The notes beneath the pieces are model-generated. The model was not told the origin of the DNA. It made no database searches and saw nothing but the letters and a program-made list of their open reading frames with translations. From a virus, in IMG/VR virus record IMGVR_UViG_3300028549_000940, positions 1 to 60,797 of that record: a stretch of 60,797 bases of DNA; one strand, given 5' to 3'. A program made the translations under genes and the position numbers. Of the stretch, positions 1-60,797 are shown piece after piece (the first letter of the stretch is position 1; each line of letters opens with the position of its first letter).

Positions 1-157
1 ACAAAGTTAGGGTGGCACAGCACAAAGCATCGCACCCGATTGAATGGATATTAAAAAGCAACTTTACTTTTAGACAGCAAATAATTTGGGATAGGAAAAA
101 TAGCCCTGCGGTTGCACCGATTAGATATTTGCCTAATACAGAGTTGATTTTTTGGCT
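1..157. repeat. Terminal direct repeat, copy 1 (identical to 60641..60797); marks circular closure or permutation of the genome
   Basis: Read directly: bases 1-157 match the last 157 bases of the window base for base. Confidence 0.95.
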
Positions 158-461
158 GACTAAAACACCTTGCCAACCTAACTTTGAAAGAGCAAAATCA
201 CCTTTATTTGTTGGAGAAGTATGGCAATTTTCGGCTAAACCTAATCCGCTTCATCCTGCACCGTTTCCAGAAGAATTGCCAACTAATATTATGATGTGTA
301 TTAAGGATAAAACCGAAGATTTTGTAGTGTATGACCCTTATGCTGGAACAGGAACTACCTTAAAGGTGGCGAGGTCATTTGGACTTAAATACTTTGGTAG
401 CGAAATAAATTCAAACTATTGTCGATTAGCTAACGAAACTTTGAATGGAACGCTGTTTTAG
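1..461 (+). CDS. Same DNA methyltransferase, 3' part (bases 1-157 duplicate 60641-60797); the joined gene is 261 codons
   Basis: C-terminal AdoMet motif I VVYDPYAGTGTTLKVA..YFGSEIN. The order motif IV then motif I indicates beta class. Stop TAG at 459-461. Confidence 0.85.
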   Translation, partial: KVRVAQHKASHPIEWILKSNFTFRQQIIWDRKNSPAVAPIRYLPNTELIFWLTKTPCQPNFERAKSPLFVGEVWQFSAKPNPLHPAPFPEELPTNIMMCIKDKTEDFVVYDPYAGTGTTLKVARSFGLKYFGSEINSNYCRLANETLNGTLF

Positions 462-537
462 CATTACGCCTAACGGTTTGCGGCTTTGCGTAGTGTCGAT
501 TAAGAACTACGAATTATAAATTTAAAACAAAAGTAAA

Positions 538-792
538 ATGAGTGCAAAAAACATCACTGAAAAACTAACTAAGGCATTACGCAAAGCCGATGTTAGCAGC
601 AGTTTTATTCCGCCCGATAATGGCGATGTGCGTTGGCAAACAGGTTCAGAAACATTTACAAGAGAAGAAGTTGCTTCGCTGCTATGGTCGCAAATTGCAA
701 TGATAAGCAATGACCTTAAATCCTGTTGTGGGAAGGACTTGACACCAGATATGTATGCAGTAATAGATGGCCCTCGAATACCAGAGTTCTAA
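538..792 (+). CDS. Hypothetical protein (84 aa)
   Basis: ATG ORF in a same-strand run of small genes. No recognisable motif. Confidence 0.5.
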   Translation: MSAKNITEKLTKALRKADVSSSFIPPDNGDVRWQTGSETFTREEVASLLWSQIAMISNDLKSCCGKDLTPDMYAVIDGPRIPEF

Positions 793-842
793 AATTGCTG
801 CTAACTCCGAAATAAACCCACCTTCACCAAGGATTAACTACC

Positions 843-1058
843 ATGGCTACAATATACAAACCCATTGAAATCAAGTTCGAGATAGTAGGCTTTGAAACCT
901 ACGGACAAGCGGATGATGGTAAGGTTTATAACATTAAAACTAGTAGAGAGATACACTCTGTCTTAAACAACGGATCAATAGGCTTCTGGTTTGGCAGAAA
1001 GTTCAGGACAGCAAGCAAGATCAGGAAGCGGGTAATTAAAAGTGATTGCCCGTTCTAA
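843..1058 (+). CDS. Hypothetical protein (71 aa)
   Basis: ATG ORF in the same-strand cluster. No recognisable motif. Confidence 0.45.
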   Translation: MATIYKPIEIKFEIVGFETYGQADDGKVYNIKTSREIHSVLNNGSIGFWFGRKFRTASKIRKRVIKSDCPF

Positions 1059-1092
1059 GCAGTAAGTTTAACCCACAGTAAAACAATATACC

Positions 1093-1383
1093 ATGAAGCT
1101 CGGAGATGCAGTTAAAAAACTAAGAAAGGAGAAGTGCCCACACTACACGGCCAAGGTCTTCGCCAAAAAGATAGGAATCTCGAACAACTACCTATCCTCA
1201 ATTGAGCACAACAGCCGAAAGCCAAACATAGTGGTAGTAGAGCGAATTGCTGACTTTCTCGCGGTGCCACTTCCAGTCCTATTCTGGTTTGCCGTGGAGG
1301 AAAGCGACGTTCCGGAGGAAAAGAGGCAGCACTTTAAGACCCTAAAGGGGCCGGTGGATGCGATGATTAAGGAAATGTTTTAG
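1093..1383 (+). CDS. XRE-family helix-turn-helix protein (96 aa)
   Basis: KKIGISNNYLSSIEHNSRKPNIVVVERIADFL matches the XRE/Cro-type HTH pattern. Confidence 0.7.
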   Translation: MKLGDAVKKLRKEKCPHYTAKVFAKKIGISNNYLSSIEHNSRKPNIVVVERIADFLAVPLPVLFWFAVEESDVPEEKRQHFKTLKGPVDAMIKEMF

Positions 1384-1403
1384 CAATCTTTATAAGTTGA
1401 ATC

Positions 1404-1757
1404 ATGGAACTAGTAAGAAAGATAGAGACAAAAGAATCCTGCCCAAGCGTTTCGGCATGGTATGACACAAACAAAGACCGGCTATACTATTTCGCCCAAA
1501 AAGAAGTTTGGAGTTGCCGGGATGATAGGGTAAGCGAAGAATACCCTTCATGGTGGCTAGAAACCAGCCCTTGTATCACCAAAAAAGATATTACCGGATC
1601 GGAAGTATTTGTAATGCGCAGAGATTGGTTCAGGGAAGCAGACAACGGGATAGATAGAGCAACCCTCATAGCAGAATGCCCAGCTTGTGGCGATACCGTA
1701 GTATTCAACGACGGGTGTGTAAATTGTGATGCAGTATTTAACTTTGAAAACGACTGA
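1404..1757 (+). CDS. Hypothetical protein with C-terminal zinc-ribbon-like CxxC..CxxC (117 aa)
   Basis: CPACGDTVVFNDGCVNC lies near the C-terminus. Tightly packed with its neighbours. Confidence 0.5.
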   Translation: MELVRKIETKESCPSVSAWYDTNKDRLYYFAQKEVWSCRDDRVSEEYPSWWLETSPCITKKDITGSEVFVMRRDWFREADNGIDRATLIAECPACGDTVVFNDGCVNCDAVFNFEND

Positions 1758-1758
1758 A

Positions 1759-2325
1759 ATGAAAACGAAAGAGGAAATACTACTTCCAGTCTTAGGAAAC
1801 ATTCACCCATCAAACTATAGTGCGCTGCTTGATGCTATGGAGGAATACGCCAAGGCATACTACGAAGATAAAAAACAGCCAAGCGCTCCGGTAGTTGATC
1901 GAGATAACTACGATTACTTGAGAGGGTTCTCAGATGGATACGGAGGACCAGAACCACACGAATGTTTCCCTGAAGGGTTTAAGGATATAAACGAGGTCAT
2001 GGATCGAGCATATGAATTAAAACAACATAAGAGTCAAGAGACATTGCTAAGTCCAGACATGTCTTTGTTCTATATGGAGAATATTCAGAAACACCACGAA
2101 GATAAACCAGCGACTCGATACTTTAATGTGAGTTATGTTTTTAATAAGAACGGACTTGGTTACGGTAATACAAACATAACTGCAACCGGAGACAACGGGC
2201 CTTATATGGAAAAATTAAAAGTTCTTGAGATTATTTCAGAATCATCCGGGGCCACGGTTGACAGCATTATAATTTCAAACATCATAGAGATGAACGAATC
2301 CGATTACAAGCAATGGATACGATAG
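1759..2325 (+). CDS. Hypothetical protein (188 aa from ATG 1759; the ORF is open from 1726)
   Basis: In-frame ATG at 1759 sits 2 nt after the upstream stop (1755-1757). No motif recognised. Confidence 0.5.
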   Translation: MKTKEEILLPVLGNIHPSNYSALLDAMEEYAKAYYEDKKQPSAPVVDRDNYDYLRGFSDGYGGPEPHECFPEGFKDINEVMDRAYELKQHKSQETLLSPDMSLFYMENIQKHHEDKPATRYFNVSYVFNKNGLGYGNTNITATGDNGPYMEKLKVLEIISESSGATVDSIIISNIIEMNESDYKQWIR

Positions 2326-2771
2326 ACATAAACGGCAGAACCTACGAGGTAGGTGTTGATTTAGCATCCGGAAAGGACTATTCCAGAATAGCTATTGTTG
2401 GACATATCGAAAGCGCAGAAGCCAGAACAGTAATATCGGCATTGAAGGCAAAAGAAATAGATGTTGTCTGTATAGAGATGAGCCGCGAAAACATGGATAT
2501 ACTTTCTGGTCGCACCGAGACAAGAGTAAGCGCCTCTCCCGAAATGGTGGCAGCGTTAAATAAGGCGAGTATGGATTATCCAAAGGTTATATGCCTCGGA
2601 CATATAGATGAGGAAACAAAAGTAGTTCCACCAATGCCTCCATCTGTTAAGGAGATTCCATTCACGGCACGAGAACCGCTACTAGAACCATACTGTCCGA
2701 GAAAGAACAATAACGAGCCTTGGTATAGCAGATGGACAACAAGCGAGGCAAACGGAAGAAGCGATAGATAA
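2313..2771 (+). CDS. Hypothetical protein (152 aa)
   Basis: ATG ORF that overlaps the upstream gene end by 13 nt. Confidence 0.5.
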   Translation: MDTIDINGRTYEVGVDLASGKDYSRIAIVGHIESAEARTVISALKAKEIDVVCIEMSRENMDILSGRTETRVSASPEMVAALNKASMDYPKVICLGHIDEETKVVPPMPPSVKEIPFTAREPLLEPYCPRKNNNEPWYSRWTTSEANGRSDR

Positions 2772-2799
2772 AATATTGAGGACAGTAAAATAACCCACC

Positions 2800-3015
2800 A
2801 TGAAAAAACTAATCGTAATCATCTTTGTATTCCTATCAGGATCTTGTTTTGCTCAAACCGACTACAAGAAGGAGTTCAAGACAGCAGATAGTTTATTCAC
2901 TAAAATGACTGACTCGCTAAGGAGTAACCGAACCATCTTTGTGACGAAGGTAAAGAAGGATACGGTTGCAGTAAAGCCGAAAACTAAAGTTAAACCGATC
3001 ACTAAAGTTAAGTAG
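2800..3015 (+). CDS. Small secreted or lipoprotein-like lysine-rich protein (71 aa)
   Basis: N-terminal signal-like MKKLIVIIFVFLSGSCFAQ. C-terminus has VKPKTKVKPITKVK repeats. Confidence 0.5.
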   Translation: MKKLIVIIFVFLSGSCFAQTDYKKEFKTADSLFTKMTDSLRSNRTIFVTKVKKDTVAVKPKTKVKPITKVK

Positions 3016-3016
3016 C

Positions 3017-3463
3017 ATGACAAAGGAAGAGTTAGCCGAGATAATAACCGGCAGAGATAGAAGGGAAGAGCTTGCATTCTTCTACAAAGAGTTGGTAAAG
3101 AAAAGCGGTCTTGTAATTATCTACGGAGCCAGTGACGATATTATAGAGTTTGATGGATTTATCCGGGACGAGATTGGAGCATACGAAGGAACCGACTTTA
3201 TTATTGCAATGCCGGGTGACGAGATACCGGTAGACGAAGAGGAAGAAACTTACCGTAAGGTAAAAGTATTAACACCTGTTGCTTTAAATAGAAAACAGGT
3301 AAACGAAAAAAACTTTTTTCAAGCCTTATGGTCTCCAGAGGAGTTAGATTGCTCTTGGCTTATTACAACTACGTTACCTCATGCACCTTTTGACATCATG
3401 GAAGATGGTGAATTGTTTTGCCGAGGAATGGTTATTGATATTAAAGACTTGCAAGCCAAGTAA
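3017..3463 (+). CDS. Hypothetical acidic protein (148 aa)
   Basis: ATG lies 1 nt after the upstream stop. Last gene before the bidirectional terminator. Confidence 0.5.
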   Translation: MTKEELAEIITGRDRREELAFFYKELVKKSGLVIIYGASDDIIEFDGFIRDEIGAYEGTDFIIAMPGDEIPVDEEEETYRKVKVLTPVALNRKQVNEKNFFQALWSPEELDCSWLITTTLPHAPFDIMEDGELFCRGMVIDIKDLQAK

Positions 3464-3494
3464 TTGTAAATATTTAAGCGTTAATAGAGAGAAA

Positions 3495-3526
3495 TAAAAA
3501 AGCCTACATATCCGTAGGCTTTTTTC
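3495..3526. terminator. Bidirectional rho-independent terminator between convergent genes
   Basis: AAAAAAGCCTAC-atatcc-GTAGGCTTTTTT: a 7-bp GC-containing stem flanked by an A-run and a T-run. Confidence 0.75.
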
Positions 3527-3547
3527 GTAAACTGTTTACAGATAGCA

Positions 3548-6244
3548 CTATCTAAGTTTTTGATTCATTCGCTCGTTTGTATCGAACTCAACCCCAAGTA
3601 TTTCGGCTGAATACATTCTGACACCAGCAACAACTATTTTAACCGCTCTCCACTTTCCGGGAATATGCCCAAATAGAACTTCTGAAACCATACCACCAGA
3701 ACCGAGCATAACCTTTTTCCCCGCGATCATTCCCCACTTTGAAGCATCTCCGTTGGTTGCGAGAACAGCAACTATAAGGCAATTTGCAGTGGCACCCTTG
3801 GTGAATACTTCCACCTTTAGCCCACTGATACCGGTTAACCCTTTTCCTGCGAAAATTGGGCGTGTTTCAAGCCTAAATGATTTTGCATTGGTGTTTGTTT
3901 TAGTTTGATCTACTTCAATAATTTCCGAAGGGTTGCTGGTTGGAATAGCCAAGATGCGGGAGTAATCGTTCAGTATTGAGATGTATCCTCGGTTTTTGGC
4001 ATACCAGGCTTTCGAATCCAAGCCAAAGGTGTAGGTAAAATCTTTTACGCGATTGTAGACGAGGAGTTCGTTGGTTTTTGGATCTATTGCCAGCCTCGTG
4101 CCCTGCAAAGCGATGTAGTCAAGCATGGAAGTTCTGTCTACTGGTATCGGTGTCCCGGCTGGAACGGTGTAAAACATTCCGGCCAAAACTCCATTCAGCT
4201 GCGCGTTGCTATCCAGCGAAGTGTCACAACTGGCTACTAGCGGAATGGAAAGGTTTGTTGATTGTCTTCCGGACAAAGCAAATATGCCGTGCTTGGTTTT
4301 AAAGAATACTGCTGCAGAGTTTGAAACTAAGTTGTCGTCCATAGCCACATCAGAAGTCATAGGAACGATCGACTGCACAAAAACTTCTCCTCCTCCTAAC
4401 TCAAGCGCCCAAACTCCGTCACCTGTAAAAACTATTACCGGATACTGACCGAACTGACCCGTTGAAGTTGGTTCGGTGGTTGCGGCCATCGCCACGACTT
4501 TAGTTGTGCCTACGTTATACGAGTAGCGTGCAGGGAATAGGTAAGGGTTTCCAGTTTCAGAAGCTTGAACGCGGTTGGTGTCGGTGATGGTAGGGTTGTA
4601 TGTTGGTTCTGGAATAACAGATGATAGCGTAGATACCTCCTTGAGTGTTTCTATCACATTTAACGGTCTAGTATAGTAGGCTATATTAGAAGTTTCTGAT
4701 GGCTGTAGTTTAAAGGAGTCTGCCAGTAGGTATGTATCTGTTAAGATGTTGTGTAAAATAATGTCCATAGCATACGCCCTGCTATCCGGGTAAACGATTG
4801 GATTGTTAGGTAATCTCAACCAGTAAGTAGGCCCTCCGGTATTGTATAACTCAATAGCAGCTGGTATAGTTCTAATAGACAACTGCTCGTCTGATGTTTT
4901 TAGCTTAAATATGCAGAAGACTTCGTGGGTAACACCAGACGGGGTAAACATGAGCACATCTTCTGTCTTCAGATTCTCCCCATACAGCTTAGTGGAGATA
5001 TGACCAAGTAATAACCGGTTATTGTAAACGAAAGATGTCTTTGCAGAAATAGTGTGTCGCGCCAAGTCTGTAGGGAACTGATCCTGCTGCTCAATAGTGT
5101 TGTAGTTGCACTTTGGCACATCTGTCCATGTCTCAGATATCGATTCAATGGTTAGCGATCCTACCTTATACAAACCAATCCACTTATACCAATCGCTAAC
5201 ATCAGCGTTGCCAGAAAAAAACGAGTTCTTAATTACCTTTTTTGCAACATCTTCGTAGGATAGGTATTCTTCACGATGAAGCAAGCGCTGTATGCCTGAT
5301 CGTTTGCTCATGTCTGCCGTTACTCTCGATTTCTCAGCACCATACTCCCACTTCCTAGATACAACAGGGGATGCGAAAATGGCTATACCTACAATCTTAC
5401 CTACTGCTGCCATAGCCGAAATTGTTTCATGTGACGCAACGCTCACCTGCAGCTTTCCAGGTCTGTAGTTTTCTATTTTAACATACTCGTGAGAAACTCC
5501 TGTCGTAGTTATTTTTACAGTGGTATAATCCGCAGGGTCTAGCGTTCCAATACCTGCACTGTCCGGGGATAGAGCTTGGTTCCCGTTGCCCATGTATATA
5601 AGCTGCGGAACCGATGGCCTATAGTATGACCCATCGTATAAAACAAATGCCGCAGATACAAACATCCACCCGTTAACCTTCCCGTCGGTTTGCCAATCGT
5701 TAAAGTATTGATCGACAGTAGCCTTTACGGATGCGTAGTTGTCTACACCTCCCGTGTTGGTCATGGTCATATCGTTGTTTAGCGTATTAATATCGGTAAC
5801 GTTTTGAAATAGAAATTTTACTGCCTCTGTCTCGTCAAGGGTGACGTTCTTGTAGATGGCGGTGGTGATGTTATACTCAAAGTATTTCATCTTAGCCTGT
5901 TCTCCGGCAACGCTGGTAATAACTACCAGGATCGCTCCCATCGCTTTCATGGTCACATCGAACTCAGCCCCTACAAATATAGTTTTAGGAGTTTCGTTTC
6001 CTATCCAGTAGTGCAGGTCTCCCGTTTGGAAGTTGTAGGCTGTAAAAACTTTAGCCGAGTCTATGGTGTGAATGAATACATCATCAAACTCGTGCGATGA
6101 AACAACAACCGAGTCGTTGTCAGAGGTGGCTACCCACGCGCCGTTCTCCAACCTCATCCCTTCTATGTGCTCAAGAGCGCCATCTGCTGTTCCGGCCATC
6201 GAAAGGCTTCGCGCCATGCCGGGAAAACTAATCCTTTGCCTCAT
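3548..6244 (-). CDS. Large protein of unknown function (898 aa); possible virion, tail or nozzle component
   Basis: Long uninterrupted ORF, translationally coupled to the upstream 161-aa gene by a 17-nt overlap. Beta-rich composition. The function is inferred only from size and from the promoter motif it shares with the terminase operon. Confidence 0.55.
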   Translation of the reverse strand: MRQRISFPGMARSLSMAGTADGALEHIEGMRLENGAWVATSDNDSVVVSSHEFDDVFIHTIDSAKVFTAYNFQTGDLHYWIGNETPKTIFVGAEFDVTMKAMGAILVVITSVAGEQAKMKYFEYNITTAIYKNVTLDETEAVKFLFQNVTDINTLNNDMTMTNTGGVDNYASVKATVDQYFNDWQTDGKVNGWMFVSAAFVLYDGSYYRPSVPQLIYMGNGNQALSPDSAGIGTLDPADYTTVKITTTGVSHEYVKIENYRPGKLQVSVASHETISAMAAVGKIVGIAIFASPVVSRKWEYGAEKSRVTADMSKRSGIQRLLHREEYLSYEDVAKKVIKNSFFSGNADVSDWYKWIGLYKVGSLTIESISETWTDVPKCNYNTIEQQDQFPTDLARHTISAKTSFVYNNRLLLGHISTKLYGENLKTEDVLMFTPSGVTHEVFCIFKLKTSDEQLSIRTIPAAIELYNTGGPTYWLRLPNNPIVYPDSRAYAMDIILHNILTDTYLLADSFKLQPSETSNIAYYTRPLNVIETLKEVSTLSSVIPEPTYNPTITDTNRVQASETGNPYLFPARYSYNVGTTKVVAMAATTEPTSTGQFGQYPVIVFTGDGVWALELGGGEVFVQSIVPMTSDVAMDDNLVSNSAAVFFKTKHGIFALSGRQSTNLSIPLVASCDTSLDSNAQLNGVLAGMFYTVPAGTPIPVDRTSMLDYIALQGTRLAIDPKTNELLVYNRVKDFTYTFGLDSKAWYAKNRGYISILNDYSRILAIPTSNPSEIIEVDQTKTNTNAKSFRLETRPIFAGKGLTGISGLKVEVFTKGATANCLIVAVLATNGDASKWGMIAGKKVMLGSGGMVSEVLFGHIPGKWRAVKIVVAGVRMYSAEILGVEFDTNERMNQKLR

Positions 6245-6713
6245 CGTCCTTAATTATTACGTTGTTTTGAATAAGCTGCTGATTTAATTGGTTGAAGAAG
6301 TTCACGGTTGGAGGTGTAACTCCCCCCTGCGCTGTCAGGACTTCGTTCACAAACCGTCCTATGTTGATTAGCTTGTTGATGTCGTTGGTATCGGCTATCT
6401 TACCCTCTAACTTTGCAAGAATAGCCATCCGCATATTTTGAGCAACCTCTACATAGTTTACCTTGGCGATTGCCACCTCTTTCACTACGGCCTCTCTGAT
6501 GGATTCAAGCTCGTTCTTTCGCTTCTGGTCACAGCCTAGGAGTATGTGCCACTTCCTGATCGTTACCTTGCTTACGCCAGTCTCTCTTTCGGTCTTGTTT
6601 GCGTTGTAATCGTTGGCACGGTAAAGCTCCACGACCTCAAGCTTGCTCTTGAGGTCATATTTAACCGGCTCCTTCTTGGCTGGTTTCCTTACGGGTTTGG
6701 CTTTGACTGTCAT
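6228..6713 (-). CDS. HTH-containing small protein (161 aa); terminase small subunit-like or regulator
   Basis: Basic N-terminus, then NKTERETGVSKVTIRKWH (HTH-like), then a helical C-half. First gene of a leftward operon. Confidence 0.5.
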   Translation of the reverse strand: MTVKAKPVRKPAKKEPVKYDLKSKLEVVELYRANDYNANKTERETGVSKVTIRKWHILLGCDQKRKNELESIREAVVKEVAIAKVNYVEVAQNMRMAILAKLEGKIADTNDINKLINIGRFVNEVLTAQGGVTPPTVNFFNQLNQQLIQNNVIIKDDEAKD

Positions 6714-6748
6714 AACGACAAAAATAGACTATATAAAGAGCAAAATAA

Positions 6749-6779
6749 GTATAACAAAAACCAAAATAGGTTTATCATA
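6749..6779. promoter_or_regulatory. Bipartite motif GTATAACAAAAAC-N11-TATCATA, copy 1, in a divergent intergenic region
   Basis: The same two boxes with the same 24-nt offset recur at 28586..28616. This copy lies 36 nt upstream of the leftward start at 6713. Confidence 0.5.
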
Positions 6780-6833
6780 TAAGGGTTATATTTAATCTAT
6801 TACCTACACTTGCCTAAACAATATATTCAAGGT

Positions 6834-7412
6834 ATGGCAATAGGTGGGGTATTAGCAGTCGCAGGGATAGGGATGAGTATCTACGACAGGATGAAGAGCG
6901 CCAGCGCTAACAACAGGGCACAACAATACCTAAGGAATCAGAAGAAAACCCTAAACGATTATCTATACGGGGAGCTTTCCAAAAATTATATGGACTCGAA
7001 CGAGGGTCAATCTGCCATCAAATCCGTTCGGGACAGCATTACCAAGAACAACCGCTCGGCAGAGAACTCTGCAGCCGCATCCGGTGGAACGGACGAATCA
7101 AAGCTAGCTGTAAAAGAAGTCAACGCAAAATCCTACGGAGACACTATTGCGAATATGGCTACTATGGCCGAACAGCGAAAGGCAGGGCTAAGGGGACAGC
7201 TTATCGGAGCCAACGGAGCCTACGACAGCCAGATAGCAGGGTTTGATAAGGACAGAGCAGAGCAGATGTCAAACGCTGCCGGAAACGCAATTAGCACCGC
7301 CTCTTCTGTTATTGCTGCCGACGGAAAGGGGGCTTTTGACAAGTATGACGACAAGGTAAATAAGCTATTCAAGTGGGGGAAATACAGTCCCGACTATAAA
7401 CCAGAAGAGTAA
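6834..7412 (+). CDS. Membrane-anchored Q/N/A-rich protein (193 aa from ATG 6834; alternative TTG at 6810); possible internal virion or ejection protein
   Basis: N-terminal hydrophobic helix MAIGGVLAVAGIGMSIY. First gene of the block that ends with the portal. Confidence 0.55.
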   Translation: MAIGGVLAVAGIGMSIYDRMKSASANNRAQQYLRNQKKTLNDYLYGELSKNYMDSNEGQSAIKSVRDSITKNNRSAENSAAASGGTDESKLAVKEVNAKSYGDTIANMATMAEQRKAGLRGQLIGANGAYDSQIAGFDKDRAEQMSNAAGNAISTASSVIAADGKGAFDKYDDKVNKLFKWGKYSPDYKPEE

Positions 7413-9220
7413 TGGGAATCACTAAAGATAAAGCACCAGCCATAGCAGACACACCAGCCCCAACACCCGCAGCCGTTGATCCTGCTATGTTTACCCCTGA
7501 GACGCTTGCCCTCAAGCTTAAAGAGCTTGGGCTTAACGATCACCGAGCGCTTAACAAGACAGCGGCCCAGATGAATAAGGTCGGAACGATCATAAGAACA
7601 TACACCGATGCTAACCCAGCCGCATTTGCTAAATACGTAAGGGTGGAGAACGGACAGGTAACCGGAAGAAACCTAAACCTTCTGGTAAACGACATACTCC
7701 CTGCCGAGCAAGAGTTTGGTATGAGCGGAACCGGATTATCAAAGCACACCATCGATCCGTTCCAGTGGCAGGACCCAGACCCAAAGGAAGGTGAGACGTT
7801 TGGAGAAGGTGGGATTATTAAGCCGGTTGCTTCTAACGCTGGTATAGCCGTAGGACAAACCCACGAAGAAGGTGGAATAAAGATCGGGAAAAACGAGGTA
7901 GAGAACAACGAAACCCTCGTAAATGATGGAAAAGATATAAAGGTTTACTCCGACAAAAGAGGCTATGCCGATCAGGCGAATAAGCTGGTTGCTGAAAAGG
8001 GACAGCTAGAAAAGGCTATTGAGGGTATTGACTCCAAGCTCGACAACCTGTTCAACCAGCAGGAGAACTCATTTGCAGATGGCGGGAAGTTTCCTGTTCC
8101 TGATGAGTTTCCAATCAACGGAACACCAGAGGAACAACGCGCTTGGATGTGGGACTATCCTGACCCTGTAGCGGACATTAAGGCAACACCAGATCCTGTA
8201 TCTTTCAGCGAAAAGGTGAAAACAGATGCAAACAGCAAAGCAACATCCGAACTTGTTAACTCAGTAAAAGAATACAGCTACAAAGAGCCGGTAAAGGTAG
8301 TTCCAAAGCCGACCTATCACGAGCAGCTACTCTCTCTTGTTGAAGAGCTAAAACCTACGCCAGACAAGAAGCAGGAAACCAACCTAAAGAGAGCCGCGAA
8401 GTATCAGGCAATAGCAGACTTTGTAAGTGTATTAGGGGATTCGTTCTACGGGGCGAAGGGTGCAAAGATTAATCCAAGAGAACCCGGCGTTACCGGTTCG
8501 CTAAAAGCCTTGCAGGACTACTACGACAAGCTAGCAAGCGGAGAGGCTACGTATAGAAGCACCAAAATTGGATTACTCTCAAAGCTGGCAGATAAGGCAG
8601 ACGCTAAAGACGCGCTTGCAGAAGGAAGAACATACCAAGAAGGCAGGGACAAGCTGAAAGCCGATGCCGAGGATGAAAGGTTTAAGGCAAAAATTGCAGC
8701 TGACGAAAAGGCTTTAGGCAGAAAATTAACAGCGGCAGAGAAAATTGCAGCGAAAAGGCTTGCTGCACAAAAGAAGGACAAGCCAGACAAGGGAGCCACG
8801 AGATACGGAGTTATTTCCGACGGAAAAGAGTATGGGTTGACCGCCGCTCAGGTTTCTAACGTAGTGGGAGAGTTTACCAAGAAATACACAGGCATACTCA
8901 CCAACAAGGACGCAAAGACACCGTTCCCCACAGAGCTTCTTCCTGTTTTAAAGCAACTGCTACAGGGTGGAATGTTGAGCAACATGGGCCAACAAATGGA
9001 GCTGATTAACCGATTTGCGAAGTATGACCCAGCGATGAAGTCATTAATTCAATCATACGGAGGAGAGACATCTACTACTCCAAAGCAGGACGACACCGCC
9101 CCAATTGCTCCTGACTACAGTATGCCCGGAAGCAACGAAGCCTACGTTTCACCCGGACAAGCCGCCTTGACAGAAGAAGAATTGCAATCAAAGATCGACA
9201 ACCTCGACTTCAACTTTTAA
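7412..9220 (+). CDS. Putative internal virion or ejection protein (602 aa)
   Basis: TAATG coupling to the upstream gene. K/A/E-rich helical C-half. Lies directly upstream of the giant gene. The function is inferred. Confidence 0.5.
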   Translation: MGITKDKAPAIADTPAPTPAAVDPAMFTPETLALKLKELGLNDHRALNKTAAQMNKVGTIIRTYTDANPAAFAKYVRVENGQVTGRNLNLLVNDILPAEQEFGMSGTGLSKHTIDPFQWQDPDPKEGETFGEGGIIKPVASNAGIAVGQTHEEGGIKIGKNEVENNETLVNDGKDIKVYSDKRGYADQANKLVAEKGQLEKAIEGIDSKLDNLFNQQENSFADGGKFPVPDEFPINGTPEEQRAWMWDYPDPVADIKATPDPVSFSEKVKTDANSKATSELVNSVKEYSYKEPVKVVPKPTYHEQLLSLVEELKPTPDKKQETNLKRAAKYQAIADFVSVLGDSFYGAKGAKINPREPGVTGSLKALQDYYDKLASGEATYRSTKIGLLSKLADKADAKDALAEGRTYQEGRDKLKADAEDERFKAKIAADEKALGRKLTAAEKIAAKRLAAQKKDKPDKGATRYGVISDGKEYGLTAAQVSNVVGEFTKKYTGILTNKDAKTPFPTELLPVLKQLLQGGMLSNMGQQMELINRFAKYDPAMKSLIQSYGGETSTTPKQDDTAPIAPDYSMPGSNEAYVSPGQAALTEEELQSKIDNLDFNF

Positions 9221-9230
9221 ACGATAAGCC

Positions 9231-12200
9231 ATGCCTAACGATAAACTCCAACAAGCCGCCTCTAAGTTCAACCAAACCATTCAGGGCATTCACCCTGAAT
9301 TGGTAATTAAAAACCCAGAGAGCAAAGAAGAGTGGGACAACGCTATAGGATCTCTCAAGAAGAGCGGAATTAATACAAGCAAGATAGAGGGTATTTACCA
9401 GCTGTTTGGTAATGGTATTAGCGAGAAAGTTGAAACACCTACCCCCGCTGAGGTTAAGCCACCTGAAAACATGGTAGATGATTTGTCTACCGAGGAAGGA
9501 AAGAAGCGATACTACGAAACCCACGGGGCCGGGACGAGACTTGTAGAGGGAGTTGACGCAGGATTTAACCAAACCACAGGAGGAATAAGAGTAGGTTATG
9601 GGAATGTAGCCAAGGAGATGACGGGAGAAGCACCTCTGGAACGGGTATCTAGGTCGATTGATTTAGGAAGAATACCACAGGGAAAGACTATTTCAGAATA
9701 TGAATCGCTTCTTGCAAAAAGAGAAGAGGAATTCGCCGACCTACTCAAGCGAAGGGCCGCAAAGTATGAGTTCATCCGTAGGGATAATAAGTTTAGTGAT
9801 AACCCAACCATAAACACCGGAGAAATTGCCATACCATCTAATGAATGGAAGGAGAATGGTGCAGAGATTGAGCGACAGGCTACCGATTGGGATAAGAGAG
9901 CGGGTTACGATCAGAAAAGATATGAGATAAGCGATCTAAAGGAATACATTGACCTTGCCAAAAAAGAAGGCGTAGAGGGAGCGACTAAAAAGGCACGTGA
10001 GGCTGTAAAAACCGTATCGTGGAATGACGAAGTAATAGCCCAAGGAGTAAAGGATATCGATGTAGATGCGCCAAAGGGAACCGGGTTGATTTACGGTGTT
10101 GGAGTATTTTCCACACAAGTAGTTCCGGTCGTAGCATCTGCGGCAGTCGCTCCATTTACCGCAGGAACATCACTAGGATGGATACCGGGGGCTATTGGAG
10201 CGTCTACTATGGGCGTGTTGGCTTCTGGTTCTGCTGGTCAGTTCATGCACGAGTATGATAAATACACTAGTGAGAATAATATAGAGCCAGATCAGGGAAT
10301 GAAGTTCGGTGGTGCCGCAGCCTACTTTGCATTTGAGCTTATTGGTGAGCAGATGGCGCTGGATGCCGCACTTAAAAAAATTACCTCGCAGTATATCAAG
10401 AAATCGGTTATTGCCGGAGTCCCAAATAAGGCCATGGACTTGATGCAAGCCTACCTTGAGAAGAATCCTGCAATGGCGAAGAAATTTATCGGAGCCGCAA
10501 CGGACTATATCGACAACGGAGTGTCCGAGGCCACGAGTGAGGTGTTTACTTCGCTAGGGCAAGACCTATCCTATAACATATCTAGAGACAAAGAGTTTCA
10601 GAAAGGATTTAAGGAGGTTATACTTGACGCCTACGAATCTGCCAAGGGCGGGTTTATGATGTCTGGAATAACAAGCCCTATGATCAAGATGGGGCAACAC
10701 TACCAACAAAAGAAGGGCATTAGGGATAACGGAATTACCCTAGTGGAGGATAAGGTTTCGGGAACCCCATACCAGTTCATGGAGGCCAACGATGATGGTT
10801 CTGTGCTGGTCATGGATAAGCTGGGGAACGAAAAGAAGATCCCGACGGAAAACGTAGGCAGGATACAGCAGTATGACGCGAAAACCTACCAAGAGCTAGT
10901 TCAGCAGCACAAGGAAGGGAAACAAATAACCATATCCAACCCCGGAGATATTCTTGCTCAATCAAACGAGCAGCAGATGGGTAACAACTTTGGGAAGTTT
11001 GCCGACGAAAACGGGCAAATGAACATGGCTACCGACAGCCAAGGGAACACGCTCTTTATTACCGACATCGACGAAAAAACCTACGGGGCTGTAAATGCTA
11101 TTACCGGGGAGAAAACCACCATTGCCAAAACAAGTGTTTCGAGCGTTGGGAGTGAGAACCTTGGTATTCTATCCGCTAACTCCATATCTCAATCGCTATA
11201 CACTTCCGGGTATCTATACGGAGGCCAAGGAAAGGCAGTAAGCATACAGGAAGCGGTTGATGACGCTATCAGTAAAGGCCAAACCGCCGAGACTATGGCG
11301 GTAACTGCCAATGAGCACATGGATATGGTCGCTCAGGCCATTCAAGCCAACGACATGGCCGGAGCCGCTGAGAATACCATCAAGGCCAACTTTTACACTA
11401 ACCTAGCCAAGGAACTTGCAAATATAACGCCAAAGGCAGAAGTTGTTGCCGGAGGAACTATCCTGTTTAACGGAAAGCAACATAACGTTATTTCGGTGAA
11501 CAACGGCATTGCTGAACTAGAAGAGGTAACTGAGGACGGGTTGGGTAAGTCATTCGACGTTCCGGTTGAAGAAATACAGCAACAAATTAAGCCAGAGGTC
11601 AGTGAGCTTACAGTAAATCCTACTGTACCAGAAGTAGCAAAAACAGCACAAGAGCCAGTATTACAAGAAGATTTAAACACAGTAAATCAAGAAGTTGCAG
11701 CAAATATAGAACCCGTACCGACAGAGCCAAAAACATACGACATTGAGGTAGGAAAGGAAACTGTTAAGGCTGTTCAGCAGGATAACGGAACCTTTCTTCT
11801 TGGGAAAACATACACCAAGAGCGAGCTGGAAAAGGCAGGGAAGCTTGTAGAAGTTCTTAACAAGGACTACGAGGATAACGGTTTATCTTTCGAGATTACC
11901 CCTCTACCAAAGCAAGACCCTGCCAACCCGTTCGAGAAGCCAACGTTTGCCATCGTGGCAAAACCTGTAATTGCAAAAGAAGAGCAAGTAATACCCGAAA
12001 GTGTAGCAGAGATACCTACTCCTTCAAAAACAGAGGACAACATACCTGTTTCTACACAGGAAGAGATCAAGCCAGTAGAGGCAGAAGTTGAACCAGCAGC
12101 TAAAGAAACTATACCTCCTATCGAGGAAGTAGCTAAAGAGTCGCCAAAAGTTGACGAGGTAAAACCAACCAAGCTAGACGATACCATAAAACACCTTGAG

Positions 12201-15200
12201 GTTATATCCGAGGGAGAACAAGTTGATAAATCACCCACCGAAGCGCAAAAGGAGGCCGGAAACTACAAGAAGGGACACACTGTCGTTCAGGGCTTCGATA
12301 TTACCATCGAAAACCCGGAAGGAAGCAAGAGAAGCGGAACAGACGGAGGGGGTAACAGGTGGGAAACTACCATGCACAACACCTATGGATACTTTAAGCG
12401 AACCAAAGGAAAAGACGGCGACCAAGTAGACACCTTCTTAGGGCCGAACCCTGAGACTGGAAAGATATACGTGGTCGATCAGATGGACTCCAATACGGGT
12501 ATGTTTGACGAGCACAAGGTAATGCTTGGGTTTAACTCTGAAGAACAAGCCAAAACCGCTTACCTATCGAACTACTCTAAGGGTTGGTCGGGATTGGGTG
12601 CCATCACCGAAATGGGGCACGATGAGTTTAAGGGCTGGTTGAAGGATGGTGATAGAACAACGGTTCCTGCTTCTTTTAATGCCGAGGCAGAGAGAAAGGC
12701 AACCGAGCACCTAGAAGCGTTGAAAGAACCTACCATAGTTCCAGCAGACCCCATCGTTTCTCACAACAACCTCGTTAGACAGGTTAAAAACTACAACGGG
12801 TTAACTAAATACCAGCGCGGGACAAAGGCAAATAGGCGATTATTTAAGACCTTGAGCACCTTGGCTACTAGGCTTGAGTATGGAATTACCCAAAACACCG
12901 ACGGCTCCTTAAACGTAACCAAAGGGGGTAGTAAAATACGAACTATCACCCAGAAGAAAACCAAGGAGGAGATTAATGCTCACAAATTGCTAACTGAATA
13001 CCCTCAAGAGTTCCAAGACTTCGCCAACTTTATTATGGGCGTTGACAACCTTGGGTATATCGACGTAGATATGGACAAAAAAGCCGTATCTCAGGGTATT
13101 AAGAACATTAAAGAAGGTAAGAAAACTGTTGCCGCCAACGCGCTTCTGGATGAACTTTCCGCTATTTACAACCTTGGAGAGATTCATTTGTCAAATAATG
13201 GCGAAGGAACGCGCGTTTCTCTGCAAGAGTTTCGTAACTTGTATTCGTCCGAAGAAAAAGGAGCCGCAGAAGAGCAACAGTCAAACGAACTATTTGAGCC
13301 AACCGAAGAGGGTGAATTTGTAGAAGATTACAACCAAACGCTTTTAAATGCCATTGCCGATAACTCCATCACCAAGGAGAACGTTGAATCGTTCGATTGG
13401 CTGTTAGGGGAGGCAATGCTTAACGATATTAAAACTATTCTATATGAAACTGAGCAAGGAAATAATAGCAGCCCTTCCACCGGATCAGAAGCAGGAAGCG
13501 CTATTACAGGTGAAAAAAGCGATAATGCAGCAGATCGAGTCGATGCCGGAACCAAAGAGGTCGGAAGCGTTGAAGAACCTGGACTCTCTGAAGCTACAGG
13601 GAATCAAGATGGCCGCGATGCAGCGAACCCAGAGCAAGTTGCTGAAAAGGGGTTAACCGAGCTACAAAAAAGCGAAATTGAGGCCAAAACCGGCGAACTT
13701 TCCCGTAAAATTGAGGCAAAAAGAGCAGAACTAGTTGCCGAAAGAGGCAAGTTACAGGCCAAAAAGAACGAGCTGGAGGGTAAAAAAACTACCCAAACTT
13801 CACTGTTTGGCACCGAAAAACCACAGTTTGCCGGTCAACTGTTCGATATTCCCGCTGATTTCTCACAGGGAAGCATCACCCGCGCCCTTAAGGACTTAAA
13901 GAGCGGTATTACAATTAAAGAAAAGGAGCTGACTGACCTTGTTACTAAGCGTGACGAGATCGTTAAGTCTATTGTGGATAGCGCCACGGCACAGCAGGAA
14001 CTGGATTTGAGTAAGGAGGCAATTAAAGAAGAAAAACCCACCTATCAAGTTCCTTCATCATTCACCGCTCAAACCATAAGCGAGTTCTCCGATGAGTTAG
14101 ACAGGGGTAATATTAACATTGACTCGTTTAAAAAGGCTTTCGAGGTATTCTTGGCAAGCAAAGAGGCGATCACCCAAGAGCTGAGCGGCAAGACAAAAGC
14201 CGAGCTGCTTTCCGGTATGAACGCCATGGGAAGGTATCGATATAAAAATGAGAAGAAGGACGCAACTGTAAGGGCTATTTATGGCAGCCACCTAATGACG
14301 TTCTCGTTTGGTTCTCTTGTGTATGATTTCAGCAAAAGCACAGAAGAGGTAGTAAGCGAAAAGGTAGCGAAAACTACTCAAGCGGACATAGACAACCATG
14401 TAAGCGAAGTAAACAAGCAGATCGAGGACTACAAGGCGCGAGTAGCCGAGTATAAAAAAGCCCTTACTAACCCAGAAACAATTGCCGAGTTTGGAATATT
14501 CATTGCAAAGAACGGTAAGGATGCGTTAAGCGTAGAGCAGAAAGCAGCCTACGACAACCTTATTACAGATAAGGTTTTTGATAAGCGCAGCGCAGAGGCC
14601 GAGAAAAAGGCAGAAGTTTCTAAGGTGGAGATAGGCGATACCGGCATGAGCCTTATTGAAACAAAACACACCAAGACTGGAGAACCAATATTCGTAGTCA
14701 CCCTTTCGAATAGGGTTGATTCTGACACCTACAAGGACTTAAACGCAAAGGCCAAGAAGTTAGGAGGCTACTACTCTTCTTTTAGAGGTAATGGGGCTAT
14801 ACCCGGATTTACCTTTAAGGATAAATCACAGGCAGAAAACTTCATGGCGCTGAAAGAAGGCGATGTGTCAACTTCCTCAGAAGAAGTAAAAGCAGAGGAG
14901 ACTAAGTTTAAGGCCGATAAATTGAGGGATGCTGCACAAAAAATGATTGAAAAGGCAGATGAGTCTTTAGGAAGAGAAAGGCTAACCAACACCTATAAAA
15001 GAGCCAACGAAGCAAGCCGTGCCGATGCCAACGCTAACGAAGAAAAGCGTATTGCTGAAACGATGGTAAACATTGCCGACGCTATAGATGCAGGAAACGT
15101 AAAACTTCTTAACGGTGTGAAAGCAAAAACGCACATTGAGCTGCTTGAGATGATGGTTAGAACATCCAAGAACCAAGAAATAGCAGCCAAGTATCCTAAC

Positions 15201-18200
15201 GATAGGATTAAGCACAAGGATGATCCTGCAACGCTTGAAACAATCGAATATTTAAGGTTTGGATACTACCCAAGCATATACGGAAGAGCTATCGTTGATA
15301 TTGCAAACAAAGCAAGCAGGAAAAGTGGACTAAAACAGGTTGCGGCCAGATGGGAGAAGAAGCTAAACAGTCTATCGGAATACGAGAACTACCAAGTTAC
15401 CTCAGATAGGGAGATCGACGAGCTTACAGAAATGTTTAATGCGCTTCCCGAAAAGGAAAAAAGTTACAGCCAAGTAGGCAACAGCCTCGCCAACCACAAA
15501 AGGCTAAAAGCAATGGGGATAGAAAACGACTCCATGCTTCGCGCTGTGCTAAGGGAGTATATTCAGTATCGCGGAAAAGTTAAAGAGGCAAACAAGGTAA
15601 AGGAGTTAGAACGGGCAATCGTAGGGAGAAACGTAGGTTTTGACTTCTTCCCCACCCCTTCTTCCGTGGCTGAATTGATGGTAAATGAGGCCGGTATTAC
15701 TGAAAACATGGACGTTTTAGAGCCAAGTGCCGGAAACGGAAACATTGCCGATGCAATAAAATCAAGCAATATCATTCCCGACGTAATCGAGCTATCCTCG
15801 GAGCTATCAAAAATTCTCGAAGCAAAAGGCTATCCGGTAGTTGGTAGCGATTTTATGTCCTACAACGAAAAGCAGTATGACCGAATAGTAATGAATCCCC
15901 CATTTTCTAACGGAGCAGATGGGGAGCATGTAATACATGCCTATGAACTGCTAAAACCCGGAGGAAGAATAGTTGCCATAGTTGGAGAGGGAACGTTTAT
16001 CAGAAGCGATAAAAAGGCGGTCAGTTTTAGGGAATGGCTCGACCAAGTAAACGGAAGCGAAGAGAGGTTGCCACAGGGAACCTTTAGCGATAAGAAGCTA
16101 TTAAATACAACTCAGGCCAACGCCAGAATGGTTGTGATTGACAAACCAGAAGCTTCTGTTCAGTTCCGCAAAACCTCACCATACTACGCCAACGCAGAGC
16201 GCGCACTTTCGTCCATTGAAATGAGCAAGGCCACCCCCGAGCAGTGGAAGGCCATGATACTAAAAGGAGGTGCTAAGGAAACAGAACTAAGGTGGATGAA
16301 TTGGGATGATTTCGCCAAGGATAAAAAGTCTATCACCAAGGAAGAGGTGCAGCAGTTTATCGATGGGCAAAAGGTAGTAGTTGAAGAGGTGGTAAAATCA
16401 CAATCAAAAACTATTACCAGAGAAGAAGCCTTAAAGGCGCTAGATAGAGGTATTGAGGTTTATGGAATACATCAAGACGGAAGCGAGTTTCTTATTGAAA
16501 ATCTTGATGATCTTGATAGAGCCGAAAAACTAGCTTTTGAAGAAGATTTAGCGCCTAGCGAAACCAAATACTCCCAATACACCACTCCCGGAGGAAAGAA
16601 CTACAAGGAGGTGTTACTTACGTTGCCAAATCAAACAGATGGTAAGATTTGGAAAATAAAGGCCGGAGATAATTCAACTCAAGTATGGAGCAAAGAATTT
16701 ACGAATGAAAGCGAATATCAATCGTATATTGAAGGATTAAAGCAAGACGGAATACCATTCAAAACTACTGTAAAAGGAAAAGACAATCCTGCATTCTCAT
16801 CTTCACACTATGACGAAAAGAACATTGCCGCGCATATTCGCCTTGCTGAATTTACCACCAAGGAAGGAAAGAGAGCGCTTCATGTTGAAGAGGTGCAGAG
16901 CGATTGGGCGCAGAAGGGAAAGAAGGATGGGTTTAAAACAAAAACAGAGGCACAGCTATACGCAGAACTGGAATCCAAGGGTATATATAGAGATAAAAAC
17001 TCTACTATGAATACATCTTTTGTTGATAAAGATGGAAGCCAAATCTATCACCCAAATCCCAATGTAAAGCGAAGTTCTACGCCAGAGCAAGATGCGGCCA
17101 TTGATGAGTTTTTTAAAGGACTAAAATCTGGTGACATTCCCGACATGCCCTTCAAGCAAACCGACCAATGGGTAGGATTAGGCATGAAGTGGGCTTTGAG
17201 GTATGCCGCCGAGAATGGGTTCGATGTGGTAACATGGACCACCGGAGAGCAACAGGCTGACAGGTATGATTTGAGTAAAAAAGTAGACAAAATTCATTAT
17301 AACAAAAATAATGGAATCTTAAGAGTTGACGGTATCAACGGAGAATCAATATTTAATGATTATGTAGAAGAAAATGGCATTCAAGATATAGTAGGAAAAG
17401 AAATAGCTGATAGAATTATCGCTAAATCAAACGACAACAAAGGAGAATATGTATCAATTTCAGGAGACGGGCTAAAGATTGGCGGCGAAGGAATGAAAGC
17501 CTTTTACGACAACATCGTTCCTTCGTGGGTGAACAAGTATGTAAAGAAGTGGGGCGCCAAAGCCGGAGCTACCGAGATTGACACCAAACCAGAATTAACC
17601 AACGATGGAATAAACCTCGACAGCGGAGAGATAAACCAACCAACAAATGGAAAGTTTACCACCGTCCATTCGGTAGAGGTTACTCCTTCAATGACCGTAT
17701 CTGTAATGGAAGGACAGCCGATGTTTAGAGCTTCTGAAAGGGTATTTGCTGATGTAACTAAAGAGCGCCACCACCAGCAAGTATCTAAAGCGGTAAACGA
17801 CCTTCAAGAGAAAGCACCCAACGCACTTCCGTTACGGGTTGTTCGGAATAATAAAGAGCTAAGCGAGGCCATAAAAGACCTTTCAAAAATAGAGCAAGAA
17901 GGCATCCAGGAAGCAATCAACAAAGGTTCTACCATATTTGGGTTTAAATCTAGTAAAGCTGTGTTTATTGTATCAGAAAGTATGGCTGATGAAAATGAAG
18001 CCATTCATACTTGGATACACGAGCAAGGAGGCCACTTAGGTATTGAATTGCTGATACCTAATGAAGATAAGCGAAATGCTTTCTTTGAGGCAGCATACGA
18101 AAGCGTAGGCGAAGAGCAGTTCAAAAAATTGCTTGATGAAATAGATCCAACCGGAGAGATTTACGCTACATACAAAAAAGCCAGCAAGGCTGAAAAAGGC

Positions 18201-21200
18201 TCAGAATACCTAGCTTTCTTGGCAGAAAAGATACTAAACCGGGAGCAAATGACACCTGATCAGTATAAGTTTTGGTCGGTTATTCGTCAAAAGATACTGG
18301 AACTCATAAATAGGGTATTGACTTCGCTCGATAAAAGAGCTACATTTACAGACAGAGAGTTGGCCTTAATTGTTAAGGCCGGAGCAAGTAAACTATATGA
18401 GGATAAGGGTAGATTTGAGACAGGAAACAATACTGAACAACAGGAAGGCGCGAATGCTTCCAACGGTTCAGCGCTACGAGGAGATCGTGGGGGTATTCTT
18501 GTCGTGCCCGAGATTCAGAATACGGTTAGTAGCCCCAATCTTCAAGCCATTCACGCTGAACGAGCATATCGAGAATTCGATCCCATCGCCACGCATAAAG
18601 TTGCCCATGACGCGCTCCTTCGCTCAGTCCCTAATTCAAAACTAGAAAGGCTTTCTTTCGGGCACGGGACCAACGTAGAGTTTTCAAACTTTGACATTAA
18701 GTATGCAGGAACCGGCACCGGGGAGAAGATTCACGGTTACGGGTTATACCTTTCCATCACCGCTAACGATCCAGCTGTTGCTGTAACCTACGCCAACAAG
18801 GTAGCATTTACCTCTGCCGAGGTAAGAAAGTATGCAGAAGGTATTAGCGAGAAATACGGGCATTTGGCTTTTAAAGCATTCGAAAAGGCTACCTACGACA
18901 CCAAGAGAGGGAAAGACCTGCTTACCTCCTTAAAAGATCGATATGCTGAAACGGGAAAACCGTATATCAAGAGCGTAATCGACCACGTAGAAAGCAACCC
19001 TATTCCATTTTCAAAAATCGTTTACTTCGGGCAAATGGAGAAACCAGACGGCACCCCATTTCACTTTATCGAGTGGGATACCGAGTTTGTCTATAAAGAC
19101 CAGTGGGACGCTATCACCAACGGATTAAATAGGGAAGGCCACAGCGTAGACGAATGGTTGGAAAGGTTGGGCGAAGAAGCATTGCTTGACGATGGACAGC
19201 TGAACGGAAAACAAGTTTACAGATCACTAGCTAAGCTACTAGCTGAAAAGAGTGACGATTCAAACGGTAGCCCAAAGAACGCTTCTGAGTTTCTATACAG
19301 GGCCGGTTTCGACGGGACTACCTACGCCGACAAGGAAATGGTAGACGGAAAGGAGAGGTATAACGTGTGCTCGTTTTCTGACAAACCTATTCATATTACC
19401 GAAACGGTGAAGTTTAGGAAGAAGGACAAGACCCCTGCCGAGATGTCTAGGCTTGATGTCCAGATTAGGAGATTTGCCGATAAAATGATCGCACAGAAAA
19501 ACGTCGAAAAAGAGATACTACGAAGAGGTGGAAGGATTACCGACGCCTCAAACGTTTCGATGCAAGAAAACCTATCCTCTTCCATCGCCAGCGAGGCCAT
19601 GAAGAAATTCAACAGAGAGATGGTTAAGCCGTATGTTGAAACTATTGTCTCGGTAATGCAAGAGGGAAACTTAACCCAAGAGGATATTGAGAAGTATCTT
19701 ATTGCCAAACACACACCCGAAAGAAACAAAACCTTTAGGGATTTAGGCAAGGAGGGAGATACCTTTTCGGGCATGGATGAGAAAGAGGCGCTTGATAGAG
19801 TTAAAGATGTAGAGGGGAAAGTATCTGGTAAGCTGATAAGCAAATTGTGGGAGAAAACCAACGCTATTACCAAGTTCGCTCTTGATTACGATTTAGCCTG
19901 TGGAAGAATAAGCAAGGAGACACACGACAGGTATACCGGACCAGATAACGAGTGGAAGCACTACGTTCCACTAAAGGGATGGGAAGCAGAAACCTTAGAT
20001 GATGCCGACTACGTAGACACCGGAAGCGGATCATTCACGCCTACCTTAAAGAAGGCCAAGGGCAGAACATCGGCCTCGGATACTCCTATTCACTACATGA
20101 TATCGGCTGCTTACTCATCGATTGCCGCCGGAGAAAAAAATAAGGTAAAGGCTGCTGCAGTTCGCTTGGCTACCAACAACCCGGATATGACCGATATATT
20201 CCACCTTAAAAAAGTATGGATGGTTAAATCTGGCTTGAAAGACGAAAACGGAAAAGACATTTACTTAGAAACTACTGAAAAGCCATCACCCGAGCAGTTT
20301 AACCAAGGATTGGTAAAAACCAAGATTGATACCCGGCATGAAGTAGGTAAGCCAAGAGATAAATCAAAACAAGAAGAAGTTACCGCTTACATCAAAGGGG
20401 AAAAATACACCGTAATCTACGAACCAAAGTATGTGGCAGCGGCCAATGCAATAAACAAGGTTACTGGTGAAAAGACAGCAAAGGCAAATGATGTTATACA
20501 GGGAACCATTGGCATATTTACCAGATGGTTGTCGGCAAACTTTACCTCTAAGAGTCCTGACTTTATCCTACCAAACTTTGTGCGTGACGTATCGTTTGGT
20601 TTTATGAGCGAAAGCCTTAAGGAAGGTAAAGGGTTAAAGTTTCTTGAGAACACCAGAAAGGGGATGGCTACCATTCACAGAGCCTACGCAAACAAGTTGG
20701 ACCCAAAGAATCCAATCGATGTTCACTACCAAAACTGGCTTAAGAACGGAGGTCCTACCGGGTTCGTTCACCTTGGATCGCTGGAGAGCATAAAGTCAAA
20801 CATTAACCTAGAGGTTAAACGGTTGATGAAAGACAATAGCTTGTGGGATAAAACAACCCAAAATAGGCTGTTCAAAAAGTTGGGTGCGATGATGGATTAC
20901 GCCGCAATCATGTCGGAAAATGCATCGCGGTTTGGGGTTTACCTTACCTCTATCGAGCAGGGTAAATCGGAAGCCAAGGCAGCGCACGACGGGAAAGAGG
21001 CTACGGTTAACTTTAATACCAAAGGGGAATGGTCTGGAATTATTGGAGGATTCTTTACGTTCTTCAACGCCTCAGTTCAGGGTGGAAAAACATTCGCTAA
21101 GCTAGGTTACGAAAACAAGGGTAAGATGGCTATTGCTGGAGCTTCGTTTATGGCCCTTGGATACCTTGTTGCTGCGATGAACAGGTTTATGGACGACGAC

Positions 21201-22214
21201 GAAGAGTATGATAAGGAAAACCCATACATCAGGGAAAACAACCTTATATTCAAGTCGGGCAAGAACCATGTTATGATACCACTCCCACACGGGTTTAGAA
21301 TGTTCTACGCGCTAGGGGTTATTATAAACGACTTGGAGCACGGAAAAGAAACTGTCAGCGGTGCCACCAGAAGAGGCATGTCGTCAGTAGTTAGCTCGTT
21401 CTCGCCTATTGACCCTGTTGGGTTAGTAGATAAAAAAGGAAGTTTATCTCTACGGCCTATAATTCCAACTACAATGATTCCAATATATGACATAGCTAAA
21501 AACGAAGATTTTGCCGGACGGAAGATACACAACGAGCCGTTTATGCTTTCTAAGGAAAATGTTCTTGCTGATAGAGGTCTTGGACTTAAAAATGTAAACC
21601 CGTTTTTACAGCAAGCATCTGACATATTGTTTGAACTAGGCGGTGGAGAATTAGATACCGGATTAAAGACAAAAATAGCTGACGGAAAAGAGTCTAGGAT
21701 AAAAGGAATATATGACCTTAACCCATCAGATGTTGAGCACATAATATCATTCTACACCGGAGGAAGAGGCCAGTTCTTTAACAACGTGATAAAGATGGGT
21801 AACTCTATTGTAGATCAATCAAAAGAGTATGCCAAGGACAAGGATTTGAAAAAAGCAGTTGACGGGTTGGATATAAACTCTATGCCAATACTTAGAAGGT
21901 TTTACAAAGAGCCTTGGGCCGGAAGCAACTACAAGGAATTTATCAAGATACGTGACGAAGTGGAGGCGTATAAAGCGACTCTCACGGAATACGAGAAGAT
22001 GATGGTAAACAACGTTCCTCGGTATATTGGCGCCATGACGGCTATGGACCTTCAGCAAAAGGCTATCATATACGAGTCATTCAATAAGAGTATTAAAGAA
22101 TTGAACGCGCAAGCCGATAACCTTATGGAATACTCCGACCCAAGCGCGATAATTGAGCAAAAAGACCAGCTAGTAAACCAGATGATAGAACAAGTTAACA
22201 ACCTGAAACGATGA
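9231..22214 (+). CDS. Giant multidomain (polyvalent-type) protein, 4327 aa, probably virion-packaged
   Basis: One uninterrupted 12,984-nt ORF. It contains hydrophobic segments, a P/E/V/K-rich spacer, a pyrophosphatase-like module, an EPSAGNG/NPPF methyltransferase module, an HVEEVQSDW region and C-terminal membrane helices. It overlaps the portal gene by ATGA. Confidence 0.9.
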   Translation: MPNDKLQQAASKFNQTIQGIHPELVIKNPESKEEWDNAIGSLKKSGINTSKIEGIYQLFGNGISEKVETPTPAEVKPPENMVDDLSTEEGKKRYYETHGAGTRLVEGVDAGFNQTTGGIRVGYGNVAKEMTGEAPLERVSRSIDLGRIPQGKTISEYESLLAKREEEFADLLKRRAAKYEFIRRDNKFSDNPTINTGEIAIPSNEWKENGAEIERQATDWDKRAGYDQKRYEISDLKEYIDLAKKEGVEGATKKAREAVKTVSWNDEVIAQGVKDIDVDAPKGTGLIYGVGVFSTQVVPVVASAAVAPFTAGTSLGWIPGAIGASTMGVLASGSAGQFMHEYDKYTSENNIEPDQGMKFGGAAAYFAFELIGEQMALDAALKKITSQYIKKSVIAGVPNKAMDLMQAYLEKNPAMAKKFIGAATDYIDNGVSEATSEVFTSLGQDLSYNISRDKEFQKGFKEVILDAYESAKGGFMMSGITSPMIKMGQHYQQKKGIRDNGITLVEDKVSGTPYQFMEANDDGSVLVMDKLGNEKKIPTENVGRIQQYDAKTYQELVQQHKEGKQITISNPGDILAQSNEQQMGNNFGKFADENGQMNMATDSQGNTLFITDIDEKTYGAVNAITGEKTTIAKTSVSSVGSENLGILSANSISQSLYTSGYLYGGQGKAVSIQEAVDDAISKGQTAETMAVTANEHMDMVAQAIQANDMAGAAENTIKANFYTNLAKELANITPKAEVVAGGTILFNGKQHNVISVNNGIAELEEVTEDGLGKSFDVPVEEIQQQIKPEVSELTVNPTVPEVAKTAQEPVLQEDLNTVNQEVAANIEPVPTEPKTYDIEVGKETVKAVQQDNGTFLLGKTYTKSELEKAGKLVEVLNKDYEDNGLSFEITPLPKQDPANPFEKPTFAIVAKPVIAKEEQVIPESVAEIPTPSKTEDNIPVSTQEEIKPVEAEVEPAAKETIPPIEEVAKESPKVDEVKPTKLDDTIKHLEVISEGEQVDKSPTEAQKEAGNYKKGHTVVQGFDITIENPEGSKRSGTDGGGNRWETTMHNTYGYFKRTKGKDGDQVDTFLGPNPETGKIYVVDQMDSNTGMFDEHKVMLGFNSEEQAKTAYLSNYSKGWSGLGAITEMGHDEFKGWLKDGDRTTVPASFNAEAERKATEHLEALKEPTIVPADPIVSHNNLVRQVKNYNGLTKYQRGTKANRRLFKTLSTLATRLEYGITQNTDGSLNVTKGGSKIRTITQKKTKEEINAHKLLTEYPQEFQDFANFIMGVDNLGYIDVDMDKKAVSQGIKNIKEGKKTVAANALLDELSAIYNLGEIHLSNNGEGTRVSLQEFRNLYSSEEKGAAEEQQSNELFEPTEEGEFVEDYNQTLLNAIADNSITKENVESFDWLLGEAMLNDIKTILYETEQGNNSSPSTGSEAGSAITGEKSDNAADRVDAGTKEVGSVEEPGLSEATGNQDGRDAANPEQVAEKGLTELQKSEIEAKTGELSRKIEAKRAELVAERGKLQAKKNELEGKKTTQTSLFGTEKPQFAGQLFDIPADFSQGSITRALKDLKSGITIKEKELTDLVTKRDEIVKSIVDSATAQQELDLSKEAIKEEKPTYQVPSSFTAQTISEFSDELDRGNINIDSFKKAFEVFLASKEAITQELSGKTKAELLSGMNAMGRYRYKNEKKDATVRAIYGSHLMTFSFGSLVYDFSKSTEEVVSEKVAKTTQADIDNHVSEVNKQIEDYKARVAEYKKALTNPETIAEFGIFIAKNGKDALSVEQKAAYDNLITDKVFDKRSAEAEKKAEVSKVEIGDTGMSLIETKHTKTGEPIFVVTLSNRVDSDTYKDLNAKAKKLGGYYSSFRGNGAIPGFTFKDKSQAENFMALKEGDVSTSSEEVKAEETKFKADKLRDAAQKMIEKADESLGRERLTNTYKRANEASRADANANEEKRIAETMVNIADAIDAGNVKLLNGVKAKTHIELLEMMVRTSKNQEIAAKYPNDRIKHKDDPATLETIEYLRFGYYPSIYGRAIVDIANKASRKSGLKQVAARWEKKLNSLSEYENYQVTSDREIDELTEMFNALPEKEKSYSQVGNSLANHKRLKAMGIENDSMLRAVLREYIQYRGKVKEANKVKELERAIVGRNVGFDFFPTPSSVAELMVNEAGITENMDVLEPSAGNGNIADAIKSSNIIPDVIELSSELSKILEAKGYPVVGSDFMSYNEKQYDRIVMNPPFSNGADGEHVIHAYELLKPGGRIVAIVGEGTFIRSDKKAVSFREWLDQVNGSEERLPQGTFSDKKLLNTTQANARMVVIDKPEASVQFRKTSPYYANAERALSSIEMSKATPEQWKAMILKGGAKETELRWMNWDDFAKDKKSITKEEVQQFIDGQKVVVEEVVKSQSKTITREEALKALDRGIEVYGIHQDGSEFLIENLDDLDRAEKLAFEEDLAPSETKYSQYTTPGGKNYKEVLLTLPNQTDGKIWKIKAGDNSTQVWSKEFTNESEYQSYIEGLKQDGIPFKTTVKGKDNPAFSSSHYDEKNIAAHIRLAEFTTKEGKRALHVEEVQSDWAQKGKKDGFKTKTEAQLYAELESKGIYRDKNSTMNTSFVDKDGSQIYHPNPNVKRSSTPEQDAAIDEFFKGLKSGDIPDMPFKQTDQWVGLGMKWALRYAAENGFDVVTWTTGEQQADRYDLSKKVDKIHYNKNNGILRVDGINGESIFNDYVEENGIQDIVGKEIADRIIAKSNDNKGEYVSISGDGLKIGGEGMKAFYDNIVPSWVNKYVKKWGAKAGATEIDTKPELTNDGINLDSGEINQPTNGKFTTVHSVEVTPSMTVSVMEGQPMFRASERVFADVTKERHHQQVSKAVNDLQEKAPNALPLRVVRNNKELSEAIKDLSKIEQEGIQEAINKGSTIFGFKSSKAVFIVSESMADENEAIHTWIHEQGGHLGIELLIPNEDKRNAFFEAAYESVGEEQFKKLLDEIDPTGEIYATYKKASKAEKGSEYLAFLAEKILNREQMTPDQYKFWSVIRQKILELINRVLTSLDKRATFTDRELALIVKAGASKLYEDKGRFETGNNTEQQEGANASNGSALRGDRGGILVVPEIQNTVSSPNLQAIHAERAYREFDPIATHKVAHDALLRSVPNSKLERLSFGHGTNVEFSNFDIKYAGTGTGEKIHGYGLYLSITANDPAVAVTYANKVAFTSAEVRKYAEGISEKYGHLAFKAFEKATYDTKRGKDLLTSLKDRYAETGKPYIKSVIDHVESNPIPFSKIVYFGQMEKPDGTPFHFIEWDTEFVYKDQWDAITNGLNREGHSVDEWLERLGEEALLDDGQLNGKQVYRSLAKLLAEKSDDSNGSPKNASEFLYRAGFDGTTYADKEMVDGKERYNVCSFSDKPIHITETVKFRKKDKTPAEMSRLDVQIRRFADKMIAQKNVEKEILRRGGRITDASNVSMQENLSSSIASEAMKKFNREMVKPYVETIVSVMQEGNLTQEDIEKYLIAKHTPERNKTFRDLGKEGDTFSGMDEKEALDRVKDVEGKVSGKLISKLWEKTNAITKFALDYDLACGRISKETHDRYTGPDNEWKHYVPLKGWEAETLDDADYVDTGSGSFTPTLKKAKGRTSASDTPIHYMISAAYSSIAAGEKNKVKAAAVRLATNNPDMTDIFHLKKVWMVKSGLKDENGKDIYLETTEKPSPEQFNQGLVKTKIDTRHEVGKPRDKSKQEEVTAYIKGEKYTVIYEPKYVAAANAINKVTGEKTAKANDVIQGTIGIFTRWLSANFTSKSPDFILPNFVRDVSFGFMSESLKEGKGLKFLENTRKGMATIHRAYANKLDPKNPIDVHYQNWLKNGGPTGFVHLGSLESIKSNINLEVKRLMKDNSLWDKTTQNRLFKKLGAMMDYAAIMSENASRFGVYLTSIEQGKSEAKAAHDGKEATVNFNTKGEWSGIIGGFFTFFNASVQGGKTFAKLGYENKGKMAIAGASFMALGYLVAAMNRFMDDDEEYDKENPYIRENNLIFKSGKNHVMIPLPHGFRMFYALGVIINDLEHGKETVSGATRRGMSSVVSSFSPIDPVGLVDKKGSLSLRPIIPTTMIPIYDIAKNEDFAGRKIHNEPFMLSKENVLADRGLGLKNVNPFLQQASDILFELGGGELDTGLKTKIADGKESRIKGIYDLNPSDVEHIISFYTGGRGQFFNNVIKMGNSIVDQSKEYAKDKDLKKAVDGLDINSMPILRRFYKEPWAGSNYKEFIKIRDEVEAYKATLTEYEKMMVNNVPRYIGAMTAMDLQQKAIIYESFNKSIKELNAQADNLMEYSDPSAIIEQKDQLVNQMIEQVNNLKR
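12230..12660 (+). other. Inorganic-pyrophosphatase-like module inside the giant protein
   Basis: GNYKKGHTVVQGFDITIENPEGSKRSG..YGYFKRTKGKDGDQVDTFLGP..DEHKVMLGF. DGDQVD resembles the family I PPase D-x-D-x-x-D signature. Confidence 0.45.
15630..16150 (+). other. AdoMet-dependent N6-adenine-type methyltransferase module inside the giant protein
   Basis: Motif I LEPSAGNGN (E codon at 15720) and motif IV NPPF (15894-15905) are both in frame and about 55 codons apart. Confidence 0.75.
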
Positions 22215-24133
22215 TAACGAACCCAACCGCCCAAGACTTCAAGAAGTTTAAGGATTCAGGAGCTCTACAACTCCCAAGATACTCGGAAGATAGCGCTGAT
22301 TTTAAGGTAGACCAAGCCCTTTTAATGGAGTGCATGAACCACTGGTCTAACCTAAGAGAGCTAAGAGAAAGAACCTCTAGGGCGCTGAGGTATGTCCGGG
22401 GCGACCAGTGGAAGGACTTTATTACCGACCCAAAAACCGGCAACCAGATTACCGAGGAGGACTACATTAAAGGTCAGGGAAAAATACCTTTAAAGCAGAA
22501 CCAAATTAGACAGCTGATGAACAACCGTATTGGTCAGTATCGGTCAAACCCAACAAAAAGCGTTGTGTTCACCCGAAGGAGAGAGGATGCGCCGGTTGCA
22601 GAAATGTTCTCCAACTCCTTAGAGTGCTCACTTCAATTAAACCAAGCCAAGCGGATTGATATAAGGAACTTCGAGCTGTTTCTTTCTTCCGGCACAGCAT
22701 TCTGGAAAACGGAGTATGACTACTGGGCAAATAGAAACATAGAGGACGTATTAATCACTACTCCTACTATATTCCGTATGTTCTTTAACACAGATATTGA
22801 GGATCACCGATATAGGGACTTGAGAATCATTGGAGAGCTGGTTGATTCCCCTATTGAAGAAATTATCAGGGCCTACGCAAAAACACCGGCACAGGAAAGA
22901 GCTATTAGGGCTATTTACAACCCTCAAATAAACCAGATACAGAATAACCAACTGCTAGCAAAAAGTAGGGCAAAGAACTTTCTCACCCCGGCTACCGGTA
23001 TGTGTAGAGTTATTCAGGTATGGTATCAAAAAGGTTCGTGGAAAACATACGTTCACGACACCATGGACGGCTCGTATAACATCGTTGAACAATCGGTGGA
23101 ACAGATTGGAATTTTAAACAGGCAGCGAATCGATGCCGCTGTTTCGATGGGGATAGAGGAAGCAAAAGTTCCATTAATGACCGCCGAAACGAAGTTCGAA
23201 CGGCAGTGGTATGTTAAGCACATGACTACCTCCGGCCACGTTTTATATGAAGCGTTAAGCCCATACGAGCACGAGGAACACCCATACACACTACTACTTT
23301 ACCCGTTGATGGATGGAGAAGTTTGGGGATGGGTTGAGGACATTATTGACCAACAACGGTATGTAAATAGGCTTATGACCATGATGAACATGATTATGAG
23401 CGATAAGGGGGCGCTGTTAATACCTTCGGATAGCATACCGGATGATATGTCTCCAAGTGATTTTGCCGACGAGTATGAAAGCTTGAACGGCATAATTGTT
23501 TACAAGCCAAATGCGAATAGAGTTGTTCCTCAGCACGTGCAAAACAACTCCACCGCTGCCGGTCTTGGGGAAATATTTACTATTCAAATGAACCTACTAA
23601 AGGAGATCGGGGGAACCGGAGGAGCAATCCAAGGTATAGCCCCATCGAGCGGAACACCCTCATCGAGGTATGCTATGGAGGCACAAAATTCCTCTATTAA
23701 CTCCATCGACACCAACCAAACATTTGCGGAGTCTATCAAGGAAAGGGACTTGAAGGTAATAAAATTACAGCGACAGTTCTACGACCAACCTAGACACCTA
23801 GCCATTAGCGGAAAGGTGGCCTCTGAGGATTCGAGAACCTACGACCCAAAATTAGCGAAGAATGTAGAGATTGACATGACCGTTGCTCAGTCCACTGATA
23901 CGCCGATGTTCAGAATGGAGGCTGACAATATGCTTATGGAAATGGTTAAATCGCAAATGATTGATACTAAATTGTTCCTAGAGCACTGCTCTTGGCCGTT
24001 CGCTGACAAGTTACTTGATGCCATGGAAAAGAGGGCACAAGACCCGAACGCGGCCATTCCTCCGGAGGTGAATCAGGTGGTAAACCAAAACCCGAAGGCG
24101 CAGCAGATGCTTTCGCAAGCGATAGGAAGATAA
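22211..24133 (+). CDS. Putative portal protein (640 aa)
   Basis: Size and position in the morphogenesis block. N-terminal ..LRYVRGDQWKDF.. resembles portal-family sequences. Followed by a strong terminator. Confidence 0.55.
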   Translation: MITNPTAQDFKKFKDSGALQLPRYSEDSADFKVDQALLMECMNHWSNLRELRERTSRALRYVRGDQWKDFITDPKTGNQITEEDYIKGQGKIPLKQNQIRQLMNNRIGQYRSNPTKSVVFTRRREDAPVAEMFSNSLECSLQLNQAKRIDIRNFELFLSSGTAFWKTEYDYWANRNIEDVLITTPTIFRMFFNTDIEDHRYRDLRIIGELVDSPIEEIIRAYAKTPAQERAIRAIYNPQINQIQNNQLLAKSRAKNFLTPATGMCRVIQVWYQKGSWKTYVHDTMDGSYNIVEQSVEQIGILNRQRIDAAVSMGIEEAKVPLMTAETKFERQWYVKHMTTSGHVLYEALSPYEHEEHPYTLLLYPLMDGEVWGWVEDIIDQQRYVNRLMTMMNMIMSDKGALLIPSDSIPDDMSPSDFADEYESLNGIIVYKPNANRVVPQHVQNNSTAAGLGEIFTIQMNLLKEIGGTGGAIQGIAPSSGTPSSRYAMEAQNSSINSIDTNQTFAESIKERDLKVIKLQRQFYDQPRHLAISGKVASEDSRTYDPKLAKNVEIDMTVAQSTDTPMFRMEADNMLMEMVKSQMIDTKLFLEHCSWPFADKLLDAMEKRAQDPNAAIPPEVNQVVNQNPKAQQMLSQAIGR

Positions 24134-24160
24134 AAAAAGCCCCATAGTTGGGGCTTTTTC
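24132..24160. terminator. Bidirectional rho-independent terminator
   Basis: AAAAAAAGCCCCA-tagt-TGGGGCTTTTT between convergent genes. Confidence 0.75.
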
Positions 24161-24180
24161 ATTGTCTATTGGATTATTAT

Positions 24181-24699
24181 TTATTCTGCCTCTTTAAATG
24201 TAAGGTAGTATTCCTTACCCGGCTTGAAAAACTCTGCAGCCGGTGTTTCGTTTGAAATTACCAAACTAACGGTTCCTGCCGGAGTCCATCGCGAAAATGA
24301 TTTATTCTCCTCGCATCCATCCGTTACGGCACCTAAATTCACATTTGTTTGCTCTCCATCGGTAGGGGTGGCACCATTGCATCTAAACTTTGCTAAGACT
24401 TCCACCATCCATGCTTTAGGGATTAGAGTATTTCCATCTTCAAATTCCTTTGCGGGGCAAAATGATTTGTGACCATCCTTGTAGGCTACATAGTAGCCTC
24501 CCGCTTGAGGTTTGTGTTTACTCATATACTCCCAGTCAACCTTAAAAGGAGCATAACCATCCTCTTCTGGGGTAATTACCGCGCTTCCGTCGGTTTCTCT
24601 ATTTTCACCTTCGCCATCTCTTACGATGGACTTAATCTTTAAAGCCCAAACTTGCTTGTGGCTTTGATACCTTGGCATTTCACATGTAACATCAATCAT
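24181..24699 (-). CDS. Hypothetical protein (172 aa)
   Basis: ATG ORF. Last gene of the leftward terminase operon. Confidence 0.55.
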   Translation of the reverse strand: MIDVTCEMPRYQSHKQVWALKIKSIVRDGEGENRETDGSAVITPEEDGYAPFKVDWEYMSKHKPQAGGYYVAYKDGHKSFCPAKEFEDGNTLIPKAWMVEVLAKFRCNGATPTDGEQTNVNLGAVTDGCEENKSFSRWTPAGTVSLVISNETPAAEFFKPGKEYYLTFKEAE

Positions 24700-24717
24700 T
24701 TTGTAATCCTCCTATTT

Positions 24718-24993
24718 TTAGTTAAACATCAAATCTGTTCTCTTTATATCGTCTTGCGTTTCCTTGTTGTGTTTGTCGTAGTGCAACTTTTCAAACTTAC
24801 CATGCCACTTTCCGTATTCGGTTTTTGTTCCGTCTATAAAAAACTGTGGGGCGCATTCACAGCAAAGCGGTTTTCCGTAGTAAGGCTTTAACTCTTCCGG
24901 CCATTTGTATCTTTTGGAAAAATGTTTGTCCCAATAAAACCCAAGTGCAGAGTTATCCACACATCCGCATTTTGAACATTTAAATAGTGGCAT
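24718..24993 (-). CDS. Zinc-ribbon protein (91 aa)
   Basis: CSKCGC ... CCECAP cysteine pairs. Confidence 0.5.
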   Translation of the reverse strand: MPLFKCSKCGCVDNSALGFYWDKHFSKRYKWPEELKPYYGKPLCCECAPQFFIDGTKTEYGKWHGKFEKLHYDKHNKETQDDIKRTDLMFN

Positions 24994-25009
24994 CGCTTCT
25001 GTTTTAAAT

Positions 25010-25210
25010 TTATCCGTTAGTTTTCTTTACAATATCTATTCTTGCGCTAAGCTCCATGGCGTAGTGCCAGCTCTCTACAGTTTGAATTGAGGTTCTGTAT
25101 AGCAACCCATTTGCATTTACCTGTATGGCCGTAACCATTCGCTCCTCTTGATGCGGATCGTGAGTAAGGAAAACAGGCTGTCCGAGTGAGAATTTATTAT
25201 CTATTTCCAT
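25010..25210 (-). CDS. Hypothetical protein (66 aa)
   Basis: Short ORF packed between its neighbours. Confidence 0.4.
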   Translation of the reverse strand: MEIDNKFSLGQPVFLTHDPHQEERMVTAIQVNANGLLYRTSIQTVESWHYAMELSARIDIVKKTNG

Positions 25211-25212
25211 AG

Positions 25213-25671
25213 CTATGCGTGACCAAGGATTTCTACTGGTTGTGCCATTTCTTCTTTATTAGGAGATACTATTTTAGTCGCACTGCTACCTATGGTCGGA
25301 GCGTATATACCTCCAAAGTTTACATCAATTGGAGTGTGCTCATTTGCCAGAACTGGATTAAGTTTTGGTATGTCAAACATTCCATTATATACTGGTGAGT
25401 CTAATTCATACATTGGATTGTGCTTGATTATTTCTTTTTTCAGAATATCCAACGGAGTATGCTTACCGGATAGGTTGGCTATTTTGGTCATTATGCCTTG
25501 ACTATTCCCGAACATTACGGAATCTTCCATACAAAGTATCATGACCCACCTATGCTGTGTTTGCGCCTTTAGGTATTCATCATCCCCAACTAAAGCAGCA
25601 ATATCCTCGCGTAAAGACTGTATTTCCTTTTTGTGCTTGTCGATTAACTTACGACAGGTTGCCTTTTTCAT
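25213..25671 (-). CDS. Hypothetical protein (152 aa)
   Basis: ATG ORF with no recognisable motif. Confidence 0.5.
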   Translation of the reverse strand: MKKATCRKLIDKHKKEIQSLREDIAALVGDDEYLKAQTQHRWVMILCMEDSVMFGNSQGIMTKIANLSGKHTPLDILKKEIIKHNPMYELDSPVYNGMFDIPKLNPVLANEHTPIDVNFGGIYAPTIGSSATKIVSPNKEEMAQPVEILGHA

Positions 25672-25725
25672 ATCCCAATTTTTAAGGTTTAAAAAATCCG
25701 GGGATATCGCACCCCGGAGAGCGGA

Positions 25726-26079
25726 CTAGGCAGCTGCTCTAAGCAGCGGCTGTGTCATTGAAATTGATTTGCCTGTTTGATGATATACGATGCTATCCCC
25801 TTGTATAAATTCAGTGCCATTGTCTATATCCGATAGCTTAAAAACCTTTGGTTGTCTAATTACTTCTTCGACCTTAGCTTCTACTTCACATAAAAACACA
25901 TACACGTCATACAGCTCGTTATCGCTTAGCTTGCTTAGTATTTCTGTATTCCAGAACCACCCGTTATTATCGGTGAAGTGTCCGCGTCCTGTTACTGACC
26001 AGTGCTCCATTTGATCGTAGCTTGGGATGCAACCTCTTACTAAGGTTACTAATCCGTTATGGTCTAGCTCTACTTTCAT
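25726..26079 (-). CDS. Hypothetical protein (117 aa)
   Basis: ATG ORF with no recognisable motif. Confidence 0.5.
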   Translation of the reverse strand: MKVELDHNGLVTLVRGCIPSYDQMEHWSVTGRGHFTDNNGWFWNTEILSKLSDNELYDVYVFLCEVEAKVEEVIRQPKVFKLSDIDNGTEFIQGDSIVYHQTGKSISMTQPLLRAAA

Positions 26080-26082
26080 GGC

Positions 26083-26382
26083 CTATCGTGTATGGTAAAT
26101 ACTCTCCTTTAAAAGGTCTACAATGGTGGCCTTTTTGTTCATCATTCCATTCCTCTTCAATAGCTCTACATCCTTAGCCAAACAGGCATGAAAGTTTCCG
26201 AATACATCCTCTAGGACGTAAACCCGCTTCCCTCCGTTGGCTTGTGATTTTAAGTTAGCCATCCGGATAGCTCTTTTGGACTTTATAGATTTTTTCCACA
26301 TCCGGAACAGGTCGCCGTAGTACTTGTGAGTTTTTGCGATCTGGAATAAAATTTCGAGTAGGAATCCGTTTTTAGTTTTCAT
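26083..26382 (-). CDS. Hypothetical basic protein (99 aa from ATG 26382; the ORF is open to 26481)
   Basis: In-frame ATG at 26382 lies 2 nt downstream of the terminase stop (26385-26387). The longer form would overlap terL by 97 nt. Confidence 0.5.
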   Translation of the reverse strand: MKTKNGFLLEILFQIAKTHKYYGDLFRMWKKSIKSKRAIRMANLKSQANGGKRVYVLEDVFGNFHACLAKDVELLKRNGMMNKKATIVDLLKESIYHTR

Positions 26383-26384
26383 GG

Positions 26385-28343
26385 CTATACAGTTGCTTCG
26401 TTTACAATTCGTTTTTTCATTGATCCTGGTGCTGACTTCTTGATTACCGCAGGAGGCTTCATGTAGGAGGTGGCCAGCCAATACCCCCCTGCCCTTGTCA
26501 TTAAAATATCGTCGTGCTCTCCATCTACCGCTCCGTAAGATCCGTTTGGCTTTATCTCGTAGTAGTCATACTCGTCACAGGCCTCAATCTCCCGCTCCAC
26601 AAAACCACCATCCCGAAGGGCACCGTTCAGCCCATCAATTAGCATCGTCTTTGTTGCTATGTTAGTATGAAAGCCATACTTTGCCGGTATCCCTTCTGCT
26701 ATTTTCTCTGGGTCGGTTCTGGTGAATAGGTTATCGTAGTGCTTGGCTATCTCGTCTAAAACGGTCATGCCGTGGCTACCCTCGTCTTGGGATTGGTTTA
26801 GTGAGTTTACCTCAATACCTAATAGCGCGTTATTATACCACTTAGCCACACGTGCGGCCACCCATGCGAAAAGGTCTTGATCTAGGTGTCCCCTCCAAGA
26901 CGCTACCACTTCTGGAACTCCTCCTTCGAGCATTGAGTATCGATCAAACACCGTTAAGGTTGAGTAGTCGGCTTTATCTGTTCGTCCTCCTATGTCGCCA
27001 AAAACGCAATACCTATTAGATATTAGCTCTTCTGTATCTGGTAAATCCCATACCTTTAGCGATCCCTTTGGCAGAGAACTAAATGTTATATTTTGTAATG
27101 CCTCTTTTCCTTTTTCTGAGCTGGCAAACAAATCACCCACAAAGGCAGGTTTACGGCAAGTCTTTCTCGCCTGAGAAACGTAGTAAGGACGGAATGCTCT
27201 TCTTCCGGTAGATTGAAACGCCTCATCTGCGCTGGAAGGGTATTCACTCTTCATAGACCAATCATCATACTGATCGTCGTCCTTTGTCTTTCTATACCAA
27301 GCGATACCCTCAAGGGTTGCCCCTTGCTCCCACAGATACCAATCGTATTCTTTGAAGGTGGAAACGAATTTGGGGTAATCGGTGATCGTGATTTGATACC
27401 GCTCAATCTCCCACCATGCTACAAAGATTGGATCGTAGGCAGATTTTCCAGATACAGCGGCTTGCCACTCCCTATGAAAGTAGTTACCTACGCCTTTTGC
27501 AGTAGACTCTTTTACCACCAAGGTATAGGGAAAGTCCGGGACGGTTGCGGCTAATGATTGAGCTAGGGCCTCCGCTGATCGAGTAGCTGTTGATTTCCAA
27601 AGGCCAACCTCTGACTCGTGCAGCATGGAGAAGTCGAACGATCTAAGAGAGTCCGGCTCTTGGGCCGAGCCTATACCTACAACGCACTCTCTTTCCAGGA
27701 TTACCCTGTTTTTTGAACTCCCTTCGTATGGACCAAACGTAAGCGGTCCAAGCGGGTATTCTTTAGCCATGTTCGTAAACATGCCCCGGATATTTCTGGC
27801 TTGACCTTCTACGTCGGCAACGATAGCAGAATGCCACCGCTTTTTAAGCCTTACCTGTATCCAAGCCATATACATTTGAACAAGGGTAGATCCACCCCAC
27901 TGTCTCGCCTTTAAGAGTATTGCCCGAATGGGGATACCAGCTAACCGCATTCTCTCTAGCCGAGCAAGTGTTTTGCGTTGCCCTCTATTTAATCTAAATG
28001 GGATTAGCTCTTTTGTTTGCTTGTCCTGAATCTTTACCGTAGTAAACGCCCAGAACTCAAAATCATGGTTCAGCCTTTCCTCTTGTAGCCCTGATAAAAA
28101 CTCCAGTTCGCTTCCTTGTTGCCCTATCGAATCCAGCGCATGCTTAATCGAACCGTGCTTAATAAGCAACTCAACCGCCGGAAGTTCAGCCATTGACTTA
28201 GGTAAATACAGGGTCGAACTATCGGTAATTGGAACCGCCACCCTTTCGATTGGCGAACCAAGACCGGTAATAGGATCGTAGGGGCTATACATTACAGCCC
28301 TGCGCCTATCGTTCTCCCTAATTACCTCAGTCGTGCTTGTCAT
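26385..28343 (-). CDS. terL: Terminase large subunit (652 aa)
   Basis: Walker-A-like ILLKARQWGGSTLVQ. C-terminal nuclease-like VFGDIGGRTDKADYSTLTVFDR. Size is typical. Confidence 0.85.
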   Translation of the reverse strand: MTSTTEVIRENDRRRAVMYSPYDPITGLGSPIERVAVPITDSSTLYLPKSMAELPAVELLIKHGSIKHALDSIGQQGSELEFLSGLQEERLNHDFEFWAFTTVKIQDKQTKELIPFRLNRGQRKTLARLERMRLAGIPIRAILLKARQWGGSTLVQMYMAWIQVRLKKRWHSAIVADVEGQARNIRGMFTNMAKEYPLGPLTFGPYEGSSKNRVILERECVVGIGSAQEPDSLRSFDFSMLHESEVGLWKSTATRSAEALAQSLAATVPDFPYTLVVKESTAKGVGNYFHREWQAAVSGKSAYDPIFVAWWEIERYQITITDYPKFVSTFKEYDWYLWEQGATLEGIAWYRKTKDDDQYDDWSMKSEYPSSADEAFQSTGRRAFRPYYVSQARKTCRKPAFVGDLFASSEKGKEALQNITFSSLPKGSLKVWDLPDTEELISNRYCVFGDIGGRTDKADYSTLTVFDRYSMLEGGVPEVVASWRGHLDQDLFAWVAARVAKWYNNALLGIEVNSLNQSQDEGSHGMTVLDEIAKHYDNLFTRTDPEKIAEGIPAKYGFHTNIATKTMLIDGLNGALRDGGFVEREIEACDEYDYYEIKPNGSYGAVDGEHDDILMTRAGGYWLATSYMKPPAVIKKSAPGSMKKRIVNEATV

Positions 28344-28548
28344 GCTTCTTGAGTTGTTCGCTGATGATTACAGCCGCCCGTTTTGGATCGTAGAAAGTGA
28401 TCTCTCCTACCTCTTCGTAGATTTTGGACATAGGCATATACTTATTCTCTGCCTTTATCCGCGCCAGCGTCTCGGTGTAAACTTTAAAAACGTTCCGGTG
28501 TCTGGCCTCTATCTGCTCTACCGTATAGCTTCTCTTAACTCTTGCCAT
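28327..28548 (-). CDS. Small protein upstream of terL (73 aa); possible small terminase or DNA-binding partner
   Basis: 17-nt overlap with terL. Basic and helical. Confidence 0.4.
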   Translation of the reverse strand: MARVKRSYTVEQIEARHRNVFKVYTETLARIKAENKYMPMSKIYEEVGEITFYDPKRAAVIISEQLKKHDKHD

Positions 28549-28569
28549 AGTTCTGTGATTACACGGCTA

Positions 28570-28577
28570 CAAAGATA
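28570..28577 (-). promoter_or_regulatory. Candidate Bacteroidota -7 promoter box TATCTTTG for the leftward terminase operon
   Basis: Matches TAnnTTTG on the minus strand, 21 nt upstream of the start at 28548. A TTTG lies about 19 nt further upstream. Confidence 0.35.
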
Positions 28578-28585
28578 CAATAAAG

Positions 28586-28616
28586 GTATAACAAAAACAA
28601 AAAAAAGTATATCATA
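28586..28616. promoter_or_regulatory. Bipartite motif GTATAACAAAAAC-N11-TATCATA, copy 2
   Basis: Same boxes and spacing as 6749..6779. Lies 38 nt upstream of the leftward start at 28548. Confidence 0.5.
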
Positions 28617-28641
28617 AAACACTCACTTTGAATTGTTACAA

Positions 28642-28649
28642 TACATTTG
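28642..28649 (+). promoter_or_regulatory. Candidate -7 promoter box TACATTTG for the rightward head operon
   Basis: Matches TAnnTTTG, 27 nt upstream of ATG 28677. Confidence 0.35.
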
Positions 28650-28676
28650 GCTCAAGTAATACTTTAAGTCAAAGCC

Positions 28677-29453
28677 ATGGACCCAGAAGAAGAAAAGAAA
28701 AAGGAAGAGGAAGTAGCCATTGCTGGCGAAGTGACACCAACCAACCCTTTACGCGAACGAATGATGAAGTCGCGCCCAGAAGGGAAGTATGACACCGACG
28801 AGGACGTTCAGAGCGCAGTTCTTGAGCACATGGACGAACTGGAAGGCTACAAAGGCAGCTCAGAAGCCGCTAACCAAAAGCTTGTTGAGGTAATGGATGC
28901 CAACCCAGAGCTGGTTGACATGATCCGCGACCTAGCCAACGGAGCCACCCCGGCAGAGGCTATTGCCAGAAACTTCGACCTAGATGAGATAATTCCAAAA
29001 GATGGCGAACCAGACTACGAGGCCTGGGCAAAAAATAAGGAGTCACGCCTTTCTAAGAAGTCCGAAATGGAGGCAAGAAGCAAGGAGTATCAAGACAACC
29101 TAGCTGTTTCCGAGGCTAACGTTCGTGAGTATGCCGAGGAAAACAACATGAGCGAAGAGGAAACCGGTAAAATGCTCGACGATATAGACTCTATGCTAAC
29201 AGACCTCGCCTCTGGAAAGGTAAGCAAGGAGTTTGTCACCCGGATGAGAAAAGCCCTTACCGCCGATCAGGAGAAACAGGAAGCTGTAGAGATGGCAAAA
29301 ATTGAGGGAAAAAACGAGGCCATTATCGCAAAGAAAGCACCTGTTGGAGATGGCATCCCAAAAACCATGGGAGGATCGATTGAGGCAAAATCAGAAGTTC
29401 CTCAAAAGAAGGACATTTTCGACAGAGCCATAGAGAGAGAAAAAAGAGGCTAA
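28677..29453 (+). CDS. Putative scaffolding protein (258 aa)
   Basis: Highly acidic, helical, E/K/D-rich ORF immediately upstream of the capsid gene. Confidence 0.5.
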   Translation: MDPEEEKKKEEEVAIAGEVTPTNPLRERMMKSRPEGKYDTDEDVQSAVLEHMDELEGYKGSSEAANQKLVEVMDANPELVDMIRDLANGATPAEAIARNFDLDEIIPKDGEPDYEAWAKNKESRLSKKSEMEARSKEYQDNLAVSEANVREYAEENNMSEEETGKMLDDIDSMLTDLASGKVSKEFVTRMRKALTADQEKQEAVEMAKIEGKNEAIIAKKAPVGDGIPKTMGGSIEAKSEVPQKKDIFDRAIEREKRG

Positions 29454-29504
29454 CCGCCACCAGGCAAGCACAGATAAATAAAAATTTAACTAATACACGT
29501 AAAG

Positions 29505-30884
29505 ATGAAAAGAAAATTCGAAAAGCCAGTCCAGTTACTTGCAATGCTGTTGCTGGTGGTTATTGTTATTGTTATTACCGGCCCGCTGGGAGGGTTTGCG
29601 GCAAGCGCTGGCTTGTATCACGCAGTAGGAGCACCCATAGCAGGAACAGTAGATACTGCTAGTGTAGAGACTGCTGCACCTGGTCTTAATCGGCCTACCG
29701 TCAGCCAGAAAATTACCCTCATAAAACCATCTGCAACTCCGCTAGATACCATCTTTCGTGAGTTTGCAACACAGGTGCCGATCAAGAACTTTAAGACTGA
29801 ATTTTATTCAGTAGGCGCTAGGGGTTTGACCGACGTAGTTACCACTACTGTTACTGAGACTCACACCGTTACCGAGCAGCCGGTATTTGAGATCGTGGTG
29901 AATAACATCAACATCTGGTCAGTTGATGATACTTTTATGGCATGTGGTCTTACAGCAACCAACTACACTGGAATGAACCTAGTGATGATGGTGTATGATA
30001 TTGACATGACAGCCAATAAGATTAAGTGTATTCCGCTTAACTCTACAATAATGGGGTCTGCTGGTAATTCCGGTAAAATGATCTTGGCTACTACCATCCC
30101 GGCAACAACCGTTTTAGTAAGAATGGGTAACTCCAAATCTGAAAAGGACGCACAGACATCTCCTTTTGCCATGATACCAGACAAGGACTTCAACTACGCG
30201 CAAATATTCATGGCGCAAGTTGAAGAGTCCTTCTATCAAAGAATTACCCAACAAGAAGTTGAGTGGGGATTCTCTGACTACGAGCAGATGAACATCGAGG
30301 ATATGAAGGCTAGGCAAGAGTATTCATACTTGTTTGGAGCCAGAGCCAAGGTAATTGATCCGCTTGGAAAGGACGAAAAGCATATGTGTGGAGGTATTCT
30401 TAACAGCATTACCAAGGGAGTAACCTACGGAACTGGTGGCAGCAACAGAACTATGTCTCCAACAGACTACGTTAACATAACTAAGAGCCTTTTTGTTGGT
30501 AACGCAGGATCGGACAGCCGCTACCTATTTGCCTCTGCAGGACTAATTGCCACCATGCACTCATGCGATGCTATTGTAAAGCAGCTCGCCGCTGCCCAGA
30601 CTGAGGTTAAGTGGGGTATTACCTTTAAGAAGCTTGAAACCAACTTCGGAACCATCAATATTAAGCACCACGCGCTGCTTGACTACGTTTACGGATGGGA
30701 GGATAAGGGCTTTGTTCTTGACGTTACCCAGCTAGAGAAGCACACATTTAAGGCTCTTGGAACAAGAGAACTAGACCTTAAAACCTCAGGACAAAGCAAC
30801 GTGGATGCTACGGTTATCGACGAGGCATCCTGCCCTGTTCTTAGATACCCTGAAACCCACTGTATCGTATCACCAAAGGCTTAA
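29505..30884 (+). CDS. Putative major capsid protein (459 aa)
   Basis: Lies after the scaffold-like gene and before a strong terminator. Size and ..KITLIKPSATPLDTIF.. are consistent with HK97-fold capsid proteins. The N-terminus is unusually hydrophobic. Confidence 0.6.
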   Translation: MKRKFEKPVQLLAMLLLVVIVIVITGPLGGFAASAGLYHAVGAPIAGTVDTASVETAAPGLNRPTVSQKITLIKPSATPLDTIFREFATQVPIKNFKTEFYSVGARGLTDVVTTTVTETHTVTEQPVFEIVVNNINIWSVDDTFMACGLTATNYTGMNLVMMVYDIDMTANKIKCIPLNSTIMGSAGNSGKMILATTIPATTVLVRMGNSKSEKDAQTSPFAMIPDKDFNYAQIFMAQVEESFYQRITQQEVEWGFSDYEQMNIEDMKARQEYSYLFGARAKVIDPLGKDEKHMCGGILNSITKGVTYGTGGSNRTMSPTDYVNITKSLFVGNAGSDSRYLFASAGLIATMHSCDAIVKQLAAAQTEVKWGITFKKLETNFGTINIKHHALLDYVYGWEDKGFVLDVTQLEKHTFKALGTRELDLKTSGQSNVDATVIDEASCPVLRYPETHCIVSPKA

Positions 30885-30902
30885 TTATTTAAATACAAAA
30901 AA

Positions 30903-30928
30903 GGGGAACCCTCGTTCCCCTTTTCTTT
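30903..30928 (+). terminator. Rho-independent terminator after the capsid gene
   Basis: GGGGAAC-cctc-GTTCCCC followed by TTTTCTTT. Confidence 0.75.
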
Positions 30929-30941
30929 AATCTTCTACGCT

Positions 30942-31433
30942 ATGCCACTAAAGATATACCGCCTTACCCGAATGACAAGCCTACACACTAGCGTTATCCT
31001 AAAGGATAAGAGCGCGGTGTTTGTTGAGTTTAGGGCTTCGTATGACCAAAATAATACGCTACGAGGCACATTCGTTACAAAAGACGAAGAGCTTCAGTAT
31101 GCAATTGAGAAAGACAATGCCCACGGTATTGACTGGGATCTTGAATCTATCGACGGTAAAAGTCCAAAGGAGTATAAAGCCTCTACTAAGGCAAAAGATA
31201 CCAACCCTCCTAAAGGTGACAACCCGGGCGATAACCCACAAAACGATGCTGAACCGCCTAAAGGTGACACCCCACCAGACTTAATCATAGTCCCAGAGGT
31301 AGTAAAACACCAAGAGGCTAAAGAGTATCTACTTTCCAAGTTCCCCGAGACACAACCCGGAGATTTCAAGAGTAAGGTAATGGTAGTTGCCTTTGCCGCA
31401 GCAAATAAAATTTCATTCCCCAATCTAGCGTAA
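30942..31433 (+). CDS. Hypothetical head-associated protein with a P/D/N-rich linker (163 aa)
   Basis: ATG ORF. PPKGDNPGDNPQNDAEPPKGDTPP low-complexity segment. Confidence 0.5.
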   Translation: MPLKIYRLTRMTSLHTSVILKDKSAVFVEFRASYDQNNTLRGTFVTKDEELQYAIEKDNAHGIDWDLESIDGKSPKEYKASTKAKDTNPPKGDNPGDNPQNDAEPPKGDTPPDLIIVPEVVKHQEAKEYLLSKFPETQPGDFKSKVMVVAFAAANKISFPNLA

Positions 31434-32080
31434 TGACCAGAGAACAAGTCATACAAAAGGTTTTGTCAAAGCTCGACGAAGTAGCCCCGTTTGACGATAG
31501 CACTATTGTCACTGGGGCTGATTCGCTGGCTAACCCTGTTCGGGCCATTGTGCTCGAATTGCTGGACGAATGCGCTAACCAAGTATTGTTAGATGCGCCA
31601 ATCAACTCTTGTCCGGTTACCTCATTTTCATCAACAATTACACTAGATATCACCAACGCATCGGTAGATGGTATTTTAACCATCCCAATGACTGCCGATT
31701 TTATCAAGATTGCAACGCTAGATTTATCCTGCTGGGAAAGGCCCATATCAAGAACCTACCCGCAAGATCACCCAATTTACCAACTCCAACGGAACAAATA
31801 CACCCGAGGAGGATTATCTAAACCAGTAGGGATATTAATCAAAACACCCGCTGGATTCAACATTGAGTGCTACACGATCACAAAGCCAACAGCAATTACA
31901 GGTTTTGTGAGGACGGCTACCTATATAAAAAGAACCGCTATTGAATTACTCCCCGACAACCTTATTGAGCTTGCTACGTGGTTGTGCGCCGCTAAAGTTT
32001 GTCAGGCTATTGGGCGAGACAGTAAGATAATAGAAGATTATTCACAAGCAATTGCAGCGCTATGGAGTTCACAGGACTAA
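31433..32080 (+). CDS. Hypothetical structural protein (215 aa); possible head-tail adaptor
   Basis: TAATG coupling. Position between head and fibre genes. Function is inferred only. Confidence 0.45.
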   Translation: MTREQVIQKVLSKLDEVAPFDDSTIVTGADSLANPVRAIVLELLDECANQVLLDAPINSCPVTSFSSTITLDITNASVDGILTIPMTADFIKIATLDLSCWERPISRTYPQDHPIYQLQRNKYTRGGLSKPVGILIKTPAGFNIECYTITKPTAITGFVRTATYIKRTAIELLPDNLIELATWLCAAKVCQAIGRDSKIIEDYSQAIAALWSSQD

Positions 32081-34686
32081 CCACTTTTATAAAGAGCTAC
32101 ATTGATGCCTGTTTGCTGGCGATAGTAGAAGCAGGAAACTCAAGAAAGTTAAGCCCAGATGGCCTTACTGAGTTCGAGCGCAACTACATGGCAAACCTCT
32201 CTGGAGACGATGTGATAAAGCAAGGAGTAGTAAGGCAGCTTGTTCAATTTATCAACCAAACGCTTATTACCGATGATTCTATTTGGAAGAAGCTAGACGG
32301 AATTACAGTTGCAGAAAACGTAGCGAACAAAATAGAAGTTCTCAACTCCCCGAAGTTAGGGGGAGAGCTAGCAGAAATTTGGGCCAAGAAGTCAGATGTT
32401 TCCCTAGCTATATCTGAATTAATCGGAGGAGCGCCAGCAGCACTGGATGTCCTAAATGAGCTGGCCGCTGCGATTAATAACGATGCGAATTTCAGCACAA
32501 CCATAGTCAACTTAATTGGAACAAAACTTGCAGCCAGCGCATACACGGCAGAAGATGTTTTTAATAAGGTAAAAAGCCTTGATGTAGACGAAGGAGGTTT
32601 AAATGCGTCTACACTACAGGGGTTAAATGCTAACCAATTTAGTAGGTTGCATGACTTAATTATTACTAATGATTTCAACCACACAGTTATAGGTATTGGT
32701 GTAGTAGACAATACAAACACATCTTTAAACAGCACCTGTAAAGGAAGCATAGTTCTAGTTAGGTCAAATGGTTCATATCCGCTTGTAGTTATAGAATATA
32801 ATGGAAGTAAGGTTTACGATAGGAGTTATGCTAGAATGGCATATACGGTAAAAGGATATAGTAGTGAATTGCAAATAATTCCAGTAACATTTACTTTCAA
32901 TGCAATAAAATATTTTGGATTTAAAATCATATCAGAACAATCTCGGGCATTCAAGTTAATAAGCGAATATAGTTCAAGTGTAAACCCTTTTGCAGTTGAA
33001 TATTATAGGTACAACAGCAGCACCATATTAAATAGCGAGATATATAACAGCGTAGCTGAGGATAATGTTGTGGATAATAGCTTAAAATATAATGGTTATG
33101 ATGTATATCATGCAGCCAACCCCCAACCAGAAACAAACAAAGTAAAATCAACAGTTGACGATACCGCTGGATACCTAGGAGAAAAGTTAGGGTTAGGAGT
33201 CACTCTTGATGCTAACAAAAAGATCACCTTCGATTTAGCCAAGGTGGCCAAGGCAGACAAACCGAATACTTTAAGAATAAACATACCGTTTAATGTAATA
33301 AAGAATAGAGAGCTAGATAACTCTCTTTCTCCAGTAGATTATCCTGGCTATGGAAGATCAGTAAGCACTCCAATACTTGTTGCTGGAATATCAGGAAACA
33401 GTATAACGGTAACTGGGCTTCCTAGATATGATCTTTTACAGCGAAGCATATTTGATGGAACAATAGGAGTCAATAAGTGGGCGCTAGTAAACCTAGATTC
33501 GCACAACACTCCTACAAACGATCAGCCAAACGGAGCATACGAGGTTCAGTCTGCCATTCGTGCAATAGCATTTACTGGAGCCAATAGTGCTGATTTAACC
33601 GTTACAAGTGCAGCTGGATTTACTAACGGACATAGGCTAATGCTTATATCTGTTTCAAATGAGAGGTTTAAAATAAACCCAAACTCAATTGATGGACTTG
33701 ATATAAACTCTGAGGCATGGAGAACAAGACAGTCACAATGCTGCTATCCGTATAGAACGCAAAGTGGAAAGTGGAATGTAATAATGCTTGGTGCTCCAGA
33801 TGCCAACACGTTTACCTATAAGCTAATGGAGTCCGATAGCCTTTACGGACCGTGGACTAGATCGGCTATTAATGCAACGAATCTTTTAAATACAGTAGGA
33901 AGTAACTTCGTTGATCTTACTGCTGCAATTCCGCAAGCATGTAAAATGTTTGTGGCATACGGAACTAAGATACCTTCAAGCCCATACATGGCCTATATAG
34001 GGTGGGGGGCCGATAGCATTACTGGCAGCTACAGCTGGAGTTTTCCCTTAAACTTTAAAATATACTTTCTGGTATGCGATGAAACATACTCAGATATAAG
34101 GGCTATTGAGGTAAAAACAAACTACAAAGTAAAAAGACCAACAGGTGGATTTTTACACTACCCATCCCTAGGATACTACAAAGGAAAATACTACTTCTCT
34201 GCCATAGACGATTACCCAACTGGAGCGTGGACAGATGAAAACAGGTGGGATAGGCATGTATTCGTTTCTGATACCCTAGATGGAGTATTTGAATATCACT
34301 CAACAATTCAGTGGGGTAGAAACTTGAACCAAGGATGTTTTTACTCGAACCATCCTGTAAATGGGTATGTGTTTGGTTACGGAGATGCTTTGTATGCATA
34401 CGTATCTGGAACCTCCAGATACCCGCTTTCTGGAAACAAAGGAGATGCCGTTACCGGATTTTTTATGTTCGACGATAAAACAGGATCGTGGAACGAGTTT
34501 CCATCAAACTTCATCCCCGTTCCTTACGGCGGTGACGAAGTATGGGGCGCCGGATATGAGTATATGAGAGATCACTCGGGTGGACCTGGACTAATCGCAA
34601 TGGAAGATAATAAGATGTTTTTCTTTCAGGGATATACCAATGGATCTGATAACTACAGATTAGCTTTAATTGAAATACCGCTGTAA
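32062..34686 (+). CDS. Tail fibre or receptor-binding protein (874 aa)
   Basis: GGAPAALDVLNELAAAINNDANFSTTIVN is a classic phage tail-fibre motif. Large, variable C-terminal domain. Confidence 0.7.
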   Translation: MEFTGLTTFIKSYIDACLLAIVEAGNSRKLSPDGLTEFERNYMANLSGDDVIKQGVVRQLVQFINQTLITDDSIWKKLDGITVAENVANKIEVLNSPKLGGELAEIWAKKSDVSLAISELIGGAPAALDVLNELAAAINNDANFSTTIVNLIGTKLAASAYTAEDVFNKVKSLDVDEGGLNASTLQGLNANQFSRLHDLIITNDFNHTVIGIGVVDNTNTSLNSTCKGSIVLVRSNGSYPLVVIEYNGSKVYDRSYARMAYTVKGYSSELQIIPVTFTFNAIKYFGFKIISEQSRAFKLISEYSSSVNPFAVEYYRYNSSTILNSEIYNSVAEDNVVDNSLKYNGYDVYHAANPQPETNKVKSTVDDTAGYLGEKLGLGVTLDANKKITFDLAKVAKADKPNTLRINIPFNVIKNRELDNSLSPVDYPGYGRSVSTPILVAGISGNSITVTGLPRYDLLQRSIFDGTIGVNKWALVNLDSHNTPTNDQPNGAYEVQSAIRAIAFTGANSADLTVTSAAGFTNGHRLMLISVSNERFKINPNSIDGLDINSEAWRTRQSQCCYPYRTQSGKWNVIMLGAPDANTFTYKLMESDSLYGPWTRSAINATNLLNTVGSNFVDLTAAIPQACKMFVAYGTKIPSSPYMAYIGWGADSITGSYSWSFPLNFKIYFLVCDETYSDIRAIEVKTNYKVKRPTGGFLHYPSLGYYKGKYYFSAIDDYPTGAWTDENRWDRHVFVSDTLDGVFEYHSTIQWGRNLNQGCFYSNHPVNGYVFGYGDALYAYVSGTSRYPLSGNKGDAVTGFFMFDDKTGSWNEFPSNFIPVPYGGDEVWGAGYEYMRDHSGGPGLIAMEDNKMFFFQGYTNGSDNYRLALIEIPL

Positions 34687-35069
34687 TGGGAAATTATAAG
34701 TATAAAAAAGTAGTCAACCAAGCTATTAGGTTAAGCTTTGATCTTACAACGGTAAGCGCTAACGTAGCTAAGATAGGTTTAAACCTACCGGCCGACGCTA
34801 TTATTACTAAAATAGTAGGGGTAATCCAAAGTGCGATTACAGCAGGAACTGGAACTACTTTTAAACTACAACATAGCAGCTCTACGGCTACTACATGGGC
34901 CGACATTACAGCAAACGTTTCTGTTTCTGGGTTGGCTACGTTGTTTGTTCCGGCATTTGCAAACTCACTTTCAGCATATCGACTACAAGGGTATAACGAG
35001 ATTCGACTTTATAGCGACGGCACATTCTCCGCAGGGGTTGTTGATTTTTACATTGAATACTATGTATAA
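34686..35069 (+). CDS. Hypothetical small structural protein (127 aa)
   Basis: ATG overlaps the fibre gene stop. Beta-rich. Confidence 0.5.
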   Translation: MGNYKYKKVVNQAIRLSFDLTTVSANVAKIGLNLPADAIITKIVGVIQSAITAGTGTTFKLQHSSSTATTWADITANVSVSGLATLFVPAFANSLSAYRLQGYNEIRLYSDGTFSAGVVDFYIEYYV

Positions 35070-35397
35070 GAAAATGAATTGGTTCTTTCGGTTTATTACC
35101 CCAGAATGGGTGATTGCAATCACTATTTATCCTTGGGTATTTTACAGAAAAACCCTGAACAAAGATGAGTGGAACCATGAAGCCATACACCTTCAGCAGC
35201 AAAAAGAGCTGTTTGTTATCTTCTTCTACATCCTTTACCTAATCGAGTGGATTTTACGGCTTCCGTTTGGTAATGCTTACAAAAATATCTCTTTTGAGAG
35301 GGAGGCTTATGCTAACCAAAATAATATAAACTACCTTAAAGCAAGGAAACCTTTTAACTTCACAAGTTATGTCTCCAACAGAAGAAAAATTAATTGA
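35062..35397 (+). CDS. Small membrane protein with an HExxH motif (111 aa from ATG 35062)
   Basis: MYKKMNWFF.. start overlaps the upstream stop by 8 nt. Two hydrophobic helices flank WNHEAIHLQQQKE. A downstream FEREAY is present. Confidence 0.55.
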   Translation: MYKKMNWFFRFITPEWVIAITIYPWVFYRKTLNKDEWNHEAIHLQQQKELFVIFFYILYLIEWILRLPFGNAYKNISFEREAYANQNNINYLKARKPFNFTSYVSNRRKIN

Positions 35398-35740
35398 CGA
35401 AAAATTCAAGGGTGTAATAAGCGCCATTGAATCGCTAAAGGAGAATACCGATTTTAAGCTAAATACCCTGATAGGTCATGTTGAGAGAACCAACGGAACG
35501 GTAATATCTCTAAATAAAAGGGTTAGTGATGTGGAAAAAACACAATACACCTGTGGGATAAAAACCATTGGCGAAAACATAAAAAAGATTGAAATCGAAG
35601 TAGCCCGGTTGGCTAACGAAACATCGGTAGTTAGATTCTACCAACGATACCCAAAGCTAATGATTACAACCATAGTGCTAGTGGCAGGATCGGGATTAAT
35701 TCAAATTATTGGTATAGCACTTAAATACTTACACCTATGA
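35369..35740 (+). CDS. Lysis-associated membrane protein, holin candidate (123 aa)
   Basis: Helical N-part and a single C-terminal TM (LMITTIVLVAGSGLIQIIGIAL). ATGA overlap with the endolysin gene. Confidence 0.4.
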   Translation: MSPTEEKLIDEKFKGVISAIESLKENTDFKLNTLIGHVERTNGTVISLNKRVSDVEKTQYTCGIKTIGENIKKIEIEVARLANETSVVRFYQRYPKLMITTIVLVAGSGLIQIIGIALKYLHL

Positions 35741-36276
35741 AACCAAGCCAACAGTGCGTTGATTTAGTAAAGCACTTTGAAAGCCTTCACGACGGAGATT
35801 TACGGGCAATTGGGCTACAGCCCAAAATGTGCCCGGCAGGAATATGGACCGTAGGCTATGGCCGTGCGCTTACCGATAAAACCGGAAGGTTCTTAAGGGG
35901 AGAAAAAGATAAGGCTCAGGCCTACTTGATGTATCCTAACCTTACTGAAAAAGAGGCAGAAGAAATGCTTCACGAGGATTTGGACGTAAGGGCGAAAGTA
36001 GTTGATGGCATATTCGCTGACCAGAAAATAAAGCTACTACAGCAGCAGTTTGACGCGCTGCTTAGCTTCGCATATAACTGCGGTGCAGGCGCTATTTACG
36101 ACAAGGTAAACAAGCGAGACATGGCCGTAATGAGGGCCGTAAAGAAGAAAAGCGAAAAGGAGATTACCGCTGCTTTTGGGCTTTGGAATAAGGCAAACGG
36201 AAAAGTTCTTCCCGGATTAATCTTTAGAAGAACCAGCGAGGCGATACTTTTTAATACAGGAACCCTTAAATTTTAA
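35737..36276 (+). CDS. Endolysin, GH24 (T4/lambda-type) lysozyme family (179 aa)
   Basis: CVDLVKHFESLHDG..GIWTVGYGRAL..QFDALLSFAYNCG..LPGLIFRRTSEA matches GH24 lysozymes. Confidence 0.85.
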   Translation: MKPSQQCVDLVKHFESLHDGDLRAIGLQPKMCPAGIWTVGYGRALTDKTGRFLRGEKDKAQAYLMYPNLTEKEAEEMLHEDLDVRAKVVDGIFADQKIKLLQQQFDALLSFAYNCGAGAIYDKVNKRDMAVMRAVKKKSEKEITAAFGLWNKANGKVLPGLIFRRTSEAILFNTGTLKF

Positions 36277-36279
36277 GCC

Positions 36280-36666
36280 ATGGAAGATTTTATAAACATA
36301 ATTTTTGTAGGCCTATCGCTCGGGTCGTTTCTGGGGTATTCCATTATTGCCTCTTTAGGGGCAATTTTACACCTAACCAAGGAGGTTAGCGATAGAAGCA
36401 AGGAGAGCAAACGAACACCGGTAGAGTTTTCGTGGAGGTTCTTTAGGGTTGATAACGTAAAGCGGTTAATCGGAACAGTCCTGCTTATTTACGTGTCGAT
36501 TGTGTTCTACAAAGAGCTGACCGGAACAGAGCTAAGCGCGTGGTCGGCATTTATAACCGGCTTTGGAATGGATGGAGCCAGCGTCTTTCTTAAGAAGAAC
36601 GGGAATACCATAAAGGATAAGGCTAAAAACATTTTTAATAAGAAACAAGATGGTAATAATTGCTAA
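36280..36666 (+). CDS. Multi-TM membrane protein, holin candidate (128 aa)
   Basis: Three hydrophobic segments and a basic C-terminal tail. Directly downstream of the endolysin. Confidence 0.45.
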   Translation: MEDFINIIFVGLSLGSFLGYSIIASLGAILHLTKEVSDRSKESKRTPVEFSWRFFRVDNVKRLIGTVLLIYVSIVFYKELTGTELSAWSAFITGFGMDGASVFLKKNGNTIKDKAKNIFNKKQDGNNC

Positions 36667-37150
36667 CAACATCTTCGGGATAGGTTTTGATACCACCGCC
36701 AAGACTGTAACCGTTTACGGAATTAGAGCCAAGTGCTCTGTTGTATCCGTTATGAATAACACAACGAAACAGTGGATGTATAGCCACGGAGCTGAAGGGA
36801 CAATCTCCGAACTTCCCGGTAGAAAAATTATCACCGTAGCCTCTGTAGATGGAATGAATACCACCGATGATATTATCGTTGAGTTGGATGTGTTAGATGC
36901 AGAATTGAATGCATACCTAACCGGACGACTGGTAGGAAGAACAGAAAAAGCAGTCACTCCATCAGCTACCGATGACCTACCCAACGGGCCGGGCTTTGTT
37001 GTGGTGAGGGGAACCGCCGGAAATGTGGATGCTATCACTTTATTTGGCGATACCGTTTCGTGGGCAATGGATGCAAAAGAAGTATCTATGGTCATGGTGA
37101 GAAGAGTATTGGAAACATCAACAGCAACTGACATTAAAGTTATATACTAA
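36650..37150 (+). CDS. Hypothetical structural protein (166 aa)
   Basis: ATG ORF that overlaps the upstream gene by 17 nt. Confidence 0.5.
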   Translation: MVIIANNIFGIGFDTTAKTVTVYGIRAKCSVVSVMNNTTKQWMYSHGAEGTISELPGRKIITVASVDGMNTTDDIIVELDVLDAELNAYLTGRLVGRTEKAVTPSATDDLPNGPGFVVVRGTAGNVDAITLFGDTVSWAMDAKEVSMVMVRRVLETSTATDIKVIY

Positions 37151-37154
37151 GCTT

Positions 37155-38432
37155 ATGAGATTCGGGTTAGGGTTAGGGTATGGATTAGGATTAAGAAACC
37201 AGTTGGCTTCTGGAGGAGGAGTTCCATTCAAGAACACCATATCCCTTTCAACGAAAGGAAGAAGTGGACTTACTCTTTCTGACTCGTTTGGTAATGATGC
37301 CTCCATAATACCTGCTTGCGGCTTAATCAACGCTACAAACTATCTATCAAAGACAATTACTAATTTCGAAGCCTCTGACTCTAGTGGTTTCGTAGAGATA
37401 TCGTTTTATTTTGATGGCAGTGCCAATACATTTAGGTTATTCTCAACTACTAACAGTGGGTCTTCTTCTACTTATTTTGATATTGCAGTGCTTACAGATA
37501 AGAAGCCATTACTGACATTAAGATCATCAACTGCATTCACTAATACGCTTGCTAGTAATGTAGCGTTAACTGCTGGGGTCAGAACTGTTAGGTGGGGGTC
37601 TACTGGGTCTGCCTATTATCTAACTATAGATGGAGTTACCACGGCATTTACGACTTATTCTGGGCTTAACGATGGAAAATGGTTGAATGCAGGATTATTG
37701 GGAACGGCACGGAATAAAATAACTATAGGAGCCAGTGAGAAATCTTCATTATCAACAAGTTCTACTTCTTTTAATATTTATAGTGTTAACTACAACGATG
37801 AGCATCGGTGGATTATATCAGGGTTAGGAAATAACGCTTATGATAATATCGGCAGTAGTCATATGGCGTGGGTTGGAAGTGGGCATGTGGCTTATGATGC
37901 TAACACGCCGAAACACTACATGGATACTGGGTATACCTATGCATCCAAGGGAGGTGCGGTGAGTGAGTATATCCCATATACTTCTTTGGGTGTTCCTGTA
38001 GATGTTTCTTCGTATTTAGTTGGATATACTTATTCAAACTGTGCAGGTGATATGTCTAATTTTAATCTGTCACCATCGCTTATAAATATCCCTTCTCTTA
38101 ATTACGATAGATCAGACGTTGTAAGGTTTAATGCAAACGCAAGAGGAACAACTTACAGTGCTAGTCATCCTACTCGGTGGAGTCCTAGGGAATTAGTTGA
38201 CCCAAGAGTATATTATGAATGGGGTAATGTTGGATACAAGGGAACTATCGGAGCTAGAGTTGATTCTGATGGTATAAACTTTTTTAAATTGTTTGAAATT
38301 CAAGCGTGGTCTCAAGATTATAGAGGAAACGATCAATTTAGAATAACAAAATACAATAACGTTGATAGTTTTGTTGTGACTAGTGGGGGGCAACCTACAG
38401 TAGACACAGATGATTATTTAATACTTACATAG
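37155..38432 (+). CDS. Putative tail or receptor-binding accessory protein (425 aa)
   Basis: Long S/T/G-rich beta-type ORF immediately upstream of the tailspike. Function is inferred from context. Confidence 0.5.
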   Translation: MRFGLGLGYGLGLRNQLASGGGVPFKNTISLSTKGRSGLTLSDSFGNDASIIPACGLINATNYLSKTITNFEASDSSGFVEISFYFDGSANTFRLFSTTNSGSSSTYFDIAVLTDKKPLLTLRSSTAFTNTLASNVALTAGVRTVRWGSTGSAYYLTIDGVTTAFTTYSGLNDGKWLNAGLLGTARNKITIGASEKSSLSTSSTSFNIYSVNYNDEHRWIISGLGNNAYDNIGSSHMAWVGSGHVAYDANTPKHYMDTGYTYASKGGAVSEYIPYTSLGVPVDVSSYLVGYTYSNCAGDMSNFNLSPSLINIPSLNYDRSDVVRFNANARGTTYSASHPTRWSPRELVDPRVYYEWGNVGYKGTIGARVDSDGINFFKLFEIQAWSQDYRGNDQFRITKYNNVDSFVVTSGGQPTVDTDDYLILT

Positions 38433-40832
38433 ATGGCGAGGTTAAAAGATATACTTAAGTCAGTAACAATATCTGCTACGGCAGGATCAGACTATGCAAC
38501 TCTTAATGATGCAGTGGCAGGGTCAGACATTAATACATATACGGTAGAGGGGGATATTGCGTTAACAGCAAATATAACTTTCCCCGCAAATTCCACTTTG
38601 ATTATAGGAACGCAGGGTAAGGTTTCTGGGGCATATACTCTTACTGGTAATAATACAGCGATTGTATTAGAGGGTGATAACTACGCCATCGGTAATGATA
38701 TTACTTTTGCAGGAACATGGGTGTGCAAATCTGTGCACGTAGACAATTTTGGAACTGTAGCAGACGGGGGAACAGATGATTACATCTCCATATCTAAAGC
38801 AATTTCTTTCTGTAAGTTAACTAAATCAAAAGAGTTACATTTCAGACAACTAACGTATAGGTGCAACACAACCATTGACTTGACTGGATTAACTGTGCAT
38901 GGTAATAACGCTAAGATAGTTTGTGCTTCTGGAGTGTTGGTGGTAGCTAGTGGAGCTGTAGGCACGTCTTACAACCTTAGTGGAAATGCCTATGTAGGAG
39001 ACTCATGGCTTAAATGTAATGATGCGACTCTGCTTAATTCTATAACAAACGGAGACTTAGTCAAGGTTATCTCTAATGAGATAATCCAACCACTCTCTAA
39101 CGAAAATACGAGAGCTGGAGAAATACACGAAGTAAGATCAGTAGACTTAATTAATGGATACATATATTTTAACGACTATTTATTTTACTCATATTCCACA
39201 TCAGATTCAGCTAGGGTAGCAAAGATTACTTATGCTAACCTAGTTATGAATAACATATCCCTTATTGTAGAGTCAGAAACAGTAGCCACCCACGCTGCAT
39301 TGATTGCGAAGGGAATTAAAAACTTAGTATTAGACAATGTATCTGCAAAAGGATATTACGCAGCTATCTCACTCCATGATTGCTATTCCCCACTTCTTAG
39401 GGTGAAAACGTTTCAGTCAGATCAAACTGGTATCGGGTACGGGGTTCAAATAGGTGGTTCTTGCATGAACAGCAATATTCAAGGTGTATTCGTCGGAGCA
39501 AGACATTGCGTTACTACAGGGAATGGTGGAATTGGTACTGGTAATGATGCTGGAGGTATATCATGGAACTCTAAGGTTCATGATTCTATCGGATTTGCAG
39601 GATTAAGTTCATGCACCGTATTCGACACTCACGCTTCCAGTGGTTCAATATATTATGACAATTGCGTGGCTATAGGAGGGGTTTTTAGGGACAAAATAAC
39701 CCTGATCACGGATTGGAATACACTATCCACGTATTCAGTTAACTCACTTGTTAGAAGTTCGTTAAAAAATCTCTATAAGGCGGCTATAGAGAACACCAAT
39801 AAAAATCCAGACACGGATATTGCAGGTAATTGGGTTGAAGATTGGGGTCATGCCTCACAGGCAGGTTTTAAATCCGAGGGTTTAAATCAATATTATACTG
39901 ATTGTAAGATATTTGGATGCGTAGGAGGGATAAATCTTACAGCCGTATCTGGGAATAGGACTAAGATTAAAAATTTAGAAGCATATGGCTGTAATGCAGT
40001 TATTCCAGCAAGCACTACCTCTTACTTCAAGGAGTTAGATGTTGATGGTATCACTGCTCAGGTAAATACAGTTGGCACTGCACTGTATATGCTAGGTAAA
40101 ATAGATAAATGGTCATTTTCTAATATAAAATTAACCAATATCTTACTTTTCGGAGCATCTATCACTACCGCAGTGCTACCAAAATCGTTGACAATAGATA
40201 ATTTTTCTGTAATATTCGAGGATGCTAAGGCTACTAGTAATTATGCTGTATCTACATTAGGATTATTTGAGGATATAACTCTAAGTAATGGTGAGATAAT
40301 AAATGCTAATTTTTTAAAAGTATCTCTTAATGAAGCTGGTAGTAATATTGATTCCGTATGTGTATTTAATGTTAGAAATACTAATCCAAAACTTGATGTA
40401 ATAACAATAGAACATACTGTAAATAATTTAATTATAAATGGATTATTAGTAAAGAACCCAACCACTTCTAACTATTTGATCTCAACAAAAAAATCTATGC
40501 AGAATTTGAGCATATCTAACTCTGCATACATCGGAACGAATGCTACTAAACTTATTTTCACATACCTAGCAGAAACTCTTGGAACGTTTAGTCACAATAA
40601 TAATATTTTTCCAAATTTAACTACCATAAAAACTGGTAGTGGGGCACTGGCATCACTAGAGGTTACTGGTGGGAGTATAGGAGCATTGAGAAGTATTTCT
40701 GGCTTTGGTATTCCAGAGGGAGCTGTTGCTGCCACCATTGGAACAAAATACACAAGGCTAGACGGAGGAACCAATACTACTCTATACGTTAAAGAGTCTG
40801 GTGTTGGTAATACTGGATGGATTGCTAAATAA
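38433..40832 (+). CDS. Tailspike with pectate-lyase-like parallel beta-helix (799 aa)
   Basis: VDNFGTVADGGTDDYISISKAISFCK resembles the Pectate_lyase_3-type N-cap. The sequence is long and repetitive with many N/G/T/I residues. Confidence 0.65.
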   Translation: MARLKDILKSVTISATAGSDYATLNDAVAGSDINTYTVEGDIALTANITFPANSTLIIGTQGKVSGAYTLTGNNTAIVLEGDNYAIGNDITFAGTWVCKSVHVDNFGTVADGGTDDYISISKAISFCKLTKSKELHFRQLTYRCNTTIDLTGLTVHGNNAKIVCASGVLVVASGAVGTSYNLSGNAYVGDSWLKCNDATLLNSITNGDLVKVISNEIIQPLSNENTRAGEIHEVRSVDLINGYIYFNDYLFYSYSTSDSARVAKITYANLVMNNISLIVESETVATHAALIAKGIKNLVLDNVSAKGYYAAISLHDCYSPLLRVKTFQSDQTGIGYGVQIGGSCMNSNIQGVFVGARHCVTTGNGGIGTGNDAGGISWNSKVHDSIGFAGLSSCTVFDTHASSGSIYYDNCVAIGGVFRDKITLITDWNTLSTYSVNSLVRSSLKNLYKAAIENTNKNPDTDIAGNWVEDWGHASQAGFKSEGLNQYYTDCKIFGCVGGINLTAVSGNRTKIKNLEAYGCNAVIPASTTSYFKELDVDGITAQVNTVGTALYMLGKIDKWSFSNIKLTNILLFGASITTAVLPKSLTIDNFSVIFEDAKATSNYAVSTLGLFEDITLSNGEIINANFLKVSLNEAGSNIDSVCVFNVRNTNPKLDVITIEHTVNNLIINGLLVKNPTTSNYLISTKKSMQNLSISNSAYIGTNATKLIFTYLAETLGTFSHNNNIFPNLTTIKTGSGALASLEVTGGSIGALRSISGFGIPEGAVAATIGTKYTRLDGGTNTTLYVKESGVGNTGWIAK

Positions 40833-40901
40833 TCACCTAACACCTATATGGTATGAAGAAGACCGTAATAGTAAAGAAACCCACTAAAAATAAAACATAA
40901 A

Positions 40902-41447
40902 GTGAAAACATTTGTAACTGCACTTTCGCTAATCCTACTCGGAGCGCTTGCCTATTACTTTAAGCCGGTGAGTATTCCAAGTGGAATGGTGTTAGTAAAT
41001 AAAACATTTCTCGACAGCCTTGGAAATTTAAAGCCAACGGTAGTAATAGACACTATAAAGGGAGATCCATACCCTGTAGAAGTTCCGGTTTATGTTCCTG
41101 TTCCACAGGAAGAGGATAGCACTATAGTTTTTTACAAAGATTCCCTCGTCACCTCAAAATTAGCAGTGTTTGTTTCGGACACTATTCAAAAAAGAACAGG
41201 AAAGATACTTTACAGAAAGTTTAGGTATCAGCTCTTTGTTCCAGAGAGGATAGAGACTATTATCACCAAACCCTTTCCGATGCCCTATGCTGTGGAAAAA
41301 CCCGAAAAGGAATGGCGATACTTCGGAAAGGTTTGGGTAGGTAACGGATTCCAAGGAGAGGGTGGAGTAATTTATAAAGACAGGTTTATTTTTGGAGCAA
41401 AGGCCGGTGTAAAATCGGTTGAAGTTGGAGCAGGACTAATATTTTAA
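40902..41447 (+). CDS. Membrane-anchored protein (181 aa, GTG start)
   Basis: N-terminal TM/signal anchor FVTALSLILLGALAYYF. Function unknown. Confidence 0.45.
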   Translation: MKTFVTALSLILLGALAYYFKPVSIPSGMVLVNKTFLDSLGNLKPTVVIDTIKGDPYPVEVPVYVPVPQEEDSTIVFYKDSLVTSKLAVFVSDTIQKRTGKILYRKFRYQLFVPERIETIITKPFPMPYAVEKPEKEWRYFGKVWVGNGFQGEGGVIYKDRFIFGAKAGVKSVEVGAGLIF

Positions 41448-41449
41448 CC

Positions 41450-42208
41450 ATGAGCGTTCAAACAGCAGAAGCCGCACTAAACAATGCGCTATCCTCCTAT
41501 TTAATTTACCTTTCTACCCATCAAACGGTAACGGTATCAGAGGTTGTTGCAGAGGAAACAGTAGTTACTCCAGTAGTGATGCGCTTTTCCCTTGCAGATA
41601 TCTTTGAAAAGGTAAAGATGCGAACTGCTAAGGCAGGGAAAGTCGCCAAGGGACCTAAAGGGGAATCGCTATTCGACGTCTTTGCAGTTACCAACGATGA
41701 TAAGGATTGGTTTGATATGGTAATCAAAGATGCCGCAACAAACGTTTATCCGGCTATCTCTCACTTGGCAAAGGCAACGGCTGGGTATATTCTTAACGAT
41801 GGGCCACAGATTACCCCATACACCGATGGAGATGGATACACAACCGAAGGGGAATACTACTTAAGCGAAGGCAAAATATATCTTTGCATAAAATCTGGCA
41901 TAGACTCATCTGTGTATGACGGAACCCTATTCACCGAGCAACCGTCTTATATTGATTCGCACGGTTACTTAACCGTTTTAATTGTTCCGGTGGAGAATAT
42001 GAACGGGGCCATGCTTTCACTGGCCGAGGCTTCGTTTATGGATGCCCTAACCTACTCCCTTTTAGAGGACTGGTGGAAGAACATTGTCGGGGATATAGAC
42101 AGAGCAGGGTTGGCTAAAATCGATTACGACAACTCTATTTCAAAGATGAAAGGAGCGCTCTACTTTAGAAACGTCCCTATGAAGAAGAAGGGTCACCCTT
42201 GGGGCTAA
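41450..42208 (+). CDS. Hypothetical protein (252 aa)
   Basis: ATG ORF. Its 3' end overlaps the convergent integrase 3' end by 32 nt. Confidence 0.55.
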   Translation: MSVQTAEAALNNALSSYLIYLSTHQTVTVSEVVAEETVVTPVVMRFSLADIFEKVKMRTAKAGKVAKGPKGESLFDVFAVTNDDKDWFDMVIKDAATNVYPAISHLAKATAGYILNDGPQITPYTDGDGYTTEGEYYLSEGKIYLCIKSGIDSSVYDGTLFTEQPSYIDSHGYLTVLIVPVENMNGAMLSLAEASFMDALTYSLLEDWWKNIVGDIDRAGLAKIDYDNSISKMKGALYFRNVPMKKKGHPWG

Positions 42209-43439
42209 GTATCTTCCTGGATATTTCCGAAAGCTTTTCCCTATCAAATTCTCCGTGATACTTGTTGTGGATCTTCTCGCTGTTATGACCTACCATTTGC
42301 ATTCTAATCTCTGCGGATACTCCGTTTTGCTTTAAAATATCCACAAATGAATGTCGTGACAGGTGAAAGTGAATGTCCTTGTCTATCTTTGCCCTGAGCG
42401 CAATTATCTTTAAGTTTCTGTTTACGGAGTAGTTTTGCCCTCCCACTGCGTTTTCATACTGCAGCATCTCTTTTTTATACTGCGCCATTATAGCTTTATC
42501 CTCCTTGGACGGGGGTGTTTCCAGTGCTGGGAACTCTCGCTTTAGTATTGGGAAGAGATAGTGGCCGGTATGGTAAGAAAAAGATTTAAGTATATCCATA
42601 GCCTCGGGCTCAAGGATTAGGCTAATTCTCTTCGTGAAGTTCGATTTTGAGGTTAAGTATGATAGTTCATTTCCGTTGATGTTCGATTTTCTCAAAAGAC
42701 AAACATCCCTAAATCTCATGCCCCACGCATAAAAGGAGAACATAAACAGCTGACGGGCTTTCCAAACCTCCGACCGTTCCTCTATCGAAACTGCCTCAAT
42801 GCTCCTTATTTCTTCAATAGAAAGTCTATCCCTGAAAACATCTACCTCTCGCATTCTAATACCCTCGAAAAGGGTATCTACGTCCAGCTTGCCCTCCTTG
42901 AGAATGCCTTTCAATACCACAAAGTTTGAAGCAATGGTGTTGGCTTTATTTCCCTTGGCCTCCATGAATTTTTTAAACCCGGTAATTGTGTCGGATGAAA
43001 TATCCGCGAATCTAACCCCGTCACCGGCATACTCCAAGAACTTGTCGATAATTCCACCATACCTTTTGTAGGTTCCAGGTTTACCCGCTTCGAGAAATGC
43101 AGCTCTTTTATTGTTAGCGGCATCCTTAAACAGGTCAGTCCGGACTATTGCCCTTGGCTTTACCAGATCGTCAATTGTAGGAGTATCCCCGCGCATCTCG
43201 AACTCCATGATGGTATCCTTTATCTCAGATACCCGCTTATTAATTACCCTATTTATCCTGACAAAATCGCTATGCTTCTGGTTCAGCTCGCACTTGGATG
43301 CGTTCCACTGAATCTCTGTGGCCGAACCTACGGTGATATACCTTCTTTTATTCGATCCGGTAGTTATCACTATCACTAGCGGGTAATCCCCATCTTTTAG
43401 GGGTTTACTTTTCCTTAACATCACGTTTACAGTAGCCAT
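42177..43439 (-). CDS. int: Tyrosine recombinase / phage integrase (420 aa)
   Basis: Arm-type N-terminus MATVNVMLRKSKPLKDGDYPLVIVI. Catalytic pattern R (MRFRDV), HLSRHSF and GHNSEKIHNKYHG (H..Y). Confidence 0.9.
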   Translation of the reverse strand: MATVNVMLRKSKPLKDGDYPLVIVITTGSNKRRYITVGSATEIQWNASKCELNQKHSDFVRINRVINKRVSEIKDTIMEFEMRGDTPTIDDLVKPRAIVRTDLFKDAANNKRAAFLEAGKPGTYKRYGGIIDKFLEYAGDGVRFADISSDTITGFKKFMEAKGNKANTIASNFVVLKGILKEGKLDVDTLFEGIRMREVDVFRDRLSIEEIRSIEAVSIEERSEVWKARQLFMFSFYAWGMRFRDVCLLRKSNINGNELSYLTSKSNFTKRISLILEPEAMDILKSFSYHTGHYLFPILKREFPALETPPSKEDKAIMAQYKKEMLQYENAVGGQNYSVNRNLKIIALRAKIDKDIHFHLSRHSFVDILKQNGVSAEIRMQMVGHNSEKIHNKYHGEFDREKLSEISRKILSPKGDPSSS

Positions 43440-43475
43440 ATCCTTACGTTTGAATGTTACCCAACTTTCTAATGG

Positions 43476-43496
43476 GTCACATTTGTGTCACATTTT
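43476..43496 (+). repeat. Two direct GTCACATTT repeats 11 bp apart (candidate arm-type integrase sites, P arm)
   Basis: GTCACATTTgtGTCACATTTT read directly. Related GTAACATT pairs lie at 43693..43711. Confidence 0.45.
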
Positions 43497-43498
43497 CA

Positions 43499-43535
43499 AT
43501 GCAAATATATACCAAAATATGCAAATATATACCAA
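43499..43535. repeat. Two 17-bp direct repeats ATGCAAATATATACCAA (20-bp period), each with a minus-strand TATATTTG box facing int
   Basis: Copies at 43499-43515 and 43519-43535 are identical. The reverse complement contains TAnnTTTG. Confidence 0.5.
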
Positions 43536-43589
43536 TACACCAATAACGTAAAACCCATTGAAAAGGTTGTATACTCGGGAAACCCCAAT

Positions 43590-43615
43590 AAAAAAAGCCA
43601 CCCGGTTAAGGTGGC
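43590..43615 (-). terminator. Rho-independent terminator (minus strand) immediately 3' of the tRNA-end fragment
   Basis: On the minus strand, GCCACC-ttaaccg-GGTGGC followed by TTTTTTT. Confidence 0.6.
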
Positions 43616-43619
43616 TTTG

Positions 43620-43641
43620 TGATTTCGGCGCGATTCGAACC
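43620..43641 (-). other. Putative attP core: 3'-terminal fragment of a tRNA gene (T-loop to discriminator)
   Basis: The minus strand reads GGTTCGAATCGCGCCGAAATCA. That is a canonical GGTTCGAAT T-loop, a 5-nt T-stem strand, a 7-nt acceptor strand and a discriminator. The upstream sequence does not complete a cloverleaf. Confidence 0.45.
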
Positions 43642-43692
43642 ACTGTTATAATATGTTGATAATCAATATTTACATAGGCTCTGAAAATCATG

Positions 43693-43711
43693 GTAACATT
43701 TTAGTAACATT
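43693..43711 (+). repeat. Two direct GTAACATT repeats 11 bp apart (candidate arm-type sites, P' arm)
   Basis: GTAACATTttaGTAACATT. Same orientation and period as 43476..43496, on the other side of the core. Confidence 0.45.
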
Positions 43712-43794
43712 CTGTAAAACGGTAGGCTTAATTGCGGTTATTGTAAAAAACAAATATACGAAATTCTACTAATTCAGTTTCATTGATGGTAAAA

Positions 43795-44130
43795 TTAGGT
43801 TTTCTTTCTTTCCTTCTTTGGTTTCTTTGTCAAGTAATCAAAGATTACATCCCTTAGTTCATCCGAGGTGTTGCCAAAACCTTCCTGCGCTGACTGGCTC
43901 ATTAGGGTATCTACCGGCTTTCTCAACCGTTTTGCCCTAAACCTAATCTCTTTTATATCCAACCGATCCAATGATGACACCGCCAACCCTATATGCTGTA
44001 ACTTCTCGTCTATTTCTATGGAAAGGGCTTCTTGAATATCCCCGAGCAGCGCAATTACATTTATTCTGGTGGCAATAAACTCCGGTTTAATGTTTGCCTT
44101 TTCCAGTTTGTCGATAATCGTTTTATTCAT
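43795..44130 (-). CDS. Hypothetical protein (111 aa)
   Basis: Last ORF of the leftward early operon. Basic C-terminal tail. Confidence 0.5.
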   Translation of the reverse strand: MNKTIIDKLEKANIKPEFIATRINVIALLGDIQEALSIEIDEKLQHIGLAVSSLDRLDIKEIRFRAKRLRKPVDTLMSQSAQEGFGNTSDELRDVIFDYLTKKPKKERKKT

Positions 44131-44132
44131 GG

Positions 44133-44654
44133 CTAGTATCTGAAATTAGTAAAGTGAATAATTGCCATCGGCTTGCTTAGGTCGTAGCCCCGAAACCATT
44201 CTTTGAAGTCTTCTAGTGAAAGTCCGTCGTTTTTTGCAACAATGCCAATAGATAACCAACTGTTTAACGATTCTGCTACATGCGGAAAGTTAATGTCATT
44301 AGCAATGAATGTCAACTTTTCAATCCCAACCCCATCCTCCTTACCAAGTTGGCAGATGGTAACACTCGGGCTTCGGTATGGCTTTCCAGACCAGAAGTAA
44401 AGTTCAAGAACTGCCTCACCCCTTTGAATCTTTTCGAATCGTTTAGACCAAAGATCGTAGTTTCCTCTGATGGTGTGTAGTTTAGGCCAAATATCTATAA
44501 TTCCATCAAGAGTATGAATACGATAACCTTCGGTGTCTACAGCCGCGTTTATTATCTTCTCAACAAAATACGTTGGCTCCCCTGCTCTCTTGTGTGTTGC
44601 AGGAAATTTAACGCTAACAGGTAGCCTATACCTAACTATTTTCTTTGCTTTCAT
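44133..44654 (-). CDS. Hypothetical protein (173 aa from ATG 44654; the ORF is open to 44690)
   Basis: In-frame ATG at 44654 lies 7 nt after the upstream stop. No confident family. Confidence 0.5.
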   Translation of the reverse strand: MKAKKIVRYRLPVSVKFPATHKRAGEPTYFVEKIINAAVDTEGYRIHTLDGIIDIWPKLHTIRGNYDLWSKRFEKIQRGEAVLELYFWSGKPYRSPSVTICQLGKEDGVGIEKLTFIANDINFPHVAESLNSWLSIGIVAKNDGLSLEDFKEWFRGYDLSKPMAIIHFTNFRY

Positions 44655-44661
44655 CCTAATT

Positions 44662-45102
44662 TTATTTAATAGTGTCGTGAATATTTCCAATTAATTCAAC
44701 GTATGGCAGCACGTCAACGCTAAGCTCGTCGTGCTCGCAAAAGTGATGAATCATTTCATGCTTAACACCATAAGTAGTTAACCCCAATTTGCGGTAGCCA
44801 AACGATGCGCATTCTTTATCAAATACAACTTCGGCGGTAAATGAACTCATGTTGTATCCGGCATGCTCGGTATAGCTAAATATGCTGCCTACAAATAGCT
44901 TTGCTCCGCGCTTATCAGAAATACCGATGTAAATACCTACCGTTTCTGGAATTACTTCCATTTCAAACGTCATATTATCCGTAATTACAGGATAAACACG
45001 ACCATCAGTCATGCTGTGTGCGTAAAACATCTCTAGCCAAATACCATTGTCATTTGGATTTTTTTGGTTGCATGTTTTTCCTATAAATAGTATATCGTTC
45101 AT
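44662..45102 (-). CDS. YopX-like protein (146 aa)
   Basis: ETVGIYIGISDKRGAKLFVGSIF and C-terminal ELIGNIHDT resemble YopX-family signatures. Confidence 0.55.
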   Translation of the reverse strand: MNDILFIGKTCNQKNPNDNGIWLEMFYAHSMTDGRVYPVITDNMTFEMEVIPETVGIYIGISDKRGAKLFVGSIFSYTEHAGYNMSSFTAEVVFDKECASFGYRKLGLTTYGVKHEMIHHFCEHDELSVDVLPYVELIGNIHDTIK

Positions 45103-45104
45103 GG

Positions 45105-46262
45105 TTACTCCTCCTTGTTAAGCATTTGGTTTATTACTTTAAAAATCTCGTAAGCAACTTGTGGAACTATGGCGTTTCCGTAGGCTTTAAGTGATTCTGA
45201 TCTGTGCTTTGGAAAGGTAATTCCAACCAGTTCACTGGGAACCCCATCATCTCCGCAACGAACCGGGGATTGAGTTGGGAACTCTTGCCAGTTTGGCTGA
45301 AAAAATCGGGTAAACTGTTCGTTTCGTTTCTCCCCGCTTTTTCTAACGCTTCCTGACTTCGCCCCCCTTTGTAGTCTCTCGTTGCCGGAGTCGGTAGCAT
45401 TTTGTTTCTTGCATAGTTCGTTAATCCCCATTGTTTGCTCTTGTCGCTTCTCCTGTCCGAGCAATCCGGAGTAGGTAATAGGTTGCTGTAAGCAAGGTCT
45501 ATCAGTTTCGATGAATAGGCCACTCCCGACTTTCTTATCTTTCTCTTTCCATCTACCAACTGTGGTACTGCTTTTGCTTCCGAAGATGTTGGCGTCGGAA
45601 GAAAACCCCTCTGGTAGATAAACCCAGTTGCCACCTCCTGCGCCAGCGTTCCGCTGTTCCCGAACGTCTGGCTTTTCTTGCTCAGGTTCTCGCTGTAGGC
45701 ATCCATCGCGCAGGGTGTTTTTAGCAACAAACCAGACTCTATCTCGCTTATGGGGAGCGCCGACACCTGCAGCTGGAAGAATATACGGTTGTACTTCGTA
45801 GCCCTCAGCTTCCAGGTCAGCGCACACCTCTTCGAATACCAGCCCCCCGTTCCAATTAGTAAGGCCGAAAACATTTTCCCCCACGACGTAACCCGGCTGA
45901 ATTTCCCGTATTGCTCTAAGCATTTGCGGCCAGAGGTGTCGAGCATCTTCCTTTCCGAGTCTTTTTCCAGCCTGTGAGTAGGGTTGGCAAGGGAATCCCC
46001 CGGAGAGCACATCAACTCTGTTTCTCCAAATAGTGAAGTCTGTCTTGGTAATATCTCCATAGCATATAGCGTTAGGCCAGTAATACTGTAAAACTTTTTG
46101 TCCAAATTCATTCCACTCGCAGTGAAAAATATTCTCCCATCCAATCCATTGGGCTGCTAGGTCGAACCCTCCTATGCCGGAGAATAGCGAAGCGTGCTTT
46201 ACCATACTAGCGGCCCAAATATTAGCGCAATGGCTATAATAGTTGCTATCACGCATGTCCAT
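45105..46262 (-). CDS. DNA (cytosine-5)-methyltransferase (385 aa) with a low-complexity middle third
   Basis: Motif I LFSGIGGF, IV GGFPCQPYSQAGK, VI VGENV, VIII GAPHKRDRVWFVA and X AYGNAIVPQVA are all in this frame. Residues about 181-325 are K/R/E/Q/G-rich. Confidence 0.85.
   Translation of the reverse strand: MDMRDSNYYSHCANIWAASMVKHASLFSGIGGFDLAAQWIGWENIFHCEWNEFGQKVLQYYWPNAICYGDITKTDFTIWRNRVDVLSGGFPCQPYSQAGKRLGKEDARHLWPQMLRAIREIQPGYVVGENVFGLTNWNGGLVFEEVCADLEAEGYEVQPYILPAAGVGAPHKRDRVWFVAKNTLRDGCLQREPEQEKPDVREQRNAGAGGGNWVYLPEGFSSDANIFGSKSSTTVGRWKEKDKKVGSGLFIETDRPCLQQPITYSGLLGQEKRQEQTMGINELCKKQNATDSGNERLQRGAKSGSVRKSGEKRNEQFTRFFQPNWQEFPTQSPVRCGDDGVPSELVGITFPKHRSESLKAYGNAIVPQVAYEIFKVINQMLNKEE
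45167..46144 (-). CDS. Nested +1-frame ORF inside the C5-methyltransferase gene (325 codons; TTG at 46144, first ATG at 46111)
   Basis: No stop for 978 nt in the +1 frame. Three LPTP repeats (FLPTPTSSE, LLPTPDCSD, MLPTPATRDYKGG) and LNPRFVAEMMGFPVNW, which resembles MTase motif IX. Expression is unproven. Confidence 0.5.
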   Translation of the reverse strand: MDGRIFFTASGMNLDKKFYSITGLTLYAMEILPRQTSLFGETELMCSPGDSLANPTHRLEKDSERKMLDTSGRKCLEQYGKFSRVTSWGKMFSALLIGTGGWYSKRCALTWKLRATKYNRIFFQLQVSALPISEIESGLLLKTPCAMDAYSENLSKKSQTFGNSGTLAQEVATGFIYQRGFLPTPTSSEAKAVPQLVDGKRKIRKSGVAYSSKLIDLAYSNLLPTPDCSDRRSDKSKQWGLTNYARNKMLPTPATRDYKGGRSQEALEKAGRNETNSLPDFFSQTGKSSQLNPRFVAEMMGFPVNWLELPFQSTDQNHLKPTETP

Positions 46263-46326
46263 ATAAATGCTCTTCCTTCTGGAGGATCTACCATTTCTGA
46301 AATGAACGATCCTTGGTTGGCTTCTG

Positions 46327-46677
46327 TCATAACCTTGAAAAGTTAGTTACGTCCATCTTTTTATTTGCCTTCAAAAGAACCAGCTCATCTCTGCGATTTA
46401 GCAGCTCGGTAGCGGATTGAGTCTTGAACTTTCCAATAACTGACTCCAGCTCCTTCAATTTTTCCTCTGGCATTACCAGCTCTCCGTCGGTGATTAGCTC
46501 TGAGATGATGTCGTGTGCCCCCATGAGCACAATAACGTCTGCCGTGGACAGCTGAATAAATATTGGCTTTGGCGTTCCGCTGGCAAGTAAGTAGGTTGCT
46601 ACCACCAAAAGCCCTACAAAGGCTAAAACTCCTAAGATTGTAAGCTGAGTAATACTCAGCAAAATGATTGCAGTCAT
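46327..46677 (-). CDS. Membrane protein (116 aa)
   Basis: N-terminal hydrophobic segments ILLSITQLTILGVLAFVGLLVVATYLL. Confidence 0.5.
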   Translation of the reverse strand: MTAIILLSITQLTILGVLAFVGLLVVATYLLASGTPKPIFIQLSTADVIVLMGAHDIISELITDGELVMPEEKLKELESVIGKFKTQSATELLNRRDELVLLKANKKMDVTNFSRL

Positions 46678-46693
46678 AATTCTAAGATTTAGG

Positions 46694-47017
46694 TTAGATT
46701 TCGTTTTTAATTTTGTTGAAAAGCTTGATAAAATCCTTATCCGTTTCGAGTAGGTTATCCACCTTTTTCATCGCATAAAGCATTGTCGCGTGATCCAACC
46801 CTCCTAACAGGTTCCCTATTTTTGCGTAGGATAACCGAGAGTGTTTTCTGATCAGCACACACGCAACCTGTCTGGCCTCTACCACCTCCCGCTTTCTGGT
46901 TTTTACAACCATATCTTTGGGGGTTATCTTGAAGTTGCTGCACACGGCTTTGATTATGCTATCCTGCGTGGGTGCTTCTCGAAATATTCCAGGTATCGTC
47001 CAGTAGGATGGTGTCAT
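46694..47017 (-). CDS. DnaA C-terminal-domain-like HTH protein (107 aa)
   Basis: REVVEARQVACVLIRKHSRLSYAKIGNLLGGLDHATMLYAMKKV matches DnaA domain IV. Confidence 0.7.
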   Translation of the reverse strand: MTPSYWTIPGIFREAPTQDSIIKAVCSNFKITPKDMVVKTRKREVVEARQVACVLIRKHSRLSYAKIGNLLGGLDHATMLYAMKKVDNLLETDKDFIKLFNKIKNEI

Positions 47018-47580
47018 AGCTTCATTTTTATGATATTGTAATTCTTTGGAGCCGACATAAGTATTTCCTTGAAAACGCTGTCAGGGTTTAACTTTTCTTC
47101 GAAACACCTAGCAACTTCTTCTATTGAGATTAAGTTACCCAGCTCATACCCATCGCACATCTTAGCCATTTTCCATAGGCAAGCCTTTGATGTTGGAGTT
47201 TCTGCCGATCCTGTTTTGAAGTTACTAAGAATAGCATCCTGCTTCGCGCGATCAGCGGTGAAGTTGTTTCGCTTCTCTTCATCTAAGGCTATAGCCAAGG
47301 CAGAAATTTCAGAAACGATCATTTTCGGGGAAACCTTAAACGTAGTGTTTGACTTTTCTGAAATAGGCTTCAAAATTAGCCTATCGAACGCCTTGCCTAT
47401 GATTGATACGTCACAGGCTCTGATCTTCAAATCTGAGGCACACAGCTGGGCAACACGTTCGCTTATGTAGGTTGCATCTTCTGAGTTAAAGTTCTGCCCT
47501 AGGTCTCGGTATAGCACAGGTAGCTTTAGTTGAACTAAATCCATTAAGTCTACTAAGCTTGTTTTCTCGATTGCTCCCAT
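47014..47580 (-). CDS. Hypothetical replication-module protein (188 aa)
   Basis: ATGA coupling to the downstream gene. No confident family. Confidence 0.5.
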   Translation of the reverse strand: MGAIEKTSLVDLMDLVQLKLPVLYRDLGQNFNSEDATYISERVAQLCASDLKIRACDVSIIGKAFDRLILKPISEKSNTTFKVSPKMIVSEISALAIALDEEKRNNFTADRAKQDAILSNFKTGSAETPTSKACLWKMAKMCDGYELGNLISIEEVARCFEEKLNPDSVFKEILMSAPKNYNIIKMKL

Positions 47581-48386
47581 TGTAAGTCAGTTTCTTTTTG
47601 TGACATTGCCTTTACTTTATTCGGGTTTGTAGTAGGTTTTTGTGTAGGTAACTCAAATAGGCTATGCGCCTCTTTTTCTATCACGTTATCTACTACTTTC
47701 ATGGCTATAGATGGGTCTCTTCCTGACAGCTGTTCTAGTTTTTTATAGACCTGCTCTATCGCCTGTTGTGTTTTGTAGGGTTCTTTTAGTTCAAACTTGT
47801 AGTTAAGCCATTTTCTAAAAGCATCCTTAGCCCATTCTTCCAAAAATTGAAAATCAAATTTTGAGTAGTAGGGGGAGCGCGGTGTATTCTCTTCTTTACT
47901 TTGCTCTTCTTTACTTTCCTTTACTTTACTTTCATTTTCTTTACTTTCATTTTCTTTACTTTCATTTAATTTAATAGTTGAACGTCCGTTGAACGTCCGT
48001 TGAACATCTGTTGAGCGTCCGTTGATATTATTTCTTTTTTCAGCAGATGCCTTTCCTGCGTTACTGGCCTTTTCTCTTTTGTTGTCTAATTTTTCCATTC
48101 GCTCACATAACGATTCAGAGTAGAAACACTCACTGTCTTCGGTGAAGGTAAATAACCTGAAATCCTCTATGATTGATTTAACTTTAGCTGAGTCTACACG
48201 TAAGTCATATGCGATCAAATTATAATCCCTAACGCACATGTATTCGCTGCTTTCTCTCAATTTTTCAACAATTGCCCAGTATAGTCCGTATCCCTCCCAT
48301 CCGTGTTTCATTCTTAACGATAGCGTCTTCTCGTCATTTCTAGCGTTACTATCGTGTGTGAAGTAGTATGCATCTTTTTTCTTCAT
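47553..48386 (-). CDS. DUF4373-like replication initiation/organiser protein (277 aa from ATG 48386; the ORF is open to 48407)
   Basis: N-terminal MKKKDAYYFTHDSNARNDEKTLSLRMKHGWEGYGLYWAIVEKL. The gene body contains tandem repeats and iterons. Confidence 0.65.
   Translation of the reverse strand: MKKKDAYYFTHDSNARNDEKTLSLRMKHGWEGYGLYWAIVEKLRESSEYMCVRDYNLIAYDLRVDSAKVKSIIEDFRLFTFTEDSECFYSESLCERMEKLDNKREKASNAGKASAEKRNNINGRSTDVQRTFNGRSTIKLNESKENESKENESKVKESKEEQSKEENTPRSPYYSKFDFQFLEEWAKDAFRKWLNYKFELKEPYKTQQAIEQVYKKLEQLSGRDPSIAMKVVDNVIEKEAHSLFELPTQKPTTNPNKVKAMSQKETDLQWEQSRKQA
47924..47968. repeat. Three tandem 15-bp repeats CTTTACTTTCATTTT (encoding ESKEN repeats), within a wider CTTTACTTT-rich tract from about 47891
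   Basis: Read directly: copies at 47924-47938, 47939-47953 and 47954-47968. The last copy has one mismatch. Confidence 0.85.
47977..48026. repeat. Four and a half tandem 11-bp repeats GTTGAACGTCC (iteron-like; candidate replication origin)
   Basis: GTTGAACGTCC GTTGAACGTCC GTTGAACATCT GTTGAGCGTCC GTTGAT read directly. The period is about one helical turn, and the array lies inside the replication gene. Confidence 0.6.
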
Positions 48387-48387
48387 A

Positions 48388-48720
48388 TCAAGGAAGTTTT
48401 GATGCATTACACTTCCGACATAGCGTTGTTAAATTGCTTAGTTTGTTTAATCCTTCAAAATCCAAGCGATCTACAACATACTGGTAAACAGATACAACAT
48501 GATCTACTTGTAAGTATTCTGTAGATGAGCATTTAGTGCATTTATGCCCATCTCTACTAAAAATATAATTTCTAACATCATTCCTTCTGATGAATGATGA
48601 TGATGAATTTCTAGCAGCTTGATACCTTACCGAAAAATCACAATTATTCATGTTGTCCATAGACCTATTCATTGGTTTCCATTTAGGAAATCCTAAACCG
48701 GATTTTATTTGACGTGCCAT
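48388..48720 (-). CDS. HNH endonuclease (110 aa)
   Basis: DGHKCTKCSS..LQVDHVVSV..NLTTLCRKCNASK is an HNH motif with zinc-binding cysteines. Confidence 0.8.
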   Translation of the reverse strand: MARQIKSGLGFPKWKPMNRSMDNMNNCDFSVRYQAARNSSSSFIRRNDVRNYIFSRDGHKCTKCSSTEYLQVDHVVSVYQYVVDRLDFEGLNKLSNLTTLCRKCNASKLP

Positions 48721-48723
48721 AAC

Positions 48724-49128
48724 CTATAACGGTAAATCGTTAGCCATTTCAGGTTCCGCGTCGAAATATGGCTCATTTGGCTTTTCTTCCTTAGCCTCTT
48801 TTTTCGATCCACAGAAAGCAAATGTGTTCAGCTTCGTTTCGGTAACATACCGTTTTATGCCCTCTTTATCTTCGTATGAGCGAGTTTTTACCTCGCCGAA
48901 GATATTTAGCTCAGCGCCCTTTTTTACGTATTTCTCGATGGTCTCTGCGGTAGATCCCCACACTACAATATTGTGCCAATCGGTTGATTCTACTTTTACA
49001 CCATCTTTTGAAGTGTATGATGCGTTGGTGGCGAACGGGAATGATACTACGGTGCTGTTTTCGGTGTGCCTTACTTCGGGGTCTTTTCCGACAAACCCGT
49101 GCAAAATGTGCAGGTTGTTTGAGTTCAT
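48724..49128 (-). CDS. ssb: Single-stranded DNA-binding protein (134 aa)
   Basis: OB-fold pattern GFVGKDPEVRHT..WHNIVVWG..GAELNIFGEVKTRSYEDKEG and an acidic tail ending in NDLPL. Confidence 0.85.
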   Translation of the reverse strand: MNSNNLHILHGFVGKDPEVRHTENSTVVSFPFATNASYTSKDGVKVESTDWHNIVVWGSTAETIEKYVKKGAELNIFGEVKTRSYEDKEGIKRYVTETKLNTFAFCGSKKEAKEEKPNEPYFDAEPEMANDLPL

Positions 49129-49146
49129 AATTATTTAGGTTAAAGG

Positions 49147-49593
49147 TTAGTTGTTTACTCTCGATAACGATGCAAGCGTTTGAATGTCGCTGGCTTCTTT
49201 CCACGCCTTATTTATTTTGAATAGGCCCTCGTTTTGCTTGGCAATGTGCTTAATGGCCTTGATGCACTCATCGGGGGAAAGCGTTTCTACATCAACGCCG
49301 CGATAGAGCACGTTCATTTTTGAGAAATCAAGCTCGTTGGATGGGTTGCACTTGATGTTGTATGAGTTTTCTAACTCAAGAAGTCCGTCAGCATCAAACG
49401 CATCACTCGAAGTAAGCGGATACTCTTTAACGAATTTTTCACTTACAGCTTCTTGTGAAACAATGGTTTCTGATTGCAGTTGCTCCCACCTTAGCAGGAA
49501 CAGCTTCACAAAAACCCATGCAAAAAATGCCACTAATACAGCTATTGAAATGCCAACTATTAGCATAACGATAATAAATTCTTGAACTGTCAT
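49147..49593 (-). CDS. Membrane-anchored hypothetical protein (148 aa)
   Basis: N-terminal TM FIIVMLIVGISIAVLVAFFAWVFV. Confidence 0.5.
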   Translation of the reverse strand: MTVQEFIIVMLIVGISIAVLVAFFAWVFVKLFLLRWEQLQSETIVSQEAVSEKFVKEYPLTSSDAFDADGLLELENSYNIKCNPSNELDFSKMNVLYRGVDVETLSPDECIKAIKHIAKQNEGLFKINKAWKEASDIQTLASLSRVNN

Positions 49594-49604
49594 GATCGTA
49601 GGTT

Positions 49605-49865
49605 TTAGTTAAAATACTTGGTTAGGTAAGCCTCAATATCAACCTTCTCGTGCCGGTTGGAGTTAACTACATTTACCTTCCACAGGAGCGGGTAAACATT
49701 TAGCTTTCGGTAGTTCGCTTTTGAAAGCCGGAAGTGGTAGGCGGTGATGGCCTCGATGTCCACCGATAGCTTTGCAGTAAGCGCGAGTAGCAGCTGCGTG
49801 TTGGCCTCTAGCTTTGTCTTATTCCTAAGCGCTCTGGCCTCGTTGTTTTGAGTAATGGTTGTCAT
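49605..49865 (-). CDS. Hypothetical protein (86 aa)
   Basis: ATGA coupling with the helicase gene end. Confidence 0.45.
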   Translation of the reverse strand: MTTITQNNEARALRNKTKLEANTQLLLALTAKLSVDIEAITAYHFRLSKANYRKLNVYPLLWKVNVVNSNRHEKVDIEAYLTKYFN

Positions 49866-52420
49866 AGGTTATATTTAGTTTTAAAAAGGTTCATTACTCC
49901 GTGAACTATTTCTGCCTCTATTTCTTCGTCCGATCCATAGACTGTGTTGGCTACCTCTCGCTTCTCTTCAATAATTCGGTAAACCCAGTTATCGATGGTT
50001 CCTTTCCCTATAAAGTAAGGACAGGTAACAGCGTTTTTTTGACCTATCCGGTGGGCGCGATCCTCGGCCTGATCCATAATTGCCGGGTGCCAACCCATTT
50101 CAATAAAGGCTACCGTTGACGAAGCTGTCAGGGTAATACCTACCCCGGCGGCTGCAATGGAGCAGAAAATAAGCCGCGTTTTATCATCTTTTTGGAACTT
50201 ATCTACGTTGTCCTGTCGATCTGCTATTGAGTCTTTTCCGGTGACGGAAACGCTACCGGGGAACCGGTGCTTTAATTCTCCCAACACCTCTCTTAGGTGT
50301 CCGAATACTATTAGCTTCTCACCGTTGGCTAAAGTGTCTTTAATGAACTCTGTAACGGCCTCGATCTTACCCCTAGCTGAGATGTTCTTTAGTATCCCGA
50401 TGCGAACCATTGCCTCGCTGCGCATCTTTCTTTTAATGTCGTGCTCTGATTCGTTCTTATACTCCCTTAAGTATTCAGCCAAGTCTCTTTCGGCGGTGTC
50501 ATACTCCTCTTGGGTGGTGATGTCGCAAAGGATTACTTGTCTGGTTTTTTCGGGTAGGTCGGTAACCTCCGATTTCTCCCTACGGTAGTAGCAGGTTGAA
50601 AAAAGTAAGTCTCTAAGCTCCTCCAGCTTCGATTCGTCCTTAGTATCGTAGTAGTCGCTGAAGTGTGCGTAGCCTCCGAACTTGTCTATCTGGTTGATGA
50701 TTGCCAACTGCGAGGCTAGGTCTCTTGGAGTATTAATTACCGGTGTTCCAGTGAGTAAAATTTGATACTCCTTTCCGTAGGCTATTCCGCGAACGAACTT
50801 GCTTTGCTGCGCTGAAGGATCCTTGCAATTAGATACCAGTATTCCGTCGGCAAAGTAGTTGTGCGTTGTTTCTATTTCGAGGTCATATACTGGCGTATTA
50901 TTCCAATAACCATTGGCAAGTTCTCTAGAATTTCCTTGTTCGTAAACCTCACAACTCTCCACCCTAACGAGTTCAATACCTCTGTTTTCAATTTGTCTAG
51001 TGCCTTTACTTTTGTTGTGCCGTGAGACATTCCGTCTACTTCTATCGAAAGAAAAATATCCGGTATTGCAATGTCTGACTTGTAGCAACCTGGAATGTGT
51101 TGGTATAAGTGTTTTACAGAACTCGTTGCTATTGGATACTCTAGCGCACTTTCCGGCAAGTTTAGCTCTCTCCAAAGTGACAGTTGAGGTATGGTAAGTT
51201 GTCCATTCCCTCCTCTGTTTTTGAATGCACGACCTTTTAATTTTGCTGATACTTTCTCTATAATACCTGGCATCTGCATTGGATTGTTTAATTTCATCCT
51301 GTCTGAATGCATCTTCTTTAGCACAGGGTCTAGCATTTGCTTTGTAGTAGAAACACGTAATTTTTCTATTTTTTGCTCTGATCTGCTGGACAATATTATT
51401 TCCGGTTGTCTTACTCTCCATTTTGCAGAACAACTTTGACTGCAAAAACGAATCTTTGCAGATTTCTTTCCGTGAAATTTGTGCGTAAATGACTCCCCGC
51501 AATAAGCACACTTCTTCTCTACTAAAATAACCGGATGTAAGTCTTTGCGTTTCTGTATTACATCTGGACGAGAATTTACCGAAGTTGAAGCACAACTTCT
51601 TGAACAGAATATCGCTGTCGTTTTCCCCGCTTTCTTTGTTGAGAATGTCTTTCCGCAGTAAATACAAATACGATCCACTTTTGATTTCTTGTATTTCTTC
51701 GAGCCGTCCGGCATTAGTATATACTTTGTGTCCTTCTGTGGCGTAGAGCTCTCCTCTTGTATGCTTGATTCTAAATAATCTTCGTTGTCCAACTTCATTT
51801 GTCCATATATTTAAAATGCGTTTATATACTATTGTGTTTGTATCAATATCAAACGACGTAACTAAAATGTCTTTAATGTTGTTTTTTGCAATGTCACCAA
51901 TGCTAATCACTCCTTTATTTGTAGATATCATGGTGTTATGAGGAAAGCATCTGTGGCCCTCGTCGATTACTACTGCCTTAAATAGATTTATCGTTGATTT
52001 AAACCGAACATCTGCCAACCTCCACCCTTTTTTGGTTGGCATTTCAGCCACAAAATACTTCTTCAGCGACTCGTAGTTCACAATAAACACGTTGGCAATA
52101 CCGGCCTGAAAGAATAGGTGCCAGGTGTTCACCATTGAGTCGGATAAGATCATTGGTTTTAAATCGGTCCACATGGTAATCTCACGCTCCCAATTCAGCT
52201 TCAAAGAGGAGGGGCAAACCACTAAGCATGGGATAGCGTTGGCTCCTTTGATGGCCGCAATGGCCTGTAGGGTCTTACCAAGACCCATTTGGTCGCCAAC
52301 AATAACTCTCTTATTCTTTAGGATATATGCTGTTCCCGGCTTTTGGTAGGAGAACATTTCTCCTTTCAGTGGGATAGTAATTTCTAGCTCTGGTAGTGGG
52401 TAGTTGTTCTGGAAGTTCAT
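49862..52420 (-). CDS. SNF2-family helicase precursor containing an intein (852 aa; about 478 aa after splicing)
   Basis: Motif I GDQMGLGKT, motif II VVIDEGHR, then an intein, then CKDPSAQQSKF. C-terminal motifs V/VI AAGVGITLT and QAEDRAHRIGQ. Confidence 0.9.
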   Translation of the reverse strand: MNFQNNYPLPELEITIPLKGEMFSYQKPGTAYILKNKRVIVGDQMGLGKTLQAIAAIKGANAIPCLVVCPSSLKLNWEREITMWTDLKPMILSDSMVNTWHLFFQAGIANVFIVNYESLKKYFVAEMPTKKGWRLADVRFKSTINLFKAVVIDEGHRCFPHNTMISTNKGVISIGDIAKNNIKDILVTSFDIDTNTIVYKRILNIWTNEVGQRRLFRIKHTRGELYATEGHKVYTNAGRLEEIQEIKSGSYLYLLRKDILNKESGENDSDILFKKLCFNFGKFSSRCNTETQRLTSGYFSREEVCLLRGVIYAQISRKEICKDSFLQSKLFCKMESKTTGNNIVQQIRAKNRKITCFYYKANARPCAKEDAFRQDEIKQSNADARYYRESISKIKRSCIQKQRREWTTYHTSTVTLERAKLAGKCARVSNSNEFCKTLIPTHSRLLQVRHCNTGYFSFDRSRRNVSRHNKSKGTRQIENRGIELVRVESCEVYEQGNSRELANGYWNNTPVYDLEIETTHNYFADGILVSNCKDPSAQQSKFVRGIAYGKEYQILLTGTPVINTPRDLASQLAIINQIDKFGGYAHFSDYYDTKDESKLEELRDLLFSTCYYRREKSEVTDLPEKTRQVILCDITTQEEYDTAERDLAEYLREYKNESEHDIKRKMRSEAMVRIGILKNISARGKIEAVTEFIKDTLANGEKLIVFGHLREVLGELKHRFPGSVSVTGKDSIADRQDNVDKFQKDDKTRLIFCSIAAAGVGITLTASSTVAFIEMGWHPAIMDQAEDRAHRIGQKNAVTCPYFIGKGTIDNWVYRIIEEKREVANTVYGSDEEIEAEIVHGVMNLFKTKYNL
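50828..51949 (-). mobile_element. Intein (374 codons) inserted after helicase motif II
   Basis: Verified codons: Cys1 TGC at 51949-51947, terminal Asn AAT at 50830-50828, and +1 Cys TGC at 50827-50825. Blocks CFPHNTMISTNKGVISIGDI, LYATEGHKVYT and VYDLEIETTHNYFADGILVSN. Confidence 0.85.
50872..51798 (-). CDS. Nested +1-frame endonuclease gene inside the intein: zinc-ribbon repeats plus a DUF559/Vsr-like PD-(D/E)XK domain (308 aa)
   Basis: ATG at 51798 verified. CIYCGKTF..FCSRSC and CAYCGESF..FCSQSC repeats. C-terminal YKSDIAIPDIFLSIEVDGMSHG..LGWRVVRFTNKEI. The frame offset from the helicase start is 622 nt. Confidence 0.75.
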   Translation of the reverse strand: MKLDNEDYLESSIQEESSTPQKDTKYILMPDGSKKYKKSKVDRICIYCGKTFSTKKAGKTTAIFCSRSCASTSVNSRPDVIQKRKDLHPVILVEKKCAYCGESFTHKFHGKKSAKIRFCSQSCSAKWRVRQPEIILSSRSEQKIEKLRVSTTKQMLDPVLKKMHSDRMKLNNPMQMPGIIEKVSAKLKGRAFKNRGGNGQLTIPQLSLWRELNLPESALEYPIATSSVKHLYQHIPGCYKSDIAIPDIFLSIEVDGMSHGTTKVKALDKLKTEVLNSLGWRVVRFTNKEILENLPMVIGIIRQYMTSK

Positions 52421-52812
52421 GCCGCTTTTGCTTTCTTGAGTGATTTTACTTTGTTTTGGTAGTCATTTATTAGCAGCTGCCCTTCGAAGTCCGACAGCTT
52501 GCTGGTTTGGTGACGCATTACGTCAAGCTCTTGAATTACATTTTCGCCATACTTCTTAACCAACCCTCGATGGTATCCGATCATGTTTCCCTCGTCGAAT
52601 CGGTTACATGCCCGGCACTGGCCGTTGCAGTTCTTTTCGTGCCATCGCGTGGATAGGTGTTTTCTGTTAACGTAGTGGCCGTTGTCGACCTGTTTCCAGT
52701 GGTGAATACCCCCGCAGGATATACACCTTACAAACCCGTTAGCGTCTGAGTCCCGAAGCCTTACATACTCAGAAAATACCTTATCCAGCTTTGCTACGAT
52801 GGTCTTGTTCAT
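52417..52812 (-). CDS. ninG: NinG-like recombination protein (131 aa)
   Basis: FSEYVRLRDSDANGFVRCISCG..DNGHYVNRKHLSTRWHEKNCNGQCRACN matches the lambda NinG family pattern. Confidence 0.65.
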   Translation of the reverse strand: MNKTIVAKLDKVFSEYVRLRDSDANGFVRCISCGGIHHWKQVDNGHYVNRKHLSTRWHEKNCNGQCRACNRFDEGNMIGYHRGLVKKYGENVIQELDVMRHQTSKLSDFEGQLLINDYQNKVKSLKKAKAA

Positions 52813-53525
52813 TACTTTTCGATAACTACGATTTCAGGGGCATACTCTTTTACCAAGAGAAGTTCTGCGTTAACTATCTCGTCTGTAACGGTGTCAATTA
52901 TCTCCTTTGCCATTGGGCTAACTAGGGTGCAGTTTAGAGACGAAGGGTTTATGTTCACCTCTACCTCTATATCTTGCTTAGCCTGACCTTTGAATATTGG
53001 CAATACAAGTGTGAATTTTTCAGGAATGTTACTGTCAACGGCTTGGCGCTGAAGGTTTGTTCTGTTGCCTCGCTTATCGTCAAGCTTCTCTACTTCGCTC
53101 TCGACCTTTGCTTTGAAGTTGTTAAGCTCCTTGATTAGGTTTGCTGCCTCGGATGGCTTTTCGAATGCAGAGCGATTCATTTTAATGAAGTCAGCGAGTT
53201 CAAAGGTTGTGTATTCTGTTCCTGTATTTATTCCAAACACAGTAAAGGCTTTTGCCTGAGATAACTTCCCTACAACTACTCCTCCGTAGAAGTTTGAAGC
53301 GTCAATGTTTAGCGTAATACTTTTATCTTCCCGATCAACTGAGATATGGCTGCACATCTGTATTTCTGTGCTAAGCTTTCTTGTTTGAATATACCTAGAT
53401 ACGGCATCTATGTTTCCGGTAATGCTAACCTTGTTGGGTTCTTTTAGCGGAAGCGCTGCTCCTTCTCTTACCTCTAAAACGATAGGTTTACCGTCTTGAT
53501 TGAATAGGTTAATTTCGTGTTTCAT
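52812..53525 (-). CDS. Hypothetical protein (237 aa)
   Basis: ATG ORF in the recombination block. No confident family. Confidence 0.5.
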   Translation of the reverse strand: MKHEINLFNQDGKPIVLEVREGAALPLKEPNKVSITGNIDAVSRYIQTRKLSTEIQMCSHISVDREDKSITLNIDASNFYGGVVVGKLSQAKAFTVFGINTGTEYTTFELADFIKMNRSAFEKPSEAANLIKELNNFKAKVESEVEKLDDKRGNRTNLQRQAVDSNIPEKFTLVLPIFKGQAKQDIEVEVNINPSSLNCTLVSPMAKEIIDTVTDEIVNAELLLVKEYAPEIVVIEK

Positions 53526-53544
53526 AAGTAGTTGATGTTTGGGT

Positions 53545-53970
53545 TTACATTGCTTTTTGTTCGCGATGAACGCTCATGATAGTGCGCTGTCTCTCTGATT
53601 CGTTCGATGGTCTTTCGTAGATTAGCTTGCCGCGCGGATCGTAATATCCAACCATGTCGTTGTTGTAGTCGGTGATTTTGAAACATTCACCGTTAAGCGA
53701 CCTACTCTTGTGCTTAATCTCGGTAAGCAGCATAGATTTTTCGGCAATGATAGGCTTTAGCTTTGCCTTGAACTTGTCTTTAATCTCTTGAAATTCATCG
53801 TTGATCTGAGACTCTTCGATGGAGCGAGAAGCAAGCATATCCTTTCGCTCTACAAGCTCTTCTGGGGTCAAGTAGTCGGTGTAGGTCATTACCTCTACAG
53901 AGTCTGCAATTGACCTTAACGATTCAATCCTGTTTGCAGGATGTTCGTCTTGAAATAGTAGCTTATCCAT
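53545..53970 (-). CDS. Hypothetical protein (141 aa)
   Basis: ATG ORF. Helical and acidic. Confidence 0.5.
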   Translation of the reverse strand: MDKLLFQDEHPANRIESLRSIADSVEVMTYTDYLTPEELVERKDMLASRSIEESQINDEFQEIKDKFKAKLKPIIAEKSMLLTEIKHKSRSLNGECFKITDYNNDMVGYYDPRGKLIYERPSNESERQRTIMSVHREQKAM

Positions 53971-53991
53971 ATAAATTAGTGTTGGTGAAAA

Positions 53992-54402
53992 TTATGATCT
54001 GTTAAAGCTGCCAATAGCCATTTCAGCCTTGGCCTTTGAGATTACTGTCCGGCACCACTCCAGCTGGTGGGTAGCGGTTCTGTTTAGTCGCTCAATCCAA
54101 TCGACGAGATACTGCTCTTCTTTGCATAGCGACTTGATAAGCTCATTCACTGAGGTAGTGGAAGCGTTCGGAGTGTCCTTCGCTATCATTCTAAGTGAGT
54201 CCATGATGTCGGACTTTTTTTTGTCGTTAAGGTGATACTTAGCATCTGCTAGCATCTTTCCGGTTCTGGATATGTGAGCGGCTAGCATATTACCCCGCTC
54301 TTGGGCTTCGTTGGCATCTTCCGACATAGTTACGTCAAGATCGGACTGGATTACCTTAGCCTCTTCGTTAAGGTCGCTAAGGGTGGTTATGACTAGGTTC
54401 AT
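53992..54402 (-). CDS. Hypothetical protein (136 aa)
   Basis: ATG ORF with ATGA coupling to the upstream exonuclease gene. Confidence 0.5.
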   Translation of the reverse strand: MNLVITTLSDLNEEAKVIQSDLDVTMSEDANEAQERGNMLAAHISRTGKMLADAKYHLNDKKKSDIMDSLRMIAKDTPNASTTSVNELIKSLCKEEQYLVDWIERLNRTATHQLEWCRTVISKAKAEMAIGSFNRS

Positions 54403-55052
54403 GCTTGTCGTTTGTATTGTCCAAAAAGTAAATTGTGTCTGTACGCTAGGTTTATATACTGGTTAAAACCTTCTGTATAGAAATCGTCTCCTCTGGTGAT
54501 TGCTATTTTAAAAACCTTGAAATTCACCTTTGAAACACCGATCAGAAAATCTCTATCGCTTCCGGCTATGTCCATATACCAAGCTCGCTGTCTGGGGTAG
54601 TCGAAGTGCCTACAGGCTGCTTCGAACTCCTTTTGGGTTTTGGCGGTGGTGCTTTTTATGTCACCGCCATAGCCTACTGGAGGCTTCCAAATATCCCACT
54701 TACAGCGAACTGCTAGATCAAACTTAATCCCGTTAAACTCCATTTGCTTTACCTTTCGCATTGTAGTCTGGGTTTCGGCTCCGGCCATCATACTTTGGCA
54801 AAACGCATCGTTCCAGAATGCCTCCTTCATCTTAAGAATCAGGTCGAACGTTTCCTTGTCGAACACATCTTCGTCAACTGACCGCTTGAAGTAGTTTACC
54901 CTTGCTGGTTCCGTAAGGATGGCATCGAAAGCGTTTCCAAACCGGTAGGCGCTTGTTGGGTCGGGAAGGTTTCTCGGAAAGAGCTGGTTTTGAAGCCAGC
55001 CCAAATCCGAGTTTGAAACTTCGGGCCACGAAAAGTATGGGTCGTGGTTCAT
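54399..55052 (-). CDS. PD-(D/E)XK exonuclease (RecB/Cas4/lambda-Exo-like) (217 aa)
   Basis: KWDIW..GGDIKSTTA (D..D-x-K) followed by QRAWYMD (QxxxY). Adjacent to the RecT-like gene. Confidence 0.6.
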   Translation of the reverse strand: MNHDPYFSWPEVSNSDLGWLQNQLFPRNLPDPTSAYRFGNAFDAILTEPARVNYFKRSVDEDVFDKETFDLILKMKEAFWNDAFCQSMMAGAETQTTMRKVKQMEFNGIKFDLAVRCKWDIWKPPVGYGGDIKSTTAKTQKEFEAACRHFDYPRQRAWYMDIAGSDRDFLIGVSKVNFKVFKIAITRGDDFYTEGFNQYINLAYRHNLLFGQYKRQA

Positions 55053-55053
55053 G

Positions 55054-56244
55054 CTACTTGGCTTTAATGGTTTCCACGTAGGTTATGAAAGGAGAGCTGA
55101 TCTTCTCGTCGTTCTTAGTAGCGTAGTCCTCGCAGAATGCTTTCATTTGAGCAAACGTCTTTCTCTCAATCTTCTCTTGTGAAAGTGTTTTACCTTCCTT
55201 CTCAAACCAGAACTGAGCGATTACTAGGTAGGCAGCGTTGTTTGTTACATTGATCTTGTAGGACTCCTTTACCTTTGGGGCATCGGTGAAGCTCATTGTG
55301 GCCTGTGCTGTTACAATTGCGTTAGCTGATTCGCTCGAAGCTGAAACGGATGCCTTTGCTTCTGCCTCCTTACGGGCCGACTCCTGATCAGCAATAATCT
55401 TTTGCGCCTCTTCATCCTTGCGCTTCTGAACTTCTGCCTCCAACTTTTTTTTATCTTCCTCACCGGCCCTGCTGATCTCAACTAGCTCCTGTTTCTTCGA
55501 AGGCAGCTTATCAACCATGCTTCTCTTTTCAGAGGAAACGGCTTGCCTGAATTGCTCGTTGAAAGACATAAACAAGTCTCTTGATTTTACGTCAGCAACG
55601 ATTGATTCAACCTCTTCTTTTGAAAGAACCGTAGAGGTAATTGCTACCGTTAGCTTGTTGAACGCTTCGGTGGTGAATGCCTCAGAAATAGCCTTAATGC
55701 CTATCTCTGCTGAGTCTATATTCTCAAGCGTATATGACTCGAACTGCTCGAGCATTCCGCTCTTCTGTGCAGAAAGAATCTCTTGAAACTTCTCGGAGAA
55801 CTTAACCTCAGCCAACCGCTTAACCTCAATTTTCACCATATCCTTTTGCTTCTGCAGTAACGCAACTCTTTCTCGCTCCTTTTGCTCGTTGATCTTCTTG
55901 GTTGCGTATGCATCGCGCCGATTTTGGATTTCGTTGTTGATAGGGTCAAGAGCGCTCTCAAGCGATGTGAATTCCTTCTTTAGCTTATCTACGAGCTGGG
56001 TAAAACCCTTTCTATTCTCGTTCATGGTCTTAATGGTTACCTTTACCTTTGCTTGATAGTTCGCCATTTGAGAGTCCATGAGGTCGCTCATTCCGTCAGT
56101 TTCAACTAACTTGAGTAGGTTGTTTCCTACGGCCAACGCTTTAGAAACGGACGTTGTATTTGCCTCCAATACTGCTGGAGCTTCGCCAATTACTTTCTGT
56201 ATTTCGGCTATGTTGATTGCGGGTAATGTTGTAGTTGCTTCCAT
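55054..56244 (-). CDS. Coiled-coil protein of the recombination module (396 aa)
   Basis: Long K/E/A-rich helical ORF between the RecT-like and exonuclease genes. Confidence 0.5.
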   Translation of the reverse strand: MEATTTLPAINIAEIQKVIGEAPAVLEANTTSVSKALAVGNNLLKLVETDGMSDLMDSQMANYQAKVKVTIKTMNENRKGFTQLVDKLKKEFTSLESALDPINNEIQNRRDAYATKKINEQKERERVALLQKQKDMVKIEVKRLAEVKFSEKFQEILSAQKSGMLEQFESYTLENIDSAEIGIKAISEAFTTEAFNKLTVAITSTVLSKEEVESIVADVKSRDLFMSFNEQFRQAVSSEKRSMVDKLPSKKQELVEISRAGEEDKKKLEAEVQKRKDEEAQKIIADQESARKEAEAKASVSASSESANAIVTAQATMSFTDAPKVKESYKINVTNNAAYLVIAQFWFEKEGKTLSQEKIERKTFAQMKAFCEDYATKNDEKISSPFITYVETIKAK

Positions 56245-56246
56245 AT

Positions 56247-57101
56247 CTAAAAAGGTTCGTCTGGGTTAATAGTTATTGTTGCTTTTTCTTCTGGGGCCGG
56301 TTTGGCGAATGATGTGGTATTTACTGGTGCTTCGTCCTCATCGTCCTCACCCTCTAGCGCTACTACTGCGCTAACCTTTAGCTTTCCCTTTGAGCGCATG
56401 GCATGCTTGATTGTTTTAGCTTCTAAGAACCCGGGGTCAATGCCTCCGTTTGCAGAAGAGTAAAGAGCGTTGGCACTTCCCCCTGTCTTAGGAATAGAGC
56501 ACTTCTTTAATCGCTCAATGTCGTCTACCGTTAGCCACTTGAAGTCTGAGATGTTTCCGGGAACGATCATCCTTACCCATGATCCTATGATAGTATTTGA
56601 CTTACGTGGAATGCAAGCGGCATAGTCCACATATATCTCTCCGTGCTGGTTTGTCCTTGGCTGGAAGGTGTCTCCCTCGTAAACCACAATTGGGTTTAGC
56701 ATGACAAGAATTTGACCGCTCTTTATCCTTGCCTCTAGCTCTCCGTAGGCGGTAAGAACTATTCTACAGGTATGAATCCAGTTTTCACCTACCTTAGATG
56801 ATCTTGACTCTAAATAAGCCAGTGACTTTGCTCCGGGCTGAATAGAGGTGCCAATGATTGCTATTTCTAACCAAGCGGAGTATAGGCTAATTTTTGTGCA
56901 AGTCTTTAGCTTATCGCTTGACGATAGCGCTTGCTTGTAGTAAATTGCCTCTTTGTTGTAAATGACTTCGGCATCTTCGGTTGACACCTTGTGAATCTTC
57001 GAGTAGGTTTCGATGAACTGGCTCTTTACCTTTTCATCGTCCACCATCCTAACGGAGTCGAGACTATCTAACCACGTTTGGTTTTTTGGGTTATCTGCCA
57101 T
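56247..57101 (-). CDS. recT: RecT-like single-strand annealing protein (284 aa)
   Basis: SLYSAWLEIAIIGTSIQPGAKSLAYLE, LTAYGELEARIKSGQILVMLNPIVVYEGDTF and EAKTIKHAMRS parallel conserved RecT blocks. Confidence 0.55.
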   Translation of the reverse strand: MADNPKNQTWLDSLDSVRMVDDEKVKSQFIETYSKIHKVSTEDAEVIYNKEAIYYKQALSSSDKLKTCTKISLYSAWLEIAIIGTSIQPGAKSLAYLESRSSKVGENWIHTCRIVLTAYGELEARIKSGQILVMLNPIVVYEGDTFQPRTNQHGEIYVDYAACIPRKSNTIIGSWVRMIVPGNISDFKWLTVDDIERLKKCSIPKTGGSANALYSSANGGIDPGFLEAKTIKHAMRSKGKLKVSAVVALEGEDDEDEAPVNTTSFAKPAPEEKATITINPDEPF

Positions 57102-57130
57102 ATATTTGCTGTGTTAAATTTCGTTTATAC

Positions 57131-57370
57131 TTAAGCCTCGTTGGATTGCAGCCGCGAGGCTTTTTCTTTGTTAAATAGGATTCTCTTTTCATCCACCCAC
57201 TTTGCTATTTCAGAGGCTTTGGTTTCCTCGTCGTAGTCCAGAATGTCGATTGTAATTCCGTCGACAAAGAATAAAGCCCGGTGGAATGAACCCTGAATAA
57301 ATACCCCGCTCTTAGAGTCAAAGGATACTGTGTGATCTTTCGGTGCCTTAGCGGATGTTTTAGCGACCAT
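57131..57370 (-). CDS. Hypothetical protein (79 aa from ATG 57370; the ORF is open to 57433)
   Basis: In-frame ATG at 57370 overlaps the upstream gene end by 11 nt, whereas the longer form would overlap by 74 nt. Confidence 0.45.
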   Translation of the reverse strand: MVAKTSAKAPKDHTVSFDSKSGVFIQGSFHRALFFVDGITIDILDYDEETKASEIAKWVDEKRILFNKEKASRLQSNEA

Positions 57371-57566
57371 GCCTGTCGTCGTTAAGGCACTCAGGGCACC
57401 AGTATTCAATGGATTTACGATTTCTGATAACAACCTCTCTCGTTGCTAAATCTTCCGGGAGAAAAAGCATTCCGCAAATGCTGCATGCTTCGCGCTCATC
57501 CTCGGCGGTGTCGGTATGGTCCTCCTTGGTTTCGCCATACTTCTCTTCAAAGTCAGTCCAAGTCAT
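57360..57566 (-). CDS. Zinc-ribbon protein (68 aa)
   Basis: CSICG ... CPEC cysteine pairs. Confidence 0.5.
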   Translation of the reverse strand: MTWTDFEEKYGETKEDHTDTAEDEREACSICGMLFLPEDLATREVVIRNRKSIEYWCPECLNDDRHGR

Positions 57567-57627
57567 TTGGTTAAGTTTTTAGCTGGTCGGATACCGGCCA
57601 TTTGTAAAACATCTTCGAATGAATACA

Positions 57628-57819
57628 TCACGCGGTTTGCTTTTGCATTGCCCGTTCCAAGGTCTCCTCTTTTACCAGCCTCCGGTTTCCGAATCCTACC
57701 GGAACTACCTTTAGCGTCTCTAACCTTTTCCATAGCGTTCTGTAGTTGTTTGGTGATTGCTTTATTCGTAGGCGCTCCATCATCTCGTATGGAGTAAGCC
57801 ATTTAGCGGCTGCTTCCAT
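57628..57819 (-). CDS. Small HTH protein, excisionase/AlpA-like (63 aa)
   Basis: WLTPYEMMERLRIKQSPNNYRTLWKRLETLKVVPVGFGNRRLVKEETLERAM fits the Xis-type HTH pattern. Preferred over the overlapping 57563..57802 ORF. Confidence 0.5.
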   Translation of the reverse strand: MEAAAKWLTPYEMMERLRIKQSPNNYRTLWKRLETLKVVPVGFGNRRLVKEETLERAMQKQTA

Positions 57820-58000
57820 GAACGCGCCTATAAATGGTAGTTACGTAGAATGGAGTTAGGTTAAACTCTTCGGCTACCTTATTCCATACTGCCATTTTCT
57901 TGTTTGCTGGGTTTGCAAATAGCGCCTTACACGCCTTTACCACTTTTTCGTCTCGCTCCTTTCGCTTTATTTCTCCGGGAGTAAATACCTTCGTTTTCAT
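57803..58000 (-). CDS. First early-operon gene, small basic protein (65 aa from ATG 58000); Cro-like role possible
   Basis: The ORF is open to 58105, but the first 35 codons coincide with the promoter-operator cassette that is duplicated at 59394..59446. ATG 58000 is downstream of the TATATTTG box. Confidence 0.5.
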   Translation of the reverse strand: MKTKVFTPGEIKRKERDEKVVKACKALFANPANKKMAVWNKVAEEFNLTPFYVTTIYRRVHGSSR

Positions 58001-58052
58001 AATTTCTTGACTTTTGAGTTTCGATGTCGTATATTGTGCTAATAATCGAATA

Positions 58053-58105
58053 CAAATATATGAACTACGTTGATATTTTCCAAATAAAATATCAATTATT
58101 TTCAT
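58053..58105 (-). promoter_or_regulatory. Promoter-operator cassette, copy A (leftward): palindromic operator plus TATATTTG box
   Basis: The minus strand reads ATGAAAATAATTGATATTTTATTTGGAAAATATCAACGTAGTTCATATATTTG. The palindrome is TTGATATTTT-N6-AAAATATCAA. 47 of 53 bases match 59394..59446. Confidence 0.7.
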
Positions 58106-58128
58106 GTAATATTTAAAATAATTTACAT

Positions 58129-59013
58129 ATGTCTGAAAAAGAAGGTATTGGAGTTAGGATAAAAAAGATTCGTCTTAATCTCGATTTGAGCCAGAAAGAA
58201 TTTTCTGAAACTATGGAAGTTACCCAATCGCTGCTATCAATGATAGAGAACGGAAGGAGTATGCCTACAACCATTTTTATCAATAGGCTATGCGATAAGT
58301 TCAACGCAAGTATCAACTACATTCATAATGGGGCCGGAGAAATGTTTTCGCCTATCGCGCCATCTCCGGCAGATAGGGTGTTGATGATAATGCACGAGAA
58401 TAAAATGACCTTAGAGGGGTTTGTTGCCGTAATTGGTCCCAACAGAATGATGGATATGCTTGACGTGATGTCCGGTAAAAACCCTAGCCGGGAGCTGATA
58501 TTCGCTGTTGGAGATGCGTTTCCTCAGTATAAGCAGTATCTTAATACAGGGGATGTAGCCGATATACTTTTAGAGGAAAGTTTTAAGTATAAGGCAAACA
58601 ATAGGCTTGAAGGCAGTAATATGGTACCGCTATTTCCCATGTCGGCGCACGGAACCAAGCTGAGCGAGTTTGCTATGGGGGTAAAGAAATACGATTGCGA
58701 GCTGGTTGTATCTCCAGTCAGCGGTGCTGAATTTGCGCTAACGGTTACCGGAAACAGCATGGCCGATGAATACCCGCCAGGGTCTAAGGTGTTGGTGCGA
58801 AGGATTAACTCTGATTTGTTCGTAGAACCGGGAAAGGTGTATGTTTTAGATACCGTAAACGGAGTTATGTTAAAGGTGGTAACCATTCGTAGGGATGGGT
58901 ATTTATACTGCACCTCTATTAATAGCGACCAGGTAACCTATGCGCCTTTCGAGATTCCTATCAGCTGTGTTTATGGTATGTATAGGGTGTTAATGTGTAT
59001 TTCAGAAAAATAG
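58129..59013 (+). CDS. CI/LexA-like repressor: XRE HTH plus S24 peptidase domain (294 aa)
   Basis: N-terminal IKKIRLNLDLSQKEFSETMEVTQSLLSMIENGRS. C-terminal VTGNSMADEYPPGSKVLVRR ... VMLKVV (Ser/Lys dyad context). Confidence 0.85.
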   Translation: MSEKEGIGVRIKKIRLNLDLSQKEFSETMEVTQSLLSMIENGRSMPTTIFINRLCDKFNASINYIHNGAGEMFSPIAPSPADRVLMIMHENKMTLEGFVAVIGPNRMMDMLDVMSGKNPSRELIFAVGDAFPQYKQYLNTGDVADILLEESFKYKANNRLEGSNMVPLFPMSAHGTKLSEFAMGVKKYDCELVVSPVSGAEFALTVTGNSMADEYPPGSKVLVRRINSDLFVEPGKVYVLDTVNGVMLKVVTIRRDGYLYCTSINSDQVTYAPFEIPISCVYGMYRVLMCISEK

Positions 59014-59018
59014 CAACG

Positions 59019-59378
59019 ATGAAGCGAGTAGCAAAAATAATTTCTATTGCAATACTTATACTATTAGGGTTACTTATTTCGGGCACTTCTCAGAAAGTAG
59101 AAGTGTCGTTCACCTTGCCTGAATTACTTTTGGGCGTAGGGTTTTGCTTTGTGGCGTATATATTCTATGCGCTGTATTATATCTCAGTGGTTGGCGATAA
59201 ACCTAACGACAAACATCAAGACGCATTCAACAGCTCAGTTATATCTACAGTAGGAATGGTTCTGATAATGTTTTCAGTAATACTATATATTTCAGATGAT
59301 ACCTATATAGTAGGAGTGTTGGTTGACGTGTTGGTATTGATGCTCCCATTTATGATGAAACCAGACCCCGAAGAGTAG
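59019..59378 (+). CDS. Four-TM membrane protein (119 aa from ATG 59019); superinfection-exclusion candidate
   Basis: Hydrophobic segments throughout. Co-oriented with and immediately downstream of the repressor. Function is inferred from position. Confidence 0.5.
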   Translation: MKRVAKIISIAILILLGLLISGTSQKVEVSFTLPELLLGVGFCFVAYIFYALYYISVVGDKPNDKHQDAFNSSVISTVGMVLIMFSVILYISDDTYIVGVLVDVLVLMLPFMMKPDPEE

Positions 59379-59393
59379 CAAAAGCAAAATAAT

Positions 59394-59446
59394 ATGAAAA
59401 TAATTGATATTTTATTTGGATAATATCAATTAGCTTCATATATTTG
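59394..59446 (+). promoter_or_regulatory. Promoter-operator cassette, copy B (rightward, upstream of the antirepressor)
   Basis: ATGAAAATAATTGATATTTTATTTGGATAATATCAATTAGCTTCATATATTTG. Palindrome arms TAATTGATATT / AATATCAATTA. The TATATTTG box at 59439-59446 lies 24 nt before ATG 59470. Confidence 0.7.
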
Positions 59447-59469
59447 CGTGGTAAATAAATTCTACTGCC

Positions 59470-60237
59470 ATGCAAAAGCTACAATCATTCAACTACAACG
59501 GAAGTGAAGTATTGTTTAGGCTTGACAATACTAATGTCATGCTTAATGCTACCGATATGGCCAAGCCATACGGAAAGAAAACCAGCGAATGGATTAGGCT
59601 TCCTTCCACAAATAATTTTTTGCAAGCAATGGAAACTATGGGAAAATCCCATAGTTTAATTGTCACTATAGAAGGTCGTAATGGCGGAACCTGGATGCAC
59701 GAAGATGTAGCCCTTGAGTTCGCTCGTTGGCTTAATCCTCGTTTTGCCATTTGGTGTAACGATAGAATAAAAGAGTTACTGAAGCATGGCGCCACGGCCA
59801 TGAACCCGGAAGATTTACTCAACCCGGACTTTATTATCAACCTCGCCACCGAGCTAAAGAGGGAGCGGGCCGAAAAAGAACTACTCTCCAACAGGCTAGA
59901 AATTCAGGGTAAAGTAATTCAAGAGTCAGCCCCAAAGGTGGCCTACTACCAAGAAGTGTTACAATCCGAAAGCCTTATAGCTACCAACGTTATTGCCAAG
60001 GACCTCGGCATGTCGGCTATTACCTTAAACCAAGTTCTTCACAACAGAGGAGTTATCTACAAGAGTGGCGGGGTGTGGGTTCTCTACGACAAATACCAAA
60101 ACAAGGGATACACCAAGACCAAAACCACCACCTTCACAGATAAGTTAAACGAAACAAAAACGGTGATTCATACCTACTGGACCGAGAAAGGCCGGGAGTT
60201 CATTAACTCGCTGTTTAAGGTGAAGGCTACGGCGTAA
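59470..60237 (+). CDS. Antirepressor: KilA-N domain plus ANT/KilAC C-terminal domain (255 aa)
   Basis: FNYNGSEVLFRLDNTNVMLNATDMAKPYGKKTSEWIRL..GGTWMHEDVALEFARWLNPRFAIWCNDRI (KilA-N). APKVAYYQEVLQSESLIATNVIAKDLGMS (KilAC). Confidence 0.8.
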   Translation: MQKLQSFNYNGSEVLFRLDNTNVMLNATDMAKPYGKKTSEWIRLPSTNNFLQAMETMGKSHSLIVTIEGRNGGTWMHEDVALEFARWLNPRFAIWCNDRIKELLKHGATAMNPEDLLNPDFIINLATELKRERAEKELLSNRLEIQGKVIQESAPKVAYYQEVLQSESLIATNVIAKDLGMSAITLNQVLHNRGVIYKSGGVWVLYDKYQNKGYTKTKTTTFTDKLNETKTVIHTYWTEKGREFINSLFKVKATA

Positions 60238-60315
60238 CGGTTCTCGGCTTTGTGTCAGGTGGGGAAATCGAAGCCGAAATGTTCAACCCACCACTAAACT
60301 TAAATAGAAAAACAA

Positions 60316-60797
60316 ATGATGAATATAGCAGAAAACCCCACTTGCACAAAACCGATGTTAGGCGTAGTGCTTTTGGAAGATTGCCTTACAACAATGGGAA
60401 AGCTAACCGACAATTCCGTTGATTTGATAATTACTTCGCCACCTTATAACAAAGCTGGTTATGAAGGTTTTATCCGTAAAAGACACGAAAAAGATAGTTG
60501 GGGCAAAGGCAGAAACATTGAGTATGGTGGTGAAGCGGATAACGACTTTATGATTGAAGCCGAATATCAGGAACAACAAATAAAGGTGCTTAATGAAATG
60601 CACAGAATACTAAAGCCAAATGGAAGTGTATTTTATAACCACAAAGTTAGGGTGGCACAGCACAAAGCATCGCACCCGATTGAATGGATATTAAAAAGCA
60701 ACTTTACTTTTAGACAGCAAATAATTTGGGATAGGAAAAATAGCCCTGCGGTTGCACCGATTAGATATTTGCCTAATACAGAGTTGATTTTTTGGCT
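60316..60797 (+). CDS. DNA methyltransferase, beta-class amino-MTase, 5' part (ORF continues across the circular junction into 158..461)
   Basis: ATG at 60316 is preceded by an in-frame TAA at 60301. Motif IV SPPY lies at 60436-60447. There is no stop before the window end, and the frame is continuous with ORF 12..461 through the 157-bp overlap. Confidence 0.85.
   Translation, partial: MMNIAENPTCTKPMLGVVLLEDCLTTMGKLTDNSVDLIITSPPYNKAGYEGFIRKRHEKDSWGKGRNIEYGGEADNDFMIEAEYQEQQIKVLNEMHRILKPNGSVFYNHKVRVAQHKASHPIEWILKSNFTFRQQIIWDRKNSPAVAPIRYLPNTELIFW
60641..60797. repeat. Terminal direct repeat, copy 2 (identical to 1..157)
   Basis: Same comparison as for copy 1. The unique genome length is 60,640 bp. 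Confidence 0.95.

Follow-up and report, generated by a model that had tools for sequence, protein, structure and literature searches.

Can one stretch of phage DNA encode, in two reading frames of the same strand, both the splicing domain of an intein and a separate nuclease that would make this intein mobile? The question is raised by a locus in IMG/VR record IMGVR_UViG_3300028549_000940 (positions 1 to 60,797; this whole stretch of 60,797 nucleotides is referred to below as the window), where an ORF for a SNF2-family helicase contains an intein and, nested within the intein in the +1 frame, a second long ORF. A sequence-only reading had proposed that the locus combines a splicing domain with a separate, overprinted nuclease gene while the helicase frame is kept open, a proposal supported by the recurrence and substitution patterns described here. 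We consider it highly probable that this is a mobile intein/homing-endonuclease element located in motif II (DEGHR^CKDP) of a Bacteroidota-type phage SNF2 helicase, with its two functions placed in two frames (Table 1).

The identity of the host protein is based on Pfam matches to SNF2-rel_dom (E=1.4e-27), the SNF2-related N-lobe, and to Helicase_C, together with a DExH motif II that reads DEGHR; the nearest phage homologues are helicases of Bacteroides phages. A third match, to Intein_splicing (PF14890, aa 173-531), has an E-value of 2.5e-7 and 31.1 bits, under the 35.8-bit cut-off, and homologous inteins of identical architecture reach 36-77 bits, above it. The class 1 nucleophiles are present, C158 directly after DEGHR and C532 after ...LVSN, as they are in more than 60 related loci, and homologous splice junctions can be recognized in more than 60 other loci. 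Block B (T71-E-G-H74) is present, and blocks F and G lead into the C-terminal sequence VYDLEIETTHNYFADGILVSN with its terminal Asn; the penultimate residue is Ser (VSN/C, with the slash at the junction) where His is common, and SN as well as HN endings are found in the family. Removal of the 374-aa intein from the 852-aa precursor leaves a helicase of 478 aa that can be aligned end to end with the intein-less proteins P0020, P0023 and P0024, at 83-93% identity, and the intein-less alleles have V where the C-extein of the window starts with C. Inteins of the canonical type are present at Walker A and motif VI in relatives of this helicase (P0032, P0050, P0100).

The start codons of the helicase and of the nested ORF are 622 nt apart which, as 622 mod 3 equals 1, places the latter in the +1 frame. 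The ORF list and the frame arithmetic confirm the original description of an ATG-initiated, 308-aa ORF at this offset, as well as the claim that both frames are open over 927 nt: there are zero stops in either of them and 31 in the third frame. The nested ATG, at intein N51-E52, is situated upstream of block B, and the nested stop corresponds to intein residue 360; the overlap with blocks B and F that had been pointed out is real, as T71-x-x-H74 lies inside the shared DNA and the nested stop inside block F. The last ~50 codons of the N-terminal HINT segment double as the poorly conserved N-terminus of the nuclease.

Table 1. Features of the helicase-intein locus and of the nested gene, in window coordinates
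Feature	Position	Strand	Basis or remark
SNF2-family helicase precursor ORF (852 aa): N-extein, intein and C-extein	49862..52420	-	ORF list, Pfam
N-extein (helicase aa 1-157), C-terminal end is motif II ...VIDEGHR	51950..52420	-	
Intein, 374 aa (helicase aa 158-531): C1 ... T71xxH74 ... VYDLEIETTHNYFADGILVSN, then Cys+1	50828..51949	-	
N-terminal splicing (HINT) segment, helicase aa 158-259	51644..51949	-	beta strands, pLDDT ~58-76 per 10-residue block
Intein block B, T-E-G-H, helicase aa 228-231	51728..51739	-	within overlap
Helicase-frame "linker", aa 260-479 (nuclease gene read in -1 frame)	50984..51643	-	no confident fold
C-terminal splicing segment, helicase aa 480-531, blocks F and G	50828..50983	-	nuclease stop codon within block F
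C-extein (helicase aa 532-852 and stop), begins CKDPSAQQSKF	49862..50827	-	
Nested +1-frame gene, predicted 308-aa EDxHD/Vsr-like (DUF559) homing endonuclease	50872..51798	-	
Nested-gene ATG, from intein codons AAT-GAA (N51-E52)	51796..51798	-	4 codons past +1-frame opening
First zinc-ribbon module, CIYCGKTF...FCSRSCAS, approx. aa 45-73	51580..51666	-	translation, alignment, model
Second zinc-ribbon module, CAYCGESF...FCSQSCSA, approx. aa 97-126	51421..51510	-	C119 and C123 invariant
Nuclease catalytic domain, aa 228-303; EDxHD = E253, D255, H259, D268	50890..51117	-	DUF559, invariance, profile, Foldseek

On the basis of sequence comparison and structure prediction, the nested product is identified as a putative homing endonuclease of the EDxHD/Vsr-like (DUF559) type that has two zinc ribbons and is related to I-Bth0305I. 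The DUF559 match (aa 228-303, E=2.9e-10) scores 40.4 bits against a cut-off of 20.6 bits, the residues E253, D255, H259 and D268 are invariant among 17 sequences, and a profile of the nuclease family matches the structures 3hrl (E=4e-13) and 3r3p, that of I-Bth0305I (E=8e-4). The AF2 model of the protein has a mean pLDDT of 78.9, with 82-94 in the nuclease domain, and its best Foldseek match is likewise 3r3p (TM 0.68-0.70, probability 1.0), 3hrl being also among the top hits; the Foldseek E-values are weak (8e-3), as the whole 308-aa model served as the query. This combination of a Pfam score above cut-off, profile matches and a Vsr-like predicted fold agrees with the C-terminal DUF559/Vsr-type nuclease recognized in the sequence-only reading. 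The two CxYCG...FCSxSC zinc-ribbon repeats also reported there are seen in the translation and are modelled as beta-hairpins, and the PHROG matches of the first module are to DNA-binding modules of phage homing endonucleases.

The helicase frame is open above chance. When the synonymous codons of the nested ORF were shuffled 4000 times and the helicase-frame stops counted, the mean was 17.4 and none of the 4000 shuffles was stop-free; in the window, the contiguous helicase frame passes through the nuclease-coding DNA with no stop at all. Free-standing homologues of the nuclease contain 2-31 stops in the corresponding frame. The codon usage of the nested ORF reveals how this is achieved, as none of the 96 codons that precede a codon starting with AA, AG or GA ends in T, compared to 67 of 212 elsewhere. 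Substitutions in five close pairs, counted by nuclease codon position (1/2/3), amount to 3/0/32, 5/1/35, 4/3/20, 19/22/49 and 55/47/113. Over codons 46-300 the nuclease frame is conserved better than the helicase frame, which in a block-wise comparison equals the third frame, and over intein block B the order flips, with the intein frame conserved above the nuclease frame. These patterns indicate that, within the overlap, the nuclease frame is the one under purifying selection and the host frame is relaxed, and that the linker (helicase aa 260-479) appears to be stop-free only through synonymous choices in the nuclease frame.

Alternatively, this ~220-aa helicase-frame stretch could be a functional polypeptide, such as a regulatory or disordered intein domain, in which case protein function would be encoded in both frames throughout. 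The stretch is always open and has a few short recurring motifs (e.g. ...LFxKL..., ...LQxR...), but it is conserved like the non-coding third frame, as passive hitch-hiking on the nuclease frame predicts, and the differences between close pairs are mostly non-synonymous there (30/35, 36/41 and 24/27). Moreover, its pLDDT is 24-37 in a model in which the flanking HINT parts do fold, and no Pfam family is confined to residues 260-479, the sole spanning match being Intein_splicing, which bridges both splicing blocks. We regard a functional linker as unlikely, and the earlier observation that the helicase-frame stretch between the splicing blocks contains no endonuclease holds.

Two compensating 1-nt indels that displaced an in-frame nuclease domain could, in principle, generate the same picture, since apparent frame changes are a priori most often due to sequencing or assembly artefacts and the window is a single assembly. 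Against this, independent assemblies from other samples, at 95-98% identity (P0019/L181, P0001/L014), have the same frames, as do the isolate phages CP-T1, phi673 and MR14 and the Nahant Vibrio phages; in addition, the nested ORF has its own ATG and stop, in a frame that is closed by a stop 4 codons upstream of the ATG. The same +1 layout is present in 8 GenBank phages, infecting Vibrio, Pseudomonas and Corynebacterium, and in all close metagenomic relatives (46-98% identity). A survey of homologous inteins, proposed with the original reading as a check, found both frames open in 79 of 80 IMG/VR viral contigs and in 35 of 41 full-length matches in bacterial and archaeal genomes. The layout thus recurs in about 115 further loci, and the total stands at about 130 independent loci; matches to the element number in the hundreds of loci. 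We give practically no credence to an artefact. Among the relatives, only L054 has an in-frame stop in the host frame, which leaves it one stop from the contiguous state. The nested nuclease is annotated in none of the 8 GenBank phage records, and metagenome gene callers predict the nuclease or the host, never both.

A comparison of closely related alleles bears on the mobility of the element. The intein DNA of the window is 98.8% identical to that of L181, from a related phage, compared to 88.5% and 82.7% for the exteins and 73-80% for the flanks. L182, the allele nearest to L181, is without the intein and has an extein 93.9% identical to that of L181 at the nucleotide level, and over the 60 nt at the junction the window and L181 are 100% identical, versus 88% for L181 and L182; the intein-less alleles L182 and L099 carry the sequence around GATGAGGGCCATAGG/GTTAAGGATCC. 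These alignments show that the intein was transferred horizontally in recent times, with a co-conversion tract. Such a signature is proof of movement and is silent on which nuclease made the break.

Homing-cycle theory expects nucleases to decay after fixation, and inactive nuclease domains are frequent among inteins, so the nested ORF might be viewed as a decaying or domesticated remnant within an intein inherited vertically as a mini-intein with a long spacer. Such a remnant is very unlikely given the accumulation of substitutions at third codon positions of the nuclease, the invariant catalytic residues, the intact state of the nuclease in 80 of 80 IMG/VR copies, the presence of a 98.8% identical intein, with its co-conversion tract, in helicases that are only ~85% identical, and the coexistence of intein-plus and intein-minus alleles at 94% extein nucleotide identity.

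Under the interpretation that we prefer, an active element with two functions in two frames, the helicase frame specifies a HINT domain made of a ~100-aa N-terminal and a ~50-aa C-terminal piece, joined by a ~220-aa unstructured read-through. The precursor would be translated through and the intein would excise itself, leaving the 478-aa helicase. The +1 frame specifies a complete EDxHD (Vsr-like PD-(D/E)xK) nuclease of the free-standing type, consisting of two zinc-ribbon DNA-binding modules, a helical region and the C-terminal nuclease domain, in this order; its translation probably starts at an ATG of its own within the helicase mRNA. In a co-infection, the nuclease would cut intein-less helicase alleles near the insertion site, and repair off the intein-bearing copy would spread the whole element (homing). 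Selection on the helicase keeps its frame open nearly free of cost to the nuclease, the sole demand on whose codons is the avoidance of a final T before a codon starting with AA, AG or GA. Free-standing relatives of the nuclease exist, in keeping with the idea that the element arose when a nuclease gene of this free-standing kind invaded an intein.

Internal initiation of the nested ORF is plausible from the distribution of start codons, as 69% of 67 distinct loci have an ATG no more than 12 codons away from the point where the frame opens, versus 35% expected. Upstream of the nested ATG there is no Shine-Dalgarno site or recognisable promoter; however, such sites are generally missing in this genome, being found for 4 of 53 ORFs. 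The nuclease could instead be produced by programmed +1 ribosomal frameshifting, as an N-extein-intein(N)-nuclease fusion, a mechanism that is frequent in phages and compatible with the location of both ORFs on the same strand at a +1 offset, with an ATG that is not preceded by a Shine-Dalgarno site, and with a poorly conserved nuclease N-terminus that makes the true N-terminus uncertain. However, in the window the +1 frame is closed by a stop just 4 codons before the ATG, and ATG codons close to the frame opening are over-represented among the loci; furthermore, the free-standing and split-intein relatives of the nuclease are independently initiated genes (PMC2677866), and a fusion product would use up the helicase precursor. 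In our assessment, frameshifting is highly improbable.

Tentatively, in a wider reading that falls a little short of being probable, the window may belong to a lineage of inteins with EDxHD nucleases that is large, old and not yet described, and for which same-strand +1 overprinting is the normal, stable state. Such overprinting is seen in ~95% of the best-matching full-length members examined, and the insertion sites fall in three adjacent Walker-B/motif II registers (DE^, DExH^, DExHx^) in phages of many bacterial phyla. If this is true, selection would favour the expression of a dimeric, multi-module nuclease apart from the intein polypeptide. Because a single nonsense mutation within the linker, like that of L054, would yield a fractured gene of the type described by Dassa et al., the lineage could also be a reservoir of natural split inteins, reached by a one-mutation route. 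Public records miss one of the two genes at such loci, and surveys that seek in-frame nuclease domains would classify these elements as mini-inteins, hence immobile. A same-strand overlap of 0.9 kb has been kept while the nuclease diverged to ~28% identity, at a cost limited to synonymous-site choice, which makes it a clean natural case for the persistence of overlapping genes; it also offers concrete support for the model of intein origin in which the splicing domain comes first and the nuclease invades later. It raises the question of how an internal +1 ORF is translated from a busy mRNA in a host that does not rely on Shine-Dalgarno-led initiation, and whether low, uncoupled expression is advantageous. 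As potential tools, these loci provide many HINT domains tolerant of a 220-aa unstructured insert, as well as numerous EDxHD nucleases whose insertion sites in helicase motif II are known.

The view in the sequence-only reading that no intein is known with its nuclease in another frame is outdated. Gorbalenya 1998 (NAR 26:1741) is cited as an earlier report of such an arrangement, and preprints of 2025-2026 describe antisense and out-of-frame intein nucleases in actinobacteriophages (bioRxiv 10.1101/2025.01.02.630785) and in a cyanobacterial dnaX intein (10.64898/2026.09.14.751524). These non-canonical inteins resemble the window in being contiguous, with a host-frame stretch between the splicing blocks that is devoid of a fold and another frame of the same DNA that encodes a well-folded nuclease under purifying selection, and their authors favour, as we do, a secondary invasion of the intein by a free-standing nuclease gene. 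The reported nucleases are antisense LAGLIDADG, antisense VSR-like/EDxHD, frame-3 endonuclease VII-like and +2-frame LAGLIDADG proteins, whereas here an EDxHD gene lies in the +1 frame of the same strand; the reported hosts are actinobacteriophage DNA polymerase, minor capsid protein, terminase and thymidylate synthase and cyanobacterial dnaX, compared to Walker-B/motif II of SNF2 and DExH helicases, helicase-methylase fusions and clamp loaders here. The authors rate their cases as rare, in contrast to the hundreds of loci found here. In the literature we found no report of Walker-B/motif-II inteins that carry an EDxHD gene in the +1 frame of the same strand, or of the abundance of this arrangement.

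Canonical bifunctional inteins, with in-frame LAGLIDADG or HNH domains, are also homing elements in conserved motifs of replication proteins, with a HINT domain interrupted by nuclease-coding DNA at the same topological position. Their nuclease, however, forms one domain of the intein polypeptide that is excised, and is produced in a 1:1 ratio to the host protein, whereas that of the window would be a separate gene product with an independently settable level. The ShiLan-type out-of-frame HNH insertions in phage methylases (Genes 2025, PMC11855218) share a host frame that is stop-free across the insertion, the real product of which is a homing nuclease read in a different frame of that strand, but they have no detectable splicing domain and the insert apparently stays in the host protein, whereas the overlap in the window is flanked by clear intein blocks.

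Among characterized nucleases, a close parallel is I-Bth0305I (Taylor et al. 2011, PMC3239194; PDB 3R3P), the prototype EDxHD homing endonuclease, whose gene lies in a group I intron of recA. The two proteins are phage-borne and share the catalytic fold, the E-D-x-H-D residues and a layout in which DNA-binding modules at the N-terminus precede the nuclease domain at the C-terminus, although they are only ~20% identical over the catalytic domain and the N-terminal modules of I-Bth0305I are described otherwise than as the zinc ribbons seen here. That I-Bth0305I dimerises and has a footprint of roughly 60 bp was established by experiment (PMC3239194).

The fractured genes of Dassa et al. 2009 (PMC2677866) similarly involve phage DNA-metabolism genes and the Vsr-like/EDxHD superfamily, with the nuclease gene placed between the N and C splicing parts of an intein on the same strand and overlapping the downstream intein part by 6-69 bp. 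In those genes the host frame is closed, two polypeptides are made and spliced in trans, and a non-coding spacer of 27-51 nt lies ahead of the nuclease gene; in the window, by contrast, the host frame is free of stops along the entire 927-nt nuclease gene, and splicing would accordingly be in cis. We considered a fractured gene or natural split intein as a description of the window and rejected it, as the host frame is uninterrupted. The position of L054, one in-frame stop from the contiguous state, suggests that contiguous and fractured states can interconvert.

The two start codons at the helicase locus, that of the SNF2 precursor and that of the ORF nested in its intein, lie 622 nt apart, which places the nested ORF in the +1 frame. 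The intein starts with a Cys directly after DEGHR and ends in ...THNYFADGILVSN, followed by the extein residues Cys-Lys-Asp-Pro. The nested ATG is built from the intein codons AAT-GAA (N51-E52), upstream of block B (T71xxH74), and the nested stop codon falls at intein residue 360, within block F. The sequence-only reading had described this layout, including the overlap with the two splicing blocks, and had attributed to the nested ORF two CxYCG...FCSxSC repeats and a DUF559/Vsr-type C-terminus, and to the intein frame the absence of any endonuclease motif. Its description is confirmed in every element: both ORFs and their offset appear in the ORF listing, the repeats are present in the translation, Pfam assigns the C-terminus to DUF559, and a Pfam search of the helicase returned no family matching residues 260-479 alone.

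Features of the helicase locus and neighbouring genes in the window
Feature	Position	Strand	Product and Pfam matches
SNF2 helicase precursor ORF	49862..52420	minus	852 aa; SNF2-rel_dom, Helicase_C, Intein_splicing (aa 173-531)
Intein	50828..51949	minus	helicase residues 158-531, 374 aa
Nested ORF	50872..51798	minus	308 aa, ATG start; DUF559 aa 228-303, E=2.9e-10, above cut-off
NinG-family gene	52417..52812	minus	NinG, E=1.4e-21
SSB gene	48724..49128		
Free-standing HNH endonuclease gene	48388..48720	minus	110 aa; HNH, E=1.1e-7

The NinG-family gene and the helicase start codon have 4 nt (ATGA) in common, and the replication module to which both belong (RecT, DUF3799, NinG, helicase, SSB) is syntenic in the homologous loci L181, L182, L099 and L100. 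The HNH gene of the window lies directly downstream of the SSB gene; in the syntenic regions of L181 and L182 the SSB gene is followed by a 239-268-aa gene and there is no small HNH gene. From this comparison, the HNH gene appears to be a second mobile nuclease polymorphism, independent of the first.

Residues E253, D255, H259 and D268 of the nested ORF are invariant across the nuclease family, whose profile matches the DUF559 structure 3hrl (E=4e-13) and 3r3p, the catalytic domain of the homing endonuclease I-Bth0305I (E=8e-4), in line with the earlier assignment. The AlphaFold2 model of the ORF has a mean pLDDT of 78.9 (82-94 in the nuclease domain), and 3r3p and 3hrl are its best Foldseek matches in the PDB, with a probability of 1.0 and a TM score of 0.65-0.70 on the target. 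Two zinc-ribbon modules, which match PHROG families of phage homing endonucleases, and a helical region precede the nuclease domain. On the basis of the invariant residues, the model and the profile and Foldseek matches, the +1 ORF is assigned to the EDxHD (Vsr-like PD-(D/E)xK) homing endonucleases.

The helicase-frame reading of the same DNA has a different character. The linker (residues 260-479) is modelled with a pLDDT of 24-37, and the splicing segments that flank it (158-259 and 480-531) are modelled as beta structure; a nuclease domain in frame with the helicase is rejected on account of this low pLDDT and the lack of a Pfam match of the linker's own. In five close pairs of homologous elements, the substitutions fall mainly on third positions of nuclease codons: at positions 1/2/3 they number 3/0/32, 5/1/35, 4/3/20, 19/22/49 and 55/47/113, and 30/35, 36/41 and 24/27 of the close-pair changes are non-synonymous in the helicase frame. 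When conservation was compared in 15-codon blocks across nine SNF2-type loci, the nuclease frame was better conserved than the helicase frame from codon 46 to codon 300, where conservation of the helicase frame did not exceed that of the non-coding third frame. The reverse holds at codons 16-30, which also encode intein block B and where the nuclease N-terminus is poorly conserved, so that, along the DNA, the constrained product is first the splicing domain, then the nuclease and then the splicing domain again. Judged from these patterns and the model, the 220-aa linker is most probably a passive read-through of the nuclease gene.

Sequencing error and chance were both considered as sources of the open helicase frame. 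A sequencing frameshift is excluded, since two independent assemblies (L014 and L181, 95-98% identity) share both frames. The chance explanation was addressed by shuffling the synonymous codons of the nested ORF 4000 times while keeping its protein sequence and codon usage. The shuffled helicase frame contained a mean of 17.4 stops and was stop-free in 0/4000 cases, which excludes chance and bears out the proposal that the helicase frame is held open by selection; the outcome was the same in 14 other loci. In the third frame, the 31 stops present are close to the 30.1 that the shuffles predict, so that it behaves as unselected sequence. A stop can arise in the helicase frame only where T closes a nuclease codon and the next codon begins with AA, AG or GA, and T-ending codons occur at 0/96 such junctions as against 67/212 elsewhere; this absence of T at the junctions at risk is a direct footprint of selection for the open helicase frame. 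Free-standing relatives of the nuclease, which serve as negative controls, have 2-31 stops in the corresponding frame (L013, L110, L112-L114, L121 and L122). A split intein in the window is likewise rejected, as the helicase frame runs stop-free through the nuclease gene.

Because neither a megablast search of GenBank phages with the helicase gene nor a scan of viral contigs with the 308-aa ORF as a single sequence gave a match, protein-level and profile-based scans were needed to find relatives. With the 308-aa protein, tblastn matched 45 GenBank phage records, 40 of them inside annotated helicase genes (37 annotated as helicase, P-loop NTPase or 'coil containing protein', and three as the equivalent 'hypothetical protein' gene); the carriers are four Vibrio phage lineages, Corynebacterium phage phi673 and Pseudomonas phage MR14. 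In all eight GenBank loci inspected (L001-L008: MG592463, JQ177061, OZ196825, MG592563, MG324353, MT104474, MW824411 and OZ196571), the homologous ORF is complete, unannotated and in frame +1 of the annotated gene, and the host frame is stop-free. The hosts of the GenBank loci are DExH/ResIII helicases, not SNF2, with the intein between DE and CHH, and their intein blocks are homologous to those of the window despite the different helicase type. The close metagenomic relatives, with 46-57% nuclease identity, all occupy the same SNF2 site, DE(A/S)HR^C...N^CKD, and have the host frame open. Profile scanning of IMG/VR yielded at least 348 confirmed relatives; among the best 80 of these, the host frame is open through the whole nuclease gene in 79 (host ORF lengths from 690 to over 2300 aa) and the remaining frame in none, the sole exception, L054, having a single in-frame stop in the host frame. 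Two loci, L030 and L053, were considered as broken nuclease genes and rejected as such, their stops lying upstream of the ATGs of intact genes. GTDB genomes gave 249 matches; of the full-length ones, 35/41 have the same layout and 6/41 are free-standing. The sampled hosts comprise SNF2 helicases, ResIII/DEAD helicases, helicase-N6-methylase fusions and clamp-loader AAA+ proteins, with insertions in three adjacent registers of Walker-B/motif II, for which counts are approximate because the regular-expression junction caller failed or misplaced the junction in about 20/80 loci. Taken together, these comparisons indicate that the arrangement is recurrent and old, and that overprinting is probably the rule for a large nuclease lineage.

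None of the public records lists the two genes together: in GenBank phages the helicase alone is annotated, once as a 'coil containing protein', and in short or GC-rich contigs (L009-L018) metagenome gene callers have called the nuclease and missed or truncated the host gene, leaving a 1199-aa helicase uncalled in L012. The exceptional L054 (IMGVR_UViG_3300006033_000040) is a helicase-methylase fusion of at least 2200 aa with the same intein and +1 nuclease; its linker stop, at locus positions 3003-3005, lies just after the N-terminal splicing part (...AEAC-stop-EGMRAMPQ...) and has Met codons after it. The stop may stem from a sequencing error or, alternatively, from a natural one-step conversion of a contiguous overprinted intein to a split-intein 'fractured gene'. 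In L015 (ENA ERZ650235 NODE_27482), the N-terminal intein part is replaced at positions 1-200 by AT-rich sequence with intein-frame stops, and homology begins at ...RKICNIKHNEG; this locus, which has an intact nuclease ORF, may represent either a truncated copy or a chimeric assembly.

Among the closest helicase proteins, P0019 carries the intein, with an extein 93% and an intein 98% identical to the window's; P0020, P0023 and P0024 are without it, have exteins 93, 87 and 83% identical to the window's and read DEGHR-V-KDP at the insertion site. DNA identity between the window and L181, which encodes P0019, is 98.8% in the intein (13 differences in 1122 nt), 88.5% in the N-extein, 82.7% in the C-extein and 73-80% in the flanking genes. 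The intein-less L182 allele and the L181 extein share 93.9% identity, whereas the L181 and L182 exteins are each only about 85% identical to the window. Over the 60 nt across the insertion site, the window equals L181, and L181 and L182 are only 88% identical; the junction reads GACGAGGGCCACAGA/TGC in the window and L181 and GATGAGGGCCATAGG/GTT in L182, whose empty allele around the site is ...ATCGATGAGGGCCATAGG/GTTAAGGATCCTAAAGC... (slashes mark the junction); L099 is another empty allele. Such a pattern corresponds to the signature expected of homing with co-conversion of flanking extein sequence, by which the window's copy appears freshly homed and the element recently moved, and among the indirect evidence available it argues most strongly for a working overprinted nuclease.

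At the borders of the element (window 50828..51949, compared with L181), N-extein identity climbs gradually to the junction (0.78, 0.86, 0.87, 0.93) and on the C-extein side it falls within about 50 nt. This asymmetry suggests a longer co-conversion tract upstream, and the cleavage site is possibly offset to the N-extein side. The 899-aa SNF2 helicase P0100 has an empty motif-II site, DESHR-C-KDS, with the Cys that intein-bearing alleles have at +1 in place of the Val of other empty alleles, which could mean that an intein was lost precisely or that the site is pre-adapted; P0100 also bears a LAGLIDADG intein in motif VI. Two related SNF2 helicases, P0032 (1286 aa) and P0050 (893 aa), have a canonical in-frame LAGLIDADG intein in Walker A (GLGK^), with an overprinted-type intein in motif II of P0032 and an empty motif II in P0050.

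We propose that the helicase mRNA is read through the intein, that the HINT domain would then splice the exteins with the linker tolerated as a flexible loop, and that the nuclease would be translated from its own ATG. The +1 frame of the window opens only 4 codons upstream of this ATG, and in 69% of 67 distinct loci an ATG occurs no more than 12 codons from the frame opening, against 35% expected. No Bacteroidetes-type -7 promoter motif (TAnnTTTG) was found on the minus strand between 52620 and 50872, the nested ORF included; the likely host group relies on promoters other than sigma-70 ones. There is no Shine-Dalgarno site before the nested ATG, which is uninformative because only 4/53 window ORFs have such a motif; this scarcity and the nearest phage homologues of the helicase, which are from Bacteroides phages, make the phage look Bacteroidota-associated. 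I-Bth0305I is a stable homodimer contacting about 60 bp (PMC3239194), and by analogy a multi-module enzyme of this type may be unfit as an insert tethered at both ends in a HINT domain. As a further possible reason for the separate frame, independent expression would let a potentially toxic nuclease be dosed without regard to the helicase level.

The interpretation offered in the sequence-only reading is supported. That reading knew of no intein hosting its nuclease in an alternative frame; precedents have nevertheless been described. As cited by later papers, Gorbalenya (1998) described non-canonical inteins with nucleases in alternative ORFs. Actinobacteriophage inteins in DNA polymerase, minor capsid, terminase and thymidylate synthase proteins contain antisense LAGLIDADG, antisense VSR-like/EDxHD and frame-3 endonuclease VII-like nucleases, and are called rare by the authors (bioRxiv 10.1101/2025.01.02.630785). 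A cyanobacterial dnaX intein contains a +2-frame LAGLIDADG gene (bioRxiv 10.64898/2026.09.14.751524); with regard to frame-specific selection, it is of the same kind as the window element. Vsr-like nuclease genes lie between the split-intein halves of the 'fractured genes' of Dassa et al. 2009 (PMC2677866), and an out-of-frame HNH insert without an intein is known (PMC11855218). Novelty was thus overstated, and the window element is not categorically new. In the literature covered, neither a same-strand +1 EDxHD gene in contiguous motif-II inteins nor its abundance was found to be described. Beside these precedents, the present analysis adds that the arrangement appears as the rule within a large lineage of nucleases, is kept by measurable selection and, in the window, bears a fresh signature of homing.
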